DNA of 64,000 nucleotides. Origin: an uncultured Syntrophaceae bacterium. GTDB lineage: Bacteria > Desulfobacterota > Syntrophia > Syntrophales > UBA8958. The stretch lies in assembly GCA_964645835.1 (NCBI GenBank), contig CAZYDG010000052.1:23877-87876 (forward strand), given 5' to 3'. Position numbers and translations under genes: made by a program. Positions 1-64,000 of the stretch are shown piece after piece. A model generated the notes under the pieces. It was not told the DNA's origin. It saw only the letters and a list, made by a program, of their open reading frames with translations, and searched no databases. The first letter of the stretch is position 1. Every line of letters starts with the position of its first letter.

Positions 1-372
1 CAAAGCGGCCAATGGCTTTTTGAGGTATTGACTGCCACGGACGCCTGGATTGCAAAGAATTCCGATCTGGCGATCCGTCTCTTGAGAGCGCTCAACCAGG
101 CCGACATGTATATCTATCATAATCCGCAAGAGGCCAAGTTGATCGTTCGGAAACGTCTCAACCTGGACGCTGCATCCGTCGATAGGATCTGGTCGCGGAA
201 CTATTTTTCCCTCTCCCTTGACCAATCGCTCATTCATGCCATGGAAGATGAAGCGCGCTGGATGATCAGAAACAACATGACCACTGAAAAAACCGTTCCG
301 GATTTTACAAAATATATCTATTCCGACGGCCTCAAGTCGGTAAAACCGGAAGCGGTGAACATCATTCACTAA
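1..372 (+). CDS. ABC-type substrate-binding protein (NitT/TauT/SsuA-like), 3' part only
   Basis: C-terminal segment ending FSLSLDQSLIHAMEDEARW...PDFTKYIYSDGLKSVKPEAVNII, typical of SsuA/NMT1-like SBPs; cut by the window edge. Confidence 0.7.
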   Translation, partial: QSGQWLFEVLTATDAWIAKNSDLAIRLLRALNQADMYIYHNPQEAKLIVRKRLNLDAASVDRIWSRNYFSLSLDQSLIHAMEDEARWMIRNNMTTEKTVPDFTKYIYSDGLKSVKPEAVNIIH

Positions 373-385
373 AGGGAATTCGGTC

Positions 386-2683
386 ATGAGACTTCGTACA
401 CAATTCGTAATCACCATGCTTCTGTTTACCGTCGTCCTGGCCATTATTGCAGCCTCGGCAATCATCACCAATCAATGGGTGGCAAAGGTGAGAGAACAGG
501 ATAGAATCGCCGTGGATATCGCCAGGGGTGCAAGTGAACTCGGCTACTTGTCCAACGAGTATTTGATTTATCATGAGGGCCAGCAACTCCGGCGATGGCA
601 GGATAAGTTGGCTTTGTTTGCCAAACAAGTAAGCTCTTTGAATGTGGATAAGCCGGAACAGCAGCAACTTGTCGCGAATATAAAAACAAATCATAACCGG
701 ATGAAAGAGGTATTTGCCAGTGTGATAGCTTCACAGGAAAGCCGGTCCCGGAAGCAAAATGAAATCATCGATCCGGAGTATCTTCGTGTCTCATGGAGCC
801 GGATGGCAGTCCAGACGCAGGGGCTGATGTCGGATGCGCTGCATCTGTCACACTTGTTGGATCAGCAGGAGAGCCGTCTGAAGCAGGCACGGGAATTTCT
901 TCTCTATTCCCTTGTGGCTTTGTTCGGCCTGTTTATTTTCACTAATTATATGCTGACTTATCGCCGCATCCTGAAATCCATTGCAGCGTTGCGGGCCGGA
1001 ACCGCCGTCATCGGCGCCGGTAATCTTGATTTTGCCATCAGTGAAACTGAGGATAATGAAATCGGGGATCTCTACCAAGACTTCAACCGTATGACGACCG
1101 ATCTGAAAACCATAACCGCATCCAAAACGGACCTTGAGAGGGAAATTACGGAACGCAAGCGGGTAGCGGAGGAACTGGAACGGCAGCGCAAATGGCTTAG
1201 TGTCACCCTGGCGAGCATCGGTGACGCAGTGATTGCAACAGATACATCAGGGCGGATCACATTCATCAACCCCATAGCCCAGTCTTTAACCGGCTGGCAT
1301 GATGAAGAGGCCTTGGGCCAACCTATTCAGGGCGTTTTCCGGATCATTAACGAGGCAAGCGGCAAGCCGGGGGAGGATATGGTGGCACGTGTGCTCTCTG
1401 AGAAGGCCATTGTCGCCATGGCCAATTACACCGCCCTGATCTCCAGAGAGGGACGGCTGATCCCCATTGAGGACAGCGCTGCACCGATCAAGAAAAGCGA
1501 TGGCAGCGTCATCGGCGTCGTCATTGTCTTCCATGACGTGACCGAAAAGCGGAAGACTCAGGATGAGTTGCAAAGAAGCGAAGCAATGCTGCGAACCGTG
1601 CTGGAACAAATGCCTTCGGGTGTGACCGTCAGAGACGCCATTACGGGTACGCTCATCCTTTCCAACACTCATAGCAAGGAAATCTTAGGGCAACTGGTCG
1701 GCACCCCCGGACAATTTGCCGAATACCGGGGTTGCTATCCCGACGGACGTCCATACAAATCAGAAGATTGGCCGCTCAGCCGCTCCATTGCAACCGGCGA
1801 AATAGTATACGCGGAAGAGATATGGTGCGAACGGAACGACGGTACTAATATTATCATAAGCGTCAATTCAGCGCCCGTTCGCGATTCGCAAGGACAAATT
1901 GTCATTGGCGTCAGCATTTTTCAAGACATCACTGAGCGCAAACTGGCGGAAGATCGACTGGCACAACAGGCGGCACAACTTCAGGAACGCTCCGCCCAAC
2001 TTGAAGAAATCAATAAGGAGTTGGAGAGTTTCAGCTATTCAGTGTCCCATGATCTCCGTGCTCCGCTTCGCGCTATTGATGGATTTTCACGAATGATACT
2101 CAAGCACAAGGGCGCCAACTTTGATGAAGATACCCTGAGAAAATTTAATACCATCAGATCGAATGCCCAGCAAATGGGACAGCTTATTGACGATCTGCTT
2201 AATCTTTCGCGCCTGGGTAAGCAGGAAATGGCCCGTGCAAAGCTCAATATGGTTGATCTGGCCAACGAGGTCTGGAACGAGTTGCAGGTGATTAATCCGG
2301 ACGGGATCATGGAATTGACCGTCGGTGACATGCCATATGCCTATGGAGACAGGACGCTGCTCAAACAGGTGTATATCAATCTTCTGGGAAATGCCGTGAA
2401 GTTCACAAAAAGATCCGTCGTCCCGACGATTAATGTTGGGGGCTATTCCACCGGACCCGAGAATGTTTATTATGTAAAGGACAATGGCGCCGGTTTTGAT
2501 ATGGCGCATTATGATAAATTATTTTGTGTGTTTCAGCGTCTGCATTCTACAGACAATTATGAAGGCACGGGCATCGGCCTGGCGATTGTCCAGCGCATTG
2601 TCCACCGCCACGGCGGGCGAGTCTGGGCGGAAGGCGAAGTGGGTAAAGGTGCAACCTTTTATTTGACCCTACCGGGAGAATGA
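386..2683 (+). CDS. Membrane sensor histidine kinase (2 TM, HAMP, 2 PAS, HisKA, HATPase)
   Basis: H-box SYSVSHDLRAPL, N-box NLLGNAVKF, G-boxes DNGAGF and GTGIGL. Confidence 0.92.
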   Translation: MRLRTQFVITMLLFTVVLAIIAASAIITNQWVAKVREQDRIAVDIARGASELGYLSNEYLIYHEGQQLRRWQDKLALFAKQVSSLNVDKPEQQQLVANIKTNHNRMKEVFASVIASQESRSRKQNEIIDPEYLRVSWSRMAVQTQGLMSDALHLSHLLDQQESRLKQAREFLLYSLVALFGLFIFTNYMLTYRRILKSIAALRAGTAVIGAGNLDFAISETEDNEIGDLYQDFNRMTTDLKTITASKTDLEREITERKRVAEELERQRKWLSVTLASIGDAVIATDTSGRITFINPIAQSLTGWHDEEALGQPIQGVFRIINEASGKPGEDMVARVLSEKAIVAMANYTALISREGRLIPIEDSAAPIKKSDGSVIGVVIVFHDVTEKRKTQDELQRSEAMLRTVLEQMPSGVTVRDAITGTLILSNTHSKEILGQLVGTPGQFAEYRGCYPDGRPYKSEDWPLSRSIATGEIVYAEEIWCERNDGTNIIISVNSAPVRDSQGQIVIGVSIFQDITERKLAEDRLAQQAAQLQERSAQLEEINKELESFSYSVSHDLRAPLRAIDGFSRMILKHKGANFDEDTLRKFNTIRSNAQQMGQLIDDLLNLSRLGKQEMARAKLNMVDLANEVWNELQVINPDGIMELTVGDMPYAYGDRTLLKQVYINLLGNAVKFTKRSVVPTINVGGYSTGPENVYYVKDNGAGFDMAHYDKLFCVFQRLHSTDNYEGTGIGLAIVQRIVHRHGGRVWAEGEVGKGATFYLTLPGE

Positions 2684-2730
2684 AAAGGGTCAATTGACAG
2701 AAGGTTGCTCTTTATGAAATATGGAATTTC

Positions 2731-5700
2731 ATGGAGACACCGACCCCACCGAAAAAAATCCTGGCCGCCAAGGCGCAAAGGATTCCACGCATAAGCTACG
2801 ACGTTAAGCTTCCGATCACAGGCAGGAAGGATGATATAATCCGCTCCATCCGGGATCACCAAGTGACTATTCTAACTGGTGAGACTGGTTCGGGCAAGAC
2901 AACGCAGCTCCCCAAGATGTGCCTGGAGGCAGGCCGGGGACGGACGGGCCTCATCGGTTGCACCCAACCCCGCCGGGTGGCCGCCGTCACCGTGGCGACG
3001 CGCCTTGCCGAAGAGCTTGGCGAGGATATTGGGAGCACGGTCGCCTACAAGATCCGTTTCGATGAGAAAACAGGGCCAAAACCCCTCATCAAGATCATGA
3101 CGGACGGCATCCTCCTGATCGAAGCCCAATCGGACCGTCTCCTGCGCCGTTATGACACCATCATCGTGGACGAGGCCCATGAGCGAAGCCTCAATATAGA
3201 CTTCGTCCTGGGCATTCTCAAATTGATCCTTCCCAAGCGTCCAGATCTGAAGATCATCATAACATCAGCCACCCTCGATACGGAAAAGTTCTCTACGGCC
3301 TTCAATAAAGCCCCCATCATTGAAGTTTCCGGCCGTATGTATCCCGTCGATGTGAAATGGCAGCCCATGGACCCCGATCTTGAGGAAAGCGGCGAATTTA
3401 CTTATATCGACGCTGCTGTAGACGCCGCAACAAGCATTCTCGACCGTCGTGAGCGCGGCGATATGCTTATCTTCATGCCGACAGAACAGGATATATGGGA
3501 AACCTGCGAAAGCCTCGAAGGCCGGCATGGAAAGGACGCCGTAATCCTGCCCCTGTTTGCCAGACTGCCCTGGCATGAACAAAAAAAGGTTTTTCAATCT
3601 GCTGCCTTGTCCAAGATCATCGTTGCCACCAACGTGGCGGAAACATCACTTACTATCCCCAATATCCGCTACGTCATCGACACTGGATTGGCGCGGATTT
3701 CCTATTACAATGCCCGGACCCGTACGGCAAGTCTGCCTATTCGCCCCATATCCCGTAGCAGCGCCGATCAGCGCATGGGGCGGTGCGGCCGCGTCCGGCA
3801 TGGCATCTGCATTCGTCTATACAGCGAAGATGATTATCTGACACGCCCCCTTTATACACCACCGGAGATCCTGCGGTCGAACCTTGCAGGTGTTATCCTT
3901 CAGATGCTGTTATTGAAACTGGGAGACATTTTCGATTTTCCATTCATAGACCAGCCTCAAAGAAAGAACATAGCAGATGCCCTGGACATCCTCCAGGAAC
4001 TGGGGACCATACAGAAGCCAATCCGGAGAGACCTCCGGGAAAACGGTCCTCAACCCTTTGTCCTGACGGAACAGGGCCGGGCCATGGCCCGCCTGCCCAT
4101 CGACCCCAGGGTATCACGCATCATCCTGGAAGGCAGCCGCCGGGGCTGCCTGGATGAGGCAGCCGTCATCGCCGCCGCTTTAAGTATCGTAGACCCCCGT
4201 GAAAGGCCACAGGACAAAAAAGCTCAATCCGATCAGATGCACGCACCCTTCAAGGACCTCACATCGGATTTTATGACCCTCCTTCGGATATGGACCAAAT
4301 TCCACACCAACCTCGACAACCTCAAAACGCAGAGCAAGATGCGCAAGTTCTGTCACGACCATTTTCTGTCTTACAAGCGCATGCGGGAATGGCGGGACAT
4401 CTACAAACAGATTACCCAAATCATTGAAGAAGGCCCACAGGACATTGCTTCCCGGGAAACCTCCGCTCAACCAACAGAGGATATGAACACCGCGATTCAT
4501 AAGTCAATTCTCAGTGGCTTTCTCGGCAATATCGCCCAGAAGAAAGAAAAGAATCTTTATTACGGGGCTAAGGGCCGGGAGCCCATGATCTTCCCCGGCT
4601 CGGCCCTCTTCAACCATGGCGGCCCCTGGATCGTAGCGGCGGAGATGGTGGAGACGTCACGCCTGTATGCACGTATTGCCGCCAATATCGAGCCGGACTG
4701 GATTGAAGAAATCGGGAAGGTTTTTTGCCGTTCAACTTATTCGGACCCGCACTGGGAGAAGAACCGGGAAGACGTCGTGGCCAGCGAGAAGGTAACCCTC
4801 TTCGGCCTCACAATCATTCCCAAGCGGTCCGTCTCCTTCAGCAGGATAAATCCCGAAGAAGCGTCAGCCCTTTTCATCAGGCAAGGTCTCATCCCTGGTG
4901 AACTGAAGAGCGCCTTGGCCTTTTTACGCCATAACCTGGCCCTTGTCAAACGCCTGCAGGACATGGAAAACAAGACCCGTCACCACGATGTGATCGATGA
5001 AGAGGCCATTTTTCAGTTTTATGCAACGCGTCTTCCCGCCATTGCCAATGTGAGCGGCCTGAAGAAATTAATCCATAAAAGGGGCTCCGATCTCTTTCTT
5101 CGGATGACCGAAGAGGATATTATCCTGCAGTCGCCCGATCATGAGATCTTGGCCACTTACCCCGATCAGGCCCTTGTCGACGGGGTTCCCCTCCGTCTGT
5201 CCTACCGGTTCGAACCGGGTAAAATTCACGACGGCGTGACGATGACAATCCCCTCGGCCCTGCTTCCCGATCTCTCACCTAATGATCTCGACTGGGCAGT
5301 TCCCGGCATTCTGAAAGACAAGATTCACGGCCTTCTGAAAGGGCTGCCGAAGGAATACCGGAAAAAGCTGCCTCCCCTGCCGTCCCTTTGCGATCTTGTG
5401 CTCAAAGAGATGAAGCGGGGCGACAACTCGCTCCTGACCAATATGGGGCGATTTATCCACGACCGGTTCGGTATTTCCATCCCCGCCGCCGCATGGCCGA
5501 CAGATCAACTGCCCGATCACCTGCGGATGCGCCTGGAGGTCATTGACGAAAAGGCCCATGTCTTGTCCGCAAGCCGCGATATTTCAGCCCTGCAAAAGAC
5601 CATCCTTACCGGCGAGGAATCATCAGCTTTTGAAACGGCACGCCGTTTATGGGAGAGAGAAGGATTTACATCATGGGATGTGGACGAAATTCCCGAATCC

Positions 5701-6540
5701 ATCCCTCTGAAGGCGGGGAATATCACCGCAGGATACGCCTTTCCGGCCCTTGAGGCCCATGAGGGTGGAGTAAGACTTCATCTTTTCAAAAACAGATCCG
5801 ACGCCCTCCGGCACCACCGGGCAGGAGTTCTGAGGCTTTATGAAATTCTGTATCAGGAAGACCTGCGCCACCTTAAAAAGGCCCTCGCCATTACCGGTAA
5901 CTGGAAGATATGGGCTCCCGCCTTCGGCGGCGTCAAGGCCATCGAAAAGAGGCTCTATGAAAAGGTAATGGAGGATCTTTTTTCTGCCTCTGTGCGTACC
6001 AGGACCGACTTCGAACGCCATGGCGGCGAATCCCGCAAAAAAATGCTGATCCGGGCAACCGAAATTATTCGCTTGGCCGCCCCCGTCGTGGAGGCCTATG
6101 CCGGAACCGTCGCCGTCCTTGACCGTCTGGAAAAGGCCAACGCCAAAAGCGTCACGGTCAGGCAGTTTATATCTGATCTTCGGCGCGAGCTTTCTTCCCT
6201 GGTACCCATCCCATTTCTCCAGATATACACTGAAGACCGCCTGAACGATGTGATCCGTTATCTCAGGGCTTTGACGATCCGGGCAGAACGGGGTCTTGTC
6301 CACCTCGAAAAAGACGCCATCAAGTGGGCGGAGGTTAAGGTCTATGTGGATAAACTAAAAGATATCCGCAGTGAAGTACATGATGGGTCGTCACCGGACA
6401 GGAAGGAGGCCGTGGAGGCTCTGGCCTGGATGATTGAGGAATTCAAAGTCTCCATATTTGCCCAAGAGTTGAAGACGCCCTACCCCATCTCGAAAAAACG
6501 CTTGAACGAAAAGATCACGGACATTGAAATGATGGAATAG
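2731..6540 (+). CDS. hrpA: ATP-dependent RNA helicase HrpA
   Basis: GETGSGKTTQLPK, TQPRR, DEAH, SAT, QRMGRCGR and C-terminal WMIEEFKVSIFAQEL; 1269 aa. Confidence 0.95.
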   Translation: METPTPPKKILAAKAQRIPRISYDVKLPITGRKDDIIRSIRDHQVTILTGETGSGKTTQLPKMCLEAGRGRTGLIGCTQPRRVAAVTVATRLAEELGEDIGSTVAYKIRFDEKTGPKPLIKIMTDGILLIEAQSDRLLRRYDTIIVDEAHERSLNIDFVLGILKLILPKRPDLKIIITSATLDTEKFSTAFNKAPIIEVSGRMYPVDVKWQPMDPDLEESGEFTYIDAAVDAATSILDRRERGDMLIFMPTEQDIWETCESLEGRHGKDAVILPLFARLPWHEQKKVFQSAALSKIIVATNVAETSLTIPNIRYVIDTGLARISYYNARTRTASLPIRPISRSSADQRMGRCGRVRHGICIRLYSEDDYLTRPLYTPPEILRSNLAGVILQMLLLKLGDIFDFPFIDQPQRKNIADALDILQELGTIQKPIRRDLRENGPQPFVLTEQGRAMARLPIDPRVSRIILEGSRRGCLDEAAVIAAALSIVDPRERPQDKKAQSDQMHAPFKDLTSDFMTLLRIWTKFHTNLDNLKTQSKMRKFCHDHFLSYKRMREWRDIYKQITQIIEEGPQDIASRETSAQPTEDMNTAIHKSILSGFLGNIAQKKEKNLYYGAKGREPMIFPGSALFNHGGPWIVAAEMVETSRLYARIAANIEPDWIEEIGKVFCRSTYSDPHWEKNREDVVASEKVTLFGLTIIPKRSVSFSRINPEEASALFIRQGLIPGELKSALAFLRHNLALVKRLQDMENKTRHHDVIDEEAIFQFYATRLPAIANVSGLKKLIHKRGSDLFLRMTEEDIILQSPDHEILATYPDQALVDGVPLRLSYRFEPGKIHDGVTMTIPSALLPDLSPNDLDWAVPGILKDKIHGLLKGLPKEYRKKLPPLPSLCDLVLKEMKRGDNSLLTNMGRFIHDRFGISIPAAAWPTDQLPDHLRMRLEVIDEKAHVLSASRDISALQKTILTGEESSAFETARRLWEREGFTSWDVDEIPESIPLKAGNITAGYAFPALEAHEGGVRLHLFKNRSDALRHHRAGVLRLYEILYQEDLRHLKKALAITGNWKIWAPAFGGVKAIEKRLYEKVMEDLFSASVRTRTDFERHGGESRKKMLIRATEIIRLAAPVVEAYAGTVAVLDRLEKANAKSVTVRQFISDLRRELSSLVPIPFLQIYTEDRLNDVIRYLRALTIRAERGLVHLEKDAIKWAEVKVYVDKLKDIRSEVHDGSSPDRKEAVEALAWMIEEFKVSIFAQELKTPYPISKKRLNEKITDIEMME

Positions 6541-6851
6541 CAAAGACTTTGGACTCTCAGGATAACGATTGACCTGTTGGCAAATCGGCTTATCTGTAAA
6601 TATATCGAAGCATTCCCCATGGAAGATTTCGGAAAGCTACTTTCCGTCGCCATTGCACATGGTAGTCCAGACAGACACATAAGGACTCCATTAGGCTGTT
6701 CACTTCTATTAAACTATCCCACAACATGATGAGGTTCCACCAGATACGGAGGGCAAACATGTCGTTTTATGCTTCTCCTACACTTGTTCCTATTACCATA
6801 AATACATGTTATTATATAGTTAATTAATAATTCTGATGCTCATTCATCTGT

Positions 6852-6866
6852 TGGCAGAGTCTTTGC
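6852..6866 (+). promoter_or_regulatory. Putative sigma54 (-24/-12) promoter
   Basis: TGGCAGAGTCTTTGC has GG and GC exactly 12 bp apart, with AT-rich DNA upstream. Confidence 0.6.
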
Positions 6867-6927
6867 TCTGGTTACTCACTATAATCAGACAAAAGTATTT
6901 TTCTGATAATAAATTGAGGGTAAAAAA

Positions 6928-7065
6928 ATGACCAGGCAAGAGATTCTAAAAGAAAAAGAAATCATATCATATATGATATTGGAAAAAATTCAAAATGCGC
7001 TAAAACCATACCAACTTGATGACTTGTTGGCACGACAAGCATGGTTAAGTTCAGAAATCAAATGA
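6928..7065 (+). CDS. Small hypothetical protein, 45 aa (not in the ORF track)
   Basis: GAGGG SD then ATG; MTRQEILKEKEIISYMILEKIQNALKPYQLDDLLARQAWLSSEIK*; lies downstream of the sigma54 motif. Confidence 0.45.
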   Translation: MTRQEILKEKEIISYMILEKIQNALKPYQLDDLLARQAWLSSEIK

Positions 7066-7255
7066 GAAAGCAATAACATAAAAATGGCCAGCTTTAATAT
7101 CAGAGACTTGCGGGCTAGTGATTGATATTATCTTTTTATTCTTCGCCTTGGACAGGAGTTTGCTCCAAACAGTTGAAGTCATTGGAAATCAACTGTGATG
7201 CCTTCCAATTGTTCTATACCACGCCGCACATGATAACACCCACGGAGACACAAGT

Positions 7256-7966
7256 ATGAAACACGTTATCCATACGTATCCAGGGGAAATGCACCGAAGC
7301 GGGCGTGCAGGCTGGTTACGTGCCGCCGTGCTCGGGTCAGACGATGCAATCGTATCAACCGCGAGCCTTATGATAGGTGTCACAGCATCATCCGCTTCAA
7401 TGGAAGTCATCCTGACCGCCGGCGTAGCGGGTCTTGTTGCAGGATCACTGTCGATGGCTGTTGGTGAATATGTTTCGGTTAGCTCGCAGCGCGATGCAGA
7501 ACAGGCGGACGTCGAGCGGGAAAAGCGGGAGCTTACAGGCCATCCACAAGCTGAACTACAGGAACTTGCAAAAATCTATGTGAAGCGAGGCCTTGATGAT
7601 GATCTCGCGATAAAAGTCGCTGAGCAACTCAGCACACATGATCGGCTTGGCGCACATATGCTGGATGAGCTCAGGATCGACCAAACATTCCTCTCGCGTC
7701 CTATACAAGCTGCTTGGATATCAGCTGCGAGTTTTGCGTTCTTCGCCTTGGTTCCAATTGTGGCTGTTCTCGTAGCACCAGCGGCTCTTCGCATCTTCGT
7801 GATCGCAGCTATCTCGTTGGTGTGCCTCGCGGCTCTCGGTGCGTTTGGCGGCTATCTCGGCGGCGCACCACTCGGTCGTGCATCGTTGCGCGTCATCCTC
7901 GGAGGCACTCTTGCAATGGCTGTGACCGCTGTAATCGGTAAAATCCTCGGCGTGTCCATAGGATAA
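7256..7966 (+). CDS. VIT1/CCC1 family Fe/Mn transporter
   Basis: WLRAAVLGSDDAIVS and AGSLSMAVGEYVSVSSQRD motifs. Confidence 0.92.
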   Translation: MKHVIHTYPGEMHRSGRAGWLRAAVLGSDDAIVSTASLMIGVTASSASMEVILTAGVAGLVAGSLSMAVGEYVSVSSQRDAEQADVEREKRELTGHPQAELQELAKIYVKRGLDDDLAIKVAEQLSTHDRLGAHMLDELRIDQTFLSRPIQAAWISAASFAFFALVPIVAVLVAPAALRIFVIAAISLVCLAALGAFGGYLGGAPLGRASLRVILGGTLAMAVTAVIGKILGVSIG

Positions 7967-8087
7967 AAGGATTGCTAGTTTCATTCATCAATTGTCAGAG
8001 GATAACGTAACCGAGTCCCTGACCGACTGGAACAATGAATTTTTATTCATTCGTTTATCTGAAGTTTTAAGATCTTTTTCACCCCCC

Positions 8088-8157
8088 TTGACAACAAAAA
8101 AACCATGATTATTTTTCTGCCAAAAACATGTAATGCCTCATAATATCAGCATGGTAG
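8088..8157 (+). promoter_or_regulatory. hsp20 operon promoter region (TTGACA plus conserved blocks)
   Basis: TTGACA at 8088; blocks TTGACAACAAAAAAACCATGATTATTTTTCT and ATAATATCAGCATGGTAG are identical in the inverted copy at about 59316-59384. Confidence 0.6.
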
Positions 8158-8197
8158 GCGGTATATTTATCAATAATAAATAGAGGAGGTTTTTGAT

Positions 8198-8638
8198 ATG
8201 TTTGGATCATCTATTGGGAGTTTCAGAATAGGGCCGTTTAGGGAACTGCAGCGTTTGCAGCGTGATATTAATCGTGCTTTCTCAGGACTTGATCCCTACC
8301 TTTCAGTACAGGAATATCCCGTGCTAAATATATGGGGGAGTTCTGATAACATCATTGTTACGGCCGAATTACCAGGTGTTAACCCCGATAAAATAAATAT
8401 TGCCGTAGTCAATGATAACCTGACTTTGAGCGGATCAAGGGATCCGGAGGTCTTAAAAGAAGATGAGGCAAGTCATAGGAATGAGCGTAATTTCGGCAAG
8501 TTTTCAAGAAACATAAATCTTCCATTCGGCGTGGATGCAGACAAAGTTGATGCCACTTATGAGAAAGGCATATTAACAATTTTTCTGCCGAGAGCAGAGA
8601 AAGAAAAGCCCAGGAAAATAAGCATTAAAGCATCGTAG
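8198..8638 (+). CDS. Hsp20/alpha-crystallin small heat-shock protein (A1)
   Basis: AELPGV, ERNFGKFSR, YEKGILTI; GGAGG SD. Confidence 0.93.
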   Translation: MFGSSIGSFRIGPFRELQRLQRDINRAFSGLDPYLSVQEYPVLNIWGSSDNIIVTAELPGVNPDKINIAVVNDNLTLSGSRDPEVLKEDEASHRNERNFGKFSRNINLPFGVDADKVDATYEKGILTIFLPRAEKEKPRKISIKAS

Positions 8639-8654
8639 AAAGGAGGTAATCAAT

Positions 8655-9059
8655 ATGTCAACCGAATCAAATGAGATGACTAAACGGGAAGTCCTTAACC
8701 CTGTTGAAACGGAAAGGACAAGAACACAAAAAGTCTATTCACCGCGAGTGGATATTTATGAGACTAAGGATACCATAGTTCTGATTGCCGATATGCCTGG
8801 TATTGACGAAAATACTGTGGATGTCACACTTGAAAAGAATATTTTGACGATAACGGGCGGTGTTCCGAACCCAAATTATGAAGGGTACTCAATTATTTAC
8901 TCGGAATATGAAACCGGTGATTATCAAAGGGCGTTTACAATTTCTGATGATGTGAATCAAGATAAGATTAACGCTACGGTAAAGAACGGCGTTTTAAAGG
9001 TAACCCTGCCTAAAGCAGAAAAAGTTAAAGCAAAGAAGATTGCTATTAAGGCAGCTTAA
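8655..9059 (+). CDS. Hsp20 small heat-shock protein (B1)
   Basis: PRVDIYE, ADMPGI, KNGVLKVTLPK. Confidence 0.93.
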   Translation: MSTESNEMTKREVLNPVETERTRTQKVYSPRVDIYETKDTIVLIADMPGIDENTVDVTLEKNILTITGGVPNPNYEGYSIIYSEYETGDYQRAFTISDDVNQDKINATVKNGVLKVTLPKAEKVKAKKIAIKAA

Positions 9060-9086
9060 TATCGTTTTAACTGAAAGGAGAAAAAA

Positions 9087-9593
9087 ATGGCTATTAGAGA
9101 TTTTTTGCCTTCGGTCTGGAAGAAGGGCGATCTAATTTCGAACAGGACAGAAGACCATCCTCTTTACTCCCTTCAGAAGGAAATGAACAGCATATTTGAC
9201 AATTTTTTCAGGGGGTTTGATCCGATATTTCTCGGAAGAGAATATGACGGTTTTGGAAATTTTTCTCCGTCAATTGATGTTAAAGAGAATAACAACGATG
9301 TTATAATCAAGGTGGAACTTCCTGGAATGGATGAAAAAGATGTAGATGTATCGCTTACTCAAAATATCCTGACAGTCAAGGGGGAAAAGAAGGAAGAAAA
9401 AGAAGATAAAAACAAGGATTTTTATCGTATGGAAAGACGATATGGCTCTTTCAGTCGTTCCATACCACTTCCGACAGGAATAAAGTCGGAGAAGGCTGAG
9501 GCGGTATTCAAGAAAGGCGTCTTAACGATAACCGTCCCAAAATCGGATGAAGCCAAATCGAAAGTGAAGAAGATTGAGGTAAAAACACAATAA
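9087..9593 (+). CDS. Hsp20 small heat-shock protein (C)
   Basis: PSIDVKE, ELPGM, ERRYGSFSRSIPLP, KKGVLTITVPK. Confidence 0.93.
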   Translation: MAIRDFLPSVWKKGDLISNRTEDHPLYSLQKEMNSIFDNFFRGFDPIFLGREYDGFGNFSPSIDVKENNNDVIIKVELPGMDEKDVDVSLTQNILTVKGEKKEEKEDKNKDFYRMERRYGSFSRSIPLPTGIKSEKAEAVFKKGVLTITVPKSDEAKSKVKKIEVKTQ

Positions 9594-9619
9594 CTTATAA
9601 ATTTCCGAACGGATCGTAT

Positions 9620-9645
9620 TCCTGCCGTTCTCAGGAGCGGCAGGA
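9620..9645 (+). terminator. GC-rich stem-loop after hsp20C
   Basis: TCCTGCCGTTC-TCAG-GAGCGGCAGGA; no strong U tract. Confidence 0.5.
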
Positions 9646-9647
9646 GT

Positions 9648-9815
9648 ACTGTTGTCGTTTCCGAAAGCTCAATAGTAAGAGTCTTTGGTACCGGAGAGAT
9701 TGTTTCAGAAATTATACCAGAGATTTGGCTGCTATTACGTTATAGTCTACACATGGAAGGTCATTATTCTGAACGCACCAATGACCGTTGAACAGTTATC
9801 AGCAAGGATAAATAG
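9648..9815 (+). pseudogene. 3' remnant of a diadenylate cyclase gene (paralog of 57680-58315)
   Basis: Translates TVVVSESSIVRVFGTGEIVSEIIPEIWLLLRYSLHMEGHYSERTNDR*TVISKDK*, matching the intact copy VVVSESSIVRVFDNGEIISEIIPEIWLLSRYSLHMEGHYSERSGDHLTVVSKDT*. Confidence 0.88.
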
Positions 9816-9967
9816 ATTTGACCAATTATCCATGAGATGGAGGATAAGAACCTAAAGACATATTACCATAACGCCCAGATTGGCAGCATTCCAAAGGCCG
9901 TTGCTAACCGAATGACAATATCCCGTTAAGTCACTTTCGGCAAAGAGTCATGATCTACTGGAAGACG

Positions 9968-10654
9968 CTACGCCCGATGCATGGCCAGGTGTTTTTCTAT
10001 ATAGGCCCGGACGCGGTCTTTGGGTTGAAAAATGCCGAAATGACCTTCACAGAGAATATCGGCCTCCAGATCGAGGAGTTTATGCATTGATTCACGCCAC
10101 TGCCCGATGTCCGATCCGAAAGCGGGCATAAATGGACCATGGATGTCCTGCCCGAAGAGGATGCGACGGCCGGCCCGATCCAGATAAAGTGAAATGGATC
10201 CCGGCGTGTGTCCCGGCGTATGGAGCCAGTGTATCTCTTCGGGCCCAAACTGTAATGTATCCAGTTCCCCCGTAAGCTTCATATCAACCCGTGTCGGCGG
10301 GAAATCGGTCTGATACCAGTTAGCTGCCGTCCGCACAGGATCGCCTTCTTCGATGGCCCGGGCATCGGCTTCGTGGATGACGATCCGGCAGTTGAAACGG
10401 TCGCGAAATTCGGAGGCTGACCCGATATGATCGATGTGGCAATGGGTAAGAATGAGGTGGGAAATCTTGTTCGGATCGAGGCCCGCCCCTTCGATGTTGC
10501 GGATCAATAACTTAGTACTTCCCCCGGCGCCGGAATCGATCATGACCAATTCACCACCAAAATCAATTACAAAGACTGTGGCATCATCGGAACGGGAGAT
10601 GCCCGAACCTCCGACCAAATAAATTCCCTGAGCTATCTGCTCTGCTTTTCCCAT
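9968..10654 (-). CDS. MBL-fold metallo-hydrolase
   Basis: THCHIDH, TPGHTPG, CEGH. Confidence 0.9.
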   Translation of the reverse strand: MGKAEQIAQGIYLVGGSGISRSDDATVFVIDFGGELVMIDSGAGGSTKLLIRNIEGAGLDPNKISHLILTHCHIDHIGSASEFRDRFNCRIVIHEADARAIEEGDPVRTAANWYQTDFPPTRVDMKLTGELDTLQFGPEEIHWLHTPGHTPGSISLYLDRAGRRILFGQDIHGPFMPAFGSDIGQWRESMHKLLDLEADILCEGHFGIFQPKDRVRAYIEKHLAMHRA

Positions 10655-10669
10655 TGTTTATATCGCCTT

Positions 10670-11677
10670 TTACTTATCTGAGAGGTTGCATTCCCCCGTG
10701 TTGACCACTGCCTGGCGCCCATCCCGAAGGGTCCCGACCAATTCGGAAACAGCGGCGTAATCGTGGCGCCGTAAATAATCCGACAGCCCATCGATGATAT
10801 GCATTGTTGCCATGGGGTTGATGAAATTCGCCGTACCGACCTGAATGGCCTGGGCTCCGGCGATGAGGAATTCCAAGGCGTCGGCGGCGGTCATTATCCC
10901 GCCCATGCCGATTACGGGGATAGCAACCCGGTTTGCCACCTGCCAGACCATCCGCAGGGCTATGGGCTTGATCGCCGGACCCGAAAGACCACCCGTGATA
11001 TTTTTCAGATGAGGAAGTCGCGTTTCAATGTCGATGGACATCCCCGTCAGTGTGTTGATAAGGGATACGGCATCCGCGCCGGCATTTTCAACGCTCTGTG
11101 CGATGAGAGCGATATCGGTCACATTCGGTGTAAGCTTGATGATGACGGGCAGGTTCGTTACAGACTTTACCTTCGACGTAACTTCCGCCGCCATATCGGG
11201 ATCCGTACCGAAAGAGACACCGCCTTTTTTAACATTGGGACACGAGATATTGATTTCCAGGGCATCCACGCCGCCGTCGTTGCTCAGTATCTCGCAGACC
11301 TGCTGATATTCTTCCAGGGTTTCGCCATAGACATTGGCAATGACCGGAACATCGAACTGACGTATCCAGGGAAGCTTTTCCAGGACAAAGGCCGTCACAC
11401 CGATGTTCTGCAGGCCGATTGCATTTAGCATGCCCGATGCTGTCTCAATGACACGCGGGGGGGGATTACCCGCACGGGGCTCCGCCGAGATGCCCTTGAC
11501 GACGATGGCGCCCAGACGACTCAGATCGAAATAACGGGCGTATTCCTCACCATACCCGAATGTCCCGGAAGCGGTCATGACGGGATTTTTCAACTCCAAC
11601 TGCCCAATCCGGCAGTTGAGATCGGGTAGTCTCATGTGATCAGCCATTTTTTCATTCATCATATTCATTAATCCCAA
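10670..11677 (-). CDS. pyrD: Dihydroorotate dehydrogenase 1B, catalytic subunit (start may be 11635)
   Basis: ASGTFGYG, NISCPN, KLTPN, GGLSGPAIKP. Confidence 0.93.
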   Translation of the reverse strand: MGLMNMMNEKMADHMRLPDLNCRIGQLELKNPVMTASGTFGYGEEYARYFDLSRLGAIVVKGISAEPRAGNPPPRVIETASGMLNAIGLQNIGVTAFVLEKLPWIRQFDVPVIANVYGETLEEYQQVCEILSNDGGVDALEINISCPNVKKGGVSFGTDPDMAAEVTSKVKSVTNLPVIIKLTPNVTDIALIAQSVENAGADAVSLINTLTGMSIDIETRLPHLKNITGGLSGPAIKPIALRMVWQVANRVAIPVIGMGGIMTAADALEFLIAGAQAIQVGTANFINPMATMHIIDGLSDYLRRHDYAAVSELVGTLRDGRQAVVNTGECNLSDK

Positions 11678-12468
11678 TTAATCCGGCTTATATCGAAACA
11701 TGGGCCATCTTTGCAGACCCGTCCGTAATAACTTTGCCCTGTCTCTTTCTTCAAGGACACGGCACAGCCCAAACAGGCACCGATACCGCAGGCCATACGC
11801 TCCTCCAGGGAGACCTGGCATATTATCTCTCTTCCATCAATGCTCTCCGCAAGGCATTTCATCATTTCATAAGGGCCGCAGGCATAGATGCGTGTATCTT
11901 CCCCTCCCATGTAGTCGAGATCGCGGAAAAACAAATCCGTCACAAAACCGCATGTCCCCATGGTGCCGTCGTCTGTGGTGACGATAACCTCCGTACAGAA
12001 ATCCTGAAGCTTTTCAAGGCCGAAGACGCAGTCCGCCGACTTTGACCCTAAATAGCAGGTAATCTTCAGAAATGGAGAAACATGACGGAAATGAGAGGCC
12101 AGGAAGGTGATGGGCGCCACACCCATACCGCCGGCCACGAGAACGACATGGGCCAGGGAAGAGGGCGTTTGAAACCCCGTCCCCAAGGGGCCATGGACAT
12201 CCAGCCCATCTCCTTCACGAAGATGGGACAGGAGCGAAGTTCCCCTCCCCTGGACGCGATAAAGGACCTCGAAGATATTTACGTCACTTTGGCGCTCAAA
12301 GCCGTAAACACACAGAGGCCTGCCCAGAAAGGGGTCCAGATGGCCGGGAAACCGGAGCATAACAAACTGACCCGGCGCCGGCACATCGAAATCTTCGGGA
12401 ACGGAGATGGACATGATAAAATGGCCGGGTGCAATTTCCCGGTTAAACATGACATTGCCTGAATGCAT
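11668..12468 (-). CDS. pyrK: Dihydroorotate dehydrogenase electron transfer subunit
   Basis: PGQFVM, VAGGMG, ERMACGIGACLGC, VCKDGP; adjacent to pyrD. Confidence 0.93.
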   Translation of the reverse strand: MHSGNVMFNREIAPGHFIMSISVPEDFDVPAPGQFVMLRFPGHLDPFLGRPLCVYGFERQSDVNIFEVLYRVQGRGTSLLSHLREGDGLDVHGPLGTGFQTPSSLAHVVLVAGGMGVAPITFLASHFRHVSPFLKITCYLGSKSADCVFGLEKLQDFCTEVIVTTDDGTMGTCGFVTDLFFRDLDYMGGEDTRIYACGPYEMMKCLAESIDGREIICQVSLEERMACGIGACLGCAVSLKKETGQSYYGRVCKDGPCFDISRINWD

Positions 12469-12477
12469 ATAATCTTC

Positions 12478-12936
12478 CTACGGATGATTTGGATAGGCCC
12501 ACATGATCAGGGCGTCTTCTCCGGTACTGCTGTAATAATTCTTTCGGCACCCCTCTATCACAAAACCGGACTTTTCGTACAGCTGAATCGCCGTTTGATT
12601 GGAACTTCGGACCTCAAGCGTCAGGGCGTTGATCCCCAGGGAAACCGCCACCTCCATCATCCGACGCATGAGCATTCGCCCTATCCCTTCCCGCCGGTTA
12701 TTTTTCCGTACGGCAACATGGTTGAGTTGTATTTCACCTGCCACATTCACAAAATTGATATAACCGACAATTGCCGGATTGCCGCCTTCGTTATGCTTGG
12801 CCACGTAGTTATACGTATTCTCTTTGCCAAGTTCTTCGATCCATGAACAGACAACCTCCGGTGGCACGAATGATTCCTTTTCTATTTCCATCACGCCGCC
12901 AACATCATCCGGGATCATAGGCAAAATGCTTATCAT
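12478..12936 (-). CDS. rimI: RimI-like N-acetyltransferase
   Basis: RREGIGR, TLEVRSSN, LYEKSGF, RKNYY, EDALIM; start moved to MISILPM. Confidence 0.85.
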   Translation of the reverse strand: MISILPMIPDDVGGVMEIEKESFVPPEVVCSWIEELGKENTYNYVAKHNEGGNPAIVGYINFVNVAGEIQLNHVAVRKNNRREGIGRMLMRRMMEVAVSLGINALTLEVRSSNQTAIQLYEKSGFVIEGCRKNYYSSTGEDALIMWAYPNHP

Positions 12937-12943
12937 TTTCTGA

Positions 12944-13642
12944 TTAAAGTCCGTATGCAAATTCAAAGACAATGAAAGCGACGACAAAAAGGGCGCAAAA
13001 AGCGGGGATATCGCCACGCTGTTTGATTGTGTTGAGAGCAATGGCCGCCATGAGAACCGGGAAACCGATATAGACCATGCCGAGAGCCTTGAGTATCGAT
13101 GGCGACAACATGGGAAACAGGATGTTCAGAAGGGCCGTGCCTGCCAGGATGAAAATGAAATTAAAGAGGACGAAGGCTAAAAAAGTCCTGAACAGGGCAA
13201 AGAGATGCTTCTTCTCAATGGCGGTGCCATCGCCCCGTCTCGCATCGTCAAATGCGGCATCTGAATACTTATCATTACTGGTGATAAGCCATATGTCCAT
13301 CTTCTGAGACACACCGGACAGGGGCAACATGACAAGAAGGGCAAGAACAATCAACTCTCGCGATACTGGAGCGTTTCCATGCCCGGAAAGGATCAAGGCA
13401 CTTGTAATAACAACTGTTAGAAGGGAATCGTTCGGGGGAATGTAATTGCCCAAGGCAGGCTTATCGACCCAAAGAAGTTCGAGAAAGGCACCGACGAGCA
13501 GACCGGTCCGGATATCCCCCAGGACTAAACCAATGACCGGACCCGTCACAACTGGCCTCGAAATCATCAGTTGAAAGCAAAGGCGATCCAGACATAAGAC
13601 GGCGCCAAGAAAAGCAATGGATATTGTTTTCAGCAACAGCAT
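12944..13642 (-). CDS. PTS mannose/sorbose-family EIIC-like membrane protein
   Basis: QLMISRPVVTGPVIGLVLGD...GAFLELLW; follows IIA and IIB. Confidence 0.85.
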   Translation of the reverse strand: MLLLKTISIAFLGAVLCLDRLCFQLMISRPVVTGPVIGLVLGDIRTGLLVGAFLELLWVDKPALGNYIPPNDSLLTVVITSALILSGHGNAPVSRELIVLALLVMLPLSGVSQKMDIWLITSNDKYSDAAFDDARRGDGTAIEKKHLFALFRTFLAFVLFNFIFILAGTALLNILFPMLSPSILKALGMVYIGFPVLMAAIALNTIKQRGDIPAFCALFVVAFIVFEFAYGL

Positions 13643-13671
13643 GGAAACCCCTTCCACAGTATATGGAAGAA

Positions 13672-14160
13672 TCAGAGATTCAAGGCGTCCGGCATAGACA
13701 GGACATTAGATGGTTTTTCACGGGGGACGCGCCGCAACTCGATCTGAACGTTATTCTGCAAAAACTTATTGATACTTTCCATGTCCTGATCGCTCAACAA
13801 AACACAGGAGGACAATTGCCGTCGGCAATCCTCGTTGTACACGTTGCCGACATTAAGTTTTCTGAACTTGAACCCGAGATTAAAAGCCCGCAGGGCATCT
13901 GAAATATTAGAGAACAATACGATAGCATGTTTGCCCGATCCCTGCTTGAAAGGCACCGATGCTGCGAAGGCATCAACGCTGTAAACAAGGACCTCCACTT
14001 CTCTGGGAACGGCCATTTTGATGACCGTTTCCCTGAAAAAATCGTTGGCCACATCATCATCGACCACAAAGATAATCCCGGCATTGACATATGGCACCCA
14101 AGCCTCAATAATCTGACCATGAACCAAACGATTATCTACACGGACAAGGGCAATATCCAT
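13672..14160 (-). CDS. PTS mannose-family EIIB
   Basis: RVDNRLVHGQ phospho-His motif. Confidence 0.92.
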   Translation of the reverse strand: MDIALVRVDNRLVHGQIIEAWVPYVNAGIIFVVDDDVANDFFRETVIKMAVPREVEVLVYSVDAFAASVPFKQGSGKHAIVLFSNISDALRAFNLGFKFRKLNVGNVYNEDCRRQLSSCVLLSDQDMESINKFLQNNVQIELRRVPREKPSNVLSMPDALNL

Positions 14161-14182
14161 AGGCTTTAATCAGTTTAACGGT

Positions 14183-14590
14183 TTATGCAAGTTTCTTGTT
14201 GAGGATTTCACTCGCCACGTAAATGTTCTTTATCCCGTAATCCTTGATATAATGTGCAAATTCACCCAGCTTCATTTTCTCCCGGACATCATTTACCTTA
14301 AGGATCATAGGTAGATTGACGCCAGTCACAACCTCCACCTTCCCTTCTTTCATGAAAGAAAGTGAGACATTCGAAGGCGTTCCACCGAAAAGATCCGTCA
14401 GAATCAGAACACCTTTCCCCTGATCCAGCTTCTTGATGGCCGCACTGATCTCTTTTTTTATATCCTCAAGGCCTTTTGTCTGATCAACGGAAATATGAAG
14501 TATCCCCTTCATTTCGCCTTTGATCAATTCCGCCGCCCTGATCAACTCCGTCCCCAGTTCGCCGTGGGTTGTAATCAGTACGCCAATCAT
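14183..14590 (-). CDS. PTS mannose/fructose-family EIIA
   Basis: ITTHG, TDLFGGTPSN, GVNLPM; start moved to MIGVL. Confidence 0.92.
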   Translation of the reverse strand: MIGVLITTHGELGTELIRAAELIKGEMKGILHISVDQTKGLEDIKKEISAAIKKLDQGKGVLILTDLFGGTPSNVSLSFMKEGKVEVVTGVNLPMILKVNDVREKMKLGEFAHYIKDYGIKNIYVASEILNKKLA

Positions 14591-14721
14591 GTTTCTTCCT
14601 CGCTGTCCATCGGAAATGAGCGACACCCGCAATCACAGACGGTGTCCGTCAGAACCGTCATTTTAGAGGCGTACGCTAATTTAATAAGTCCCAATTGTCA
14701 AGACATTATCAACATCATAGG

Positions 14722-14780
14722 TGTCCGGAATTATCGGACTTATTCCGGGATAACCGGACACTGTCCGGAAATACAAGACA
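14722..14780. promoter_or_regulatory. Three 19-bp imperfect palindromes (TGTCCGG-N5-CCGGACA) at 20-bp period; putative transcription-factor sites
   Basis: TGTCCGGAATTATCGGACT / ATTCCGGGATAACCGGACA / TGTCCGGAAATACAAGACA in a divergent intergenic region. Confidence 0.6.
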
Positions 14781-14986
14781 AAAAAAGCTTGACGTCAAAT
14801 ATCATTCACCGCTATCTATGCAAAATTATATACAATCATAAATCTTCGGTGTCAGGCATGTTTAATGTAATACAAACCCATTGTACTTCAAAAGACGCCT
14901 TTCAAAATATCTGATAATTTCGTGATGATGGGCGGCCAAGGGGATAAAAACATGTCGACATATGCTATCGTTTCGACCCAGTCTAA

Positions 14987-17668
14987 GTGCCAGACGGGAG
15001 AAAGGACATGAGGGTTTCGTTATCGAAGATTCTGAACCCTCGTTCGTCGTTTATTCTCCTGTCATTGCTTTGCGGTTGGCTCTTCATTTCTTATATTGCC
15101 GTTTCGTGGTTTATCAATAAAAAACTTGCGATTGATCTTCAACGTTATTCGATGGAGTTGGATCAGTCCATGTCGGCTGTTACATACCATTTTGATCGAT
15201 CCCTGGCATTCCTGAATGTAATGCCGGCATTCGTCGCCAATGATAAAGCGGTCTTAACCGTACTCAATTCATTCGACAAGCAATCATCATTGAAAAGAAA
15301 TGCTCTTCCGGACAAACGCTCATATCTCAATTCAAGTAAAGACCTTAAGGCGCTAAACCGCCATCTGGCAAATCAAACGAAGGATTTGGATGTCGATGTC
15401 ATCTGGATAGTGGCTGCAAACGGCGACTGCATTGCAAGCAGCAATTATGATCGGCCCGAATCATTTGTCGGAATCAACTATGCGGATCGCACCTACTTTA
15501 CAAGCGCAATGGCCGGATTACGGGGCAGGCAATATGCAGTTGGACGTAGAACAAACATCCCCGGTTTGTTCTCCTCAGCGCCCATATATAACGAATCTGA
15601 AGTTATCGGCGTGGTAGTCATTAAAATCGATATTGATAAACTCTCGCAGTGGTTTAACCGATTCAACTGTTTTGTAACGGATTCCGCGGGCGTCATCATT
15701 CTTGCTAATGACAAGGCGCTTGAATATAGGGCTCTTGCCGATGCCCCGGTCTTCCGTATGTCTGTTTCCGCTCGGAATAATCAATATAAGCGAAGCGATT
15801 TTCCCATATTGAAAATCGGCAATTTTGGAAATCAATTCCCCTCTTACCCGGCAATCACTATGCCGGGAAGCAACAACCGCTACATGCTGGCGAGAAGCCG
15901 GCAAAACAAGGATGGCTATACAATCTTTACTTACTCGAAGGTACCGGAGTTCGAACAGCTACGCACAGTCCAGTTGCAGTTCACTATATTGGTTTTTATT
16001 TCCGGCGCAGCCCTCATTCTTCTTATATCCAGCATTCGCCGCTATCTGCGCGACATGCGGGACGCCATTGCCGTGGCCGAGAGAGCCAACAGTGCCAAGA
16101 GCGAATTTCTCGCCACCATGAGTCATGAGATCCGTACCCCGATGAACGGTGTAATCGGCATGACCGGTATGCTGCTCGAAACCGAGATGACAACCGAACA
16201 GCGGGAATATGCCGAAATTATCCGAAAAAGCGGCGATGATCTGTTGACTCTGATCAATAACATTCTGGATTTCTCAAAAATCGAGGCTCGCAAGCTGGAT
16301 ATGGAGTTGCTGGATTTCGACCTACGAGTAACCGTGGAAGACGCCGTCGAATCTCTGGCAGTGCGGGCAAGTGATGCAGGGTTGGAACTGATCTGCCGGA
16401 TCGATCCCGACGTCCCTTCGCATTTGAAGGGAGATCCGGGACGGTTGCGTCAAGTTATCACCAATCTGGCGGGTAATGCCATCAAGTTCACTCAGGCAGG
16501 CGAAGTGGTCATCAGTGTCTCGCTCGTATCGGATCACGATGGTCATGCGGAAATCCTTTTTGAAATCCATGACACCGGTATCGGCATTCCGGAGGACCGG
16601 CGTGCCGCTATCTTTGAACCATTCACCCAGGTTGATGGGACGACTACACGTAAATTCGGCGGTACCGGCCTTGGTCTTGCCATATGCCGGCAATTGGCGG
16701 AGTTGATGGGAGGTAGAATCGGCGTTAAGAGCGAAGAGGGCAAGGGTTCCACTTTCTGGTTTACCGCCCTGCTCGAAAAGCAGCCTGTCGATATTTCATC
16801 TCAGCCTGGCATTGATGGCAAAAACCCCGAGTCTTTAGCGCGTGCAGATATAATGGGTGCGCGGATTCTTGTGGTCGACGATAACGAAACCAACCGGAAA
16901 CTGATGGCGGCCCTGCTGAACAGATGGGGGTTCCGGCATGAAAGCGCAAGCAATGATGAAACAGCTCTAAAGCTTCTATATGAAGCTGTACAGAAAAATG
17001 ATCCCTTTCGCATCGCCCTTCTTGATCAGATGATGCCTGGTATGGACGGCACCGCGCTTGGTCGCCGTATCAAAGCCGATCCACTCCTTGAATCAACGCT
17101 GCTTGTTATGATCACATCACTTGGCCGTCGCGGAGATGCCGCTATTTTGGAACAGATCGGCTTTGCCGGTTATCTGGCAAAGCCGGTGCGGCAATCACAG
17201 CTATTTGACTGCATCATGCTTGTTCTAGGCAGGGCGGCGGATAATTTGCTGGAAACAGGTATTATCACGAGGCATACTGTGAAAGAAGCCGTTAAGTGCA
17301 ACGCCCGTATCCTGCTGGCCGAAGATAACATCATAAACCAAAAAGTTGCACAAAGCATCCTGAGCAAACTGGGCTGCAAGGCTGATATAGTTGCCAACGG
17401 CTTTGAGGCAGTCCGGGCGCTTGAGTTGGTAAACTATGACCTTGTGCTCATGGATTGCCAGATGCCGGAAATGGACGGCTTTGAGGCAACTGCAGTAATC
17501 CGTGATCCGGCGTCGAAAATCATCAATCACAAAGTACCTATTATCGCCATGACTGCTAATGCCATGAAAGGCGATCGCGAATCATGCTTAGGAGCCGGGA
17601 TGGATGATTATCTGTCCAAGCCGGTAAAAAAAGAAGATCTAATGGAAATATTAAAGAAGTGGCTGTAA
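14987..17668 (+). CDS. Hybrid sensor kinase (Cache-like periplasmic domain, HisKA, HATPase, 2 REC)
   Basis: [32 protein letters not shown], two receiver domains; start may be 15008. Confidence 0.92.
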
Positions 17669-17726
17669 GAGACAAATGCAGGCATACCAAAACTTGACAC
17701 GGGAACTGTCAAATATCAAATAACCG

Positions 17727-18569
17727 ATGATAAGGAGAATTATTATGAAAATACTCCGTATTGTATGTCTTACAGCGCTCATGGCACTATCAGCCGGTAT
17801 TGCTTCGGCTAAGGACACCTTCGTCATCGGCGTGGCGCCCCATACCAGCGCAAGGGTTATTCTGGAAATGTACCAACCCTTGCGCGGATATATGGAAAAG
17901 GTCCTGAGTATGCCGGTGGCAGTGACTACGGCTCCAGATTTCGATACGTTTGCCCGGCGAGCACTGGCGCAGGAATTCGATCTGGCAATTACCACGGGCC
18001 AGCAAGCCCGGCTCCTCCAGATTGATAAAGGATATATCCCGCTTCTGACCTACAAGGCTGAATTCAAGGCAATCGCTTTGGTTGCATCACGCGGTACCAT
18101 AAAGAAGCCCGCCGACCTGAATGGAAAGCTAATCCTAGGGTTGAGCCCGACTTCACAGGTAACACTCTGGGGTCAGCATTGGCTGAAGGAAAAAAAGGTG
18201 AATGCCCCCATCAAGTATGTCAGTGCTTCCGACAGTGTGGCGCAGTTGGTTATCAAGGACGAGGCTGCCGCCGGATTCACGTCACTAGCCAACTATCAGA
18301 AGCTTGCGCCTGATGTGCGCGGGAAGTTGCGGATTTTTGCAGAAAGCAAGCCGATGGCCGGGCGTGTGTATATGCTGAACAGCCGCAACGCAGCCCTGAA
18401 GAAGAAGATTGACGCCGCCTTGTGGACCTTTGCGGCAACACCCGAAGCAAAAAAATATTTTGAGGTCAATAAGTTGGAAGGATATCGCAAACTACGCGCC
18501 AACGAGCTGAAAGCAATGGATTCCTATGCCGATGAAGTCAGAAAAGTTCTGAACAGTGGTGCCAAATGA
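17727..18569 (+). CDS. PhnD/SsuA-family periplasmic binding protein
   Basis: Signal peptide, FVIGVAPH...[12 protein letters not shown]...TAPDFDTF; stop overlaps the next start (ATGA); start likely 17745. Confidence 0.8.
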
Positions 18570-20881
18570 AACGGTTCTCTCCCTGGAACACTGTCCGTGG
18601 CCGTCTGCTGATTCTTGCCATCGGGATAGAAATGCTGATGCTTACAGTGCTGGTATTTAACAGCCTGCGACTGCAGCATGACGCCATGACCAGCCAGGCC
18701 CGCGCTCAGGCGGCACAATATCACCCGGTACTGGCAGCGGCCCTGACCGCCCCGCTGGCCCAGCATGATTATGCCACGGTACAGGCCGTTATTAATGAAA
18801 GCCGGACGGCCGGTGATGTTTTGTATATCGTTGTTATCGATCCGACCGGCAAATGGGCGGGGTCCAGCGGGTGGCCAGCCAACCAGCCGTTACCGGAACC
18901 CAGCAAGGATTTTCCGCTGTTCAAATCTGAAAAGGACCTGCGCTATGACGTAGTCGTCCCGATAGACGTGTACGATCAGTCGTTGGGGACACTCCATTTT
19001 GGACTGAATCTTTCGCAGATTGTCTCGGCAAGACAGACTTTGCTTTTCCAAGGAATAAGCATCGCAGCAGTCGAACTTATTCTATCAACCGTCATCCTGC
19101 TGCTGATCGGATACTGGCTAACGCGTCACCTGACAGCACTGACCAAAGCCAGTCTGCAGGTTGCCGGAGGCAACCTCACTCCCCCTCCCGTTCCCGAGGG
19201 GCAAGACGATGTGGGGCAACTGGGGGTAGCCTTCAATACCATGTCGCGGATCATCGCGGAACGGGTCAAGGAACTGACCACGGCCAAGGCCGCTGCCGAG
19301 GCGGCTAATATTGCCAAAAGTGAATTTCTGGCCACCATGAGTCATGAGATCCGCACCCCGATGAACGGTGTGATCGGTATGACTGAGATCCTGATGGATT
19401 CGGAACTGACCGCTGAACAGCGAAAATGCGCCGAACTAATTAAAAACAGCGGTGAAAAATTGCTCGCATTGATTAACGACATTTTGGATTTCTCCAAAAT
19501 TGAAGCTTGCAAGCTTAGACTGGAAGCCCGATATTTTGACCTGCGCGCTCTTCTGGACGATGTTATAAAATTGATGGCTGTAAAAGCGTCAGGGAAAGGT
19601 CTGAAACTACACTGCCAAACCGCTCCAAATGTGCCGCCCTGTGTGAAGGGGGACTCTGATAGATTAACCCAGATCATTGTCAATCTTGTGGACAATGCCG
19701 TAAAATTTACCCACCAGGGCGAAATCAGAGTCAATGTATCACTGGTTAATGAATTGGAGGAGTTCGCCGTTATCCGCTTCGAGATTCTCGATACCGGCAT
19801 CGGTATACCCGCAGCCCAGCGTGCTGTTATCTTTGAACCATTTACCCAAGGCGATGGAACGGCTACCCGCAAATACGGCGGCACGGGGTTGGGACTGGCG
19901 ATATGCAAACAGCTGACCGAGATGATGGACGGTGAGATCGGTGTGGAAAGCAAGGAAGGAATCGGCTCTACATTCTGGTTTACCGTAAAGTTCGAGAAAC
20001 AGAATCCCCAGACCTCCAATGTTCCATTCTGGTCCGATAATGGGATTAATAGCTCTGGCGTTTTATCTTCGCCGGCTGACAAAGTATCGAATAAAGCAAT
20101 GATATTGGTGGCCGAGGATAATGCCATCAATCAAAAGGTGGCACAAAGCATTCTTGGCAAGTTAGGTTTTAAAGTCGATATAGCCGCCAATGGCCTTGAG
20201 GCTGTCCGTGCGCTTGAGCTGATAAACTACGACCTTGTACTAATGGATTGCCAGATGCCGGAAATGGACGGCTTTGAAGCCACCGCAGTGATCCGCGATC
20301 CATCATCGAAAGTCCTTAATCATGAAGTTTCGATTATCGCCATGACCGCCAACGCCATGAAGGGCGATCGCGAAGCATGCCTGAAAGCCGGGATGGACGA
20401 TTATCTGTCTAAGCCCGTAAAAAAGGAGAATATATCTATGGTTTTAGAAAAATGGCTGAAACCGGACGTTTCAGTGCAAAGTGCAGTCGAAACACCGGCT
20501 GAGCCGCCGACCGCAAAGGCGATTGATCAACAGGATATGCGCTTGTTGTTTAATGAAGCGGAACTACTCGATAACATTGACGGCGATATGGAAGTCGCAA
20601 AAATTATCCTGGGTGATGCTTTGATCGAAATACCTATCGAAGTTGATAATTTACGGAAATTTTGCATAGAGGGTGATATTGAGGCAATTCGGCGGCAGGC
20701 GCACAGCCTCAAAGGAATGGCTGCAAATTTATGGACTCCTGCATTGCGGGATGTTGCCTTCAGAATAGAGACAACAGCAAAAAATAATGATGTGGCTTCT
20801 GCTCGGCAGTTGTTGTCCGAGTTGGAACATACTGCGCAAATGACAATGGAAGCAATCAGCATGTGGGGCATAAAAACATAG
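18566..20881 (+). CDS. Hybrid sensor kinase (HAMP, HisKA, HATPase, REC, HPt)
   Basis: [19 protein letters not shown]...MDCQMP, HPt AHSLKG. Confidence 0.92.
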
Positions 20882-20894
20882 GAATGAAAATCCC

Positions 20895-23222
20895 GTGATA
20901 ATAGAAAACAAGGTCGATTACAAACAACACAGCGAGATGCCCTTCACTGACAGCCTGACCGGTCTTTTTCACCATGGCTTTTTTCTGAATGTCCTGGCGC
21001 GGGAAATTAAGCGCTCGCTACGATACAGGGAATCGCTTTCCCTGGCCTTGATCGAAATCGACGCTTTTTCCGTTTATAACAAGCAGCATGGTCCTCTGCA
21101 AGCGGATCGGGACTTGAAAGAAGTCGCCTCGATCATCAGTAAATGTATCAGAGATGTCGATCTGGCAGCGCGCTTTGGAGGCGATATTTTCGCCGTTATA
21201 TTGACCGAAGTCGACGCTTCGTCATCCATCAAAGCACTCGAGCGGATCCAAACCTCACTCCGCGAGCGTTACAGCGGCGCTTTGACGGTCGGTATCGGCG
21301 CCGCCAACTGTCCGGAAGATGCCGATAACATGGACGACTTGATCAGCCGGGCCTGGGATGCTCTGAATCGTGCAAAAATTAAAGGAAGAGACATGCTCTT
21401 TTTCTTTCCGAGAGCTGAAGTAATTGCCAAAACCGATGAACCCCGAGTGTTGGTTGTCGACGATAATCCTGTGAACGTCAAGATCCTTGAAGCGATGCTT
21501 AAACCCTTTAAGTATGTTGTGTCAAAAGCCTTTAGCGGGCTGGAAGCCCTCACCATGATTGAGAGGGAAGATATCGATCTTGTTTTGTTGGATATCGTGA
21601 TGCCCGGAATCGATGGCATCGAGGTCTGCCGAAGGATAAAGAGAGGTGAACAGACCCGGATAATACCGGTCGTCATGGTGACGTCCCTGGATGAAATCGA
21701 GGCCAAAGTTCAATCTATAGAAGCCGGAGCGGACGACTTTATTTCCAAACCCATCAATAAACTGGAACTTCTTGCCCGTACCCGCTCGCTTATCGCCGTC
21801 AAGCGTCTAAACGAAAATATGATCGGCTTTGAAAATGCGTTGATTTCGCTTGCCAACGCCGTCGAAGCCAAGGATGTCTACACTCAGGGCCATATCAAAC
21901 GCGTTTCTTCTATGGCCATACTGTTAGGTAAACGCATGTCTCTCTCCTCACGAGAGGTGGAAGCCCTGCGCATCGGCGGCATCCTGCACGATATCGGCAA
22001 GATCGGAATTCCTGATGCAATTCTGAAAAAGGCCGGTACTCTCGATCCGGATGAATGGGAAATGATGAAGAGGCACCCGGAAATGGGCTACCAGGTAGTT
22101 TATCCATTAAAACGGACTTTGCAGCAGGCTCTGGATATTATTCGCTACCATCATGAAAGAATGGATGGTTCCGGCTATCCGGACGGATTAAAAGGGGAGG
22201 CAATTTGCATGGTTGCCCGGATCATGGCCGTGGCCGATTATTATGATGCCCTGATCACGGATCGGCCCTACCGGAAGGCATTGGCGCAAGAAGATGTCCT
22301 GCGGCTGATGCGTCAAGAAGCCATTGAAGGCAAACTGGATGAGCAGGTTGTGGATACTCTGATTACCATTTTGAACAATCCGCCCCAAGAAGAAGAGCCC
22401 GTGGCCAGTGAGATGTTCGGGAGGGAAAACAACGATCCGTCATCCACGGACACCCATACACTTTGGAAGGACAGTTCGATTGCCGTCCGGGACATGTGCG
22501 CGACGGTTTCCGTCGCGGAACCGGTTCCGGCTATAAAACCGGAAATCTTACCCATCCAGCCGATGTCGGAACTGGATATGGCGGAGGGGCTTGCACGGCT
22601 TAACGGCAACCGGGAGCTCTATCTGCGGTTGCTTAGCGATTTCATAGCCGGAAACAGGGATATGCCGGCACGAGTGCAACAGGAACTGCGGGCAAACCGT
22701 CTGCATAAGGCAGTTGAACTGGTCCACGCCATCCGGGGCGTTGCGGGAAATCTCGGCGGCAAGAAGTTGGAAGCCGCTGCCGGGGAGTTGGAAAAGGTTT
22801 GTCGAGCCGCAGGGAATTTTGCCCCTTTTGCACCTGGAGAACCACTGCGCAAATTTATCGAACACCACGAGGCCTTGATCATCGCGATCAATAACGTCAT
22901 TGCAAAGGAGTGCGTTATATCACCGGTCAAATCGGAAAATCCGTCGGGAAACGTTGCAGAACTGTATCCGTTGTTGGAACAAATGAAGAAAGCCTTAGCG
23001 AATGACGAACCACGGCCCTGCAAACAAATACTTGGGACTTTGCTGCAAAAGAAATGGCCCGGAGATATGGAGGCTGCTCTGCTGGAACTAAATCGCCTGG
23101 TCCAGAACTATCGCTTTGGGGAAGCTCTCACATTTCTTAGTAATGAATTTGATAATATCGTGGAAAAAACTAATGAAAAAACTAATGAAAAAACCAAGGT
23201 CAACTCTGCTGGTGGTAGATGA
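20895..23222 (+). CDS. GGDEF(degenerate)-REC-HD-GYP-HPt fusion, likely c-di-GMP phosphodiesterase
   Basis: DSLTGL and RFGGDIF; VLVVDDN; LHDIGKIG and HHERMDGSGYP; C-terminal VHAIRGVAGNLG. Confidence 0.85.
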   Translation: MIIENKVDYKQHSEMPFTDSLTGLFHHGFFLNVLAREIKRSLRYRESLSLALIEIDAFSVYNKQHGPLQADRDLKEVASIISKCIRDVDLAARFGGDIFAVILTEVDASSSIKALERIQTSLRERYSGALTVGIGAANCPEDADNMDDLISRAWDALNRAKIKGRDMLFFFPRAEVIAKTDEPRVLVVDDNPVNVKILEAMLKPFKYVVSKAFSGLEALTMIEREDIDLVLLDIVMPGIDGIEVCRRIKRGEQTRIIPVVMVTSLDEIEAKVQSIEAGADDFISKPINKLELLARTRSLIAVKRLNENMIGFENALISLANAVEAKDVYTQGHIKRVSSMAILLGKRMSLSSREVEALRIGGILHDIGKIGIPDAILKKAGTLDPDEWEMMKRHPEMGYQVVYPLKRTLQQALDIIRYHHERMDGSGYPDGLKGEAICMVARIMAVADYYDALITDRPYRKALAQEDVLRLMRQEAIEGKLDEQVVDTLITILNNPPQEEEPVASEMFGRENNDPSSTDTHTLWKDSSIAVRDMCATVSVAEPVPAIKPEILPIQPMSELDMAEGLARLNGNRELYLRLLSDFIAGNRDMPARVQQELRANRLHKAVELVHAIRGVAGNLGGKKLEAAAGELEKVCRAAGNFAPFAPGEPLRKFIEHHEALIIAINNVIAKECVISPVKSENPSGNVAELYPLLEQMKKALANDEPRPCKQILGTLLQKKWPGDMEAALLELNRLVQNYRFGEALTFLSNEFDNIVEKTNEKTNEKTKVNSAGGR

Positions 23223-24285
23223 CGAGACCATCAATATCGACATCCTCATCGAAGCCCTGGGTGACGAATATACCGTGCGTGCAGCAACGAGCGGCGCCGC
23301 TGCCCTGGACAGCGTGGCAAAAGCCCTGCCCGATCTTATCCTCATGGATGTAATGATGCCCGACATGGACGGCTTCGAGGTCTGTCGCCGGCTAAAGGAT
23401 AATCCAACCACAAGGGAAGTACCGGTCATCTTTCTTACCGCTCTGAACGAAACAACGAACAAGGTCAAAGCTTTTTCCATCGGCGGTGTGGATTATGTGA
23501 CAAAACCATTCCAGTTCGAGGAGATCCATGCGCGTGTGGAAGCACACATGGAAATCCAGCGTCAAAAACGCGAGCTTCAGCAATCCTACGATAAACTCCG
23601 CGAGTTGGAGTCATTACGCGATAGCCTCGTGCACATGATTATCCATGATCTGCGCTCGCCGTTGTCTGTAGTTCTCGGATACCTTGATCTGGCAGCATCG
23701 GAACAGCTGCCGAAGCAGGCGGCTGCTTACATCGGCAAGGCGACAAACAGCACGGAAACAATCCTGGCGATGGTTTCCACCCTCCTGGATATAAACAAGA
23801 TGGAGGATGAACAGATAAAACCGGATTTTTCGGCCGTCGATTTAATAAATCTGGTGAGTGAGACAATTCGGATGGTCGAACCTCTCAAAGGCAAACGCAA
23901 GATCAGTATCGCATCGCCCGAGAAAATAGAGACCCTCACGTGTGATTCGCAGCTGATTCGCCGTGTCCTCCAGAACCTCATCGGCAATGCGATCAAATTT
24001 ACCGACAAGGAAAAGGGCATCATCAGCGTCAGCATTGAGAGCGCAGAACAGGACATGATACGCATATCAGTTGTGGATAACGGTTATGGAATTCCTGTGG
24101 AATATCACGATAAGGTTTTTGACAAGTTTTGGCAGGCGAAAGCGCACAAACAGGGTCAAATGTATTCAACAGGTCTTGGCCTGACGTTCTGCAAATTGGC
24201 CGTTGAAGCCCATGGCGGCAGGATCGAATTGGAAAGCGAAGTGAGCAAAGGGAGTTCGTTTTGGTTTGAATTGCCCATAAGATAA
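23173..24285 (+). CDS. REC-HisKA-HATPase hybrid kinase/response regulator
   Basis: LLVVDDE, IHDLRSPL, NLIGNAIKF, GLGLTFC; in-frame ATGs at 23173 and 23185. Confidence 0.9.
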   Translation: MKKLMKKPRSTLLVVDDETINIDILIEALGDEYTVRAATSGAAALDSVAKALPDLILMDVMMPDMDGFEVCRRLKDNPTTREVPVIFLTALNETTNKVKAFSIGGVDYVTKPFQFEEIHARVEAHMEIQRQKRELQQSYDKLRELESLRDSLVHMIIHDLRSPLSVVLGYLDLAASEQLPKQAAAYIGKATNSTETILAMVSTLLDINKMEDEQIKPDFSAVDLINLVSETIRMVEPLKGKRKISIASPEKIETLTCDSQLIRRVLQNLIGNAIKFTDKEKGIISVSIESAEQDMIRISVVDNGYGIPVEYHDKVFDKFWQAKAHKQGQMYSTGLGLTFCKLAVEAHGGRIELESEVSKGSSFWFELPIR

Positions 24286-24516
24286 TCTGTGATGTCATTG
24301 GGAATAACGGAGAAATAACCAGTGTAGCCAGATACCGGAAATACTGCAACACACCTTTTTCAATACATTCTCTTACGATCGTTAAGAATACATCCGGATC
24401 GGCCATGCAAAGCCATGCTTTTTGAGATTATGCTGTGAAAGGCGTGTCCTTCAATTACTCTGATGCACCCTCACCATCCATTACACTTTACCTACCCCGT
24501 AGCATATTACCAACAC

Positions 24517-24542
24517 AAAAAAGGGTTTCTTAAGAGAACCCC
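24517..24542 (-). terminator. Putative intrinsic terminator on the minus strand
   Basis: Minus strand reads GGGGTTCTCTTAAGAAACCC followed by TTTTTT. Confidence 0.45.
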
Positions 24543-24670
24543 ATTACTTCAGTAATATGATCCTTGTAAAAACATACCGTCTTTGTTAATTATAGAAACT
24601 CTCAAATTATTATTATTTATAAACGAAATAGTAAAATAGATAATGGGTAATTATGAAAGGAGAAGTTGAG

Positions 24671-24937
24671 ATGGATCCGAAAAAAATGATGAAGATAATG
24701 TTAGATTTCAACAAAACAGCGGTTGAGAAAAGCTTCAAGACCATGGCGGTCATGCAGGATCAGGCTGATAAAATGTTCGACCTGTGGCTTAATCAGAACA
24801 AGTGGTTCCCCGAGGAAGGGAAAAAAGCCGTTGCCGAATGTGTAAAGACCCGCAAGAACGGTCTTGAAGAGTTTAAGGCAAAAATCGATGAAGGCTACAA
24901 GAAAATGGAGGAATTTCTGGGAACCTCAGAAAAATAA
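24671..24937 (+). CDS. Small helical conserved protein (phasin-like)
   Basis: AAGGAG SD; MLDFNKTA...PEEGKKA...FKAKIDEGY pattern; the phasin assignment is inference. Confidence 0.6.
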   Translation: MDPKKMMKIMLDFNKTAVEKSFKTMAVMQDQADKMFDLWLNQNKWFPEEGKKAVAECVKTRKNGLEEFKAKIDEGYKKMEEFLGTSEK

Positions 24938-24989
24938 GTCATAAACTCCAAACATCCTTTTCTATGCAAGATGTGGTTTTGTTAAGGCT

Positions 24990-25523
24990 TCACAGTGGTG
25001 GAATAATCAATCCGATGTCTGTCAACCGCGAGAGGAGTTTCATACGGATCATATTCTTAATTCGGTTCTTGACCTCGACCTTACTTTTTGGATTAAAAGA
25101 AAAAGTCATGTTTTTCATCGGTGTTACTAGTGTGGTCTGGCCATTCACTTCCACCTCCACTTCCTGTTTGCCGAAAACGGACAGCAATACCTTGGGAACG
25201 GAGGCAAGCACCAGCCTGGTATCGAGGAGCAATTCGAAATTTTCATTGCCGCTTATGTTCAGTGTCCCCTGAATACGGGAAGCACCCAAAGGCATGCCGT
25301 CGATAAACGTGTCGAAAATAATGTTTTCCATGTTGCAACCGAAGGCATTGGGATTATGAAAAAGGGTCCTGACTCGAACAGTGACATTGTCTCTGTTGAT
25401 ATCCAGCAGTTCAACATCCGTGATCTTGATAAATTCCGGCTGCTGGATCATTTGTTGAGGAGAGCAGGCAACCATCCCCCATAAAAGGAGCCACCAAACA
25501 ACGAATCGCAGCGTTTTTTTCAT
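24990..25523 (-). CDS. LEA type 2 (WHy) family lipoprotein
   Basis: Lipobox MVAC and the HNPNAF motif; start moved to MKKTLRF. Confidence 0.7.
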   Translation of the reverse strand: MKKTLRFVVWWLLLWGMVACSPQQMIQQPEFIKITDVELLDINRDNVTVRVRTLFHNPNAFGCNMENIIFDTFIDGMPLGASRIQGTLNISGNENFELLLDTRLVLASVPKVLLSVFGKQEVEVEVNGQTTLVTPMKNMTFSFNPKSKVEVKNRIKNMIRMKLLSRLTDIGLIIPPL

Positions 25524-25678
25524 GTAATTTTGATTTTCTTTCCTCATTGTTGACTGCTCTTTATATGATTGCCCGATGTGTGTCAAGACGTGACGATCTT
25601 AAAACAGTTCTTTCATAGCGGCAGCAATAGCTTACCTTTTTGAACGATTTTACAATAACGACAAGGGAGGTAACAAAT

Positions 25679-26464
25679 ATGAAGGCTTGTGAATCAATCA
25701 TCACGGAAGAAAAAGATGGCATAATGAAGATCACGCTCAACAATCCCGACGCGTTAAATTCAATGACGCCGGCACTTCTAAATGAAACCTACGACGCACT
25801 GATGGAGGCGGAAGAAAACTCTCATGTTCGGGTAGTAATTATCACGGGGACAGGACGGGCCTATTGCGCCGGAGGTGACCTGCCCTACATCCTGACGCTG
25901 GACAGCACACAAAAATCCCGCCGATACATCCAAGATATCGCGCGTATCGTAACCGCCATAACGGGAATGCCCAAGCCTGTAATCGCCATGGTCAATGGTG
26001 TTGCAGCAGGTGCAGGCTTTAGTGTCGCCCTCTCGTGCGATCTAATTTTCTGTTCCAGATCGGCCCGCTTTTCGCAAAGCTTCGTCCGCATCGGTCTTAT
26101 CCCTGATGCCAGCGGCACATATTTTCTTCCCCGGGCAATAGGTTTATACCGGGCAAAAGAGCTGATGTTTATGGGTGATGTGATTGATTCAGAAACCGCC
26201 AGAAAGATCGGTCTAGTCAACCGGATCGTCGATGACGACAAACTTGAGGATTATACATGGACCTTCGCTGAAAAACTGGCAAAAAACGCTCCCATCGCCC
26301 TGGGTTTGATGAAAAAAATACTCAATCAATCTGACAAACTGGATCTTCAAGCCAGTATTGAGATGGAAACAGGTATCCAACTTCTCTGCCTGGGAACGGA
26401 AGACCACAAGGAAGGAGTAAAAGCTTTCATGGAAAAGCGTAAGCCATTATTTAAGGGTTTATAG
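25679..26464 (+). CDS. Enoyl-CoA hydratase/isomerase family protein
   Basis: AYCAGGDL, VNGVAAGAG, GLIPD, EDHKEGVKAFMEKRKP. Confidence 0.92.
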   Translation: MKACESIITEEKDGIMKITLNNPDALNSMTPALLNETYDALMEAEENSHVRVVIITGTGRAYCAGGDLPYILTLDSTQKSRRYIQDIARIVTAITGMPKPVIAMVNGVAAGAGFSVALSCDLIFCSRSARFSQSFVRIGLIPDASGTYFLPRAIGLYRAKELMFMGDVIDSETARKIGLVNRIVDDDKLEDYTWTFAEKLAKNAPIALGLMKKILNQSDKLDLQASIEMETGIQLLCLGTEDHKEGVKAFMEKRKPLFKGL

Positions 26465-26489
26465 GCAATTATTTTACAGCGTAACACAT

Positions 26490-26566
26490 CAGAAGTGTCC
26501 GCATCTGAAGGTGGTTGCAAGGAAGATTCCTGCGAAAGCGTGGGATGGGCGATTTTCAACAGCCGC
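26490..26566 (-). repeat. Partial inverted copy of the CTGTTGAAAA-terminated MITE (left boundary approximate)
   Basis: 26544-26566 is the reverse complement of GCGGCTGTTGAAAATCGCCCATC, matching CTGTTGAAAAACGCCCATC at 27775. Confidence 0.55.
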
Positions 26567-27739
26567 CTAAATCGTTTTGCGGCTGCTGCGGTTTTGGTAC
26601 CGGGCCGTCTGATTTACCATGAGAATTTGTCCTACAAAGATCACCGGTTTGTTGAGTTTATTCTTGCTCATCAGATTGCGGACAGGCACGCCGAAGCGTT
26701 GAGCGATATCAGACAGTGTGTCGCCATTCTGAACTTTGTATCTGACGGTAACAACAGGTGTTGCGCCCTTTGCCGGAGTTTTAACCAGTTTGGCCGACGG
26801 TTTTGATGCTCTCATGGCGACTGGGCCTTTGTCAGTTGACGAGTCTGGCTTTTCAAGCTTGAGGTCTCCAAAATACTGCGGATAGTTTTTGTACACTTCA
26901 ACTGCGGCAAGAAATTCGGCATAGTAATTCATCGAAGCATATCCGAAGACCCGGCCGCGGTATCCGCTAATAATTGTCGGCAGGTCTGAGCCATGAAGTT
27001 TTTGAGCATTCAACATTCCACCACGTCCATGATTGTATGCGGTAATGGCCAGTGGCCATGTGCCCAGCGCCCTGTAATTGTCGCGCAAGAAACTTGCAGC
27101 CGCTTCACATGACCGGACGGTATTGAGACGCTCATCCACCTTGCTGTTGATTTTCATGTAACGCTTTCCGGTGCCTGACGTGAACTGCCATACACCCACC
27201 GCGCCTGCTTTGGACTTGGCATTTTGAAATGCCGACTCGACGAGTGGGAGCAATGCCAGTTCTGAAGGCAGGCCATGGTCTGTCATGATTTCGCTGAACT
27301 TGTCAACATGGCGTCCGGCTCGGACGACACCATCGCGAAACCGTTCTTTTATCCCATTTTGCTTGTGGATGTTGATTAACAGGTGATCGATAAGACTTGA
27401 AGTCAGCGGGAGGCCTTGAGCAGCGATGGCTTCATAAATTGGAAATGCAGTTGAACTGAGGTTTTCCGGCGCTTCTAGATTGCATTGGATTTCCCGGAGA
27501 GCATTCGAAATCTCTGTGATTTTCGCGTCCTGAGTCGCTTTAGTGGCCACGGTATAGATCAGGTTTACATAAAACCGATCATGAATTATGACGTCATCGC
27601 CTCCATACTGTACATAAACCTTTTTCCAAAAATCAATGCGTTGTTCCAGTCCCTGACTGCTTAATGCAGAATCACCTGCGCCTGCGGGGGAAGCGACAGC
27701 CAACAAGAATAAAAGGATTGATATCACTCGTAATCTCAT
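26567..27739 (-). CDS. Lytic transglycosylase (SLT domain plus LysM), MltD-like
   Basis: LPLVESAF, SKAGAVGVWQF, AITAYNHG, YKVQNGDTLSDIA; signal peptide. Confidence 0.9.
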   Translation of the reverse strand: MRLRVISILLFLLAVASPAGAGDSALSSQGLEQRIDFWKKVYVQYGGDDVIIHDRFYVNLIYTVATKATQDAKITEISNALREIQCNLEAPENLSSTAFPIYEAIAAQGLPLTSSLIDHLLINIHKQNGIKERFRDGVVRAGRHVDKFSEIMTDHGLPSELALLPLVESAFQNAKSKAGAVGVWQFTSGTGKRYMKINSKVDERLNTVRSCEAAASFLRDNYRALGTWPLAITAYNHGRGGMLNAQKLHGSDLPTIISGYRGRVFGYASMNYYAEFLAAVEVYKNYPQYFGDLKLEKPDSSTDKGPVAMRASKPSAKLVKTPAKGATPVVTVRYKVQNGDTLSDIAQRFGVPVRNLMSKNKLNKPVIFVGQILMVNQTARYQNRSSRKTI

Positions 27740-27774
27740 ATTCCCCTTTTCGATTGCGGCAGTGTCTAACAGCT

Positions 27775-27976
27775 CTGTTGAAAAACGCCCATCCCCCGCT
27801 TCCGCGAGGGCAGGCTAACATCGACGTACTTCTTTATGTACGCTGTCCCCCGCTGGCGGGGGTGCAGGGGGTGGTTGCCTCAGCTTCTGCGCGCCCTGCA
27901 TCCGGACACCCCATACCAGGTACGGGACAAGCTTTTGAACAGAATGCACAAGATCGAGGATTTCAACAACCTGCTA
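27775..27976. mobile_element. MITE-like element with nested REP-like hairpins
   Basis: Terminal inverted repeats CTGTTGAAAA...TTTTCAACAAC; internal CCCCCGCTGGCGGGGG and CCCCATACCAGGTACGGGAC hairpins; no transposase. Confidence 0.65.
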
Positions 27977-28054
27977 AATCTCTTGGAGATATACCATACA
28001 ATCTTCAAAATTACAATGCTATTGCTGTTGTTTATCCAACTATACTTCTTCAGA

Positions 28055-30965
28055 TTACGGAATGAAATGGCCCGCCTCTTTTCCCATTTTACCTTCATCC
28101 AGGACATCCCGTACTATTTTGAGCAGCAAACTCTTTCTTATGGGTTTTGCGATGAAGTGACGGATACCCAATGCAGCCTGTTTTCTTAAATCCTCATGAT
28201 TCTGAAATCCGGAGCAAAAGATTACAGGGATATCCGGCCGGATTTTTTTGACCTCATGGACCAGATCGAAACCTGTCATGTGCGGCATAGTTTTGTCCGT
28301 GATCAACAGGTCGTAGGCGTCGGGATGTATTCTGATGGATTCCAATGCTTCAACAGGATTAATAAAGGCAGTTACCCGGTAGCCTAGCGACTCCAGGATA
28401 CGGACGGCAATATCCACCAACGGACGTTCGTCATCAACAAAGAGAATTGATTCTTTACCTCGCAGCAATTCAGGGAAAGTTATTATTCGCTTGTCTTCAG
28501 GGACTAGTTTCACGAGGGGCAGGTAAACGTGGAAAATCGTGCCACGCCCCATTTCGCTGTAAACCTTGATCAAGCCGCCGTGGTCCTCGACGATTCCATG
28601 AACAACGGCAAGACCAAGGCCTGTCCCTTCCCCCTTCTTCTTAGTTGTAAAATAAGGATCGAATATCCTTTCCAGATGGTCCGGCCGGATGCCGAGACCG
28701 TTATCTCCAACCATAATGTCAAGATACTGGCCTTCAGACAAACCCGGATACCGGGCGAGGTCTTCCTTGTCAATGAAGATGCTTTCCAAGAAAAGCTGCA
28801 GGACGCCCCCGGTATCCTTCATGGCATGACCGGCGTTGGTGCAAAGATTCATCAGGATCTGATGTATTTGCGTCGGGTCGGCCATGACAACATCGGAGTC
28901 GGTTTTCATGGATTGTTGAATCTCGATGGTTGTCGGCAGAGATGCTCTTATAAACTTGGCGACCTCCTTCGCGATGGGGACAATTTTCGTAGGCTTCATC
29001 TCATGCTCTGCCTGGCGGCTGAAGGTCAGGATCTGCTGTACCAGATCCTTTGCTCTGTTTGCAGCGAGAAGAACATGTTCCATGCTGGAATAGATCTTTG
29101 GCCGGTCGCGAACCTGATCTTGATACAACTCCGTGTAACCCATAATGGCCCCAAGGATATTGTTGAAGTCATGGGCTATGCCGGCGGCAAGGGTGCCGAT
29201 GGCCTCCATTTTCTGGGCCTGAGAGAGACGCTCCTGAAGTTTCTTCCTGTCGGTTACATCACGGGCGATGCTCTGAAAACCAACCTTTACTCCATGGTCA
29301 TTCTTGATGATGGATACGGATGATTCTATCAGGCGCCTGGAGCCATCTTTCCGGATTAGTTCCCAGTCATATAAATTGGCCGGCTGGCCTGATACATACA
29401 CCTTGTGAAAGATGGTGAAAGCCTTGTCTGCATTATTTTTATCCGTGAGATCCCGATAGTTCTTGCCCATCATCTCATCGGGCTCATAACCGGTTATCTT
29501 GCATGCCACTTTGTTAAAGAAAGTAACGCTACCTTTCAGGTCCACCTCATAATAGCCATCCTCTATTTCCTCAAGGATTTCGCTGTACCTCCTTTCACTC
29601 TTAATCAGGGCGTCTTCCTTGAGCTTGAGTTCCGTGATATCTCTAATAACTTCTATGGCGCCGAAACGATTTCCGTCTTTATCATACAAAGCCGCTGCAA
29701 CCGCCCATAGATGCGCCCCCCGTCCACCGTAAAGGCGGGGAATGTGACATTCGGCAATGATCTTGCTGTCTTTTTTCGTGATATAATTATACAGGGATTC
29801 GACTTCAGCATCGGGCTCATCAAAGAGATCGATAAGGATCGGCCTCCTTTCCCCGTAAAACGGCAATGCATATTCATATCGTCCCCGGTAAAGCATGGCC
29901 TCTTTATTTGCTCCCGTCATCTCTTCTATGGCACGGTTCCAGGCGATGACATTCTTTTCCTGATCGATAACGAAGATGGCGTCGGGGATGAAACTCGATG
30001 ATGTTATTTAATCTCCTGGTAAGGGCTAGCAGTTCTTCTTTTGCCTGTTTTCGTTCCGTGCTATCCGAAAAGAAACCCACATTGTATTTTTCCCCGTCAA
30101 GAGTCATGACAGATGTGTTGATATCTGCAAAAAAGACCCTCCCATCCTTTCTTTTGCAGGGGACCTCGACCGCCGTTTTGATTTCTCTTCGGGCGAGTGC
30201 TTTAAATTGTAATATGACATCGGGTAGGGCTTCAATCGGGTGTATATCACTGACGGACAATTGAGTCAGTTCCTCAACGCTGTAGCCGAGCATGGCACAG
30301 ATGGCAGGATTTGCATCGATGAACCGTCTGGTCTCCAAATCCGCAATTAGGATACCTTCCACAGCATTTTCAAAGATATTGCGATACTTATCCTCTGCCA
30401 ACTGCATGGCTGCCTCTGCATGGATGCGTTCGATCTCTTCCCTGTTTTTTTCCCGGCTAACCGCAAGGAGATCTTTTTCTAGATCATTAAGCCGTTGCAC
30501 TTTCTTTTCCAGTTTTTGCAACAATCGTTTATTGTGAATAAGAAGATATTCGGCATTGTCTGCTAACTGTGGCAGTGTCGCATGGATTTTGCCGTCTTCG
30601 TGTTCCTGAAGAACATTTTCTACAACGGCGAGAAAAATGTCCGGCTCTTCAGGCTTCACGATGAAACGGGAGGCGCCGAGACTAAGTGCAAACTCCCTGT
30701 CTTTGTCCTCAGTGTAGGTCGCTGTATAAATAATGACGGGAATCCCCCGAAATTCTTCTCTCTTCTTGACCTCCCGACAAAGCTGGAACCCATCCATAAC
30801 CGGCATGAGGATATCGGTTATGATGAGGTCGAAGGGTTCTTTCTCCAGATGGTTGAGGGCCTCCAGTCCATTCATGACTGACGTAACTTCATATCCTTTG
30901 CTTTTCAGCAGGGATTCAACTAGATACAGATTCGATGGATTGTCGTCAGCGTTCAGGATTTTCAT
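28055..30965 (-). pseudogene. Hybrid kinase REC-PAS-PAS-PAS-HisKA-HATPase-REC split by a +1 frameshift near 29992 (real or assembly error)
   Basis: ORF 29904-31034 continues as IPDAIFVIDQEKNVIAWNRAIEEMTG into ORF 28055-29920 if one T is removed from GAGTTTC; AHDFNNIL H-box. Confidence 0.8.
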
Positions 30966-30981
30966 GGATTTGTTCCCTCTG

Positions 30982-31353
30982 TTATGGCAATAGAATATAT
31001 TTTTTGATTTGACCGATAAACGTTTCCGTATCAATGGGTTTCTCTATATAATCGTTAACGCCCACTTCCAGGGCTTTTTCACGATCTCCGACCATGGCAT
31101 AAGAGCTGACGGCGATAATTGGTATATGGTCAAATTCCCTGCTGCGCCTCAATTCCCGTGCCACGGAGTAGCCATCCATCTCCGGAAGTTGGATGTCCAG
31201 AAGAATCAGTTGGGGACTTATCTCCTTTACCATTTCGATTCCTTTACGGCCGTCTTTTGCTTCCGCGACGGTAAATCCATGTATCTCCAAAAGAAAGCGC
31301 ATGAGGTAAAGATTCTGTTCATTGTCTTCAATAATAAGGACGACTGCATTCAT
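30982..31353 (-). CDS. Single-domain response regulator (DivK-like)
   Basis: LIIEDN, LLDIQLPEMDG, YIEKPI. Confidence 0.9.
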   Translation of the reverse strand: MNAVVLIIEDNEQNLYLMRFLLEIHGFTVAEAKDGRKGIEMVKEISPQLILLDIQLPEMDGYSVARELRRSREFDHIPIIAVSSYAMVGDREKALEVGVNDYIEKPIDTETFIGQIKKYILLP

Positions 31354-34091
31354 GTTATTTTTCCTTCTGCTGCAGGAATGGAAACGGTAAAGGTGCTCCC
31401 CTTCCCCCACTCACTTTGGGCATAAATCGTTCCCCCCATCATTTCCACAAGCTTTCGCGTAATGGTAAGGCCAAGCCCGGTTCCCTCCTGCACCCGAGAG
31501 ATACCAATATCTACCTGATGGAAAGGATCGAAGATAGCCTCGATATTCTCAGCCTTGATGCCGATGCCCGAATCCGCGACAGAAAGGATGACAGTTTCAA
31601 TATCATGGCTGCATTTTAAGTAAATATCCCCATGATCGGTAAATTTGACAGCATTAGTGAGAAGATTCATGACCGCCTGTTCCATGCGTCGCTGGTCTCC
31701 ACGGATTATACTTATCTCTTCACCGATTTCAAAATGCAGATGGAGTCCTTTCTTATCTACCAAGGGAGTTACTATGTGAATAACTTTCTCAATGGCTTTC
31801 CTCAAATCGAAAGCTTCGTATGATATCTTGAGCTGTCCCGCTTCAATCTTCGAGATGTCGAGGATGTCATTGATCAGCTCCAAAAGATGCCTGGCGCTGG
31901 CGCGGACCATCCCCAGTTGTTTGGTCTGTTCCTCGCTTAGCGGACCTGTCAGTCCCTGGAGGATTATCCCTGTAAATCCTATGATCGAGTTGAGGAGGGT
32001 CCGAAGTTCATGGGACATAGTGGCCAAAAAAGCCGATTTGATCTTGTCCGCCGCTTCAGCCCGTTCCTTGGCCTGCAATAGTTCAGCGGTGCGTTCGATC
32101 ACACGTTTTTCCAGCTCGGCCCTTTCCCTCTCCAGCGCGTTGATCGCCTCTGACCGTTCTGCACGGGCTCTTAAGGCGAGGATGCCATGGGTGAGATTAT
32201 CGGCCAGTTCCTTGAGAAGGGCCACTTCTTCACTGTGAAAGGCTTGTGGGTCGTTTGCATAGATGTTCAGGGCGCCAAACGGCAGATCATCCATGTTGAG
32301 CGGCAGGGCAATGGAAGATGCGTAACCCCGCTTTATCGCCCCGACACGCCAGGGGCCATAGGCCGTATCCTTCATGATGTTGTTTATCCTTTGGGGTTTT
32401 CCCGTCCGTATGGCGGTACCCGTCGGCCCGCGACCGAATTCAGTTTCATCATAGGTAATGGTGACGGAATCAAGATAGCCATCTTCAAAACCGTGCTGAG
32501 CAACAAGACGGACGAGTTTGGCCGGGCCCTCTTCGGCATATCCCACCCAAGCCATCGAATAACCGGCCGTCAGGACGATTATGCGACAGATTTCCCGGAG
32601 GAGGGCGCGCTCTTCCCTGGCTTGAATGACGGCGACATTGCATTGTGACAAAAGACGCAAAGCTCGGACCGTTCGCTGTAAAGTTTCCTCCTGGCCCTTC
32701 ATTTCGGAGACATCGCGAATTGCTTCTATGGCCCCGCATCGATTTCCTGCTCCATCATAGAGCGGAACCGCAACGCCCCAAAGATGGGCTCCCCTCCCCT
32801 GATGAAGCGATGGGATATAGGATTCTGCAAATATCTTTTGGCCTTCCCGCTTTACATATTTATACGTTTTCTCTATTTCCGAAGAGTGCATGTCGAGCAG
32901 ATCAATGAGAATAGGGCGTCTGGAACCGAATAAGGGTAAAGCGTATTCATAATCTCCTTTTCCGAGCATCTGCTCCTTCTCCACGCCGGTCATGATTTCA
33001 ATGGCCCGGTTCCAGGCTGAAATTTTCTTGTCTCCATCAACGACAAATACCGCATCGGGGAAGAATTCGATGATATCTTGTAGTTTCCTGTGTTCCTGTC
33101 GCAGGGCTTCTTCGATGGATTGCCTCTTTTCCTGCTCCCTAATGACCACAAGAGCCCGGATGAGGAAATACGTCAGAACGGCACAAAAAATGAACAGGAT
33201 CAAGATCATAAGAAGAAGCTTTTCCCTGAATCCCTCCATCAGGGTAGTCACCTCATTCTCTGGAGTGGCAACGGCGATGGACCAGAAAGTATCGCCTATG
33301 GAAATCGGCATGTACACGGCATGTTTGAGGATCGTTCCAACTTCGGAACCGCTGATCTGGTTGAAGTGATACTTTGTGACCCCTTCTTTGCCTTTCAACA
33401 TTTCCCCGGCCAGAGCAAGGAGGTCAGGGTATTCCTTGCCGACTTCCAAGATACTTTTGCCGACGACGCCCGGAACCGGGTCGTAGAGCTCGATTCCATC
33501 CCGGCTGAGAACCCAGGCATACCCATCTTTCCCGATATGGATGTCCTCAAGATACATTTTGGCCAATGCATCAAAGGAAATGAGGAAGGCAATCGTTCCA
33601 ACAAAGGCCCCTTGACTAAAGACAGGCATGTGAACGGCAACGCTGCGATAACCCTGAACGGCTTTGAATACATCGCTGATCACAAGGGCGCGGGTCCTCA
33701 TAGCCTTCCGGATGTGTTCCTGCCGGGATATATCCATACCTATCGTTGCGGCAGTATAGGGAACCGTATAGATGATTCGCCCCTGTGAATCCATCCGCGT
33801 CACACCTTTGATATCGGATGAGTATGCATTCCGGATATCGGCCATTATCTTTTTGCCTTCTTCATCCATACGGATGATGTGATCCTGGGAAGACAGCATC
33901 CTCAGTGTATCGATGTAATGACGGAAGTGATCCTGTATCCCTTTTACTGCTTGGCGGGCATGGGAAAGTTGGCGGTTGTTCAGGTCAACGATAGTCTGTT
34001 TCTTGACGGCGGAGTAGATCATCAGGAAGGCTATGATGCAGCAGACGGTGATAACCACCAGGATCGCAACGTATTTATGATATTTCTGCAT
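31350..34091 (-). CDS. Sensor histidine kinase (dCache, PAS, GAF, HisKA, HATPase)
   Basis: [14 protein letters not shown] (usual Pro replaced by Leu), NLLTNAVKFT, GTGLGL. Confidence 0.9.
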   Translation of the reverse strand: MQKYHKYVAILVVITVCCIIAFLMIYSAVKKQTIVDLNNRQLSHARQAVKGIQDHFRHYIDTLRMLSSQDHIIRMDEEGKKIMADIRNAYSSDIKGVTRMDSQGRIIYTVPYTAATIGMDISRQEHIRKAMRTRALVISDVFKAVQGYRSVAVHMPVFSQGAFVGTIAFLISFDALAKMYLEDIHIGKDGYAWVLSRDGIELYDPVPGVVGKSILEVGKEYPDLLALAGEMLKGKEGVTKYHFNQISGSEVGTILKHAVYMPISIGDTFWSIAVATPENEVTTLMEGFREKLLLMILILFIFCAVLTYFLIRALVVIREQEKRQSIEEALRQEHRKLQDIIEFFPDAVFVVDGDKKISAWNRAIEIMTGVEKEQMLGKGDYEYALPLFGSRRPILIDLLDMHSSEIEKTYKYVKREGQKIFAESYIPSLHQGRGAHLWGVAVPLYDGAGNRCGAIEAIRDVSEMKGQEETLQRTVRALRLLSQCNVAVIQAREERALLREICRIIVLTAGYSMAWVGYAEEGPAKLVRLVAQHGFEDGYLDSVTITYDETEFGRGPTGTAIRTGKPQRINNIMKDTAYGPWRVGAIKRGYASSIALPLNMDDLPFGALNIYANDPQAFHSEEVALLKELADNLTHGILALRARAERSEAINALERERAELEKRVIERTAELLQAKERAEAADKIKSAFLATMSHELRTLLNSIIGFTGIILQGLTGPLSEEQTKQLGMVRASARHLLELINDILDISKIEAGQLKISYEAFDLRKAIEKVIHIVTPLVDKKGLHLHFEIGEEISIIRGDQRRMEQAVMNLLTNAVKFTDHGDIYLKCSHDIETVILSVADSGIGIKAENIEAIFDPFHQVDIGISRVQEGTGLGLTITRKLVEMMGGTIYAQSEWGKGSTFTVSIPAAEGKIT

Positions 34092-34100
34092 TTCTAAACT

Positions 34101-34961
34101 TTAGTCCACATCGCGCAGGAAATCTTTTATTACGGCGGCAAATATTTCCGGCCGTTCGATTTGATGCAGATGAGAAGCCTTTGGAATAACAGCCATTCGA
34201 GCATTGGGAAAACACTGCTGAAAATCCTTCACCGTTTTGACGCCTGCTTCATCGCGATCACCGCAAGTCAACAAAATGGGATGGACTATGTCCGGAAGCC
34301 GCGGCGTAAGATCGAAATCTTTCAGCTTCCCGGTTATAGTGAATTCACTGGGACCCCACATCGTATTGTAGACATCCATATTCAGTCTGGGAAAAGCCTC
34401 CTGCAGGGATGCAGGCCATGGGGATAAAAGGCAGACATGCTTCTCATAATAGGCCATCATCGCTGCCTGGTATGCGCCGCCAAAATCGCCTGTCGCTTCG
34501 CCAGTTTCGATCGCAACCCGGAGTTCCGGCAGCATCAGGGCAATATTCCGGCGCTGGTCAGCATCCCAGGATGGGGAGGATAGGTAGGGAGCGCACAATA
34601 TGATTCCTTTTATTCCGCTTGGCCGGGTATCCAGCATATAGGCAGTGGCCAGCGCACAACCCCACGAAAATCCCATCAGGTACACTTCGTCAAGTTTTAG
34701 CGCTGAGCGCACCCATGCAAGTTCAGCGACATAGTTTTCCACAGAATAAAAACTCTTATCGGCGGCACGGTCACTGTTACCACAACCCAATTGATCATAA
34801 AGAATTACCGGGCGTTCTTCCCACAAGGGTTCGAGTCCATCGCTCATGCTGAGAAAGCCGGGGCCGCCATGCAACACGAGAATCGGTGTCTTTGGTCGAT
34901 TCTCGCCGTATATCGAATACCAAATCTTACCATTTGGGCTTTCAAGAGTCGCTTCACGCAT
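34101..34961 (-). CDS. Proline iminopeptidase-family alpha/beta hydrolase
   Basis: LHGGPG, YDQLGCGNS, GFSWG, MWGPSEF; AAGGAGG SD before the ATG at 34961. Confidence 0.9.
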   Translation of the reverse strand: MREATLESPNGKIWYSIYGENRPKTPILVLHGGPGFLSMSDGLEPLWEERPVILYDQLGCGNSDRAADKSFYSVENYVAELAWVRSALKLDEVYLMGFSWGCALATAYMLDTRPSGIKGIILCAPYLSSPSWDADQRRNIALMLPELRVAIETGEATGDFGGAYQAAMMAYYEKHVCLLSPWPASLQEAFPRLNMDVYNTMWGPSEFTITGKLKDFDLTPRLPDIVHPILLTCGDRDEAGVKTVKDFQQCFPNARMAVIPKASHLHQIERPEIFAAVIKDFLRDVD

Positions 34962-35079
34962 GCGTGAAACCTCCTTACAATTTAGGTGAACGGTATTGGC
35001 CGATTCAGTTATCAGATCCTGTTGCACTTGATCGACGCGGGGATTTTCATATGAACGCGCTTCAGGATCATACCTCCTG

Positions 35080-35523
35080 TTAAGGCGCCTGTTCGAGAGA
35101 TTCAAGGAGCTTGCGTTTTTGTTCAATGACCGTGCGCTGTTCTTCAACCCGTTTTTCCCATTGCGAAGCAGCAGTGAAATCTCCAATCGATTGATTCTTG
35201 TTAAACTGATACCGTTGAAGTTCTTCCTGTGCTTTCTCATAATCGGCCTTTGCCGCCTGGATGCTTTCAGCTCTGGCTTTTTGCTTGGCATCGGCCTCTG
35301 TGGATAATGTCTTTTGTTTGTCAAGCGCCTGCATTTCGCTTGCCGAAAGAGCCCGCGGCACTTTTTGGGGTTGAGCCTTAATACCGGGAGGCGGATTATC
35401 CGTATAGACAACCGATCCATCCTTATCGATATACTTGTAAATTGTGCCGGCCTGAAGAGGTTGACAAGGTAAGCTCAGACATGCCATCATAATACATGAT
35501 GCTGCAAATACAGATATCCTCAA
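35080..35523 (-). CDS. DUF4124-domain exported protein
   Basis: Signal peptide, then IYKYIDKDGSVVYTDNPP and a coiled coil. Confidence 0.8.
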   Translation of the reverse strand: MRISVFAASCIMMACLSLPCQPLQAGTIYKYIDKDGSVVYTDNPPPGIKAQPQKVPRALSASEMQALDKQKTLSTEADAKQKARAESIQAAKADYEKAQEELQRYQFNKNQSIGDFTAASQWEKRVEEQRTVIEQKRKLLESLEQAP

Positions 35524-35667
35524 GAGACGTTGCCTTTCTTAGCAATTATTGTAAGGGCTCTTTGTATGAAAAAATTAGCCCCAATTAAGGTCCATGTCAA
35601 GGGAAATGGAATCTTACTCTGAATATCCATTGACACTGGTATGGCGTGAATAGTAGAGAATATAATT

Positions 35668-37743
35668 ATGGACCATAATAAAATCGAAAACATATCAAGA
35701 GGCAAATCCGGGGATCATCAGCTCAGTCATAGAGGAGCATTGGGCAGTAAAGGCCGGCTCTTTTTCTCAATACTATTTCTATTCCTGCTATTATCCAATT
35801 CTTCAATGGCTGCAGGCCTTACTTGCAGCCGCCTGCCCATCCTGATGGAAGGCTTCCTGACTAATCACTATGCGATGAAGGACATGACTGAAGAGATCGA
35901 GACACACGCTGTCGATCAAATGATCAAGAGTCTCGACCCTTCCAAAACGCTCCTGTACGAGTCTGATCTGGAAAGGCTCAAACCGGTTCTTTACGATCTG
36001 TTTATGAGCATGCAAAAAGGCGATTGCATAGTGCTGCGGCAGGTATACGACGTCCTTGTTGCGCGGGCTCAGGAAAACGAGGCCATTGTCAAAAAAATCC
36101 TGGGGCCGGACTACCGGCTCGACGAGACAGTGGAGATGAATATCAACGTGAACAAACGTTCCTATGTGAAGACGGCAGAGGAAAAGCAAGAGCTCCTGAG
36201 GAAGCTTGTGCAATTTCAGATTGAAAACTCCCTGCTGGCAGGTGTCGACTTGGCCGAAGCCAAGAAGCGGCAGATTCACCGTTACGAACTGCAGACAAAG
36301 CGTGTAGTTGAGCGTAGTCCCGAAAAGCTGATTACCAGCTTTGCTGAGGCCTTTGCCCTGGCACTGGATCCGCATACAATCTATCTATCCTCCGAAAAAC
36401 TCGAGGACTTCCGGATTCAAATGGAGCTTTCCCTGGAGGGTATCGGGGCAAGCCTGAGTAGCGATAATGGTTTTACCGTCGTTGAGGAGTTGATTGCCGG
36501 TGGAGGCGCAGAGCGCTCCGGCTTGCTGCGTCCGAAAGACAAGATCATCGCCGTAGCCCAGGAAGGGGAAAAACCCGTTGACATAATCGACATGGACTTG
36601 CGCGATGTTATCAAGATGATCCGCGGGAAGAAAGGCACGAAGGTAACCCTGACCATCCTGAGGCAGGGGGAGAAGACCAAGCGCTTCAGAGTCACCATTA
36701 CACGCGACAAAATCAACATCACTGAGCAGGAGGCCAAGATCACCTACGAAACCAGGAGCACAAACGGCAGGCAGTATCGTTTCGGTGTGATCGATCTTCC
36801 TTCTTTCTATGGCGACGAGAAAAAAAGCAAGTCCTCCTTCGAAGACGTGAAGAGACTCCTTGTGGAGGCCAAGCGGCAGCGTGTTGATGGGATTGTGCTT
36901 GATCTTTCGCACAATGGAGGGGGACTTCTCACGGAAGCAGTTCGCTTGACCGGACTGTTCCTTGGTAACGGCAAGGTAGTTGCGGCCAAAAGCAGCCAAG
37001 GCCAGGTGACGATTTTTGCCAATGGACCAGGCCCATCCGGGGTTGAAGGCGATAAGCGCAAGGTCGTTGCCCTACCTGCAGAACCTTCCGGTGCGGTTTA
37101 TTCCGGCCCTCTCGTAGTGCTGACAAGCCGCTTAAGTGCATCTGCCAGCGAGATTGTGGCGGGTGTCCTTAAAGACTACCATCGCGCAGTTATTGTTGGG
37201 TCGGATCATACCTTCGGTAAAGGTTCAGTGCAGAGTGTAATACCGCTGCGATGGGATCTTGGCGCCATGACAGTCACCACAGGGCTCTACTTTCTACCAG
37301 GCGGCAAATCAACGCAGAAGATGGGCGTAGAAGCGGACGTGCAGCTTCCCTTCTGGTTCAGTCTCGAAGACATCGGTGAAACGGCACTTGACTACCCGCT
37401 TCCGGTCCAGTCGATTACACCTTTTATCGGCATGCTCGGAAAAACCACACCCCGATGGAAACGTCTGGATCAGCCCATGCTCGACGAGTTGGCGGCAAGA
37501 TCCAGGACCCGCGTCGCAAAAGATGCAAAGTTTGCTGAGATAATCAAGAACAACAAAGAAGCCGCCAGCCGGAAGGGTGTCATACGGCTAGCCGATTTAC
37601 GAAAAGAGATGGAAAAGGAAACCGAAGGCAAGAAGAACGAGACAGCCGCCGAACTCAGGAAGAAATCCCGTGATCAGTATGTTCCTTTCGTGAACGAGAG
37701 CGTCAATGTTCTCCTCGATATGGTAACACTGGGAACCCAATAA
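35668..37743 (+). CDS. C-terminal processing (tail-specific) protease, S41A
   Basis: LDPHT, PDZ GIGASL, DLSHNGGG, SASASE, TFGKG. Confidence 0.92.
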   Translation: MDHNKIENISRGKSGDHQLSHRGALGSKGRLFFSILFLFLLLSNSSMAAGLTCSRLPILMEGFLTNHYAMKDMTEEIETHAVDQMIKSLDPSKTLLYESDLERLKPVLYDLFMSMQKGDCIVLRQVYDVLVARAQENEAIVKKILGPDYRLDETVEMNINVNKRSYVKTAEEKQELLRKLVQFQIENSLLAGVDLAEAKKRQIHRYELQTKRVVERSPEKLITSFAEAFALALDPHTIYLSSEKLEDFRIQMELSLEGIGASLSSDNGFTVVEELIAGGGAERSGLLRPKDKIIAVAQEGEKPVDIIDMDLRDVIKMIRGKKGTKVTLTILRQGEKTKRFRVTITRDKINITEQEAKITYETRSTNGRQYRFGVIDLPSFYGDEKKSKSSFEDVKRLLVEAKRQRVDGIVLDLSHNGGGLLTEAVRLTGLFLGNGKVVAAKSSQGQVTIFANGPGPSGVEGDKRKVVALPAEPSGAVYSGPLVVLTSRLSASASEIVAGVLKDYHRAVIVGSDHTFGKGSVQSVIPLRWDLGAMTVTTGLYFLPGGKSTQKMGVEADVQLPFWFSLEDIGETALDYPLPVQSITPFIGMLGKTTPRWKRLDQPMLDELAARSRTRVAKDAKFAEIIKNNKEAASRKGVIRLADLRKEMEKETEGKKNETAAELRKKSRDQYVPFVNESVNVLLDMVTLGTQ

Positions 37744-37875
37744 AATCATGGCAGCCTGTGAAGGGTTCAATCATTATCACTGCGGAGGGCGCATCTTGAA
37801 GGGATCTTTCTTTGGCTCTACAACTGATCCTTCCGGAATGTCAAACTGGAAAAAGATAAAAGGTGCTCAGTGCGC

Positions 37876-38355
37876 CTATTTCTTATCCAAAGGCCGGTAG
37901 CGTACTATAATTGCTGAAGCTTGTGACTCTACCGATGCAAGCGCTTCAATCATCAGTTTTGTGGCATCTTCCTCTTTAAAACCGCCCGTTCCCGCACCAA
38001 TGACGGGAAACGCGACTGACATAAAAGAATTCTCGTTGACCAGCCGCATAGCAGACGTGACAGATCCCTGAATGGACCTGCGTGACGACCTCCAAAACAT
38101 ACTGATCCCTGCAACATGTATAATTGCTTTATAGGGCAGCGTGCCTGCTGTAGTAAGCACCGCACCACCGAGAGGAATAGGACCAAAGCGCTGCAATTCT
38201 CTAAAAGGCCTGTAACCACCTCTCCTTTTGATAGCGCCGGAAACCCCTTGTGGAAGCAGTAACCACCAGGGAATGATATTTCGGTTCCACGCATTGACTA
38301 TGACATCAACGTTTTGGTTAAGTAAATCGCCGTCTATTACGAGCGGAATAACCAT
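37876..38355 (-). CDS. Macro domain protein
   Basis: GDLL, DVIVNAWN, GVSGAI, FPVIGAGTGG. Confidence 0.88.
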   Translation of the reverse strand: MVIPLVIDGDLLNQNVDVIVNAWNRNIIPWWLLLPQGVSGAIKRRGGYRPFRELQRFGPIPLGGAVLTTAGTLPYKAIIHVAGISMFWRSSRRSIQGSVTSAMRLVNENSFMSVAFPVIGAGTGGFKEEDATKLMIEALASVESQASAIIVRYRPLDKK

Positions 38356-38412
38356 GATGCAAACCTATTACGAGCATCATCACGAGACCCGATGGTCGTG
38401 ATGATGTCGTGA

Positions 38413-39285
38413 TTAGAGATCCGTTGCCATGGGGATACGCGACTCGCATGGAACCCCCGTCTGACAGAGACCGCAGCCGTAGCTAGCGATCCCGAATTGA
38501 GATTTTGCATAGGGGGCAACTGTTTCAAAGAGATAGGACTTGCATTTCGATTTGTCGTGCCCATCTTCAGTTATGGCGCCGCATGGGCATCGCGAAATGC
38601 ATTTTCTGCAGGTGCCCTTTGTGTAAAACAGGCAATAGGCATGCGGTTCATTGTATGGACGCTCTGTGGGAGAGACATCAATGCGCGCGATGACTGAGCC
38701 GCACCGCATGGCTTTTCCCTTCCGTGTAATCAGCCCGTCGCAGAGGCCGAACGTCCCAAGGCCCGACGTATAAGCCGCGTGGCGCTCCGACCAGTTGGAC
38801 GCAAACCCGTATTTTTTCGACTCCTGCCATGACCACTTTGGAGACTGGGCAGGTACGAGGGACTGGATGCCTCTATCCAGCAGATGACTCACCACATGCC
38901 GGGCCAGTTTCATACTGAAGTCTTCTCCGTAATTCCGCGAACGAACCCACCGCTCCGCAGGCAGGCTCGATTCACGGCGATTATCAGCCTTAGTGGATTC
39001 TGTCTGCGGTAGAACCCAGCTGATGACTGTCAGCTCTTCAACTTTCACTTTCGTATCCGGGAAGGAAAGAGAAAATATCTCCTCAGGCGTCCAGAAGAAT
39101 GACCCGATATCTGACTTGAAAAATGAGTAGAGCGGATCATCGCCGCGGGAAAATCCGACAAGCGCGTCTTCCCAAGCCTTGTCGCCATTACCCTTAAGGG
39201 AATTATCCTCGGAATCCGCGACGTAATCCCTGATGATATTCTCAATCCATATCGCCGATGTTTCTTTCATTTCAGGTAATTCCAT
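38413..39285 (-). CDS. QueG-like (epoxyqueuosine reductase family) 4Fe-4S protein
   Basis: SERHAAYTSGLGTFG, CRKCISRCP, CGLCQTGVPC. Confidence 0.75.
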   Translation of the reverse strand: MELPEMKETSAIWIENIIRDYVADSEDNSLKGNGDKAWEDALVGFSRGDDPLYSFFKSDIGSFFWTPEEIFSLSFPDTKVKVEELTVISWVLPQTESTKADNRRESSLPAERWVRSRNYGEDFSMKLARHVVSHLLDRGIQSLVPAQSPKWSWQESKKYGFASNWSERHAAYTSGLGTFGLCDGLITRKGKAMRCGSVIARIDVSPTERPYNEPHAYCLFYTKGTCRKCISRCPCGAITEDGHDKSKCKSYLFETVAPYAKSQFGIASYGCGLCQTGVPCESRIPMATDL

Positions 39286-39470
39286 TGGAACCTCCTCTGC
39301 TCTTTATGATTCATCCGGCTGACTTTCGTCAACAATAATTTTTACGGGGGTTTTTATCCAAGTTACAGCAATCCGGCAAATTCTGTCAGGATGCAGAGTT
39401 GACAGAAATAATCATGGACTTCAGAGACAAACAGATGCAGATTATTGAGAGTATATTCAGATGAGATGGT

Positions 39471-40664
39471 TCAGCTATTAACGATTGTCTCTGTAGGTCT
39501 ACTCTTGTGATCACCTATATCGAGGCGGACAGCCACGAAGATACGGTAGAGCACTGTCAGGATGAGAAAGCCGCCTGCCCAGATGCCCAGGGTGATGGCT
39601 ATTTCGGGGATTGTGGGCACATATTCTGTGATCTTCTGGAGGGGTGAGGGTATGAAGCCCGTGACCACCAGGCCCAGACCCTTTTCAATCCAGAGGGAGA
39701 CAAATACGGCCCCGCAGGCCATGGCCAGTATGGGCTCATTTTTACGCGTCTGCGGCAAAATCAGGAGCACCAGGGCTGCAATGGCGAAGATTGCCGAAGT
39801 CCACATCCAGGGGACGAGATTCACGTGACCTTCGAGACCGGTAAAGAGATAGGCAAAATGTTCCATCTCCTCAGGTATCCGGCTGTAAAAAGCCGTGAAA
39901 ATCTCCACCAGGACGAAGAAAATGCTCGTGGCCAGTGCATAGGCTACGATCTTTGCCAGGGTCTGGATCGCCTTTTCCCCGGCATCGAAGCTGCCGGCCC
40001 GCTTCAGGATCAGACAGAACAGGATCAGGAGGGCCGGTCCGGAGGCAAAAGCGGAAGCAAGAAAACGGGGCGCCATGATCGCTGTGAGCCAGAACGTCCT
40101 GCCCGGCAGGCCCGCATAGATGAAGGCCGTTACCGTGTGGATGCTGATAGCCCAGGGGATGGACAGGTATATCAGGGGCTTCACCCAGGCCGGGGGCGGT
40201 ATCTCTTTGCGTTCGCAGGAAAGCACGACCCAGCCGGTGACTATGTTAATAAGCAGATAGCCGTTTAAGACGATCATATCCCAGAAGAGGATGGAAGTCG
40301 GCGATGGATAAAGGAGGACGTTCATCACACGCGTGGGCTGGCCGAGATCGACGAAGATGAAAACGACGCACATGATCACGGCTGACACAGCCAGAAACTC
40401 GCCCAGAACGGTTATTCTGCCGAAGGCCTTGTAGTCGTGGAGGTAGTAGGGGAGCACGAGCATGACGGCAGAGGCTGCGATGCCGACAAGAAAAGTGAAC
40501 TGGGCAATATAGAGGCCCCATGACACATCGCGGCTCATACCAGTGATACCCAGGCCGTATTCCAGTTGCTTTAGGTAGCAGATGAAGCCGGTACCCATTA
40601 TGGCAAGGAGAATTATCACCCATGTCCAGTATCCGCGATTCCCCCTCAGGGCTTTCTCAAGCAT
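39471..40664 (-). CDS. dsrP: DsrP (NrfD/PsrC family membrane subunit)
   Basis: TGMSRDVSWGLYIAQFTFLVGIAASAV, SIPWAISIHTVTAF; dsr context. Confidence 0.93.
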   Translation of the reverse strand: MLEKALRGNRGYWTWVIILLAIMGTGFICYLKQLEYGLGITGMSRDVSWGLYIAQFTFLVGIAASAVMLVLPYYLHDYKAFGRITVLGEFLAVSAVIMCVVFIFVDLGQPTRVMNVLLYPSPTSILFWDMIVLNGYLLINIVTGWVVLSCERKEIPPPAWVKPLIYLSIPWAISIHTVTAFIYAGLPGRTFWLTAIMAPRFLASAFASGPALLILFCLILKRAGSFDAGEKAIQTLAKIVAYALATSIFFVLVEIFTAFYSRIPEEMEHFAYLFTGLEGHVNLVPWMWTSAIFAIAALVLLILPQTRKNEPILAMACGAVFVSLWIEKGLGLVVTGFIPSPLQKITEYVPTIPEIAITLGIWAGGFLILTVLYRIFVAVRLDIGDHKSRPTETIVNS

Positions 40665-40676
40665 GGCAGCCTTACC

Positions 40677-41438
40677 TCATAATAAATAATATACATGTGG
40701 TTGGGTTCCCAGGATAGCGTGCCGGCGGAGGGCCAGGCGGTTCCTGAGAACCAGGCTGACATCCGAACCGGGATCGTCCAGATCGCCGAAGATCAGGGCC
40801 TTTTCCTTGCAAGCAGTGACACAGGCGGGAAGTAGGCCCCGCGCGAGGCGTTCCTCGCAGAAATGGCATTTTTCCACCACGCCCCTGGTACGCGTAGGAT
40901 AATCGAGATTGATCTTCGGGATAAAGGGACGAGGATTCCGGTAGTTCATGCTCCGTGCTCCATAAGGACATGCGGCCATGCAGAAGCGGCAGCCAATACA
41001 CCGGTGGTAATCCATCATCACTATGCCATCGGGTCGCTGATAAGTCGCCTTCGTAGGGCAGACCCGGACGCAAGGCGGGTTTGCGCACTGGTTGCAAAGT
41101 ACGGGAAGGCGGAGCTGCTGGATGGACTGCGGCATGCGGGCATAATTCTCACCAGGGAAGGCATGGACGAAATCGCTCTGCCAGATCCACTTTATCTCGT
41201 CCTTGGAGTTATCCATGGCAGGCACATTATGCACTGTATGGCAGGCGTGGATGCAGTCTTTGCAATCTGAAGGGCACTTTGCCGGGATTACCGCCATGGC
41301 CCATCTTTTGGCGGTGAGGGCCTTGGGTCCGGGCTTAAGCATGCGCTCCGGCGATGAGAGCCCGGTTGTAGGCAGCAAAAGGGAGATTGTGGTAATTCCT
41401 GCCATTTTGAGGAAATCCCTGCGGCTCTGTTCCATCAT
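40677..41438 (-). CDS. dsrO: DsrO periplasmic ferredoxin-like subunit
   Basis: Tat motif SRRDFLK; CNQCANPPCVRVCPT, CIGCRFCMAACPYG. Confidence 0.93.
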   Translation of the reverse strand: MMEQSRRDFLKMAGITTISLLLPTTGLSSPERMLKPGPKALTAKRWAMAVIPAKCPSDCKDCIHACHTVHNVPAMDNSKDEIKWIWQSDFVHAFPGENYARMPQSIQQLRLPVLCNQCANPPCVRVCPTKATYQRPDGIVMMDYHRCIGCRFCMAACPYGARSMNYRNPRPFIPKINLDYPTRTRGVVEKCHFCEERLARGLLPACVTACKEKALIFGDLDDPGSDVSLVLRNRLALRRHAILGTQPHVYYLL

Positions 41439-41833
41439 TTCACCTCCCCGGGAACGATATGGCAGTTCCAGCATGTGGGTTTGGCTCCCAGGGCGTCGTG
41501 GCAGCGGTCACAGAACTTGTCTTTGTTGCTGTAGCATCCCAGGCATGTGCCAGTGAGGCTCGCCTCCATGATCTTCCCGTTTTTCGCCGTATAAAAGCGC
41601 TTCCCTTCACGCACCACCTGGTCCCGCCAGGAGACAAGAAGTTTCATGTGATGGGCTCGCATGAATACCGTGTCCTCCACGCAACTCTTCTCCGAGAGCA
41701 CAGCAATGGCCGGTGTATCAAGGCTTGGCTCGGGAACAGGCGTCTTTTTGCCAAACCAGAAGGGTATCGTGACCAGGATAACAAATAACACGATGCCAGC
41801 AATTATCACTTTCTTGTCATAGAGTTTCATCAT
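41435..41833 (-). CDS. dsrJ: DsrJ cytochrome c (first heme motif altered)
   Basis: MRAHHMKLL..WRD.VVREG; CLGCY, CDRCH, CWNCH. Confidence 0.9.
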   Translation of the reverse strand: MMKLYDKKVIIAGIVLFVILVTIPFWFGKKTPVPEPSLDTPAIAVLSEKSCVEDTVFMRAHHMKLLVSWRDQVVREGKRFYTAKNGKIMEASLTGTCLGCYSNKDKFCDRCHDALGAKPTCWNCHIVPGEVK

Positions 41834-41960
41834 TCGGGACCTGTATTACTCCTACATAATCCATTGGGAACACATTAACCATCAGCCAGGGAACTGATTA
41901 GTTCTCTTCAATCATCGGAAAATCAAGACTTATGATTGCGGTCAATCCTCCAGAAATGCG

Positions 41961-42121
41961 GGAGCCCTCCGTGCGCTGGATCTTTTTTCGACCCTTGCAG
42001 TCCTTCGCTGCACTGCAAAGACAAAACTCGCGCTATGCGCTCAAACAGTTGTCTTTGCGATCGTTCCGCTTCAGGAGCAGGGTACCCCGAAAAAACATCC
42101 AATGCGCGCTTCCGGGCCCCC
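41961..42121. repeat. Long stem-loop MITE/REP-like element 1
   Basis: Nested inverted arms (TGGAT/ATCCA, TTTTTTCG/CGAAAAAA, GCAAAGACAA/TTGTCTTTGC) around core AAACTCGCGCTATGCGCTCAAACA at 42024-42047. Confidence 0.7.
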
Positions 42122-42238
42122 GATTCCCTCGGTACGCCCGGTTACCTTCATAAAGTTCAGTAACCATGCCAATCTCGTCATTGCCTCAAAAACGGAGGCA
42201 TAGTCGCTAAAAAGCTATTGGTACTTCGTTTACCTTCA

Positions 42239-42430
42239 GTGCGTGAGGCAGAAGGTGCCTCGCGTCGGGACGCATTGAAGGTTTTTCGTGCACCGGACCT
42301 GCAAAGCGAAGCAGCAGGAGGGACACATGTCTGAGCGCCAAGCGCGAGTTTGTGTCCTGACTGCGGAGCGCGCCGTTGTCCGGTCCGAAAAAGTTTCAGC
42401 GGCCAGCGAGGCCCTTTGCCCGTAGCACGG
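42239..42430. repeat. Long stem-loop MITE/REP-like element 2, inverted relative to element 1
   Basis: Arms GCCTCGC/GCGAGGC, TTTTTCG/CGAAAAA, ACCGGAC/GTCCGGT, GGACACA/TGTGTCC; core 42328-42351 is the reverse complement of AAACTCGCGCTTGGCGCTCAGACA. Confidence 0.7.
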
Positions 42431-42515
42431 CCCCTTCTCCTGCACGTTACCGTTGCTCCTCTTATGTCCCTGCCCACGCCAAAGAACTTCTCACTGAGGA
42501 CTCCCACATCCCTCG

Positions 42516-44132
42516 TCAGTGCTCCTGCGTCCCACCTGCCAGCGGCTCTCCACGCAGGTCCGTGTCCCTTTCCCTTTCTCCCTTCATTACCAGGGCATTG
42601 GCCAGGAGCTCGTGTACACCCATGACCGACACCTCGGGCACCCAGTATTCCATGAGGGCCGTCAGCGTGGCCCGGTCAATTGCGCACATGCACGCCAGGC
42701 GGTTGACCCCATACTTTTCGACCACAGCCTTCACCGCCATGGCCCGGGGCATTCCTCCCCGCATTCGCATTTCGAAATTTTCCTCGTTTCCCAGACCCGC
42801 GCCGGAACCACAACAGAGCGTCTTCTCACGAATCGTGTCCTCCGCCATCTCATAGAAATGGTTGCATGCGTGTTTAATTATGTATCGCGGCTCTTCCAGA
42901 AGCCCCATGGCCCGGGCCGGATTGCATGAATCATGGTACGTGACGCGAAGGTGGTCGTTTCTTCCGGGATCCAGTTTCAGCTTGCCGTGCTTGATCAGGT
43001 CCGCCGTGAATTCTGCGATATGGACCATCTTTGTCGATTTGGCGTTTTCGAAGCGCGTGCCTGTTACAGGTGAGACCGGTACTTCCAGAAACTCCGCCGG
43101 CCCGGTCATAGTGTCCATGTACTGGTGAATCACCCGCCACACATGCCCACACTCCCCGCCCAGTATCCATTTCACTCCCAGACGCTTGGCCTCGGCATAC
43201 ATTTTAGAGTTGAGGCGCTTGACCATCTCGTGGGAGGTGAACAGTCCGAAATTTCCCCCTTCCGAGGCATAGGTGCTGAAGGTATAGTTGAGGCCGATCT
43301 CATGGAAGAGCATCATATAGCCCATGCAGGTGTATGTACCCGGATCGGCAAAGAGATCTCCCGACGGGGTTATAAAGAGGATATCGGCCCCCTTCTTGTT
43401 GATGGGGACCTCTACCCGGACGCCGGTGCGATCCTCAATATCATCGGCCATGAATTCAAGCATGTCCTTGATGCCGCCGGGCAGTATACCCAGATGGTTT
43501 CCTGTACAGAAATAATTGGCCGCAGGCTCGATGACCCAGTTGATGTTGCAGCCCACCAGGTTGAGAAGCTCCCGCCCGATCATGGTGATCTCCGCCTGGT
43601 CGATGCCGTAGGGACAGAAGACGGAGCAGCGCCGGCATTCGGTGCACTGGAAGAAGTAGTAGAACCACTCCTTGAGCACTTCCTCCGTCAGTTCCCTGGC
43701 ACCGGCGAGCTTTCCCAGACGCTTGCCCGTCTTGGTAAAGTAGTAGCGGTAGACCGATCGGATAAGCTCGGCCCGCATGACGGGCATGTTCTTGGGATCG
43801 CCCGTGCCGATATAGAAATGGCATTTATCCGCGCAGGCGCCACAGCGCACGCAAATGTCCATGAACAGACGGAAGGAACGGTATTTCTCCAGACGCTCCT
43901 TCATCCCCTCGATGATGATCTCCTTCCAGTTCGAAGGCAGCTTCCAGTCTTCATCCGGGGGCTGCCATTGCCGGGGATTGGGGAGATCAAGGGCCGTCAG
44001 GTTCTTCGCCGCCCCGCTGTAGCTCCAGGTGCCGGACCGGAATTCGACGGGTGTCTCCATCCAGCCCTTCTTCGGCGGTTTGTGCCGCACCTGAATTAAA
44101 TCTTCTTTCGTTTGTTTCTTTTCCGCTGACAC
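42516..44132 (-). CDS. dsrK: DsrK (HdrD-like, 4Fe-4S and CCG domains)
   Basis: CVRCGACADKCH, CTECRRCSVFCPYGID, GECGH, YHDSCN, CCGSG, CAID. Confidence 0.95.
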   Translation of the reverse strand: MSAEKKQTKEDLIQVRHKPPKKGWMETPVEFRSGTWSYSGAAKNLTALDLPNPRQWQPPDEDWKLPSNWKEIIIEGMKERLEKYRSFRLFMDICVRCGACADKCHFYIGTGDPKNMPVMRAELIRSVYRYYFTKTGKRLGKLAGARELTEEVLKEWFYYFFQCTECRRCSVFCPYGIDQAEITMIGRELLNLVGCNINWVIEPAANYFCTGNHLGILPGGIKDMLEFMADDIEDRTGVRVEVPINKKGADILFITPSGDLFADPGTYTCMGYMMLFHEIGLNYTFSTYASEGGNFGLFTSHEMVKRLNSKMYAEAKRLGVKWILGGECGHVWRVIHQYMDTMTGPAEFLEVPVSPVTGTRFENAKSTKMVHIAEFTADLIKHGKLKLDPGRNDHLRVTYHDSCNPARAMGLLEEPRYIIKHACNHFYEMAEDTIREKTLCCGSGAGLGNEENFEMRMRGGMPRAMAVKAVVEKYGVNRLACMCAIDRATLTALMEYWVPEVSVMGVHELLANALVMKGERERDTDLRGEPLAGGTQEH

Positions 44133-44134
44133 TC

Positions 44135-45037
44135 TTACTCCTTTTCCACGGGCAGGTCGGCTGCCTTCATCTTGTCATGGAATTCATCCTCGTACTCCTC
44201 GTAGGTATGCACCTTGACCGGGCAATCCCATGGGTTGATGTGACGCCGCATCCGGCTGTCGTTGGCCAGATTGCGCGTCGGGCTGAGAAAGATTCCGGGC
44301 ATGTGCATGAGTTTACTGAATGGGAACCAGGCGAAAAGGATGCAGACGAGAAACAGGTGTACGTGGAAGACTGGACCGGCATCCTTCGGAACAACAGGAG
44401 AAAGAGCCGGCCAACTCATGACCAGGGTTTTGATTTGCAGCAGGTCCACAGGAGCGATGTGACGCATCCAGAGACCCGTGACGGCGATGCCCATGATTAA
44501 TAATAGTGCAAAATAGTCCGCCATGTAGCTGATATAGCGCCACAAGGGTATGGTAATCCGCCGCAGGAAAAGAAAAGATGCAGAAACAAGGAGCGCTGCA
44601 TCGGTGAGGTATAATGTGGGGACCCCGATCTCGAAGAACCCGTCCACTAAGGAAAGGCCGTTAATCAGGCCCGGGACCGGCTCCAGGAAGAACCGCAGAT
44701 GCCTGACGACGATGAAAAAAAGGGACCAGTGAAACATGAGGCCGAACAACCACAGCCACTTGGCGCTGCCGTAGACTGGCCGCTCATCAGTCATGTCCAT
44801 GCGGATATTGCGGAACAGTGAACGAAAAAAGAAAAGCTCCAGAAACATGCGGGCCGCCACACCCATGGTGGTCGTGGGGTTGTCCAGGGGGCTCGCCTTG
44901 ATCCAGGGGAGGGATTCCTCCTGGCCGCAGGTCGTGGGTATACGGAAGGGCACGGGTGATTTAGCCCACACGACTACGCGGTAGATGAAACCGCCCAGGA
45001 AGACGGCAAAAGCCGCGTAGGGCAGGATACCGGCCAT
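44135..45037 (-). CDS. dsrM: DsrM cytochrome b, apparently 5'-truncated
   Basis: WAKSPVPFRIPTTCGQ, FHWS, RHLRFF, HLFLV, FPFSKLMHMPG, SPTRN; no SD, and it directly abuts dsrK2 coding sequence. Confidence 0.88.
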   Translation of the reverse strand: MAGILPYAAFAVFLGGFIYRVVVWAKSPVPFRIPTTCGQEESLPWIKASPLDNPTTTMGVAARMFLELFFFRSLFRNIRMDMTDERPVYGSAKWLWLFGLMFHWSLFFIVVRHLRFFLEPVPGLINGLSLVDGFFEIGVPTLYLTDAALLVSASFLFLRRITIPLWRYISYMADYFALLLIMGIAVTGLWMRHIAPVDLLQIKTLVMSWPALSPVVPKDAGPVFHVHLFLVCILFAWFPFSKLMHMPGIFLSPTRNLANDSRMRRHINPWDCPVKVHTYEEYEDEFHDKMKAADLPVEKE

Positions 45038-46079
45038 GATTGCAGGGATCGTGGTACGTGACCGGGTCGGGATTCTTGCCCGGGTCAAAGCGAAGCCGGC
45101 CGTCCTTCATGAATTGGTGGCTCACCTGAAGGATGCTCTTGATACCGATCTTCCGATATTCCTTTTTGCCGTAGACGTTCTGGAACAGGAGGCCCGCCTT
45201 GGTGGCATGGCCGCATTCCCCGATAACCAGGGTCTTGCACCCCAGGTCATAGGCTGTGACCAGGAGGCGGTTTAGGACCTTGTCGAGGACCTCATCACTG
45301 TAGAACAGGCCGTAATTTATGGCATCATAGTTTTCCGTGCTCACGGTCCAACTGGCGCCGGCGGCATGGAAGACCTTGGCGATACCCATCAGGGTATCCG
45401 CCTCCATGATATAGTCGCTTACGGGCGCGGCAAACATGTACTCGGCATTGCGCACATCACGGGGAATGGGGATGTCTACGCCTGTTTCATCCTTCAGTTC
45501 TTCCTCAAGGAAATCGAGGGTGTCGATGAAGGCGGCCTTGGGAACGGAAGAGGTGTTGCCGATCTCACCAAGTTGGGCACGAACACTCACCGTCATATTT
45601 TTTGGAACAAAGCCCAACTCACCCAGGAGTACCCGGCCGATGCGTGTGATCAGTGCGTTATCAATGGCCAGGGGACAGTTGACCGCACAGCGCCGGCACA
45701 TCATGCAGTGATAGAAGCCTTCCACCATGGCGTCTATGTCCTCCGCCGTCGCTTCCTTGGCGCCCACAAGACCGCCCAGGATCTTACCCGAAGGCGTAAA
45801 ATACTTCCGGTAAATCCGCCGCAAAAGGTCGGACCGCCACGCCGGCAGGTCCCGTACATCCCCCGTGGTCTGGTAGACCTGGCACTGCTCGGCACAGTTG
45901 CTGCACTTGGCGCACGTATCCAGATAAAGCTCAAGGGGCTGCGCATAGGGGTCGGCCCGGAGCAGTTCGGCAAAGGCGCTGACCAACCGCGCGGCCCGCT
46001 CTTCCCTGGGCAGGGGCGCTTCGCTCCGGTAAGTATAAGCCGGATCCCCGGTTCTTTTCTTTTCTGCCTGATCAGTCAT
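44961..46079 (-). pseudogene. Second DsrK-like protein (DsrK2), truncated after YHDPCN
   Basis: CAKCSNCAEQC, CMMCRRCAVNC, GECGH, YHDPCNHGR, then it reads out of frame through dsrM. Confidence 0.8.
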
Positions 46080-46091
46080 TCCGTCCCCCTG

Positions 46092-46751
46092 TCAGTGGCT
46101 CTGCCAGTTGATCCTGTGATAGGTGAAATATTTGGCCACGTAATGGATCATCTTGCTCCAGGGCAGGTAGATGAAGAACAGCCCACCGAGGAAGATGACC
46201 ACAAGCTGGGCCCTGGAGATGAATGCTGTGTCGGGCGCAAACGTGATCAGACTCATGATGTAATAGCGCGGGGGGAAATATCCTTCCAGAAACTGGGTAA
46301 AAAAAGCCGCGGCGGCAACCACGGCGATGAAGGCCAAGTTGAAAAACTCCTCACCCGATGAGAGTGCCCGCAAATTCCTGTCCACCAGACGCAGCCAGAT
46401 GATGTAGCAGGCGGCCACAAGCATGAGAAGGAGAAAAAATTTGGCCGCGGTGCTGGGAAGCATTCCCGCCACATAGGCCAGGCTGAATATCACAAACCCG
46501 GCCATGGCCATGTGCAGACTGTACGTGCCGATCCAGAGACGGCGATTGAATTGATACACAGTGCCAAAGGTGAGGATCTCCTTCAGCATGTAGGTAAGCT
46601 GCTCCGTAACATTCACGGGTACTGGATAGAGGGTCCATTTCACATGCGCCGGCTGGCGGAGCCAGTGGATAATCCGCAATGCCGTGCCCAGTATGAACAG
46701 GCTGCCGCTTACATAGGGAAAGACCGCCATGATATAATCCATGTCGTTCAT
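46092..46751 (-). CDS. Short NarI/DsrM-like cytochrome b (DsrM2)
   Basis: WTLYPVP, LHMAM, YLPWSKMIHY; several TM segments; lies between dsrC and dsrK2. Confidence 0.8.
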   Translation of the reverse strand: MNDMDYIMAVFPYVSGSLFILGTALRIIHWLRQPAHVKWTLYPVPVNVTEQLTYMLKEILTFGTVYQFNRRLWIGTYSLHMAMAGFVIFSLAYVAGMLPSTAAKFFLLLMLVAACYIIWLRLVDRNLRALSSGEEFFNLAFIAVVAAAAFFTQFLEGYFPPRYYIMSLITFAPDTAFISRAQLVVIFLGGLFFIYLPWSKMIHYVAKYFTYHRINWQSH

Positions 46752-46820
46752 GATTCATTCCTCACCGAATGTGGATGATCCCCACTGAACTCCTTATCCT
46801 GCTACCCTTTGCCTATGCGA

Positions 46821-47141
46821 CTAGACGCACCCCGTAGGCTTCGAAAGCCCTGCGAGCTTGCAAGCGCCCTTTGCCGGTCCGGTAGGGAAGAGCTCGTAGA
46901 GCTTCTTCATATCGATACCATTGTCTTTGCAAACCTTGCGTACCATGGGGGCTATGCCGAATTTATGGAAATAGTCCCGCAGATAGTTGATAATCTTCCA
47001 GTGTTCTTCGGTCAGAGGCCCTTCTATATCCTCCGTGCTTGCATAGGCCTGGGCAAATTCCTCGCTCCACTTGTCCAGTTCCTGGAGGAAACCGTCTTCA
47101 TCCACTTCGTATGTTTTTCCTGCCAATTCTATTTGCGGCAT
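46821..47141 (-). CDS. dsrC: DsrC sulfur carrier
   Basis: VDEDGFL; C-terminus GACKLAGLSKPTGCV retains both cysteines. Confidence 0.96.
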   Translation of the reverse strand: MPQIELAGKTYEVDEDGFLQELDKWSEEFAQAYASTEDIEGPLTEEHWKIINYLRDYFHKFGIAPMVRKVCKDNGIDMKKLYELFPTGPAKGACKLAGLSKPTGCV

Positions 47142-47304
47142 ATGTTAAAACCTCCCTTTATATTGTTAAAATAAATAATATTCTTTATGGCGTACTGCGT
47201 CACCCACGAAAAGAGGGAAACTGTACCGTAATTCATTTTTCCTGTCATTTCGAGTAACTGACCCCAGTGACAGGCAATGGTGTTTTTCATGAAAGAAACT
47301 TGGT

Positions 47305-47388
47305 GTCATTGCGAGACGCCTCTCAGGCGTCGTGGCAATCTATCTATAATGAGTAAAAGAAAGATTGCCGCGCTTCGCTCGCAATGAC
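47305..47388. repeat. REP-like palindromic element
   Basis: GTCATTGCGAG...GGCAATC / GATTGCC...CTCGCAATGAC. Confidence 0.75.
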
Positions 47389-47422
47389 TCTTCATGTTTC
47401 TTTCGAGGGCAGGCGAGAAATC

Positions 47423-48901
47423 TTAGTACTCGGAATCACCTAATAATACCTCACATACGTTCGGAATGACTATTTGCATCAAAGTCTCATGCTGACAGGA
47501 GTGAAAACTCTGCTCTGCCTTCCACCTCCGGCCTGCCGCCAACATACCCGAAGCCCATTTCGGAGCGCCAAGGGCGTGGAGGTGTATGAAGCCTGCCAAG
47601 ATATTCTTATGGATGATTCCATCCCGGCCGCCACCCATCCCGGTTCCCCGGATGATATTATAAACCGTCTCGCACCCTTCTCCCGGCCGCCCGATGAGGC
47701 GCGAGTAATGGAACTCATGGCCGCGGAGCCTAGTGCCCACAGGGAAGAACGGGTTCTGCCGATCGACCTCGACCACCGTATAGCCATGCCCCTGGGGCCG
47801 CCGTTCCATAGCAAAACTTACGGGGAGCGCGCCCACCATGGGATAGATCAGATCGCCCACGGTAAGGGTCTCCCCCAGGTACATGAGCCCGCCGCACTCA
47901 GCGTATATAGGCAGACCATTTTCCGTCGCCCTTTTCACCGAATCTCGAAATCCCACATTTTCCGAAAGAGCCTTGGCCTGCGTTTCCGGAAAACCGCCGC
48001 CGATGTACAGGCAATCGATTACGGGCAGTTCCCTGTCATCCAGTGCGTTGATGAAGATAATATCTGCCCCGGCATCCGTCAAGGCCTCCAGATTGTCATG
48101 ATAATAAAATTGAAATGCCCTGTCCCGGATAACCCCCACCCTTACGGGGTCGAGTCCGGATTCGACTGCCGCAGGTTTGTGGGGGAAGACGTCAATAGTC
48201 CAGGCCGGCGCGCTTCTGGCAATCCGGATCAGACCATCCAGGTCCAGGAAGTCCCGGGCGATGCCCCTGATCCCGTCAATGGCGGTCATGATACTCCCGT
48301 GCTCCTGGGGGGGAACCAGACCTAGATGCCTTTCACAGAGGGGCATGTCCGGAAGCCGCGGGATGGTCCCCAGAACCGGCAGGTTACAGTATTCTTCCAC
48401 GGACTGCCTGATCACGTTCGCGTGACGTTTGCCGCTGACACGGCTCAGGATGACGCCCCGGATGTCGAGATCCGCATCGAGATGGCAGCAGCCCAGGACC
48501 ATGGCCGCAGCAGTCCGCGTCACCTTGTCACAGTCTACCACAAGAACCACCGGCGCATGGAGGAGCTTGGCGAGCTCGGCAGTGCTGAATTCGCCCTCCA
48601 CATTCATTCCGTCGAAAAGTCCCCGGTTCCCCTCGATAATAGCAATGGAGCCGTCCCTGGTATGCCGGGAAAAGCATCGCGTAACCTGTTCCGATCCCAT
48701 GATGAAGGCATCCAGGTTGTAACAGGGCGTCCCTGCTGCCAGGGAAAGCCAGGCCGCGTCTATATAGTCTGGTCCCTTCTTGAAGGGAACCACTGCCATA
48801 CCTTCTTCACACAGTGCCGCTGCCAGGGCCACAGAAACCGTGGTCTTTCCTGCTCCACCTCGAAGAGCGGCAATGACGATACGCGCCGCTTGATTATCCA
48901 T
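47423..48901 (-). CDS. dsrN: DsrN (cobyrinate a,c-diamide synthase family, siroheme amidase)
   Basis: GGAGKT, KKGPDYID, EGNRGLFDG, AECGGLMYL, GHEFHYS; dsr context. Confidence 0.88.
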   Translation of the reverse strand: MDNQAARIVIAALRGGAGKTTVSVALAAALCEEGMAVVPFKKGPDYIDAAWLSLAAGTPCYNLDAFIMGSEQVTRCFSRHTRDGSIAIIEGNRGLFDGMNVEGEFSTAELAKLLHAPVVLVVDCDKVTRTAAAMVLGCCHLDADLDIRGVILSRVSGKRHANVIRQSVEEYCNLPVLGTIPRLPDMPLCERHLGLVPPQEHGSIMTAIDGIRGIARDFLDLDGLIRIARSAPAWTIDVFPHKPAAVESGLDPVRVGVIRDRAFQFYYHDNLEALTDAGADIIFINALDDRELPVIDCLYIGGGFPETQAKALSENVGFRDSVKRATENGLPIYAECGGLMYLGETLTVGDLIYPMVGALPVSFAMERRPQGHGYTVVEVDRQNPFFPVGTRLRGHEFHYSRLIGRPGEGCETVYNIIRGTGMGGGRDGIIHKNILAGFIHLHALGAPKWASGMLAAGRRWKAEQSFHSCQHETLMQIVIPNVCEVLLGDSEY

Positions 48902-48907
48902 ATCCGC

Positions 48908-49135
48908 TCAACACTCTTTCGGGAAAAATTCCTTGAGCATGATATAGGTCGTACTCCCGCTCGACCAGTAGACAAGTATCTCTTCATTCAGAAGAGATTT
49001 CACCGCTTCCTGGACCGCGTGTCGGTCCTCATCCGGGAGCCATTTCGTAACGTCACGGATGTAGAACATCTTCTTGTCGCCTTTAGACTTCTCACAGAAT
49101 AGCTGGGTGATCTTCTTCTTCAGTTCTTCACTCAT
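48908..49135 (-). CDS. dsrD: DsrD
   Basis: KKMFYIRD...YWSSGSTT; immediately after dsrB. Confidence 0.93.
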   Translation of the reverse strand: MSEELKKKITQLFCEKSKGDKKMFYIRDVTKWLPDEDRHAVQEAVKSLLNEEILVYWSSGSTTYIMLKEFFPKEC

Positions 49136-49137
49136 CT

Positions 49138-50196
49138 TCAACTCCACTTGAACTGGATAGAGGTCCGGAATGTTTCCGTGGCCAAGGTGAAATCATCGAT
49201 ATGCTTGTCCGTAAACGGGATACCTGTGAGGGTAAAGAACCGTTCCCACCCGATACGGTCGATCCACTCGCTAACCCGTTCATGCTTCTTCGCGTGGCTG
49301 GCGTACACTTCCACGATATTCTTCACCGCGTCAACCACTTCCGGCCAGCGTGGAGGATTGTTCGGCAGGTACGGGATGGCGAGCTTCGAAAACGTGGGAG
49401 GGGTGCGGGCATTGGATACCTTACCACCCACCCAGATAGAAATACCGTCGTTCTCCGGGTCCGCGATGGGCATGGCCGGGCAGACAGTGTAGCAGTTGCC
49501 GCAATACATACACTTGTCGTTGTTGACAGAGACGGTCTTGTTTTTCATATCGCCGCGGATGGCGCCCGTGGGACACGATGCCACTGTGGAAGGGATCTCG
49601 CACAGATTCGGGACCCGCGTGTTGTCCGGTTTCGGAACGGTCCTGTGGATACCCAGGATGGCGATGTCGGAGCAATGGACGGCGCCGCACATATTCAGAC
49701 AGCAGGCCAGGGCAATGCGGACATGATTGGGAAGCTTCATGGACACGAAGTATTCATATATCTCGTCCATAAGGGCCTTGACCGGTCCCGAGGCATCCGT
49801 GGCCGGTGTGTGGCAATGGACCCATCCCTGGGTATGGACGATGTTCGAGATGGCGTGCCCGGTGCCTCCGATGGGATAGTTCCGGCTGGTCAGCTCCGCG
49901 ATCAGCGGTTCCACCTGGTCCTTATCGTCCGTCAGGAATTCGATGTTATGACGGCTAGTGAAGCGCAGGTAGCCGTTGCAGTATTTGTCGGCGATCTCGC
50001 AGATCTCACGGATGTGGTCCGTGGAAAGGAGACGCGGCGACCCTGCGCGCACAGTATAAAGAGCCTCTCCCGAGGCGCCAACGTGCATGAGCACGCCGGG
50101 CTTAAGAATTTCGTGATATAGCCATTTTCCGTAATTGCGCTGAATTACGGGGGGTATCATGGCCCTGTAGTCAGGGGGGCCGATATCGGTTGCCAT
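49138..50196 (-). CDS. dsrB: Dissimilatory sulfite reductase beta subunit
   Basis: [45 protein letters not shown]. Confidence 0.97.
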
Positions 50197-50197
50197 A

Positions 50198-51412
50198 TTA
50201 CTCCACCTCCTTTGCAGTTGCATCTGACGCGGGCTTGTTTATTTCCTCTGGCCAGAAGAAAACATAGGGGTTGGTCCGGGGATTCTTCACCATCTGTGGC
50301 AATGCCTGCAAGCCCACAGCCCTGAGAAAGACCCTCATCCCCAGGCGTTTGACGAGTTCTCCCAGCCTTTCCCTTGATTTGCCGTGCTCGTCCCACCAGT
50401 CGAGGATGCGTTCGAGGAGATCCTTGAGCTCCGTGTAGGGCGGCTCCATTTTCATGAAGGGCACAATGACCCAGGAAAGGAGGGCGCCTTCCACGATGGG
50501 GGCCTTGCCGCCGATCAGGAGGGTGGCACCCTTCTCTTCACCCGGGCGCAGGGCTTTGGGCATCAGATTGATGCAGTGCATGCAACGATTGCAGTCTTCG
50601 TTGTAAATCTTAAGTTCCTTCCCATCCCACTCCATGCATCGCGTCGGACAGAGGTCACATACCTCTTTCTGGATGTTCAGATCCGACGCTGCATAGGCGG
50701 TCACGGCCTGCGGATCGATACGTATATCACCTTTCCACGTTCCGATGACCGCCAGGTCCGAACGGGCAATGGAGGCGACGCAGTCATTGGCACAGGCAGC
50801 CACCTTGATCTTGAATTTATAGGGGAACATGGGCCGGTGGATCTGGTCCTGATACGTCATGGTCAGGTTGTAACAGATGTCGAGACTGTCCACGCACGCA
50901 TACTCGCATCGTCCCGGACCCACACAGGCGCTCGGCGTCCGGAGGGCGGAACCCGACCCGCCGAGGTCGAAGCCGGCCTCTGTCAGATCGTCAAAACAGG
51001 CCTGGAGGTGTTCTGTTGTCGTTCCCAGCAGTATCGCATCTCCCGTGGAGCCGTGGAGGTTGGTGAGCCCGCTGCCGTGCTTGTCCCAGACATCACATAG
51101 ACGTCGCAGGGCATCCGTCTTGTAAAACCAGCCCGTGGGATGATTGACACGCATTGTGTGGAAGGCCTGCACGTTAGGAAAGAGGTCGGGCCGGTCCGAA
51201 TAGCGCCCGATCACGCCGGCCCCATATCCTTTCACGCCGACAATCCCTCCATGTTTCCAGTGGCCGATCTTGTCCTTGTACGAAAGCTCCAGCTGGTTTA
51301 CCAGATCCCTGGCCATGGGATTCTTCTTTGCTGCCTGCTTCATGTCCGTAACGAAGCTTGGCCATTTCCCACCTTCCAGTTCATCAAGGAGCGGCGTTTC
51401 TGACTTTGCCAT
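50198..51412 (-). CDS. dsrA: Dissimilatory sulfite reductase alpha subunit
   Basis: [44 protein letters not shown]. Confidence 0.97.
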
Positions 51413-51522
51413 GATTTTGCCTCCTTTTGAGAAAATTTGTATGTTCGCTCAGTCAAATAGGCATATGCATAGAATAACCATGCCTGGTTCTCTAATTCAG
51501 CAATATGCAAGAAAAACTCGTC

Positions 51523-53097
51523 TCATATCTTCATCCAGAAATCCGCGAAGACCATCGTTGACAGGATGATACCAAGGGGGACGTTGACCACGACACCGAC
51601 CGTGAATGCCCAGAAGGGCTTCATTCCGAAAGTGAACAGTTCCTTGAAGCGCGTGGAAAGGCCGATGCACAGGAAGCACAGGACGAAAGCCCATGAGCGT
51701 AGCTTTTTGATCGGGGCAATCACATCGGGTTCCAGGACGCTGGTTTCCCAATTCGAGCTTGCGGCCAGCTGATTGATAGCCGCTGCCTACCCAGGATCGG
51801 TAATCTTTGCCTTAAGTGCCTTTAATTCGTCACCTGTCAGGATGCCTTTGAAAGTCAAAGTTTTCTTTTCCGCGTCAATCTTCAGGCGATCGGCAAACTC
51901 TGGCGGCACCTGAAACTGTGAGAAATCCGCCTTGTACTCTTTGCCTTTGAATTTTCCCTCCCACTTGGCTTTGCCCTGATAACCGGCCGGAGCCATTGTG
52001 CCGATGATGCTGACGATGATGGACGCCGCTAGAAAACCGAGAACGAACTTAGGGAAACGTTCCCAGATGATTCCGGCCCCGACTTCTGCCCGCTTCCCAT
52101 CTTCACATGTTTCCCAGTACATGCAGGAGACAAAGGCCAGAATCAGACACCAGATCCCGATCCAGATATCACGCCCGATTACCTTCATCAGGGTGAATGT
52201 CTGGATGGGCGCATCGCCGAAGCGGGTGGCAAGTTCGGCCGCCACGGCAAAACCCGCTGCATCCGCAAATTCAGATGAACCAATGATAGCGCCCGCGACC
52301 CCCGGCGAAATGCTATTGGGTACGAGTTGCTTCAAGGCAAACGAAAGGACGAAGATCATGACGATGGCCCAGATGGTTACGATAGCGATCGTAATGGAGA
52401 TATGCTCATTTTTGGCCTTCACCGAACCGCCCACGGCAATAGCGGCGGATACGCCACAAATGGCTCCGCCGCTGCCCAAGACCGCACCGAACTGTGGTTC
52501 CAGCTTGAAAATTTTCGTTGCGGCCCAGTATATCGCCAGCCACGTAGAGACGGATATAATTGTGGCCTGCATCAGGGCTGCTGGTCCGGCCTTGAGGATG
52601 AGGGTAACCGGAAGGGTTGCTCCCAGCAGGACGATACCTGTTTTGATGTAATACTCCGTGCGCAGGGAGACTTTGAGCCAGGCGGGTATCTTTCCGACAT
52701 TCGAGATGATCAGCCCGATGATGAGCGCCAGCAGAGGAGCTTCAATGTTGAAATCAATCATGATCTGCAGGCTGGAGAGGTAAAAGATAATAACAGCGCC
52801 GACAAACAGGATGATGAATCCGGGGATGAAATGGCTCAGCTTGTGGCCCATGAGTTTCATGGAAAAGCTGAAGACCACGCCTAAGACAATGAAGATTGTA
52901 ACATAACCGCCAAAATTTTTAGCCAGATCGGCCCAGGCCTTTCCCATATCCGTCACCTTGCCGGGCAAGACGGCCCACCCCTTTATGGACGTTCCCATCC
53001 ACAGGGCAATAATGGCTACCAAAACAATGCCAAGGCCAAGCCACACAGACCACCAATCTTCCGTTTTCCATAGTTTCTCAAAACCGCCGTTAGCCAT
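51523..53097 (-). pseudogene. YeiH/putative sulfate exporter family transporter with an in-frame TAG at 51787-51789
   Basis: TEDWW, TEYYIKTGIVLLG, ICGVSAAIA, MKVIGRDIWIG; the frame continues past the TAG to LRSWAF...IGLSTRFKEL. Confidence 0.85.
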
Positions 53098-53187
53098 TTG
53101 CATCTCCTTTCCAGACAATAAAAATAAACAGTTATTCGTTGAAAATTAAATGCCGAGTTAAAGGGTTTTAATATCTTAGGTATAATT

Positions 53188-53215
53188 CCCCGCTGCAGTG
53201 GCGGGGTAGTTCATT
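53188..53215. repeat. Short REP/IS200-605-end-like hairpin
   Basis: CCCCGCTGCAGTGGCGGGG followed by TAGTTCATT. Confidence 0.45.
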
Positions 53216-53391
53216 GCAAGGTTGGGATTAAATGTTGGCCGCTTATGATTATACTCGAATAATATAATGTGTTGTTTTTCAAAAAACAAGGTTTTTGAAG
53301 TAACATAATCTTCTGTTGGAAAAAACCTGTTAAAGTCGATATAAAAGAACATGGTTTATTAAATGTTCATAAAAGAAAGCGGATCAAGGAT

Positions 53392-54699
53392 ATGGAAAGC
53401 ATACCACTGCATCAGCACCGAAAAATATCTTCGTTCAGACCATGTGCCATGCTCTGGGATGAATCCCTGACCTGGGGAATCATGGCCCGACAGACCCTTA
53501 TGGGAGCATCGCTGCCTTTTGACTTACTTACGTCGGAAGATGTTCGCCAAGGTGCTCTTTCCAGTTACCGCATGATCTTTGTTCCAGGTGGGTGGGCATC
53601 CAATAAATTGGAGGCGCTGGGAAAGGAAGGTCAGGAAGAAATCCGCAGGTTTGTTGAAAAAGGCGGAAGCTACTTCGGAATTTGCGGTGGCGCCGGAATG
53701 GCTACCGAAGAAGGAATCGGACTTCTGCCGGTGGTCCGCAAACCTAAGTCTGAAAGAGTCCCCAGTTTCAGTGGAGGCATTCGCCTGGTTTGTAAGAATC
53801 ATACAATTTGGGATGGAATTGACAGCCATGAATTTTCTGTCTGGTGGCCGTCGCAGTTCCAGATTGACATCAACAATATCAACATTCTGGCAAAATATGA
53901 AAATCCTTTGTGTGACGCCTTCAGTGCAGATATCAACATGGAGGAAGGGGAAGCAATCGGGTGGTCGGAGCTGGAACTAAGATACGGTATCCTTTTGAAT
54001 CCGGCGCGCCTGCGTGGGGAACCGGCAGTGCTGGAAGGATGTTATGGCCAGGGGAAGGTAATCCTTTCTCTCATCCATTTTGACACCCCAAACGATCCCA
54101 ACGACGCCATCGTACTGAGAAATATCTGGAAATATCTGGCTTCATATGTCCCTGGTCAAAATCAAATAAGAAAAGAGCTGCTGAAAGGCCAATCCATAAT
54201 ACATCATTTGCCGCCTGAGATACCTCGATTGATTGAAGAAATAGATGGCGCCATAGATGATTTATTCAACGCGGGGGAGAGAAATTTCCTTTGGTATTGG
54301 AGGAATCCACTACTACTTCATTGGCGTCGCGGTGTCAGGGGAATGGAATATACGACACTGATAACGATGATAAAGGAAACCTTGAAATATATCGATGCCT
54401 TACATTCAGATTATACTTGTACGTCGAATGGGCGAACAGGTAATATTACTGAATTACAGCTGGAAAATGATCTTGTAAGCATAAAAGAACGGCTGCTCGC
54501 CTTCATTGAAAAAGCAAAAAGGCTTCTCAGCAGAGAACGATTTTACTTGACCTCCTCTTTACTGTCTCCACTGGATAGCGGAGATGAGGAGATCAATCGT
54601 CTAAGACGAATTCTCTTCGCATCGGAAATGAGGCATGGAGGCGATTTTAAATGCCTTATCGATATGGTTGACCGGCTGCTATTCAGACTAATAAAATAA
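53392..54699 (+). CDS. BPL-N / class I glutamine-amidotransferase-like domain protein
   Basis: FVPGGWA, IRRFVEKGGSYFGICGGAG, LIHFD. Confidence 0.75.
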   Translation: MESIPLHQHRKISSFRPCAMLWDESLTWGIMARQTLMGASLPFDLLTSEDVRQGALSSYRMIFVPGGWASNKLEALGKEGQEEIRRFVEKGGSYFGICGGAGMATEEGIGLLPVVRKPKSERVPSFSGGIRLVCKNHTIWDGIDSHEFSVWWPSQFQIDINNINILAKYENPLCDAFSADINMEEGEAIGWSELELRYGILLNPARLRGEPAVLEGCYGQGKVILSLIHFDTPNDPNDAIVLRNIWKYLASYVPGQNQIRKELLKGQSIIHHLPPEIPRLIEEIDGAIDDLFNAGERNFLWYWRNPLLLHWRRGVRGMEYTTLITMIKETLKYIDALHSDYTCTSNGRTGNITELQLENDLVSIKERLLAFIEKAKRLLSRERFYLTSSLLSPLDSGDEEINRLRRILFASEMRHGGDFKCLIDMVDRLLFRLIK

Positions 54700-54859
54700 A
54701 GTGGTACGGATACAAATATAAATTGGTAGTTGATTGCTGTCAGCCACAAGCTTTGCCCTCCACTTGAGAGATCCGGACATAATAACGGAACTAACTATTA
54801 ACTAGAGGCTTTTCTAAAGGAAAAAAGTGGATGCTTCCACCCCGCTCATGGTCTTCGAT

Positions 54860-55012
54860 TGCCGAGTACTCTTCGCAATGCTCAGCCAAGACAATGAAAT
54901 AGGTCAAGAAGATGAGAAAACATCATCTTTACGAGGTCGGGAGCGTGAAGTAGAACGTCGCACCCTTGTCCACCTCGTCGCCAATTGTGTCATCTTCCAC
55001 AATGTATTCTAG
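54860..55012 (+). pseudogene. Possible Tn3-family transposase C-terminal fragment
   Basis: HLVANCVIFHNV resembles the Tn3 TnpA C-terminal motif; short and degraded. Confidence 0.45.
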
Positions 55013-55137
55013 ATTGCTACACTTTTCCCGCATCGTGTCAATATTATGCCAATCCTGCGCCACACCATTAATACCCGGACTGACAAAATGATTTTTTAAT
55101 TATAGCACTTGTAATGAATTGAGGAAATCTTCATTTA

Positions 55138-55152
55138 TGGCATAATATATGC
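55138..55152 (+). promoter_or_regulatory. Putative sigma54 promoter
   Basis: TGGCATAATATATGC with 12-bp GG/GC spacing and an AT-rich upstream tract. Confidence 0.6.
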
Positions 55153-55336
55153 GATATACTTATTAGGGCTACTCCATCGTTGGAAAGATTTCTCCCCCAT
55201 AGCTTCGTAACCATAGAGCCTTACGCTTGGTCTTATCCTCCGCGCCGATGATAAGAAGAAAGATGATAATCATTAACACTTGACATGAAATAGGTAGTAT
55301 GGCACAGCCAAGACTGGTTAATAGGTAGGATAACGT

Positions 55337-55711
55337 ATGAAATACAATTTCGCAAATTCAAAATTCATGCTTCTTCCCATTCTTCTCACTGTTTTTTCAT
55401 TTTTGGGTTGTGCGGGCGATCTTGTGTGTCGCCACCATGCCCTTGAGCTTGCATCTTATGGCGTTGAAAAAAACCTGGAAACCCGCATCTCCATATATAA
55501 GATAAATGATCTGGCGTGGGACTCACATGCGCAAGCGCAGGTGAAAGTTGACGGTAAATGGAAATGGATGGCAGACTGGTTTGGATATGTCGTCATTGAA
55601 GATGGTCCAACATTTAAGCCAACAGGTTATATGCTCTTCCTCACCATACCCGAGTATCTCGAAGTCCTGAAAAAAGGTACCTATTCGACAACGACCGGGA
55701 ATAAGCAGTGA
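55337..55711 (+). CDS. Hypothetical lipoprotein
   Basis: Hydrophobic leader with lipobox FLGC. Confidence 0.65.
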   Translation: MKYNFANSKFMLLPILLTVFSFLGCAGDLVCRHHALELASYGVEKNLETRISIYKINDLAWDSHAQAQVKVDGKWKWMADWFGYVVIEDGPTFKPTGYMLFLTIPEYLEVLKKGTYSTTTGNKQ

Positions 55712-55836
55712 AGACAGGACATGGCTCTACTCACGCTACCTTGATAAATAATCGCTCTTCCCGCCAAAGAATTGTCACAGGAAATTCAACAATAGATAAA
55801 TATGATAAGTGGGGCTGCCGTGCCACAGGTCCAAAA

Positions 55837-56298
55837 TTACAGGCCGTCTTTGATAGCTTTCTTCTGATCGTCTGACAGGCCATTGTAAAGGGTCTCGAAG
55901 ACAGGGATGAACTTCTTGATGCTATTGGCATGTGCTTCGGCAAGCTGACCATAGAATTTGATTTCATCAACAGGGGTCCCGGCATTTGATTCACGTGACT
56001 TAATCCTGGCGAAGAGTGTTGCCATTGTTTGCGCATTCTGCCGCATCACCTCGGTCATGTTATTCCACAGTCCCTCCTGTTCCTGCGTGATCTTGAGCTT
56101 CTTATGAAGAGCTTCAATGCGTACCTCTAGAGATTTGAGGTCCGTCTCCTTAATACTAATTAAAGGCGCATCAATGCCTTCCGCTTTCAAAATGCCGGCA
56201 AGACCGATTATCACAAGGAACGCTGCCGCCACTCCCGCAAAAGCAGTTTTATTAGCAAACCTATGGGCAATTCTTTTCACAGTCTCTCTTTTTTCCAT
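55837..56298 (-). CDS. Spy/CpxP (LTXXQ) family periplasmic chaperone
   Basis: Signal-like segment, KLKITQEQ and LSDDQK motifs. Confidence 0.8.
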   Translation of the reverse strand: MEKRETVKRIAHRFANKTAFAGVAAAFLVIIGLAGILKAEGIDAPLISIKETDLKSLEVRIEALHKKLKITQEQEGLWNNMTEVMRQNAQTMATLFARIKSRESNAGTPVDEIKFYGQLAEAHANSIKKFIPVFETLYNGLSDDQKKAIKDGL

Positions 56299-56536
56299 GT
56301 TTAGTTCCCCAAATAGCATTTGCGATACGATTCATAAGCGGGGAGTTACTTTTGTGATGTTGATCATATACTCTTTTAATTTGTTATTATAGAACTTGGA
56401 CACCATTCACAATCAGGGATACTCTGACTTATGGATTCGAAAAGCCTGATGATAAACTTTAAAAATGCTGATTGATGTGATCGGAACTTCCTTATATAAG
56501 GCAGATAAGAAGGGAAATCTTCATGAGGCAGGTTTT

Positions 56537-56595
56537 TGTCCGGATGGTCTGGACGATGTCCGGATATCCCGGATTTTGTCCGGCATATCCGGAAT
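56537..56595. promoter_or_regulatory. Second array of three 19-bp TGTCCGG-N5-CCGGACA-like palindromes at 20-bp period
   Basis: TGTCCGGATGGTCTGGACG / TGTCCGGATATCCCGGATT / TGTCCGGCATATCCGGAAT. Confidence 0.6.
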
Positions 56596-56644
56596 GATCT
56601 CTTCGATAAGGAGTGTTACAATGGTTCATTTTTGGACCATGACC

Positions 56645-56890
56645 TTAGCCAGCAATTGAAAGAACAACGTAGTCGCCCTCATTGACTGCATCATACTCTT
56701 GAACGGGTTTATCCAGACTCTGGTTACTTGTCTTGATCGTCAACACACCGCCATCGGGCATGGCCTCCATGGCGTTGGCAACTAAATTGATAATCGTCTT
56801 GGTAAGATGCATGGGTGACCCCATGATGTTCAGAAGGTCTGTGTCGAGGTCATTCTTTGTCTTTAGTTTTGGATTAAATGACGAGATCTT
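56645..56890 (-). pseudogene. Histidine kinase HATPase fragment
   Basis: Manual translation LDTDLLNIMGSPMHLTKTIINLVANAMEAMPDGGVLTIKT...GDYVVLSIAG*; no start and no G-boxes. Confidence 0.8.
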
Positions 56891-56926
56891 TTAGTAAATG
56901 GCAATGCTGCCGGTCATTATCTGTCA

Positions 56927-57619
56927 TCAACTGACATCAGAAATCCGGAAAAGAACGGTTAAATGTATATTCCGGATTCCAAATTTCTCCAATGGAATCA
57001 TAACCACATGATCTACTTGTAGTCCTGGCGGAATGGCAACAGAAATTGGAACCTCTCCGACAATAGCACCCTCACCGGCGCACCGAAAACAATCATAGGG
57101 ACCAACGCCACCATAGCCTCTGCACGTTGGACAAATGGATCTCACAGGAATCATGATTCTTGCATTTCCGCCATATACAGTTTGTTCTTGTGTCAAATTG
57201 ACTTCAACTGTGAGATTCTGGAAGCGTCCTGATTTCGGCTGGGCAATGCTGGAGAAGTTAGACCAGAGCCAATCAAAGATTTCATCGAATGACGGAGTGA
57301 AGCTATTAAATGACCTTACCATGGAAATATCGCCAAAATCGTTTCCTCGCGTTTTCGGTATTAGAGGTTCCGGTTCCGGACGAGATGAGCGCTTTAAAGC
57401 AGGTTCAGACTTTACTTTAACTAAACTCTTTTCGTATTCACGCCGTCCATCGCGATTGCTTAGGACTGAATAGGCTTCCTGGATCTGCTGAAATGTATCT
57501 CTTTCACCAGAGTAATAATCCGGATGGAACTCTTTTACCAGACGACGGTAAGCTGCCTTAATTTCTTCAGCATTTGCGCCAGGGGCAATGCCGAGAATCG
57601 CATAATAACTCTTGGCCAT
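56927..57619 (-). CDS. DnaJ-domain co-chaperone (J domain plus one Zn-finger pair)
   Basis: YYAILG...FHPD; CPTCRGYG and CFRCAGEG; GGAGG SD. Confidence 0.9.
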   Translation of the reverse strand: MAKSYYAILGIAPGANAEEIKAAYRRLVKEFHPDYYSGERDTFQQIQEAYSVLSNRDGRREYEKSLVKVKSEPALKRSSRPEPEPLIPKTRGNDFGDISMVRSFNSFTPSFDEIFDWLWSNFSSIAQPKSGRFQNLTVEVNLTQEQTVYGGNARIMIPVRSICPTCRGYGGVGPYDCFRCAGEGAIVGEVPISVAIPPGLQVDHVVMIPLEKFGIRNIHLTVLFRISDVS

Positions 57620-57679
57620 AGTTAACCTCCTCGTCTTTATAATGTTTTAAGTTTTTATGCCGATGGACAATACCTAAAT

Positions 57680-58315
57680 CTATGTATCCTTACTAACTAC
57701 TGTCAAATGATCACCGCTTCGTTCAGAATAATGCCCTTCCATGTGAAGGCTATAACGTGATAGCAGCCAAATTTCGGGAATAATCTCTGAAATTATTTCC
57801 CCGTTATCAAAGACTCTTACTATTGAACTCTCGGAAACAACAACGGCGACAGCATCTGTTTCACGGGTTATTGAAGCAGCAGCCATGTGACGACTTCCAA
57901 GGCCCATGGGCAATGCAACGTTTTTTGACGTTGCGTTCAAATATCGACAAGCAGAAAGAAACTTTCCTTGGTCAGATACAATGAAGGCGCCATCGAGTTG
58001 AGCAAGTTCTTTAACCGTTTCTCGCAAATTGTGATCATCTATATTTAGAGATTCTTCAGAATGACCAATCAGCGGATCAAGAATCATGCACCTAGAATCT
58101 TGAAGGACCCGATCAGAATCTGAAACGACAAAGATTGTTCCAATTTTTCTTCCCTCTCTTTCTTCTCTAGCAATTTCAAGGGCAAGCAAAATGACCTTTG
58201 CCAGGGTGTCTAAATTGACAAGGCGATCAGCTGTTAGAATGCCTGCAAGTAAATAGCAGGTTGAATCCTTGATCATTTCAGCATCAGTTGCAACTGAAGA
58301 ATATTTAGTTACCAT
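57680..58315 (-). CDS. Stand-alone diadenylate cyclase (DAC/DisA_N domain)
   Basis: REGRKIGTIFVV, ELAQLDGAFIV (DGA), GLGSRHMAAASIT, VVSES; no TM segment or HhH domain. Confidence 0.88.
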   Translation of the reverse strand: MVTKYSSVATDAEMIKDSTCYLLAGILTADRLVNLDTLAKVILLALEIAREEREGRKIGTIFVVSDSDRVLQDSRCMILDPLIGHSEESLNIDDHNLRETVKELAQLDGAFIVSDQGKFLSACRYLNATSKNVALPMGLGSRHMAAASITRETDAVAVVVSESSIVRVFDNGEIISEIIPEIWLLSRYSLHMEGHYSERSGDHLTVVSKDT

Positions 58316-58379
58316 CAGATGCCTCTTTATCTTTCAATTTGCATAAATCAGTATTCCCATCGTTCTTACTAATAGCCAT
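58305..58379 (-). pseudogene. Remnant 5' end of hsp20C forming a 24-aa mini-ORF
   Basis: TGAAAGGAGAAAAAATATGGCTATTAG matches the SD and start of hsp20C (9073-9097); MAISKNDGNTDLCKLKDKEASDGN* overlaps the DAC ATG. Confidence 0.7.
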
Positions 58380-58406
58380 ATTTTTTCTCCTTTCATTTAT
58401 ACTTTA

Positions 58407-58811
58407 TTAAGCTGCCTTTATAGCAATCCTTTTTGCTTTCGCTTTTTCCGCTTTAGGCAGGGTTACTTTTAAAACGCCATTCTTTACCGTAGCATTAATC
58501 TTATCTCGATTCACATCATCAGAAATTGTAAATGCCCTTTGATAATCACCGGTTTCATATTCCGAGTAAATAACTGAATACCCTTCATAATTATGTTTCG
58601 GAACATCACCCGTTATCGTCAGAATGTTTTTTTCAAGTGTTACATCCACACTATTTTCGTCAATACCAGGCATATCGGCAATCAGAACCATGGTATCCTT
58701 AGTCTCGTAAATATCCACTCTCGGAGCATAGACTTTACGTGCTCTTGTCCGTTCCGTTTCAACAGGATTCTGTACTTCCCGTTTGGTCATCTCATTTGAT
58801 TCATTTGACAT
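58407..58811 (-). CDS. Hsp20 (B2), close paralog of 8655-9059
   Basis: Same length (134 aa) and nearly identical sequence. Confidence 0.93.
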   Translation of the reverse strand: MSNESNEMTKREVQNPVETERTRARKVYAPRVDIYETKDTMVLIADMPGIDENSVDVTLEKNILTITGDVPKHNYEGYSVIYSEYETGDYQRAFTISDDVNRDKINATVKNGVLKVTLPKAEKAKAKRIAIKAA

Positions 58812-58826
58812 ATCGATTACCTCCTT

Positions 58827-59267
58827 CTACGATGCTTTAATGCTTATTTTCCTGGGCTTTTCTTTCTCTGCTCGCGGCAGAATGATCGTTAATATGCCTT
58901 TCTCATAAGTAGCAGTTACTTTTTCTGCATCCACAGCGAACGGAAGATTAACGCTTCGTGAAAACTTACCGAAATTACGCTCATTCCTATGATTAACCTC
59001 ACCTTCTTTTAAAACCTCCGGATCTCTTGATCCGCTTAAAGTCAGGTTATCATTGACCACGGCGATATTTATAATATCGGGGTCGACGCCTGGCAATTCA
59101 GCCGTAACAATGACATTATCAGTGCTTCCCCATATATTCAGCGCTGGATATTCCTGTACTGAGAGATAGGAATCAAGTCCTGAGAAAGCACGATTAATAT
59201 CACGCTGCAAACGTTGCAGCTCCCTGAAAGGGCCAATTCTGAAACTCCCAATAGATGGTCCAAACAT
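58827..59267 (-). CDS. Hsp20 (A2), close paralog of 8198-8638
   Basis: Same length (146 aa) and nearly identical sequence. Confidence 0.93.
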   Translation of the reverse strand: MFGPSIGSFRIGPFRELQRLQRDINRAFSGLDSYLSVQEYPALNIWGSTDNVIVTAELPGVDPDIINIAVVNDNLTLSGSRDPEVLKEGEVNHRNERNFGKFSRSVNLPFAVDAEKVTATYEKGILTIILPRAEKEKPRKISIKAS

Positions 59268-59799
59268 ATCAAACACCTCCTCAATTTATTATTTATTTAG
59301 CGACAAAAATACATCTACCATGCTGATATTATACAGTATTACCCGTTTTCGGGAGAAAAATAATCATGGTTTTTTTGTTGTCAAGAGGGGATGAAGAAGA
59401 TCTTTTAAATTTTAGATTTTGAGACCAGAAGATCCCGTCTGCTAATGTTGGATTGTTATTTCAAAGATATCACAGGATCACGAGCACATACATAGCCTGT
59501 GATTTCTTTACCAAAGGGGGATGCGCATTGGATCAACCCGTAATCGTGGCGTTGGTTATTCAGATATTGAAGGATCAGCCAGTCCTTGTATGCATGGCCG
59601 GGAGTTATACCGGAAAAAATAAACACATGTCCTCAATTTGACATGACAACAAATCTTTTCGATCATTTCACGATGATGGGCAGGCGAATAATATGGTTTC
59701 TTGGGCGAAGTATCGAAAAGCAAAACCATATTAGACAGGGATTCACAGCAAACGCTATGACCTGTGATGGCCTGGAAGATTAATGGCGGTATCCAAATT

Positions 59800-60889
59800 C
59801 TAAAGGGACTGTTCTGCGCCTTCCTCATCGATATGCTTGAGGTTCGTAATGTCAATCATGACTATGTGGCATTCCTTTTTATCATTGGATGATCGGGCCT
59901 GTAGCCGTACAAAGATTGATGGACGATACTCGTTCGGAAGCATAACATCGCAGTTCTGGATGAGATCGCTGTTAAATGCTTTTCTCAAAAATGCGTTGAA
60001 GACAGGATAATATTCCTGTGAAACATGTAGCTGGAACCGCTGGCCGGTAAGGGGGTATCCCCCCCCCAAGGAACTCGGCAGCGGCCTGGTTGAACCGTAC
60101 GATGTTCCCTTCGGGGTCTAGGGAGAGGTAACAAATCGGGGCGAAATCATAGATATCACGGTACATATCCATGATCGCATTGGTCTTTTGGTGGCACTGT
60201 GCAAGTTCTTCGTTTTGCAACTCTAGCTCGATCTGGTACGTATGCAACTATTGTAAAAGTTCCTGAGTATCCGCTCCTAATTCGCGCGACCATGAGGCCG
60301 CCTCGATCACTTTCAGGTGTTCTTGTGCCCGTCGCCGCAGTTCGGCGTTTCGCTCGCTGTCCCTATCTTCTCTCTCTCGGAGCATTTTGACCAGCTTCTT
60401 GCGCGCATCAACCTCCGCTTTCCGCTCCGCAGTTCTGACCTTGTCCTTCTCTTTCAGGGCTCTATGAGCTTCCCGAAGTTTCTCTTCCGCTTCCTTGCAT
60501 TGTCTATGCTCCTCTGCTTCCAACAGGGCTCTCTTGACGGCGGGCACAAGCCGCTGCTGGAGTCGGGTTTTCAGGACATAATCTTTCGCCCCGTGAGTCA
60601 GGATGTCGATGGCACGGTCTTCCGTGACCGCTCCGGTGACCAAAATGAAAGGGGTCTCGGGGCATCTTCGTTTCGCTTCGGTAAGGGCCAAGGCGCCATT
60701 ATACTTAGGCAGGTCATAGTCGGACAGGATAATATTAGGGCAAAAGTTCAGAAGCGCCTGAACATATTCTTCTTCAGTCTCCACCACTTTCAGGGTTAAG
60801 GCCAACCCTGCCTCTTCCAGTTCAAATTGAACCAACTCAGCATCAGCGGGGTTATCTTCCAGAATAAGGGCACGAATGGGCTCCATCAC
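59800..60889 (-). pseudogene. Degraded REC-PAS signalling gene
   Basis: REC LILEDN...SDYDLP; in-frame TAG at 60248-60250 inside LLQ*LHTYQIELELQNEEL; frameshift in G/C runs near 60055-60067; ends after the PAS domain. Confidence 0.8.
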
Positions 60890-61269
60890 GATCTAATCTC
60901 CTGAAAGGTTCGGCTCACGAAAAACGTTTCTCAAAATATATACCCAATGATATCTTACGTCAAAGTCATTTATTAATAAACGTTCGAAAACTTGCACGTC
61001 GAAGCAGATATCAATTCTATTGTTTTCAGCTTGCCGCATACCCCCCAAAATACCCCCATAAATTAAAGCATAGGCAAAAAAGGGGCATATGACCCCCCTA
61101 AAAAATGCGAATTTTCTCACACCTGCCCGTGCATTTTTCAACTGCCCTTAGGTAACGCCCCAAAAATCGCCGTTGCGGTAATCCTCAAGGCTTTTTCCAT
61201 ATTCATTGATGGGGGAGCGGATGGAAAGGCTCTTTCTGCTGGATGCTGTTGACATTGATAATGTGTATT

Positions 61270-61295
61270 TTGGGGAGGGATTGCTCCCTCCCCAA
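61270..61295. terminator. Strong hairpin downstream of the oxidase gene
   Basis: TTGGGGAGGG-ATTGCT-CCCTCCCCAA; no U tract. Confidence 0.5.
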
Positions 61296-61353
61296 TCAAA
61301 TACAGTCTATTGATTTACAGTTGTTTAGAGGATACGTGAAAGACCCTCAATCC

Positions 61354-64000
61354 TTAGAAGGCTGCCACAATTGTTGTCGGACTGGTCACATCGATTTGAC
61401 TCCATGTAGTACCGTCCCATTTCGAGAGACCGGTTGCCCCATAATTCGCATACAATATCGAACCTGAGGCTTGCATGCTTGTCGGAACAGCGGCGTTGAT
61501 CTTAGTCCATGCAGTGCCATTCCACTGCCAGAGTCCGGACGCTCCGTAGTCCGCATACATCATGGATCCCGAGGCCACCATACTAACCGGTGCAACCGTA
61601 TTGATCTTGCTCCAGGCAAAACCATCCCATTTCCAGAGCCCGGCAGTCCCGAAGTCCGTATACAACACCGAATCTGTGGCCAGCATGCTCGTCGGTCCGG
61701 CAATGTTAATCTTACTCCAAGCATTACCGTCCCATTTCCAGAGTCCGCTTGCCCCATAGTTCGCATACAGGGTAGAACCTGCAGTCAACATGCTGGTTGG
61801 TGCGGCCGTATTTATCTGACTCCAGGTTCCCAGATCCCATTGCCAGAGGGCTCCTGCCTTAACCGCATAGAGCAGACTGTTCACATTGAAGACAATCGGC
61901 CGCATCAGGTCATACTCCTCATGGCCCAGGATGTGGCAATGCCATGCATATTCATGACCGAAATTGGTCATCGCATTGACCGTGGAAGTGGGTACACCTG
62001 TCACCGGGTCAATCAGCATGATTGTGGCATTCACCGGGGCAGTCGGATCCAGGGGACGAACGCTCTCGGGCATTTCAAAAGGAACTACAGGAAGTGTCGG
62101 TCTCATGCAACAATCACATCCTGCAAACGATTCATCTGGACTGTTTCCTTCCAGCCCATTTCGTCGGGATCGGGCGGTAGGATCTGCCCGGTCCAGTCGA
62201 TACGGTTGACTACCTGCACATCAGTCAGGTGAAAATGGATAGGATGGGTGTCAATACCGTTGTGAGTAATCTTCCAGAGCTGGACCTGGTCGTTACGAAG
62301 ATTTTCCGTTGATTTTGAGGCATACTCCAAGGGGATTGAAGGCGTCAATCCATTCGGCGCCTGGGTGCCGAGCATGGCATTGATCCTGCCATAGGTGGCA
62401 TCAAAGCCCTCATTGACCGATTTTCCCTGGAGGGGTATGGAAATGCCGTTTACCGTCATCGCCGTATCCGTAAGTTTCGCAAAAACATTGGCCGGGACTA
62501 TGTGCGCGGGCTGTGACGCGTTGTAGGCGGTTGTCAGCGCCGTCGTCAACGCAGGCAGGGTGACAGGGGTGATCGTACCGGGTGTTGCTGCCACCACGCG
62601 GAACTGCATCATGGTCCGGGTATTCGGGCCGAATCCGGCCAGGGTCGAAGGTGCGCCGCCGATGGGCGTTTGATCCGGGATGCCCGTGAAATAGTCATAA
62701 CGAGGATCGCCTCCCGGCAGGGCCGCGGGTGCGTCGTTGTAAAGGATGATGTTCGTACCGGGAACCACTCCGGTGAAATCGATGATAACGTCCGCCCGTT
62801 CCGCCGGCTGAAGCAGAAGAGTTTTGCTGGCAATGTTACCAACGCCGTCAAAGTTGATCGGAGTGTTGGGATACACGACAGGCGACGGCAGGAAACCGCT
62901 TTCGGTACCGATTCGGATCATCTGGGGGCCTACCTTGGTCGGATCAGGGACACCCCCTATCCTGCCGTCCGTCGGCCAGGTCTCGGGCCAGCACCCTATC
63001 GCGGGGTTTGTTACCTGTGTTGCCGGTGGAGCAGGCGGCACACCGGCCGGCGTTATATAGTTGGGAGTGCCCACCGTAACACCGGCGGCGCAGATGGGTA
63101 GGGTCGATAATGCATCATGGGGGATCGCGGGGAGCATGGCGACTTCCGTACCTGTAACCAAATTGACGGTGGGAGCCGTCGTATATCCGCTGCCTGCGTA
63201 TACAAGCGTTACGCCCGTAACGGCGCCGGCGGCGTTAATCGTTGCTGTCGCCTTGGCCGCTGTTCCTCCAGCTCCTAAGACGCCCCCCGTGAAGACCACG
63301 GCAGGAGCCACCGTATAACCGGAGCCCGCAACCCCAAGCGTGACCGTAAGGGCACCGGTGCCGGCGACGAGTGCGGCTGTTGCCGTGGCGCCGGTGCCGC
63401 CATTGGCTTGATACAATTGCAGGTCTAAAGACCGGTCATTGGCGGCGTTCAGGACGCGGAAACGATAGGCCTTGGCCTCCACAGTCAGATAAGGATAGGC
63501 AGCACCGTTGACGACAGGTGTATCCATGAAAGCTTCCGGTGTGATGGATAATACCGGCAATGCCAGGGTAGCGGGCGATGGGGGCCAGACCCAGGGACCA
63601 TAATCCCATCTTCCGGCCGGGTTCAATCCATTGGCCGCTGTAATTTCCTGGCTCGGCTCATAGACATGGGGCATCCATAGATCTCCGGTTGCACCCATCC
63701 CTAGGGGAACAGCGCCACTCCACAGGGTATCCTGCCCGGTCGTGCTGACCGGAGTACCCACATTCGCAGGGACAAAGGTCTTATCCTGAATGACAAGAGG
63801 AATTCCGTATTTATATACCGCCGGCATCAAAGCCCCGGGAATGCTCCCTGTGGCTCCCGTGCCGATCAATGTATCCTCTGCCGGCTCCACAATCAGATAG
63901 CCCGCTGCTTCACCCGCATAGACGTTGAGTCGGGTGATTCCGTGAGTATGATCGTGGTAGAACATGAGTCGGCTGCTCTGCTCGTTGCTCCAGAAATATG
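61354..64000 (-). CDS. Large multicopper oxidase (CotA/MofA-like) with C-terminal repeats; split by a 1-nt frameshift near 62105; 5' end outside the window
   Basis: FYHDH, HPIHFH and HCHILGHEEYDLM copper motifs are spread over ORFs 62103-63965 and 61354-62106; GCATGA should read GCA ATG. Confidence 0.85.
61360..61880 (-). repeat. Five tandem 105-bp (35-aa) coding repeats
   Basis: The Trp codon of GLW(K/Q)WDG recurs at 61416, 61521, 61626, 61731 and 61836. Confidence 0.85.

Follow-up and report, generated by a model that had tools for sequence, protein, structure and literature searches.

On the minus strand of the window, by which we mean the whole 64,000-nt stretch of DNA analyzed here, a promoter (59354-59385) is followed by two hsp20 genes, a diadenylate cyclase (DAC) gene and a gene for a short DnaJ-like protein (mini-DnaJ), with spacers of 15, 91 and 60 nt. 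A sequence-only reading of this DNA had described four co-oriented genes, and all four are present, with Pfam matches to HSP20, HSP20, DAC and DnaJ. The first gene, hspA (58827..59267, minus strand), encodes a small heat-shock protein (sHsp) of 146 aa when read from its ATG (PF00011, E 1e-18, 67.7 bits vs 20.8). The open reading frame list gives a GTG at 59276 as an alternative start (58827-59276); the ATG at 59267 is more likely, since a ribosome-binding site (RBS), GAGGAGG, lies upstream of it and the paralogue begins there. hspA is 89% identical to this paralogue, hspA2 (8198-8638), and its orthologues come first in the triple hsp20 operon of relatives. The second gene, hspB (58407..58811, minus strand; 134 aa; PF00011, E 3.7e-20, 72.4 bits vs 20.8), is 90% identical to hspB2 and 59-68% identical to the hspB of same-family and same-order relatives. 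I-x-I tails are visible in alignments at the C termini of both Hsp20s.

The last gene of the unit (56927..57619, minus strand) encodes the mini-DnaJ, a 230-aa protein with an HPD J domain (PF00226, E 5.1e-19; FHPDY in the translation), one beta domain and only two CxxCxGxG motifs (CPTCRGYG and CFRCAGEG), compared to four in the full type I architecture. Its score against TIGR02349 was 122.6 bits, below the cut-off of 377.2, and covered model positions 1-172 of 354, so that the protein does not qualify as a type I DnaJ. Full-length homologues of the mini-DnaJ (29-30% identity) adjoin hsp20 pairs elsewhere, and two such operons have the order hspA-hspB-miniDnaJ without a DAC gene (L082 and L083). 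The locus resembles known modules of sHsps and J-proteins (IbpAB with DnaK/DnaJ/ClpB), which likewise have tandem HSP20 genes (two or three), and the HPD J-protein could pass sHsp-bound clients to Hsp70. It differs from these modules in that the J-protein is truncated and a nucleotide cyclase gene lies between the chaperone genes.

The promoter core, CTTGACA-N16-TATTTT on the minus strand, was recovered by a consensus scan (TTGACA-16-TATTTT at 59384-59357). Its 32 nt occur in exactly two copies in the window, one upstream of each of two hsp20 loci, where none would be expected by chance, and no further copy was found in the genome. Three relatives from the same family and order likewise have CTTGACA and a TAT(A/T)TT-like -10 element upstream of hspA. 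No terminator-like site was found between hspA and the DAC gene. On the basis of the short spacers, the uninterrupted stretch from hspA to DAC and the promoter kept in both loci and in relatives, we infer that the hsp20-hsp20-DAC-dnaJ genes form a real operon-like unit that would be transcribed together; the J gene could also have its own promoter, in the form of a promoter-like site at 57706-57677. The gene order is matched by independent contigs from public sequencing runs: one contig of 1781 nt covers 56783-58563 with 0 differences, and a contig from a second study's run crosses, at about 58380, the joint that is specific to this locus.

Heat-shock control elements of the known kinds were not found at the operon. 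Judged by eye, spacing and -10 region did not fit a sigma-32 or sigma-54 promoter or a CIRCE or HAIR operator. A search for RNA thermometers and other known RNAs in Rfam at E<=1 gave three chance-level matches only, and the 5' untranslated regions of the two loci did not fold more stably than shuffled sequences (z 0.52 and 0.07). The idea that the flanking kinase fragments are halves of one gene split by an insertion was unsupported, as their best matches were different kinases. A Spy/CpxP gene had also been placed downstream on the same strand. This LTXXQ-family gene is real (55837-56319, minus strand; PF07813, E 4.4e-11), but it is probably a separate unit, because it lies 607 nt from the operon, behind a histidine-kinase fragment.

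We then turn to the DAC gene itself (57680..58315, minus strand), whose 211-aa product has PF02457 as its sole Pfam domain (E 8.6e-23, 80.6 bits vs a cut-off of 27, residues 48-173). Only about 47 residues precede this domain, and Pfam finds no PK_C-like sensor (DacZ_P or DacZ_A) at the N terminus. The catalytic motifs are intact in the translation (LDGAF and GSRHMAAAS, giving D108-G109-A110 and R142-H143-M144), so that the stand-alone DAC with DGA and RHxAA motifs of the sequence-only reading was borne out, as was the HPD motif of the J-protein. Across 60 homologues, D108, G109, R142 and H143 do not vary, and conservation of M144 reaches at least 90%; the third position of the RH(R) motif is M, not R, across the DAC family. 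This family shows 59-77% identity and spans several phyla.

The best NCBIfam match was to the DAC half of DacZ (NF041371, E 7.9e-39, positions 123-268 of 270), with a whole-protein score of 133.6 bits, below the cut-off of 430 at which a protein is called DacZ; the CdaS model NF038328 matched with an E of 1e-5 only. The AlphaFold2 model of the protein has a mean pLDDT of 82.1. In a Foldseek search, the matches listed were DAC enzymes only, with DacA, CdaA, CdaM and DisA on top, the best being 6gyw_B (E 8.3e-7, probability 1.00, target TM score 0.64). Profile matches, motifs and predicted fold together identify the protein as a DacZ-type cyclase with the DAC fold and without a sensor domain, and its expected product is c-di-AMP. 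Of the described enzymes, DacZ/CdaZ (Haloferax volcanii DacZ and bacterial DacZ_P+DAC proteins) has the closest DAC domain, and the DGA motif of the active Haloferax enzyme (PMC6741144) is retained here. The 211-aa protein differs from DacZ by the absent PK_C-like N terminus, by an extra C-terminal tail and by its setting in an hsp20 operon.

The genome also encodes a sensor-bearing paralogue of 300 aa with DacZ_P (E 1.8e-14) and DAC domains, whose DAC half is 48% identical to the 211-aa protein. Other genes of a c-di-AMP network comprise one 7TM-7TMR_HD gene (PgpH-type) and two TrkA_C genes; no c-di-AMP riboswitch (RF00379) was found in the genome, which is 90.8% complete. Where a genome has no DacZ-like match other than the short DAC, this protein may simply be the housekeeping cyclase.

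Minimal sensor-less DACs have recently been shown to act in defense, with c-di-AMP or cUA as products (PMC13640721; 10.64898/2026.08.10.743927). The protein studied here might serve as a PanS-like (PanDA/Panoptoo) decoy cyclase against phages, or its product might be a different nucleotide, for example cUMP-AMP. PanS proteins have about 150 aa, come mostly from Pseudomonadota and lie beside a 2TM-beta effector in >90% of cases (PMC13640721). They share the missing sensor domain with the 211-aa protein but differ from it in size, neighbors, taxa and DAC lineage: the neighbors here are HSP20 and DnaJ genes with no adjacent 2TM-beta effector, and the DAC domain has its best match in DacZ. Moreover, no PADLOC model matched any of the five proteins, in a database version (PADLOC-DB 2023) that predates PanDA. 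We regard a defense role, or a product other than c-di-AMP, as very improbable.

A C-terminal extension of 35 residues (IIPELWLL...TVxSK) is kept throughout the DAC family, is lacking in the sensor-bearing paralogue and is modeled as a beta hairpin. This extension suggested a cyclase gated by chaperones, in which the sHsps or the mini-DnaJ would bind the DAC, for example via its C-terminal I/L-T-V tail, and keep it inactive until unfolded proteins titrate the chaperones away. By eye only, the tail resembles the IxI/V tails seen in sHsps, which here read ISIKAS and IAIKAA. However, it is as conserved in many family members that have no hsp20 neighbor, and the contact is hypothetical. A complex prediction for hspA, hspB and DAC gave a score of 0.01 (mark 0.32), which counts neither for nor against contact. 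We consider gating by chaperones improbable.

A second hsp20 locus in the window (locus 1, plus strand) allowed us to reconstruct the history of the operon (locus 2). Locus 1 consists of an exact second copy of the promoter core (8087..8118), hspA2 (8198-8638), hspB2 (8655-9059) and hspC2 (9087-9593), all three with PF00011 matches, and the defunct 3' end of a DAC gene (9648..9815). The remnant, which the sequence-only reading had noticed behind the other hsp20 copy, corresponds to the last 55 codons (157-211) and was identified by tblastn and DNA alignment: positions 9648-9809 are 81% identical to DAC residues 157-210 (E 7e-24), with one internal TGA, and the DNA alignment with the DAC gene extends through the common stop codon. 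The homologous DNA of the two loci begins about 141 nt upstream of hspA. Conversely, locus 2 aligns with locus 1 from the hspB stop via the RBS to the first 11 nt of hspC2 and then diverges. What is left there is an hspC remnant (58305..58379, minus strand), namely, the RBS plus ATGGCTATTAG, which opens a 24-codon open reading frame ending 8 nt inside the DAC gene. A public contig runs on from the site of this remnant into hspC (loose end at 58381).

As locus 2 has an hspC stub and locus 1 (8087-9815) a DAC stub, the ancestral unit is best reconstructed as P-hspA-hspB-hspC-DAC, later duplicated within the genome, in agreement with the earlier proposal that the DAC-hsp20 linkage is older than the duplication. 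The duplicated pairing has since diverged by about 12%. Same-family and same-order relatives carry an hspA-hspB-hspC operon without DAC, which suggests that the DAC and J genes joined the hsp20 operon later. No matches between either locus and the hsp20 locus of relatives were found in the 1.5-kb flanks compared.

The sequence-only reading had put forward a new four-gene system, and a survey of DAC, HSP20 and DnaJ neighborhoods had been suggested along with it. We examined 98 other DAC loci, 18 from species-representative genomes and 80 from metagenomes, whose flanks add up to 527 kb. At 16 orthologue loci from 400 genomes sampled in the same phylum and at two loci from other phyla, the DNA within about 6 kb of the DAC gene contained neither hsp20 nor a J gene. 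A contig scan of genomes with a single protein query gave only two loci. Among the metagenome loci, hsp20 adjoined or lay near the DAC gene in 9/80, in four gene orders: DAC-hspABC (L089, L090 and L108), hsp-DAC (L091, L117, L126 and L135), convergent hsp20/DAC (L098) and hsp20 nearby (L096). The available flanks of the other 71, half of them under about 4 kb, contained neither gene. The pairing is hence not confined to a single genome; such confinement had been named beforehand as an outcome that would refute the idea. A J gene beside DAC was seen only here and, convergently, in L089, i.e., in 1 of the 9 hsp20-linked loci. The linkage of DAC and hsp20 is recurrent but not universal and, with hsp20 at 0/18 species-genome loci and 9/80 metagenome loci, there is no conserved four-gene hsp20-hsp20-DAC-dnaJ system.

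All nine hsp20-linked loci fall in one DAC subclade. Independent linkage events are few: the DAC tree requires at least five label changes, while its well-supported branches also allow one origin. Further genes in the linked loci encode FtsH, RCK_C proteins, an HtrA-like protease and members of the mini-DnaJ family found here, and in L098-type loci a small TrkA_C protein is encoded directly upstream of DAC. Fusions provide another connection with protein-folding and redox stress: the longer relatives nearest to the 211-aa protein are, in 119/120 of those listed, uncharacterized DsbA-like/thioredoxin + DAC proteins (55-65% identical, about 384 aa) with Thioredoxin_4/DSBA ahead of DAC. The 211-aa protein lacks the redox domain, and its link to folding stress would be by operon instead of fusion. 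Our literature searches turned up no account of DAC being linked to hsp20 or to DsbA; the 2023 survey by Galperin ("All DACs in a row"), which reportedly distinguishes 22 DAC families, may list DAC-only and DsbA-DAC architectures.

These data bear on the possibility that the neighborhood is incidental, the protein being an ordinary constitutive c-di-AMP synthase, horizontally mobile, that chanced to land behind hsp20 clusters and has no coupling to heat shock. The DAC gene is indeed patchy, being absent from same-family and same-order relatives and present in only 1/401 sampled genomes of a second phylum, namely, the seed genome. Its contexts vary: 89/98 loci have no hsp20, and other neighbors recur equally or more often, namely, histidine kinases (17 loci), efflux genes, STAS and DUF924. 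Both hsp20 loci in the window are AT-rich (0.39-0.41 vs 0.50 for the window), as expected of insertion-prone or foreign DNA. However, with a density of about 0.3-1.1 hsp20 loci per Mb (three genomes), well under 1 linked locus would be expected, compared to the nine observed. Moreover, the pairing is kept in four different gene orders, it lasted through the duplication and subsequent divergence, and further proteostasis genes occur in the same loci. We thus regard a purely incidental association as unlikely.

We hold with moderate confidence that DAC output is coupled to the small-heat-shock promoter, which would link protein-folding stress to c-di-AMP. The 211-aa protein would be an active cyclase of the DacZ lineage whose N-terminal sensor was lost or never present. 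In this lineage, its gene and that of the mini-DnaJ would have been appended to an older, order-wide hspA-hspB-hspC operon, and the cyclase would therefore be made from the small-heat-shock promoter. Without a sensor, the enzyme would have an output that depends chiefly on its own abundance. Under a stress that induces the hsp20 operon, c-di-AMP would then exceed the amount maintained by the sensor-bearing DacZ_P-DAC enzyme of the genome and would act on its usual targets, such as RCK_C/TrkA_C regulators of potassium transport, so that protein-folding stress becomes linked to ion and osmolyte balance. A possible analogy is CdaS of Bacillus, a sporulation-specific accessory cyclase whose contribution is largely set by the timing of its expression. 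The logic of a second, expression-controlled cyclase is the same, but in CdaS an autoinhibitory helical domain occupies the N terminus, and the protein belongs to another DAC lineage and serves a sporulation programme rather than heat shock. Heat resistance in Lactococcus has reportedly been associated with high c-di-AMP, judging by the title of Smith et al. 2012 (cited in PMC6108528).

More tentatively, one branch of sensor-less DacZ-type cyclases may have been recruited repeatedly into proteostasis units, by operon with hsp20, FtsH, HtrA or mini-DnaJ genes and by fusion with DsbA-like domains, folding stress raising c-di-AMP by transcription alone or together with gating by sHsps. For many bacteria, c-di-AMP is either indispensable or toxic, and to our knowledge the control of its synthesis is largely obscure, above all outside Firmicutes and Actinobacteria. 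The inputs of the described classes are osmotic stress and K+, DNA integrity, sporulation, the cell wall and phage; if such recruitment has taken place, folding stress would be a new input relative to these. A sensor-less cyclase inside a heat-shock operon could be controlled in a simple way, through the activity of a stress promoter, and proteostasis would possibly be linked to potassium and osmolyte homeostasis. With hsp20, FtsH, HtrA, J-protein and DsbA-like fusions around it, this one DAC branch would provide a defined protein family for study.

All four genes of locus 2, the minus-strand hsp20 operon, lie in the same orientation between 56927 and 59385 of the window, and the layout described by the sequence-only reading was found in the open reading frames, the Pfam matches and contigs of public runs. 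They are hspA (58827-59267, -; HSP20 Pfam E value 1e-18), hspB (58407-58811, -; HSP20, 3.7e-20), a gene for a 211-aa diadenylate cyclase (DAC) protein (57680-58315, -; DAC, 8.6e-23, 80.6 bits versus a cut-off of 27) and one for a 230-aa J-protein (56927-57619, -; DnaJ domain, 5.1e-19). The ORF call begins hspA with a GTG at 59276; the alternative ATG at 59267 has the ribosome-binding site (RBS) GAGGAGG and agrees with the paralogue. Spacers of 15, 91 and 60 nt separate the four genes. At 59384-59357 there is a sigma-70-type site (TTGACA-16-TATTTT), and a scan of locus 2 revealed no terminator-like site between hspA and DAC. A weak hairpin lies within the 3' end of the DAC gene, and a promoter-like site (57706-57677) ahead of the J gene. 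Contigs of public runs showed the same gene order; one of 1781 nt covers 56783-58563 with zero differences, and the joint specific to locus 2, near 58380, is crossed by a contig from a second study. The downstream Spy/CpxP chaperone of the sequence-only reading is a genuine LTXXQ gene (55837-56319), but 607 nt containing a histidine-kinase fragment separate it from the J gene.

Broken sensor-kinase pieces were observed on both sides of the operon (56645-56824, -, and 59800-60247, -). Over 85 aa, the downstream piece shares 90.6% identity with a central stretch of a 639-aa frame on contig C91, and the upstream pieces resemble other kinases in their PAS N-termini (about 38-40%). The best matches are to different kinases, and the pieces do not appear to be parts of a single split gene. 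Extra contigs accumulate at 56638-56905 in the public run X1. A 250-aa ORF (61354-62106, -) consists of roughly six copies of the repeat unit G-L-W-K/Q-W-D/N-G...W-S/T-K-I-N. It overlaps a longer ORF (62103-63998, -; >620 aa) at the end of the latter; this longer frame has an HPIHFHL motif and is multicopper oxidase-like in appearance.

DAC is the sole Pfam domain of the 211-aa protein; Pfam detected no sensor domain, about 47 residues preceding the DAC domain. The top NCBIfam match was the catalytic half of DacZ (E value 7.9e-39), covering DacZ positions 123-268 of 270 with 133.6 bits versus a cut-off of 430, and CdaM, CdaA, CdaS and DisA matched far more weakly. The protein differs from DacZ in lacking two of its defining features. 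A homologue search retained 4932 of 5253 candidates of 116-370 aa at an E value of <=0.001, other DAC classes counted in, and the best 120 of these were all DAC-only. Homologues of 189-227 aa with 59-77% identity are numerous, with source labels including Thermodesulfobacteriota, Anaerolineae, Elusimicrobiota and Lentisphaerae. The description as a stand-alone DAC with DGA and RH motifs was borne out; D108, G109, R142 and H143 are unchanged throughout 60 homologues. Short-DAC homologues further share a conserved C-terminal extension (IIPELWLL...TVxSK), which is missing from the sensor-bearing paralogue. An AlphaFold2 model built from the 60-homologue alignment reached a mean pLDDT of 82.1, the C-terminal tail forming a beta hairpin of lower confidence, and the Foldseek matches listed were DAC enzymes (DacA/CdaA, CdaM and DisA; probability 1.00). 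Taken together, the profile match, the invariant motifs and the modelled fold indicate with high probability that the 211-aa protein is an active DacZ-lineage cyclase.

The paralogous plus-strand hsp20 locus of the window, locus 1, carries at 8087-8118 (+) an exact 32-nt copy of the locus 2 promoter, along with hspA2, hspB2 and a third hsp20 gene, hspC2 (together 8198-9593). Behind hspC2 come the final 55 codons of a DAC gene (9648-9815, +; 81% identity), interrupted by one TGA. The 91-nt spacer that separates hspB from DAC in locus 2 retains the RBS and first 11 nt of hspC. The DAC stub in one locus and the hspC stub in the other show that the common ancestor had the order promoter-hspA-hspB-hspC-DAC; following duplication, most of DAC was lost from one copy and hspC from the other. 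This bears out the earlier proposal that the linkage predates the duplication. DNA divergence between the loci is about 12%. The hspC remnant opens a 24-codon ORF (58305-58379, -) with a strong RBS (AAAGGAG) that ends 8 nt past the DAC start codon and could couple DAC translation to the genes upstream. Both loci are AT-rich (GC 0.39-0.41 versus about 0.50), and their 2-kb bins (8001-10000, GC 0.397; 58001-60000, GC 0.398) are richer in AT than any others in the window.

We found hspA-hspB-hspC in the same arrangement in three relatives, two from the same family and one from the same order (hspB 59-68% and hspC 54-57% identical to those of the window), with the -35 CTTGACA and -10 TAT(A/T)TT kept ahead of hspA in all three. 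These three relatives lack a downstream DAC or J gene. Of 400 genomes sampled from the phylum, 16 had a short DAC (E value <= 7e-58; frames of 191-278 aa), and none of the 16 belongs to the window's order; the other genomes, including those of its family and order, had only a form of about 300 aa, and the window's own genome, G000, was alone in the sample in having both. Homologues of the C-terminal part of the J-protein (about 205-260 aa) occur in other families, and none was found in the window's order. At 8 of 29 mini-DnaJ homologue loci, hsp20 genes lie within 1.5 kb, two of these being co-oriented hspA-hspB-miniDnaJ operons without DAC. These comparisons show an old, vertically inherited hsp20 operon that DAC and the mini-DnaJ joined later, in the lineage of the window.

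The pairing of DAC with hsp20 extended to some other loci and was absent from most. A phmmer search with the window's chaperones over 16 phylum orthologue loci (flanks of about 6 kb) and two loci from other phyla matched the DAC only, with no chaperone. The DAC family alignment recovered 80 metagenome loci, about 4 kb in median length, and hsp20 adjoins DAC in nine of them. L089 and L090 read DAC-hspA-hspB-hspC, L089 with an additional convergent mini-DnaJ (29% identity to that of the window over its full length); L091 reads hspA-hspB-hspC-DAC, L117 hspB-hspC-DAC, L135 hspC-DAC and L108 DAC-hsp20. In L126 a PAS kinase stands between the upstream hsp20 and DAC, in L098 hsp20 is convergent with DAC, and in L096 two hsp20 genes lie 1.7 kb away. 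The main rival explanation is a mobile housekeeping cyclase gene whose proximity to hsp20 is incidental, and the lack of a chaperone neighbour in most short-DAC family members is consistent with it. For the 98 loci (527 kb of flank in total), the chance expectation is well under one linked locus versus the nine observed, given hsp20 densities of 4 loci per 3.7 Mb in G000 and 2 matches each in two other genomes (6.9 and 2.5 Mb). In a 100-row DAC tree, the ten hsp20-linked rows, the window included, all fall inside one 31-row part, many of whose unlinked rows come from contigs of <2.5 kb. The linkage label requires at least 5 changes versus a shuffled mean of 9.7 (0 of 500 shuffles as low), and a single origin is compatible with the well-supported branches. 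Across this survey the pairing recurs within one DAC branch and is absent from most of the family.

Further genes in the hsp20-linked loci encode FtsH (L091), an HtrA-like protease (L135), DUF6178 (L089 and L090) and RelA/SpoT (L096). In L098, where hspC-hspB-hspA converge on DAC, a 159-aa TrkA_C (RCK_C) protein (318-797, +), a classic c-di-AMP-binding fold, is encoded 34 nt before DAC. Histidine kinases accompany the short DAC in 17 loci, a match that is partly generic, and other recurrent neighbours are outer-membrane and RND efflux genes, DUF924, STAS, PsiE and metallophosphoesterase. One clade has a cNMP-binding and HATPase_c kinase directly upstream of DAC (L144:3634-5016, L115, L137, L141, L149 and L166), another a PsiE and PAS-kinase pair (L093, L096, L099, L100 and L126), and a third a STAS-domain gene in convergent orientation together with outer-membrane/RND efflux genes (L140 and seven others). 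An anti-phage role of the 211-aa protein, a minor rival, is contradicted by protein size, DAC lineage and neighbour genes.

The closest longer relatives (371-2000 aa) are fusions to DSBA and Thioredoxin_4 domains (119 of the best 120 of 199 matches), about 384 aa in size and 55-65% identical to the 211-aa DAC over 75-97% of its length. The thioredoxin-fold domain was N-terminal in the two fusions scanned (P0180 and P0121), a position occupied by the sensor domain in other cyclases; P0167 has a C-terminal phosphoribosyltransferase domain instead. The relatives listed included no fusion of DAC to HSP20 or DnaJ. The DSBA and Thioredoxin_4 fusions suggest a second tie of this DAC branch to folding stress. 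Direct gating of the cyclase by small heat-shock proteins is another minor rival.

G000 has two further DAC genes. One encodes a DacZ_P+DAC protein of 300 aa, with 48% identity between its DAC half and the 211-aa protein; the other, on contig C21 (L003:466-1923, +), encodes a 485-aa DACND+DACNH+DAC protein that keeps DGA, reads ARY at the degenerate RHR position and may either be inactive or serve as a receptor. The expected c-di-AMP partners are present as a PgpH-type 7TM-7TMR_HD gene and two TrkA_C genes. A full-text literature search, outside of which fell the review defining 22 DAC families, returned no account of DAC being linked to hsp20 or DsbA, and the searched passages of 2026 minimal-DAC preprints make no reference to heat shock or to chaperones. 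The observation of the sequence-only reading was thus confirmed and its interpretation supported in part. Judged from sequence, locus 2 places a predicted c-di-AMP synthase within a heat-shock operon context. The best-supported reading puts a sensor-less DacZ-type cyclase under the control of a small-heat-shock promoter, through which proteotoxic stress would raise c-di-AMP.
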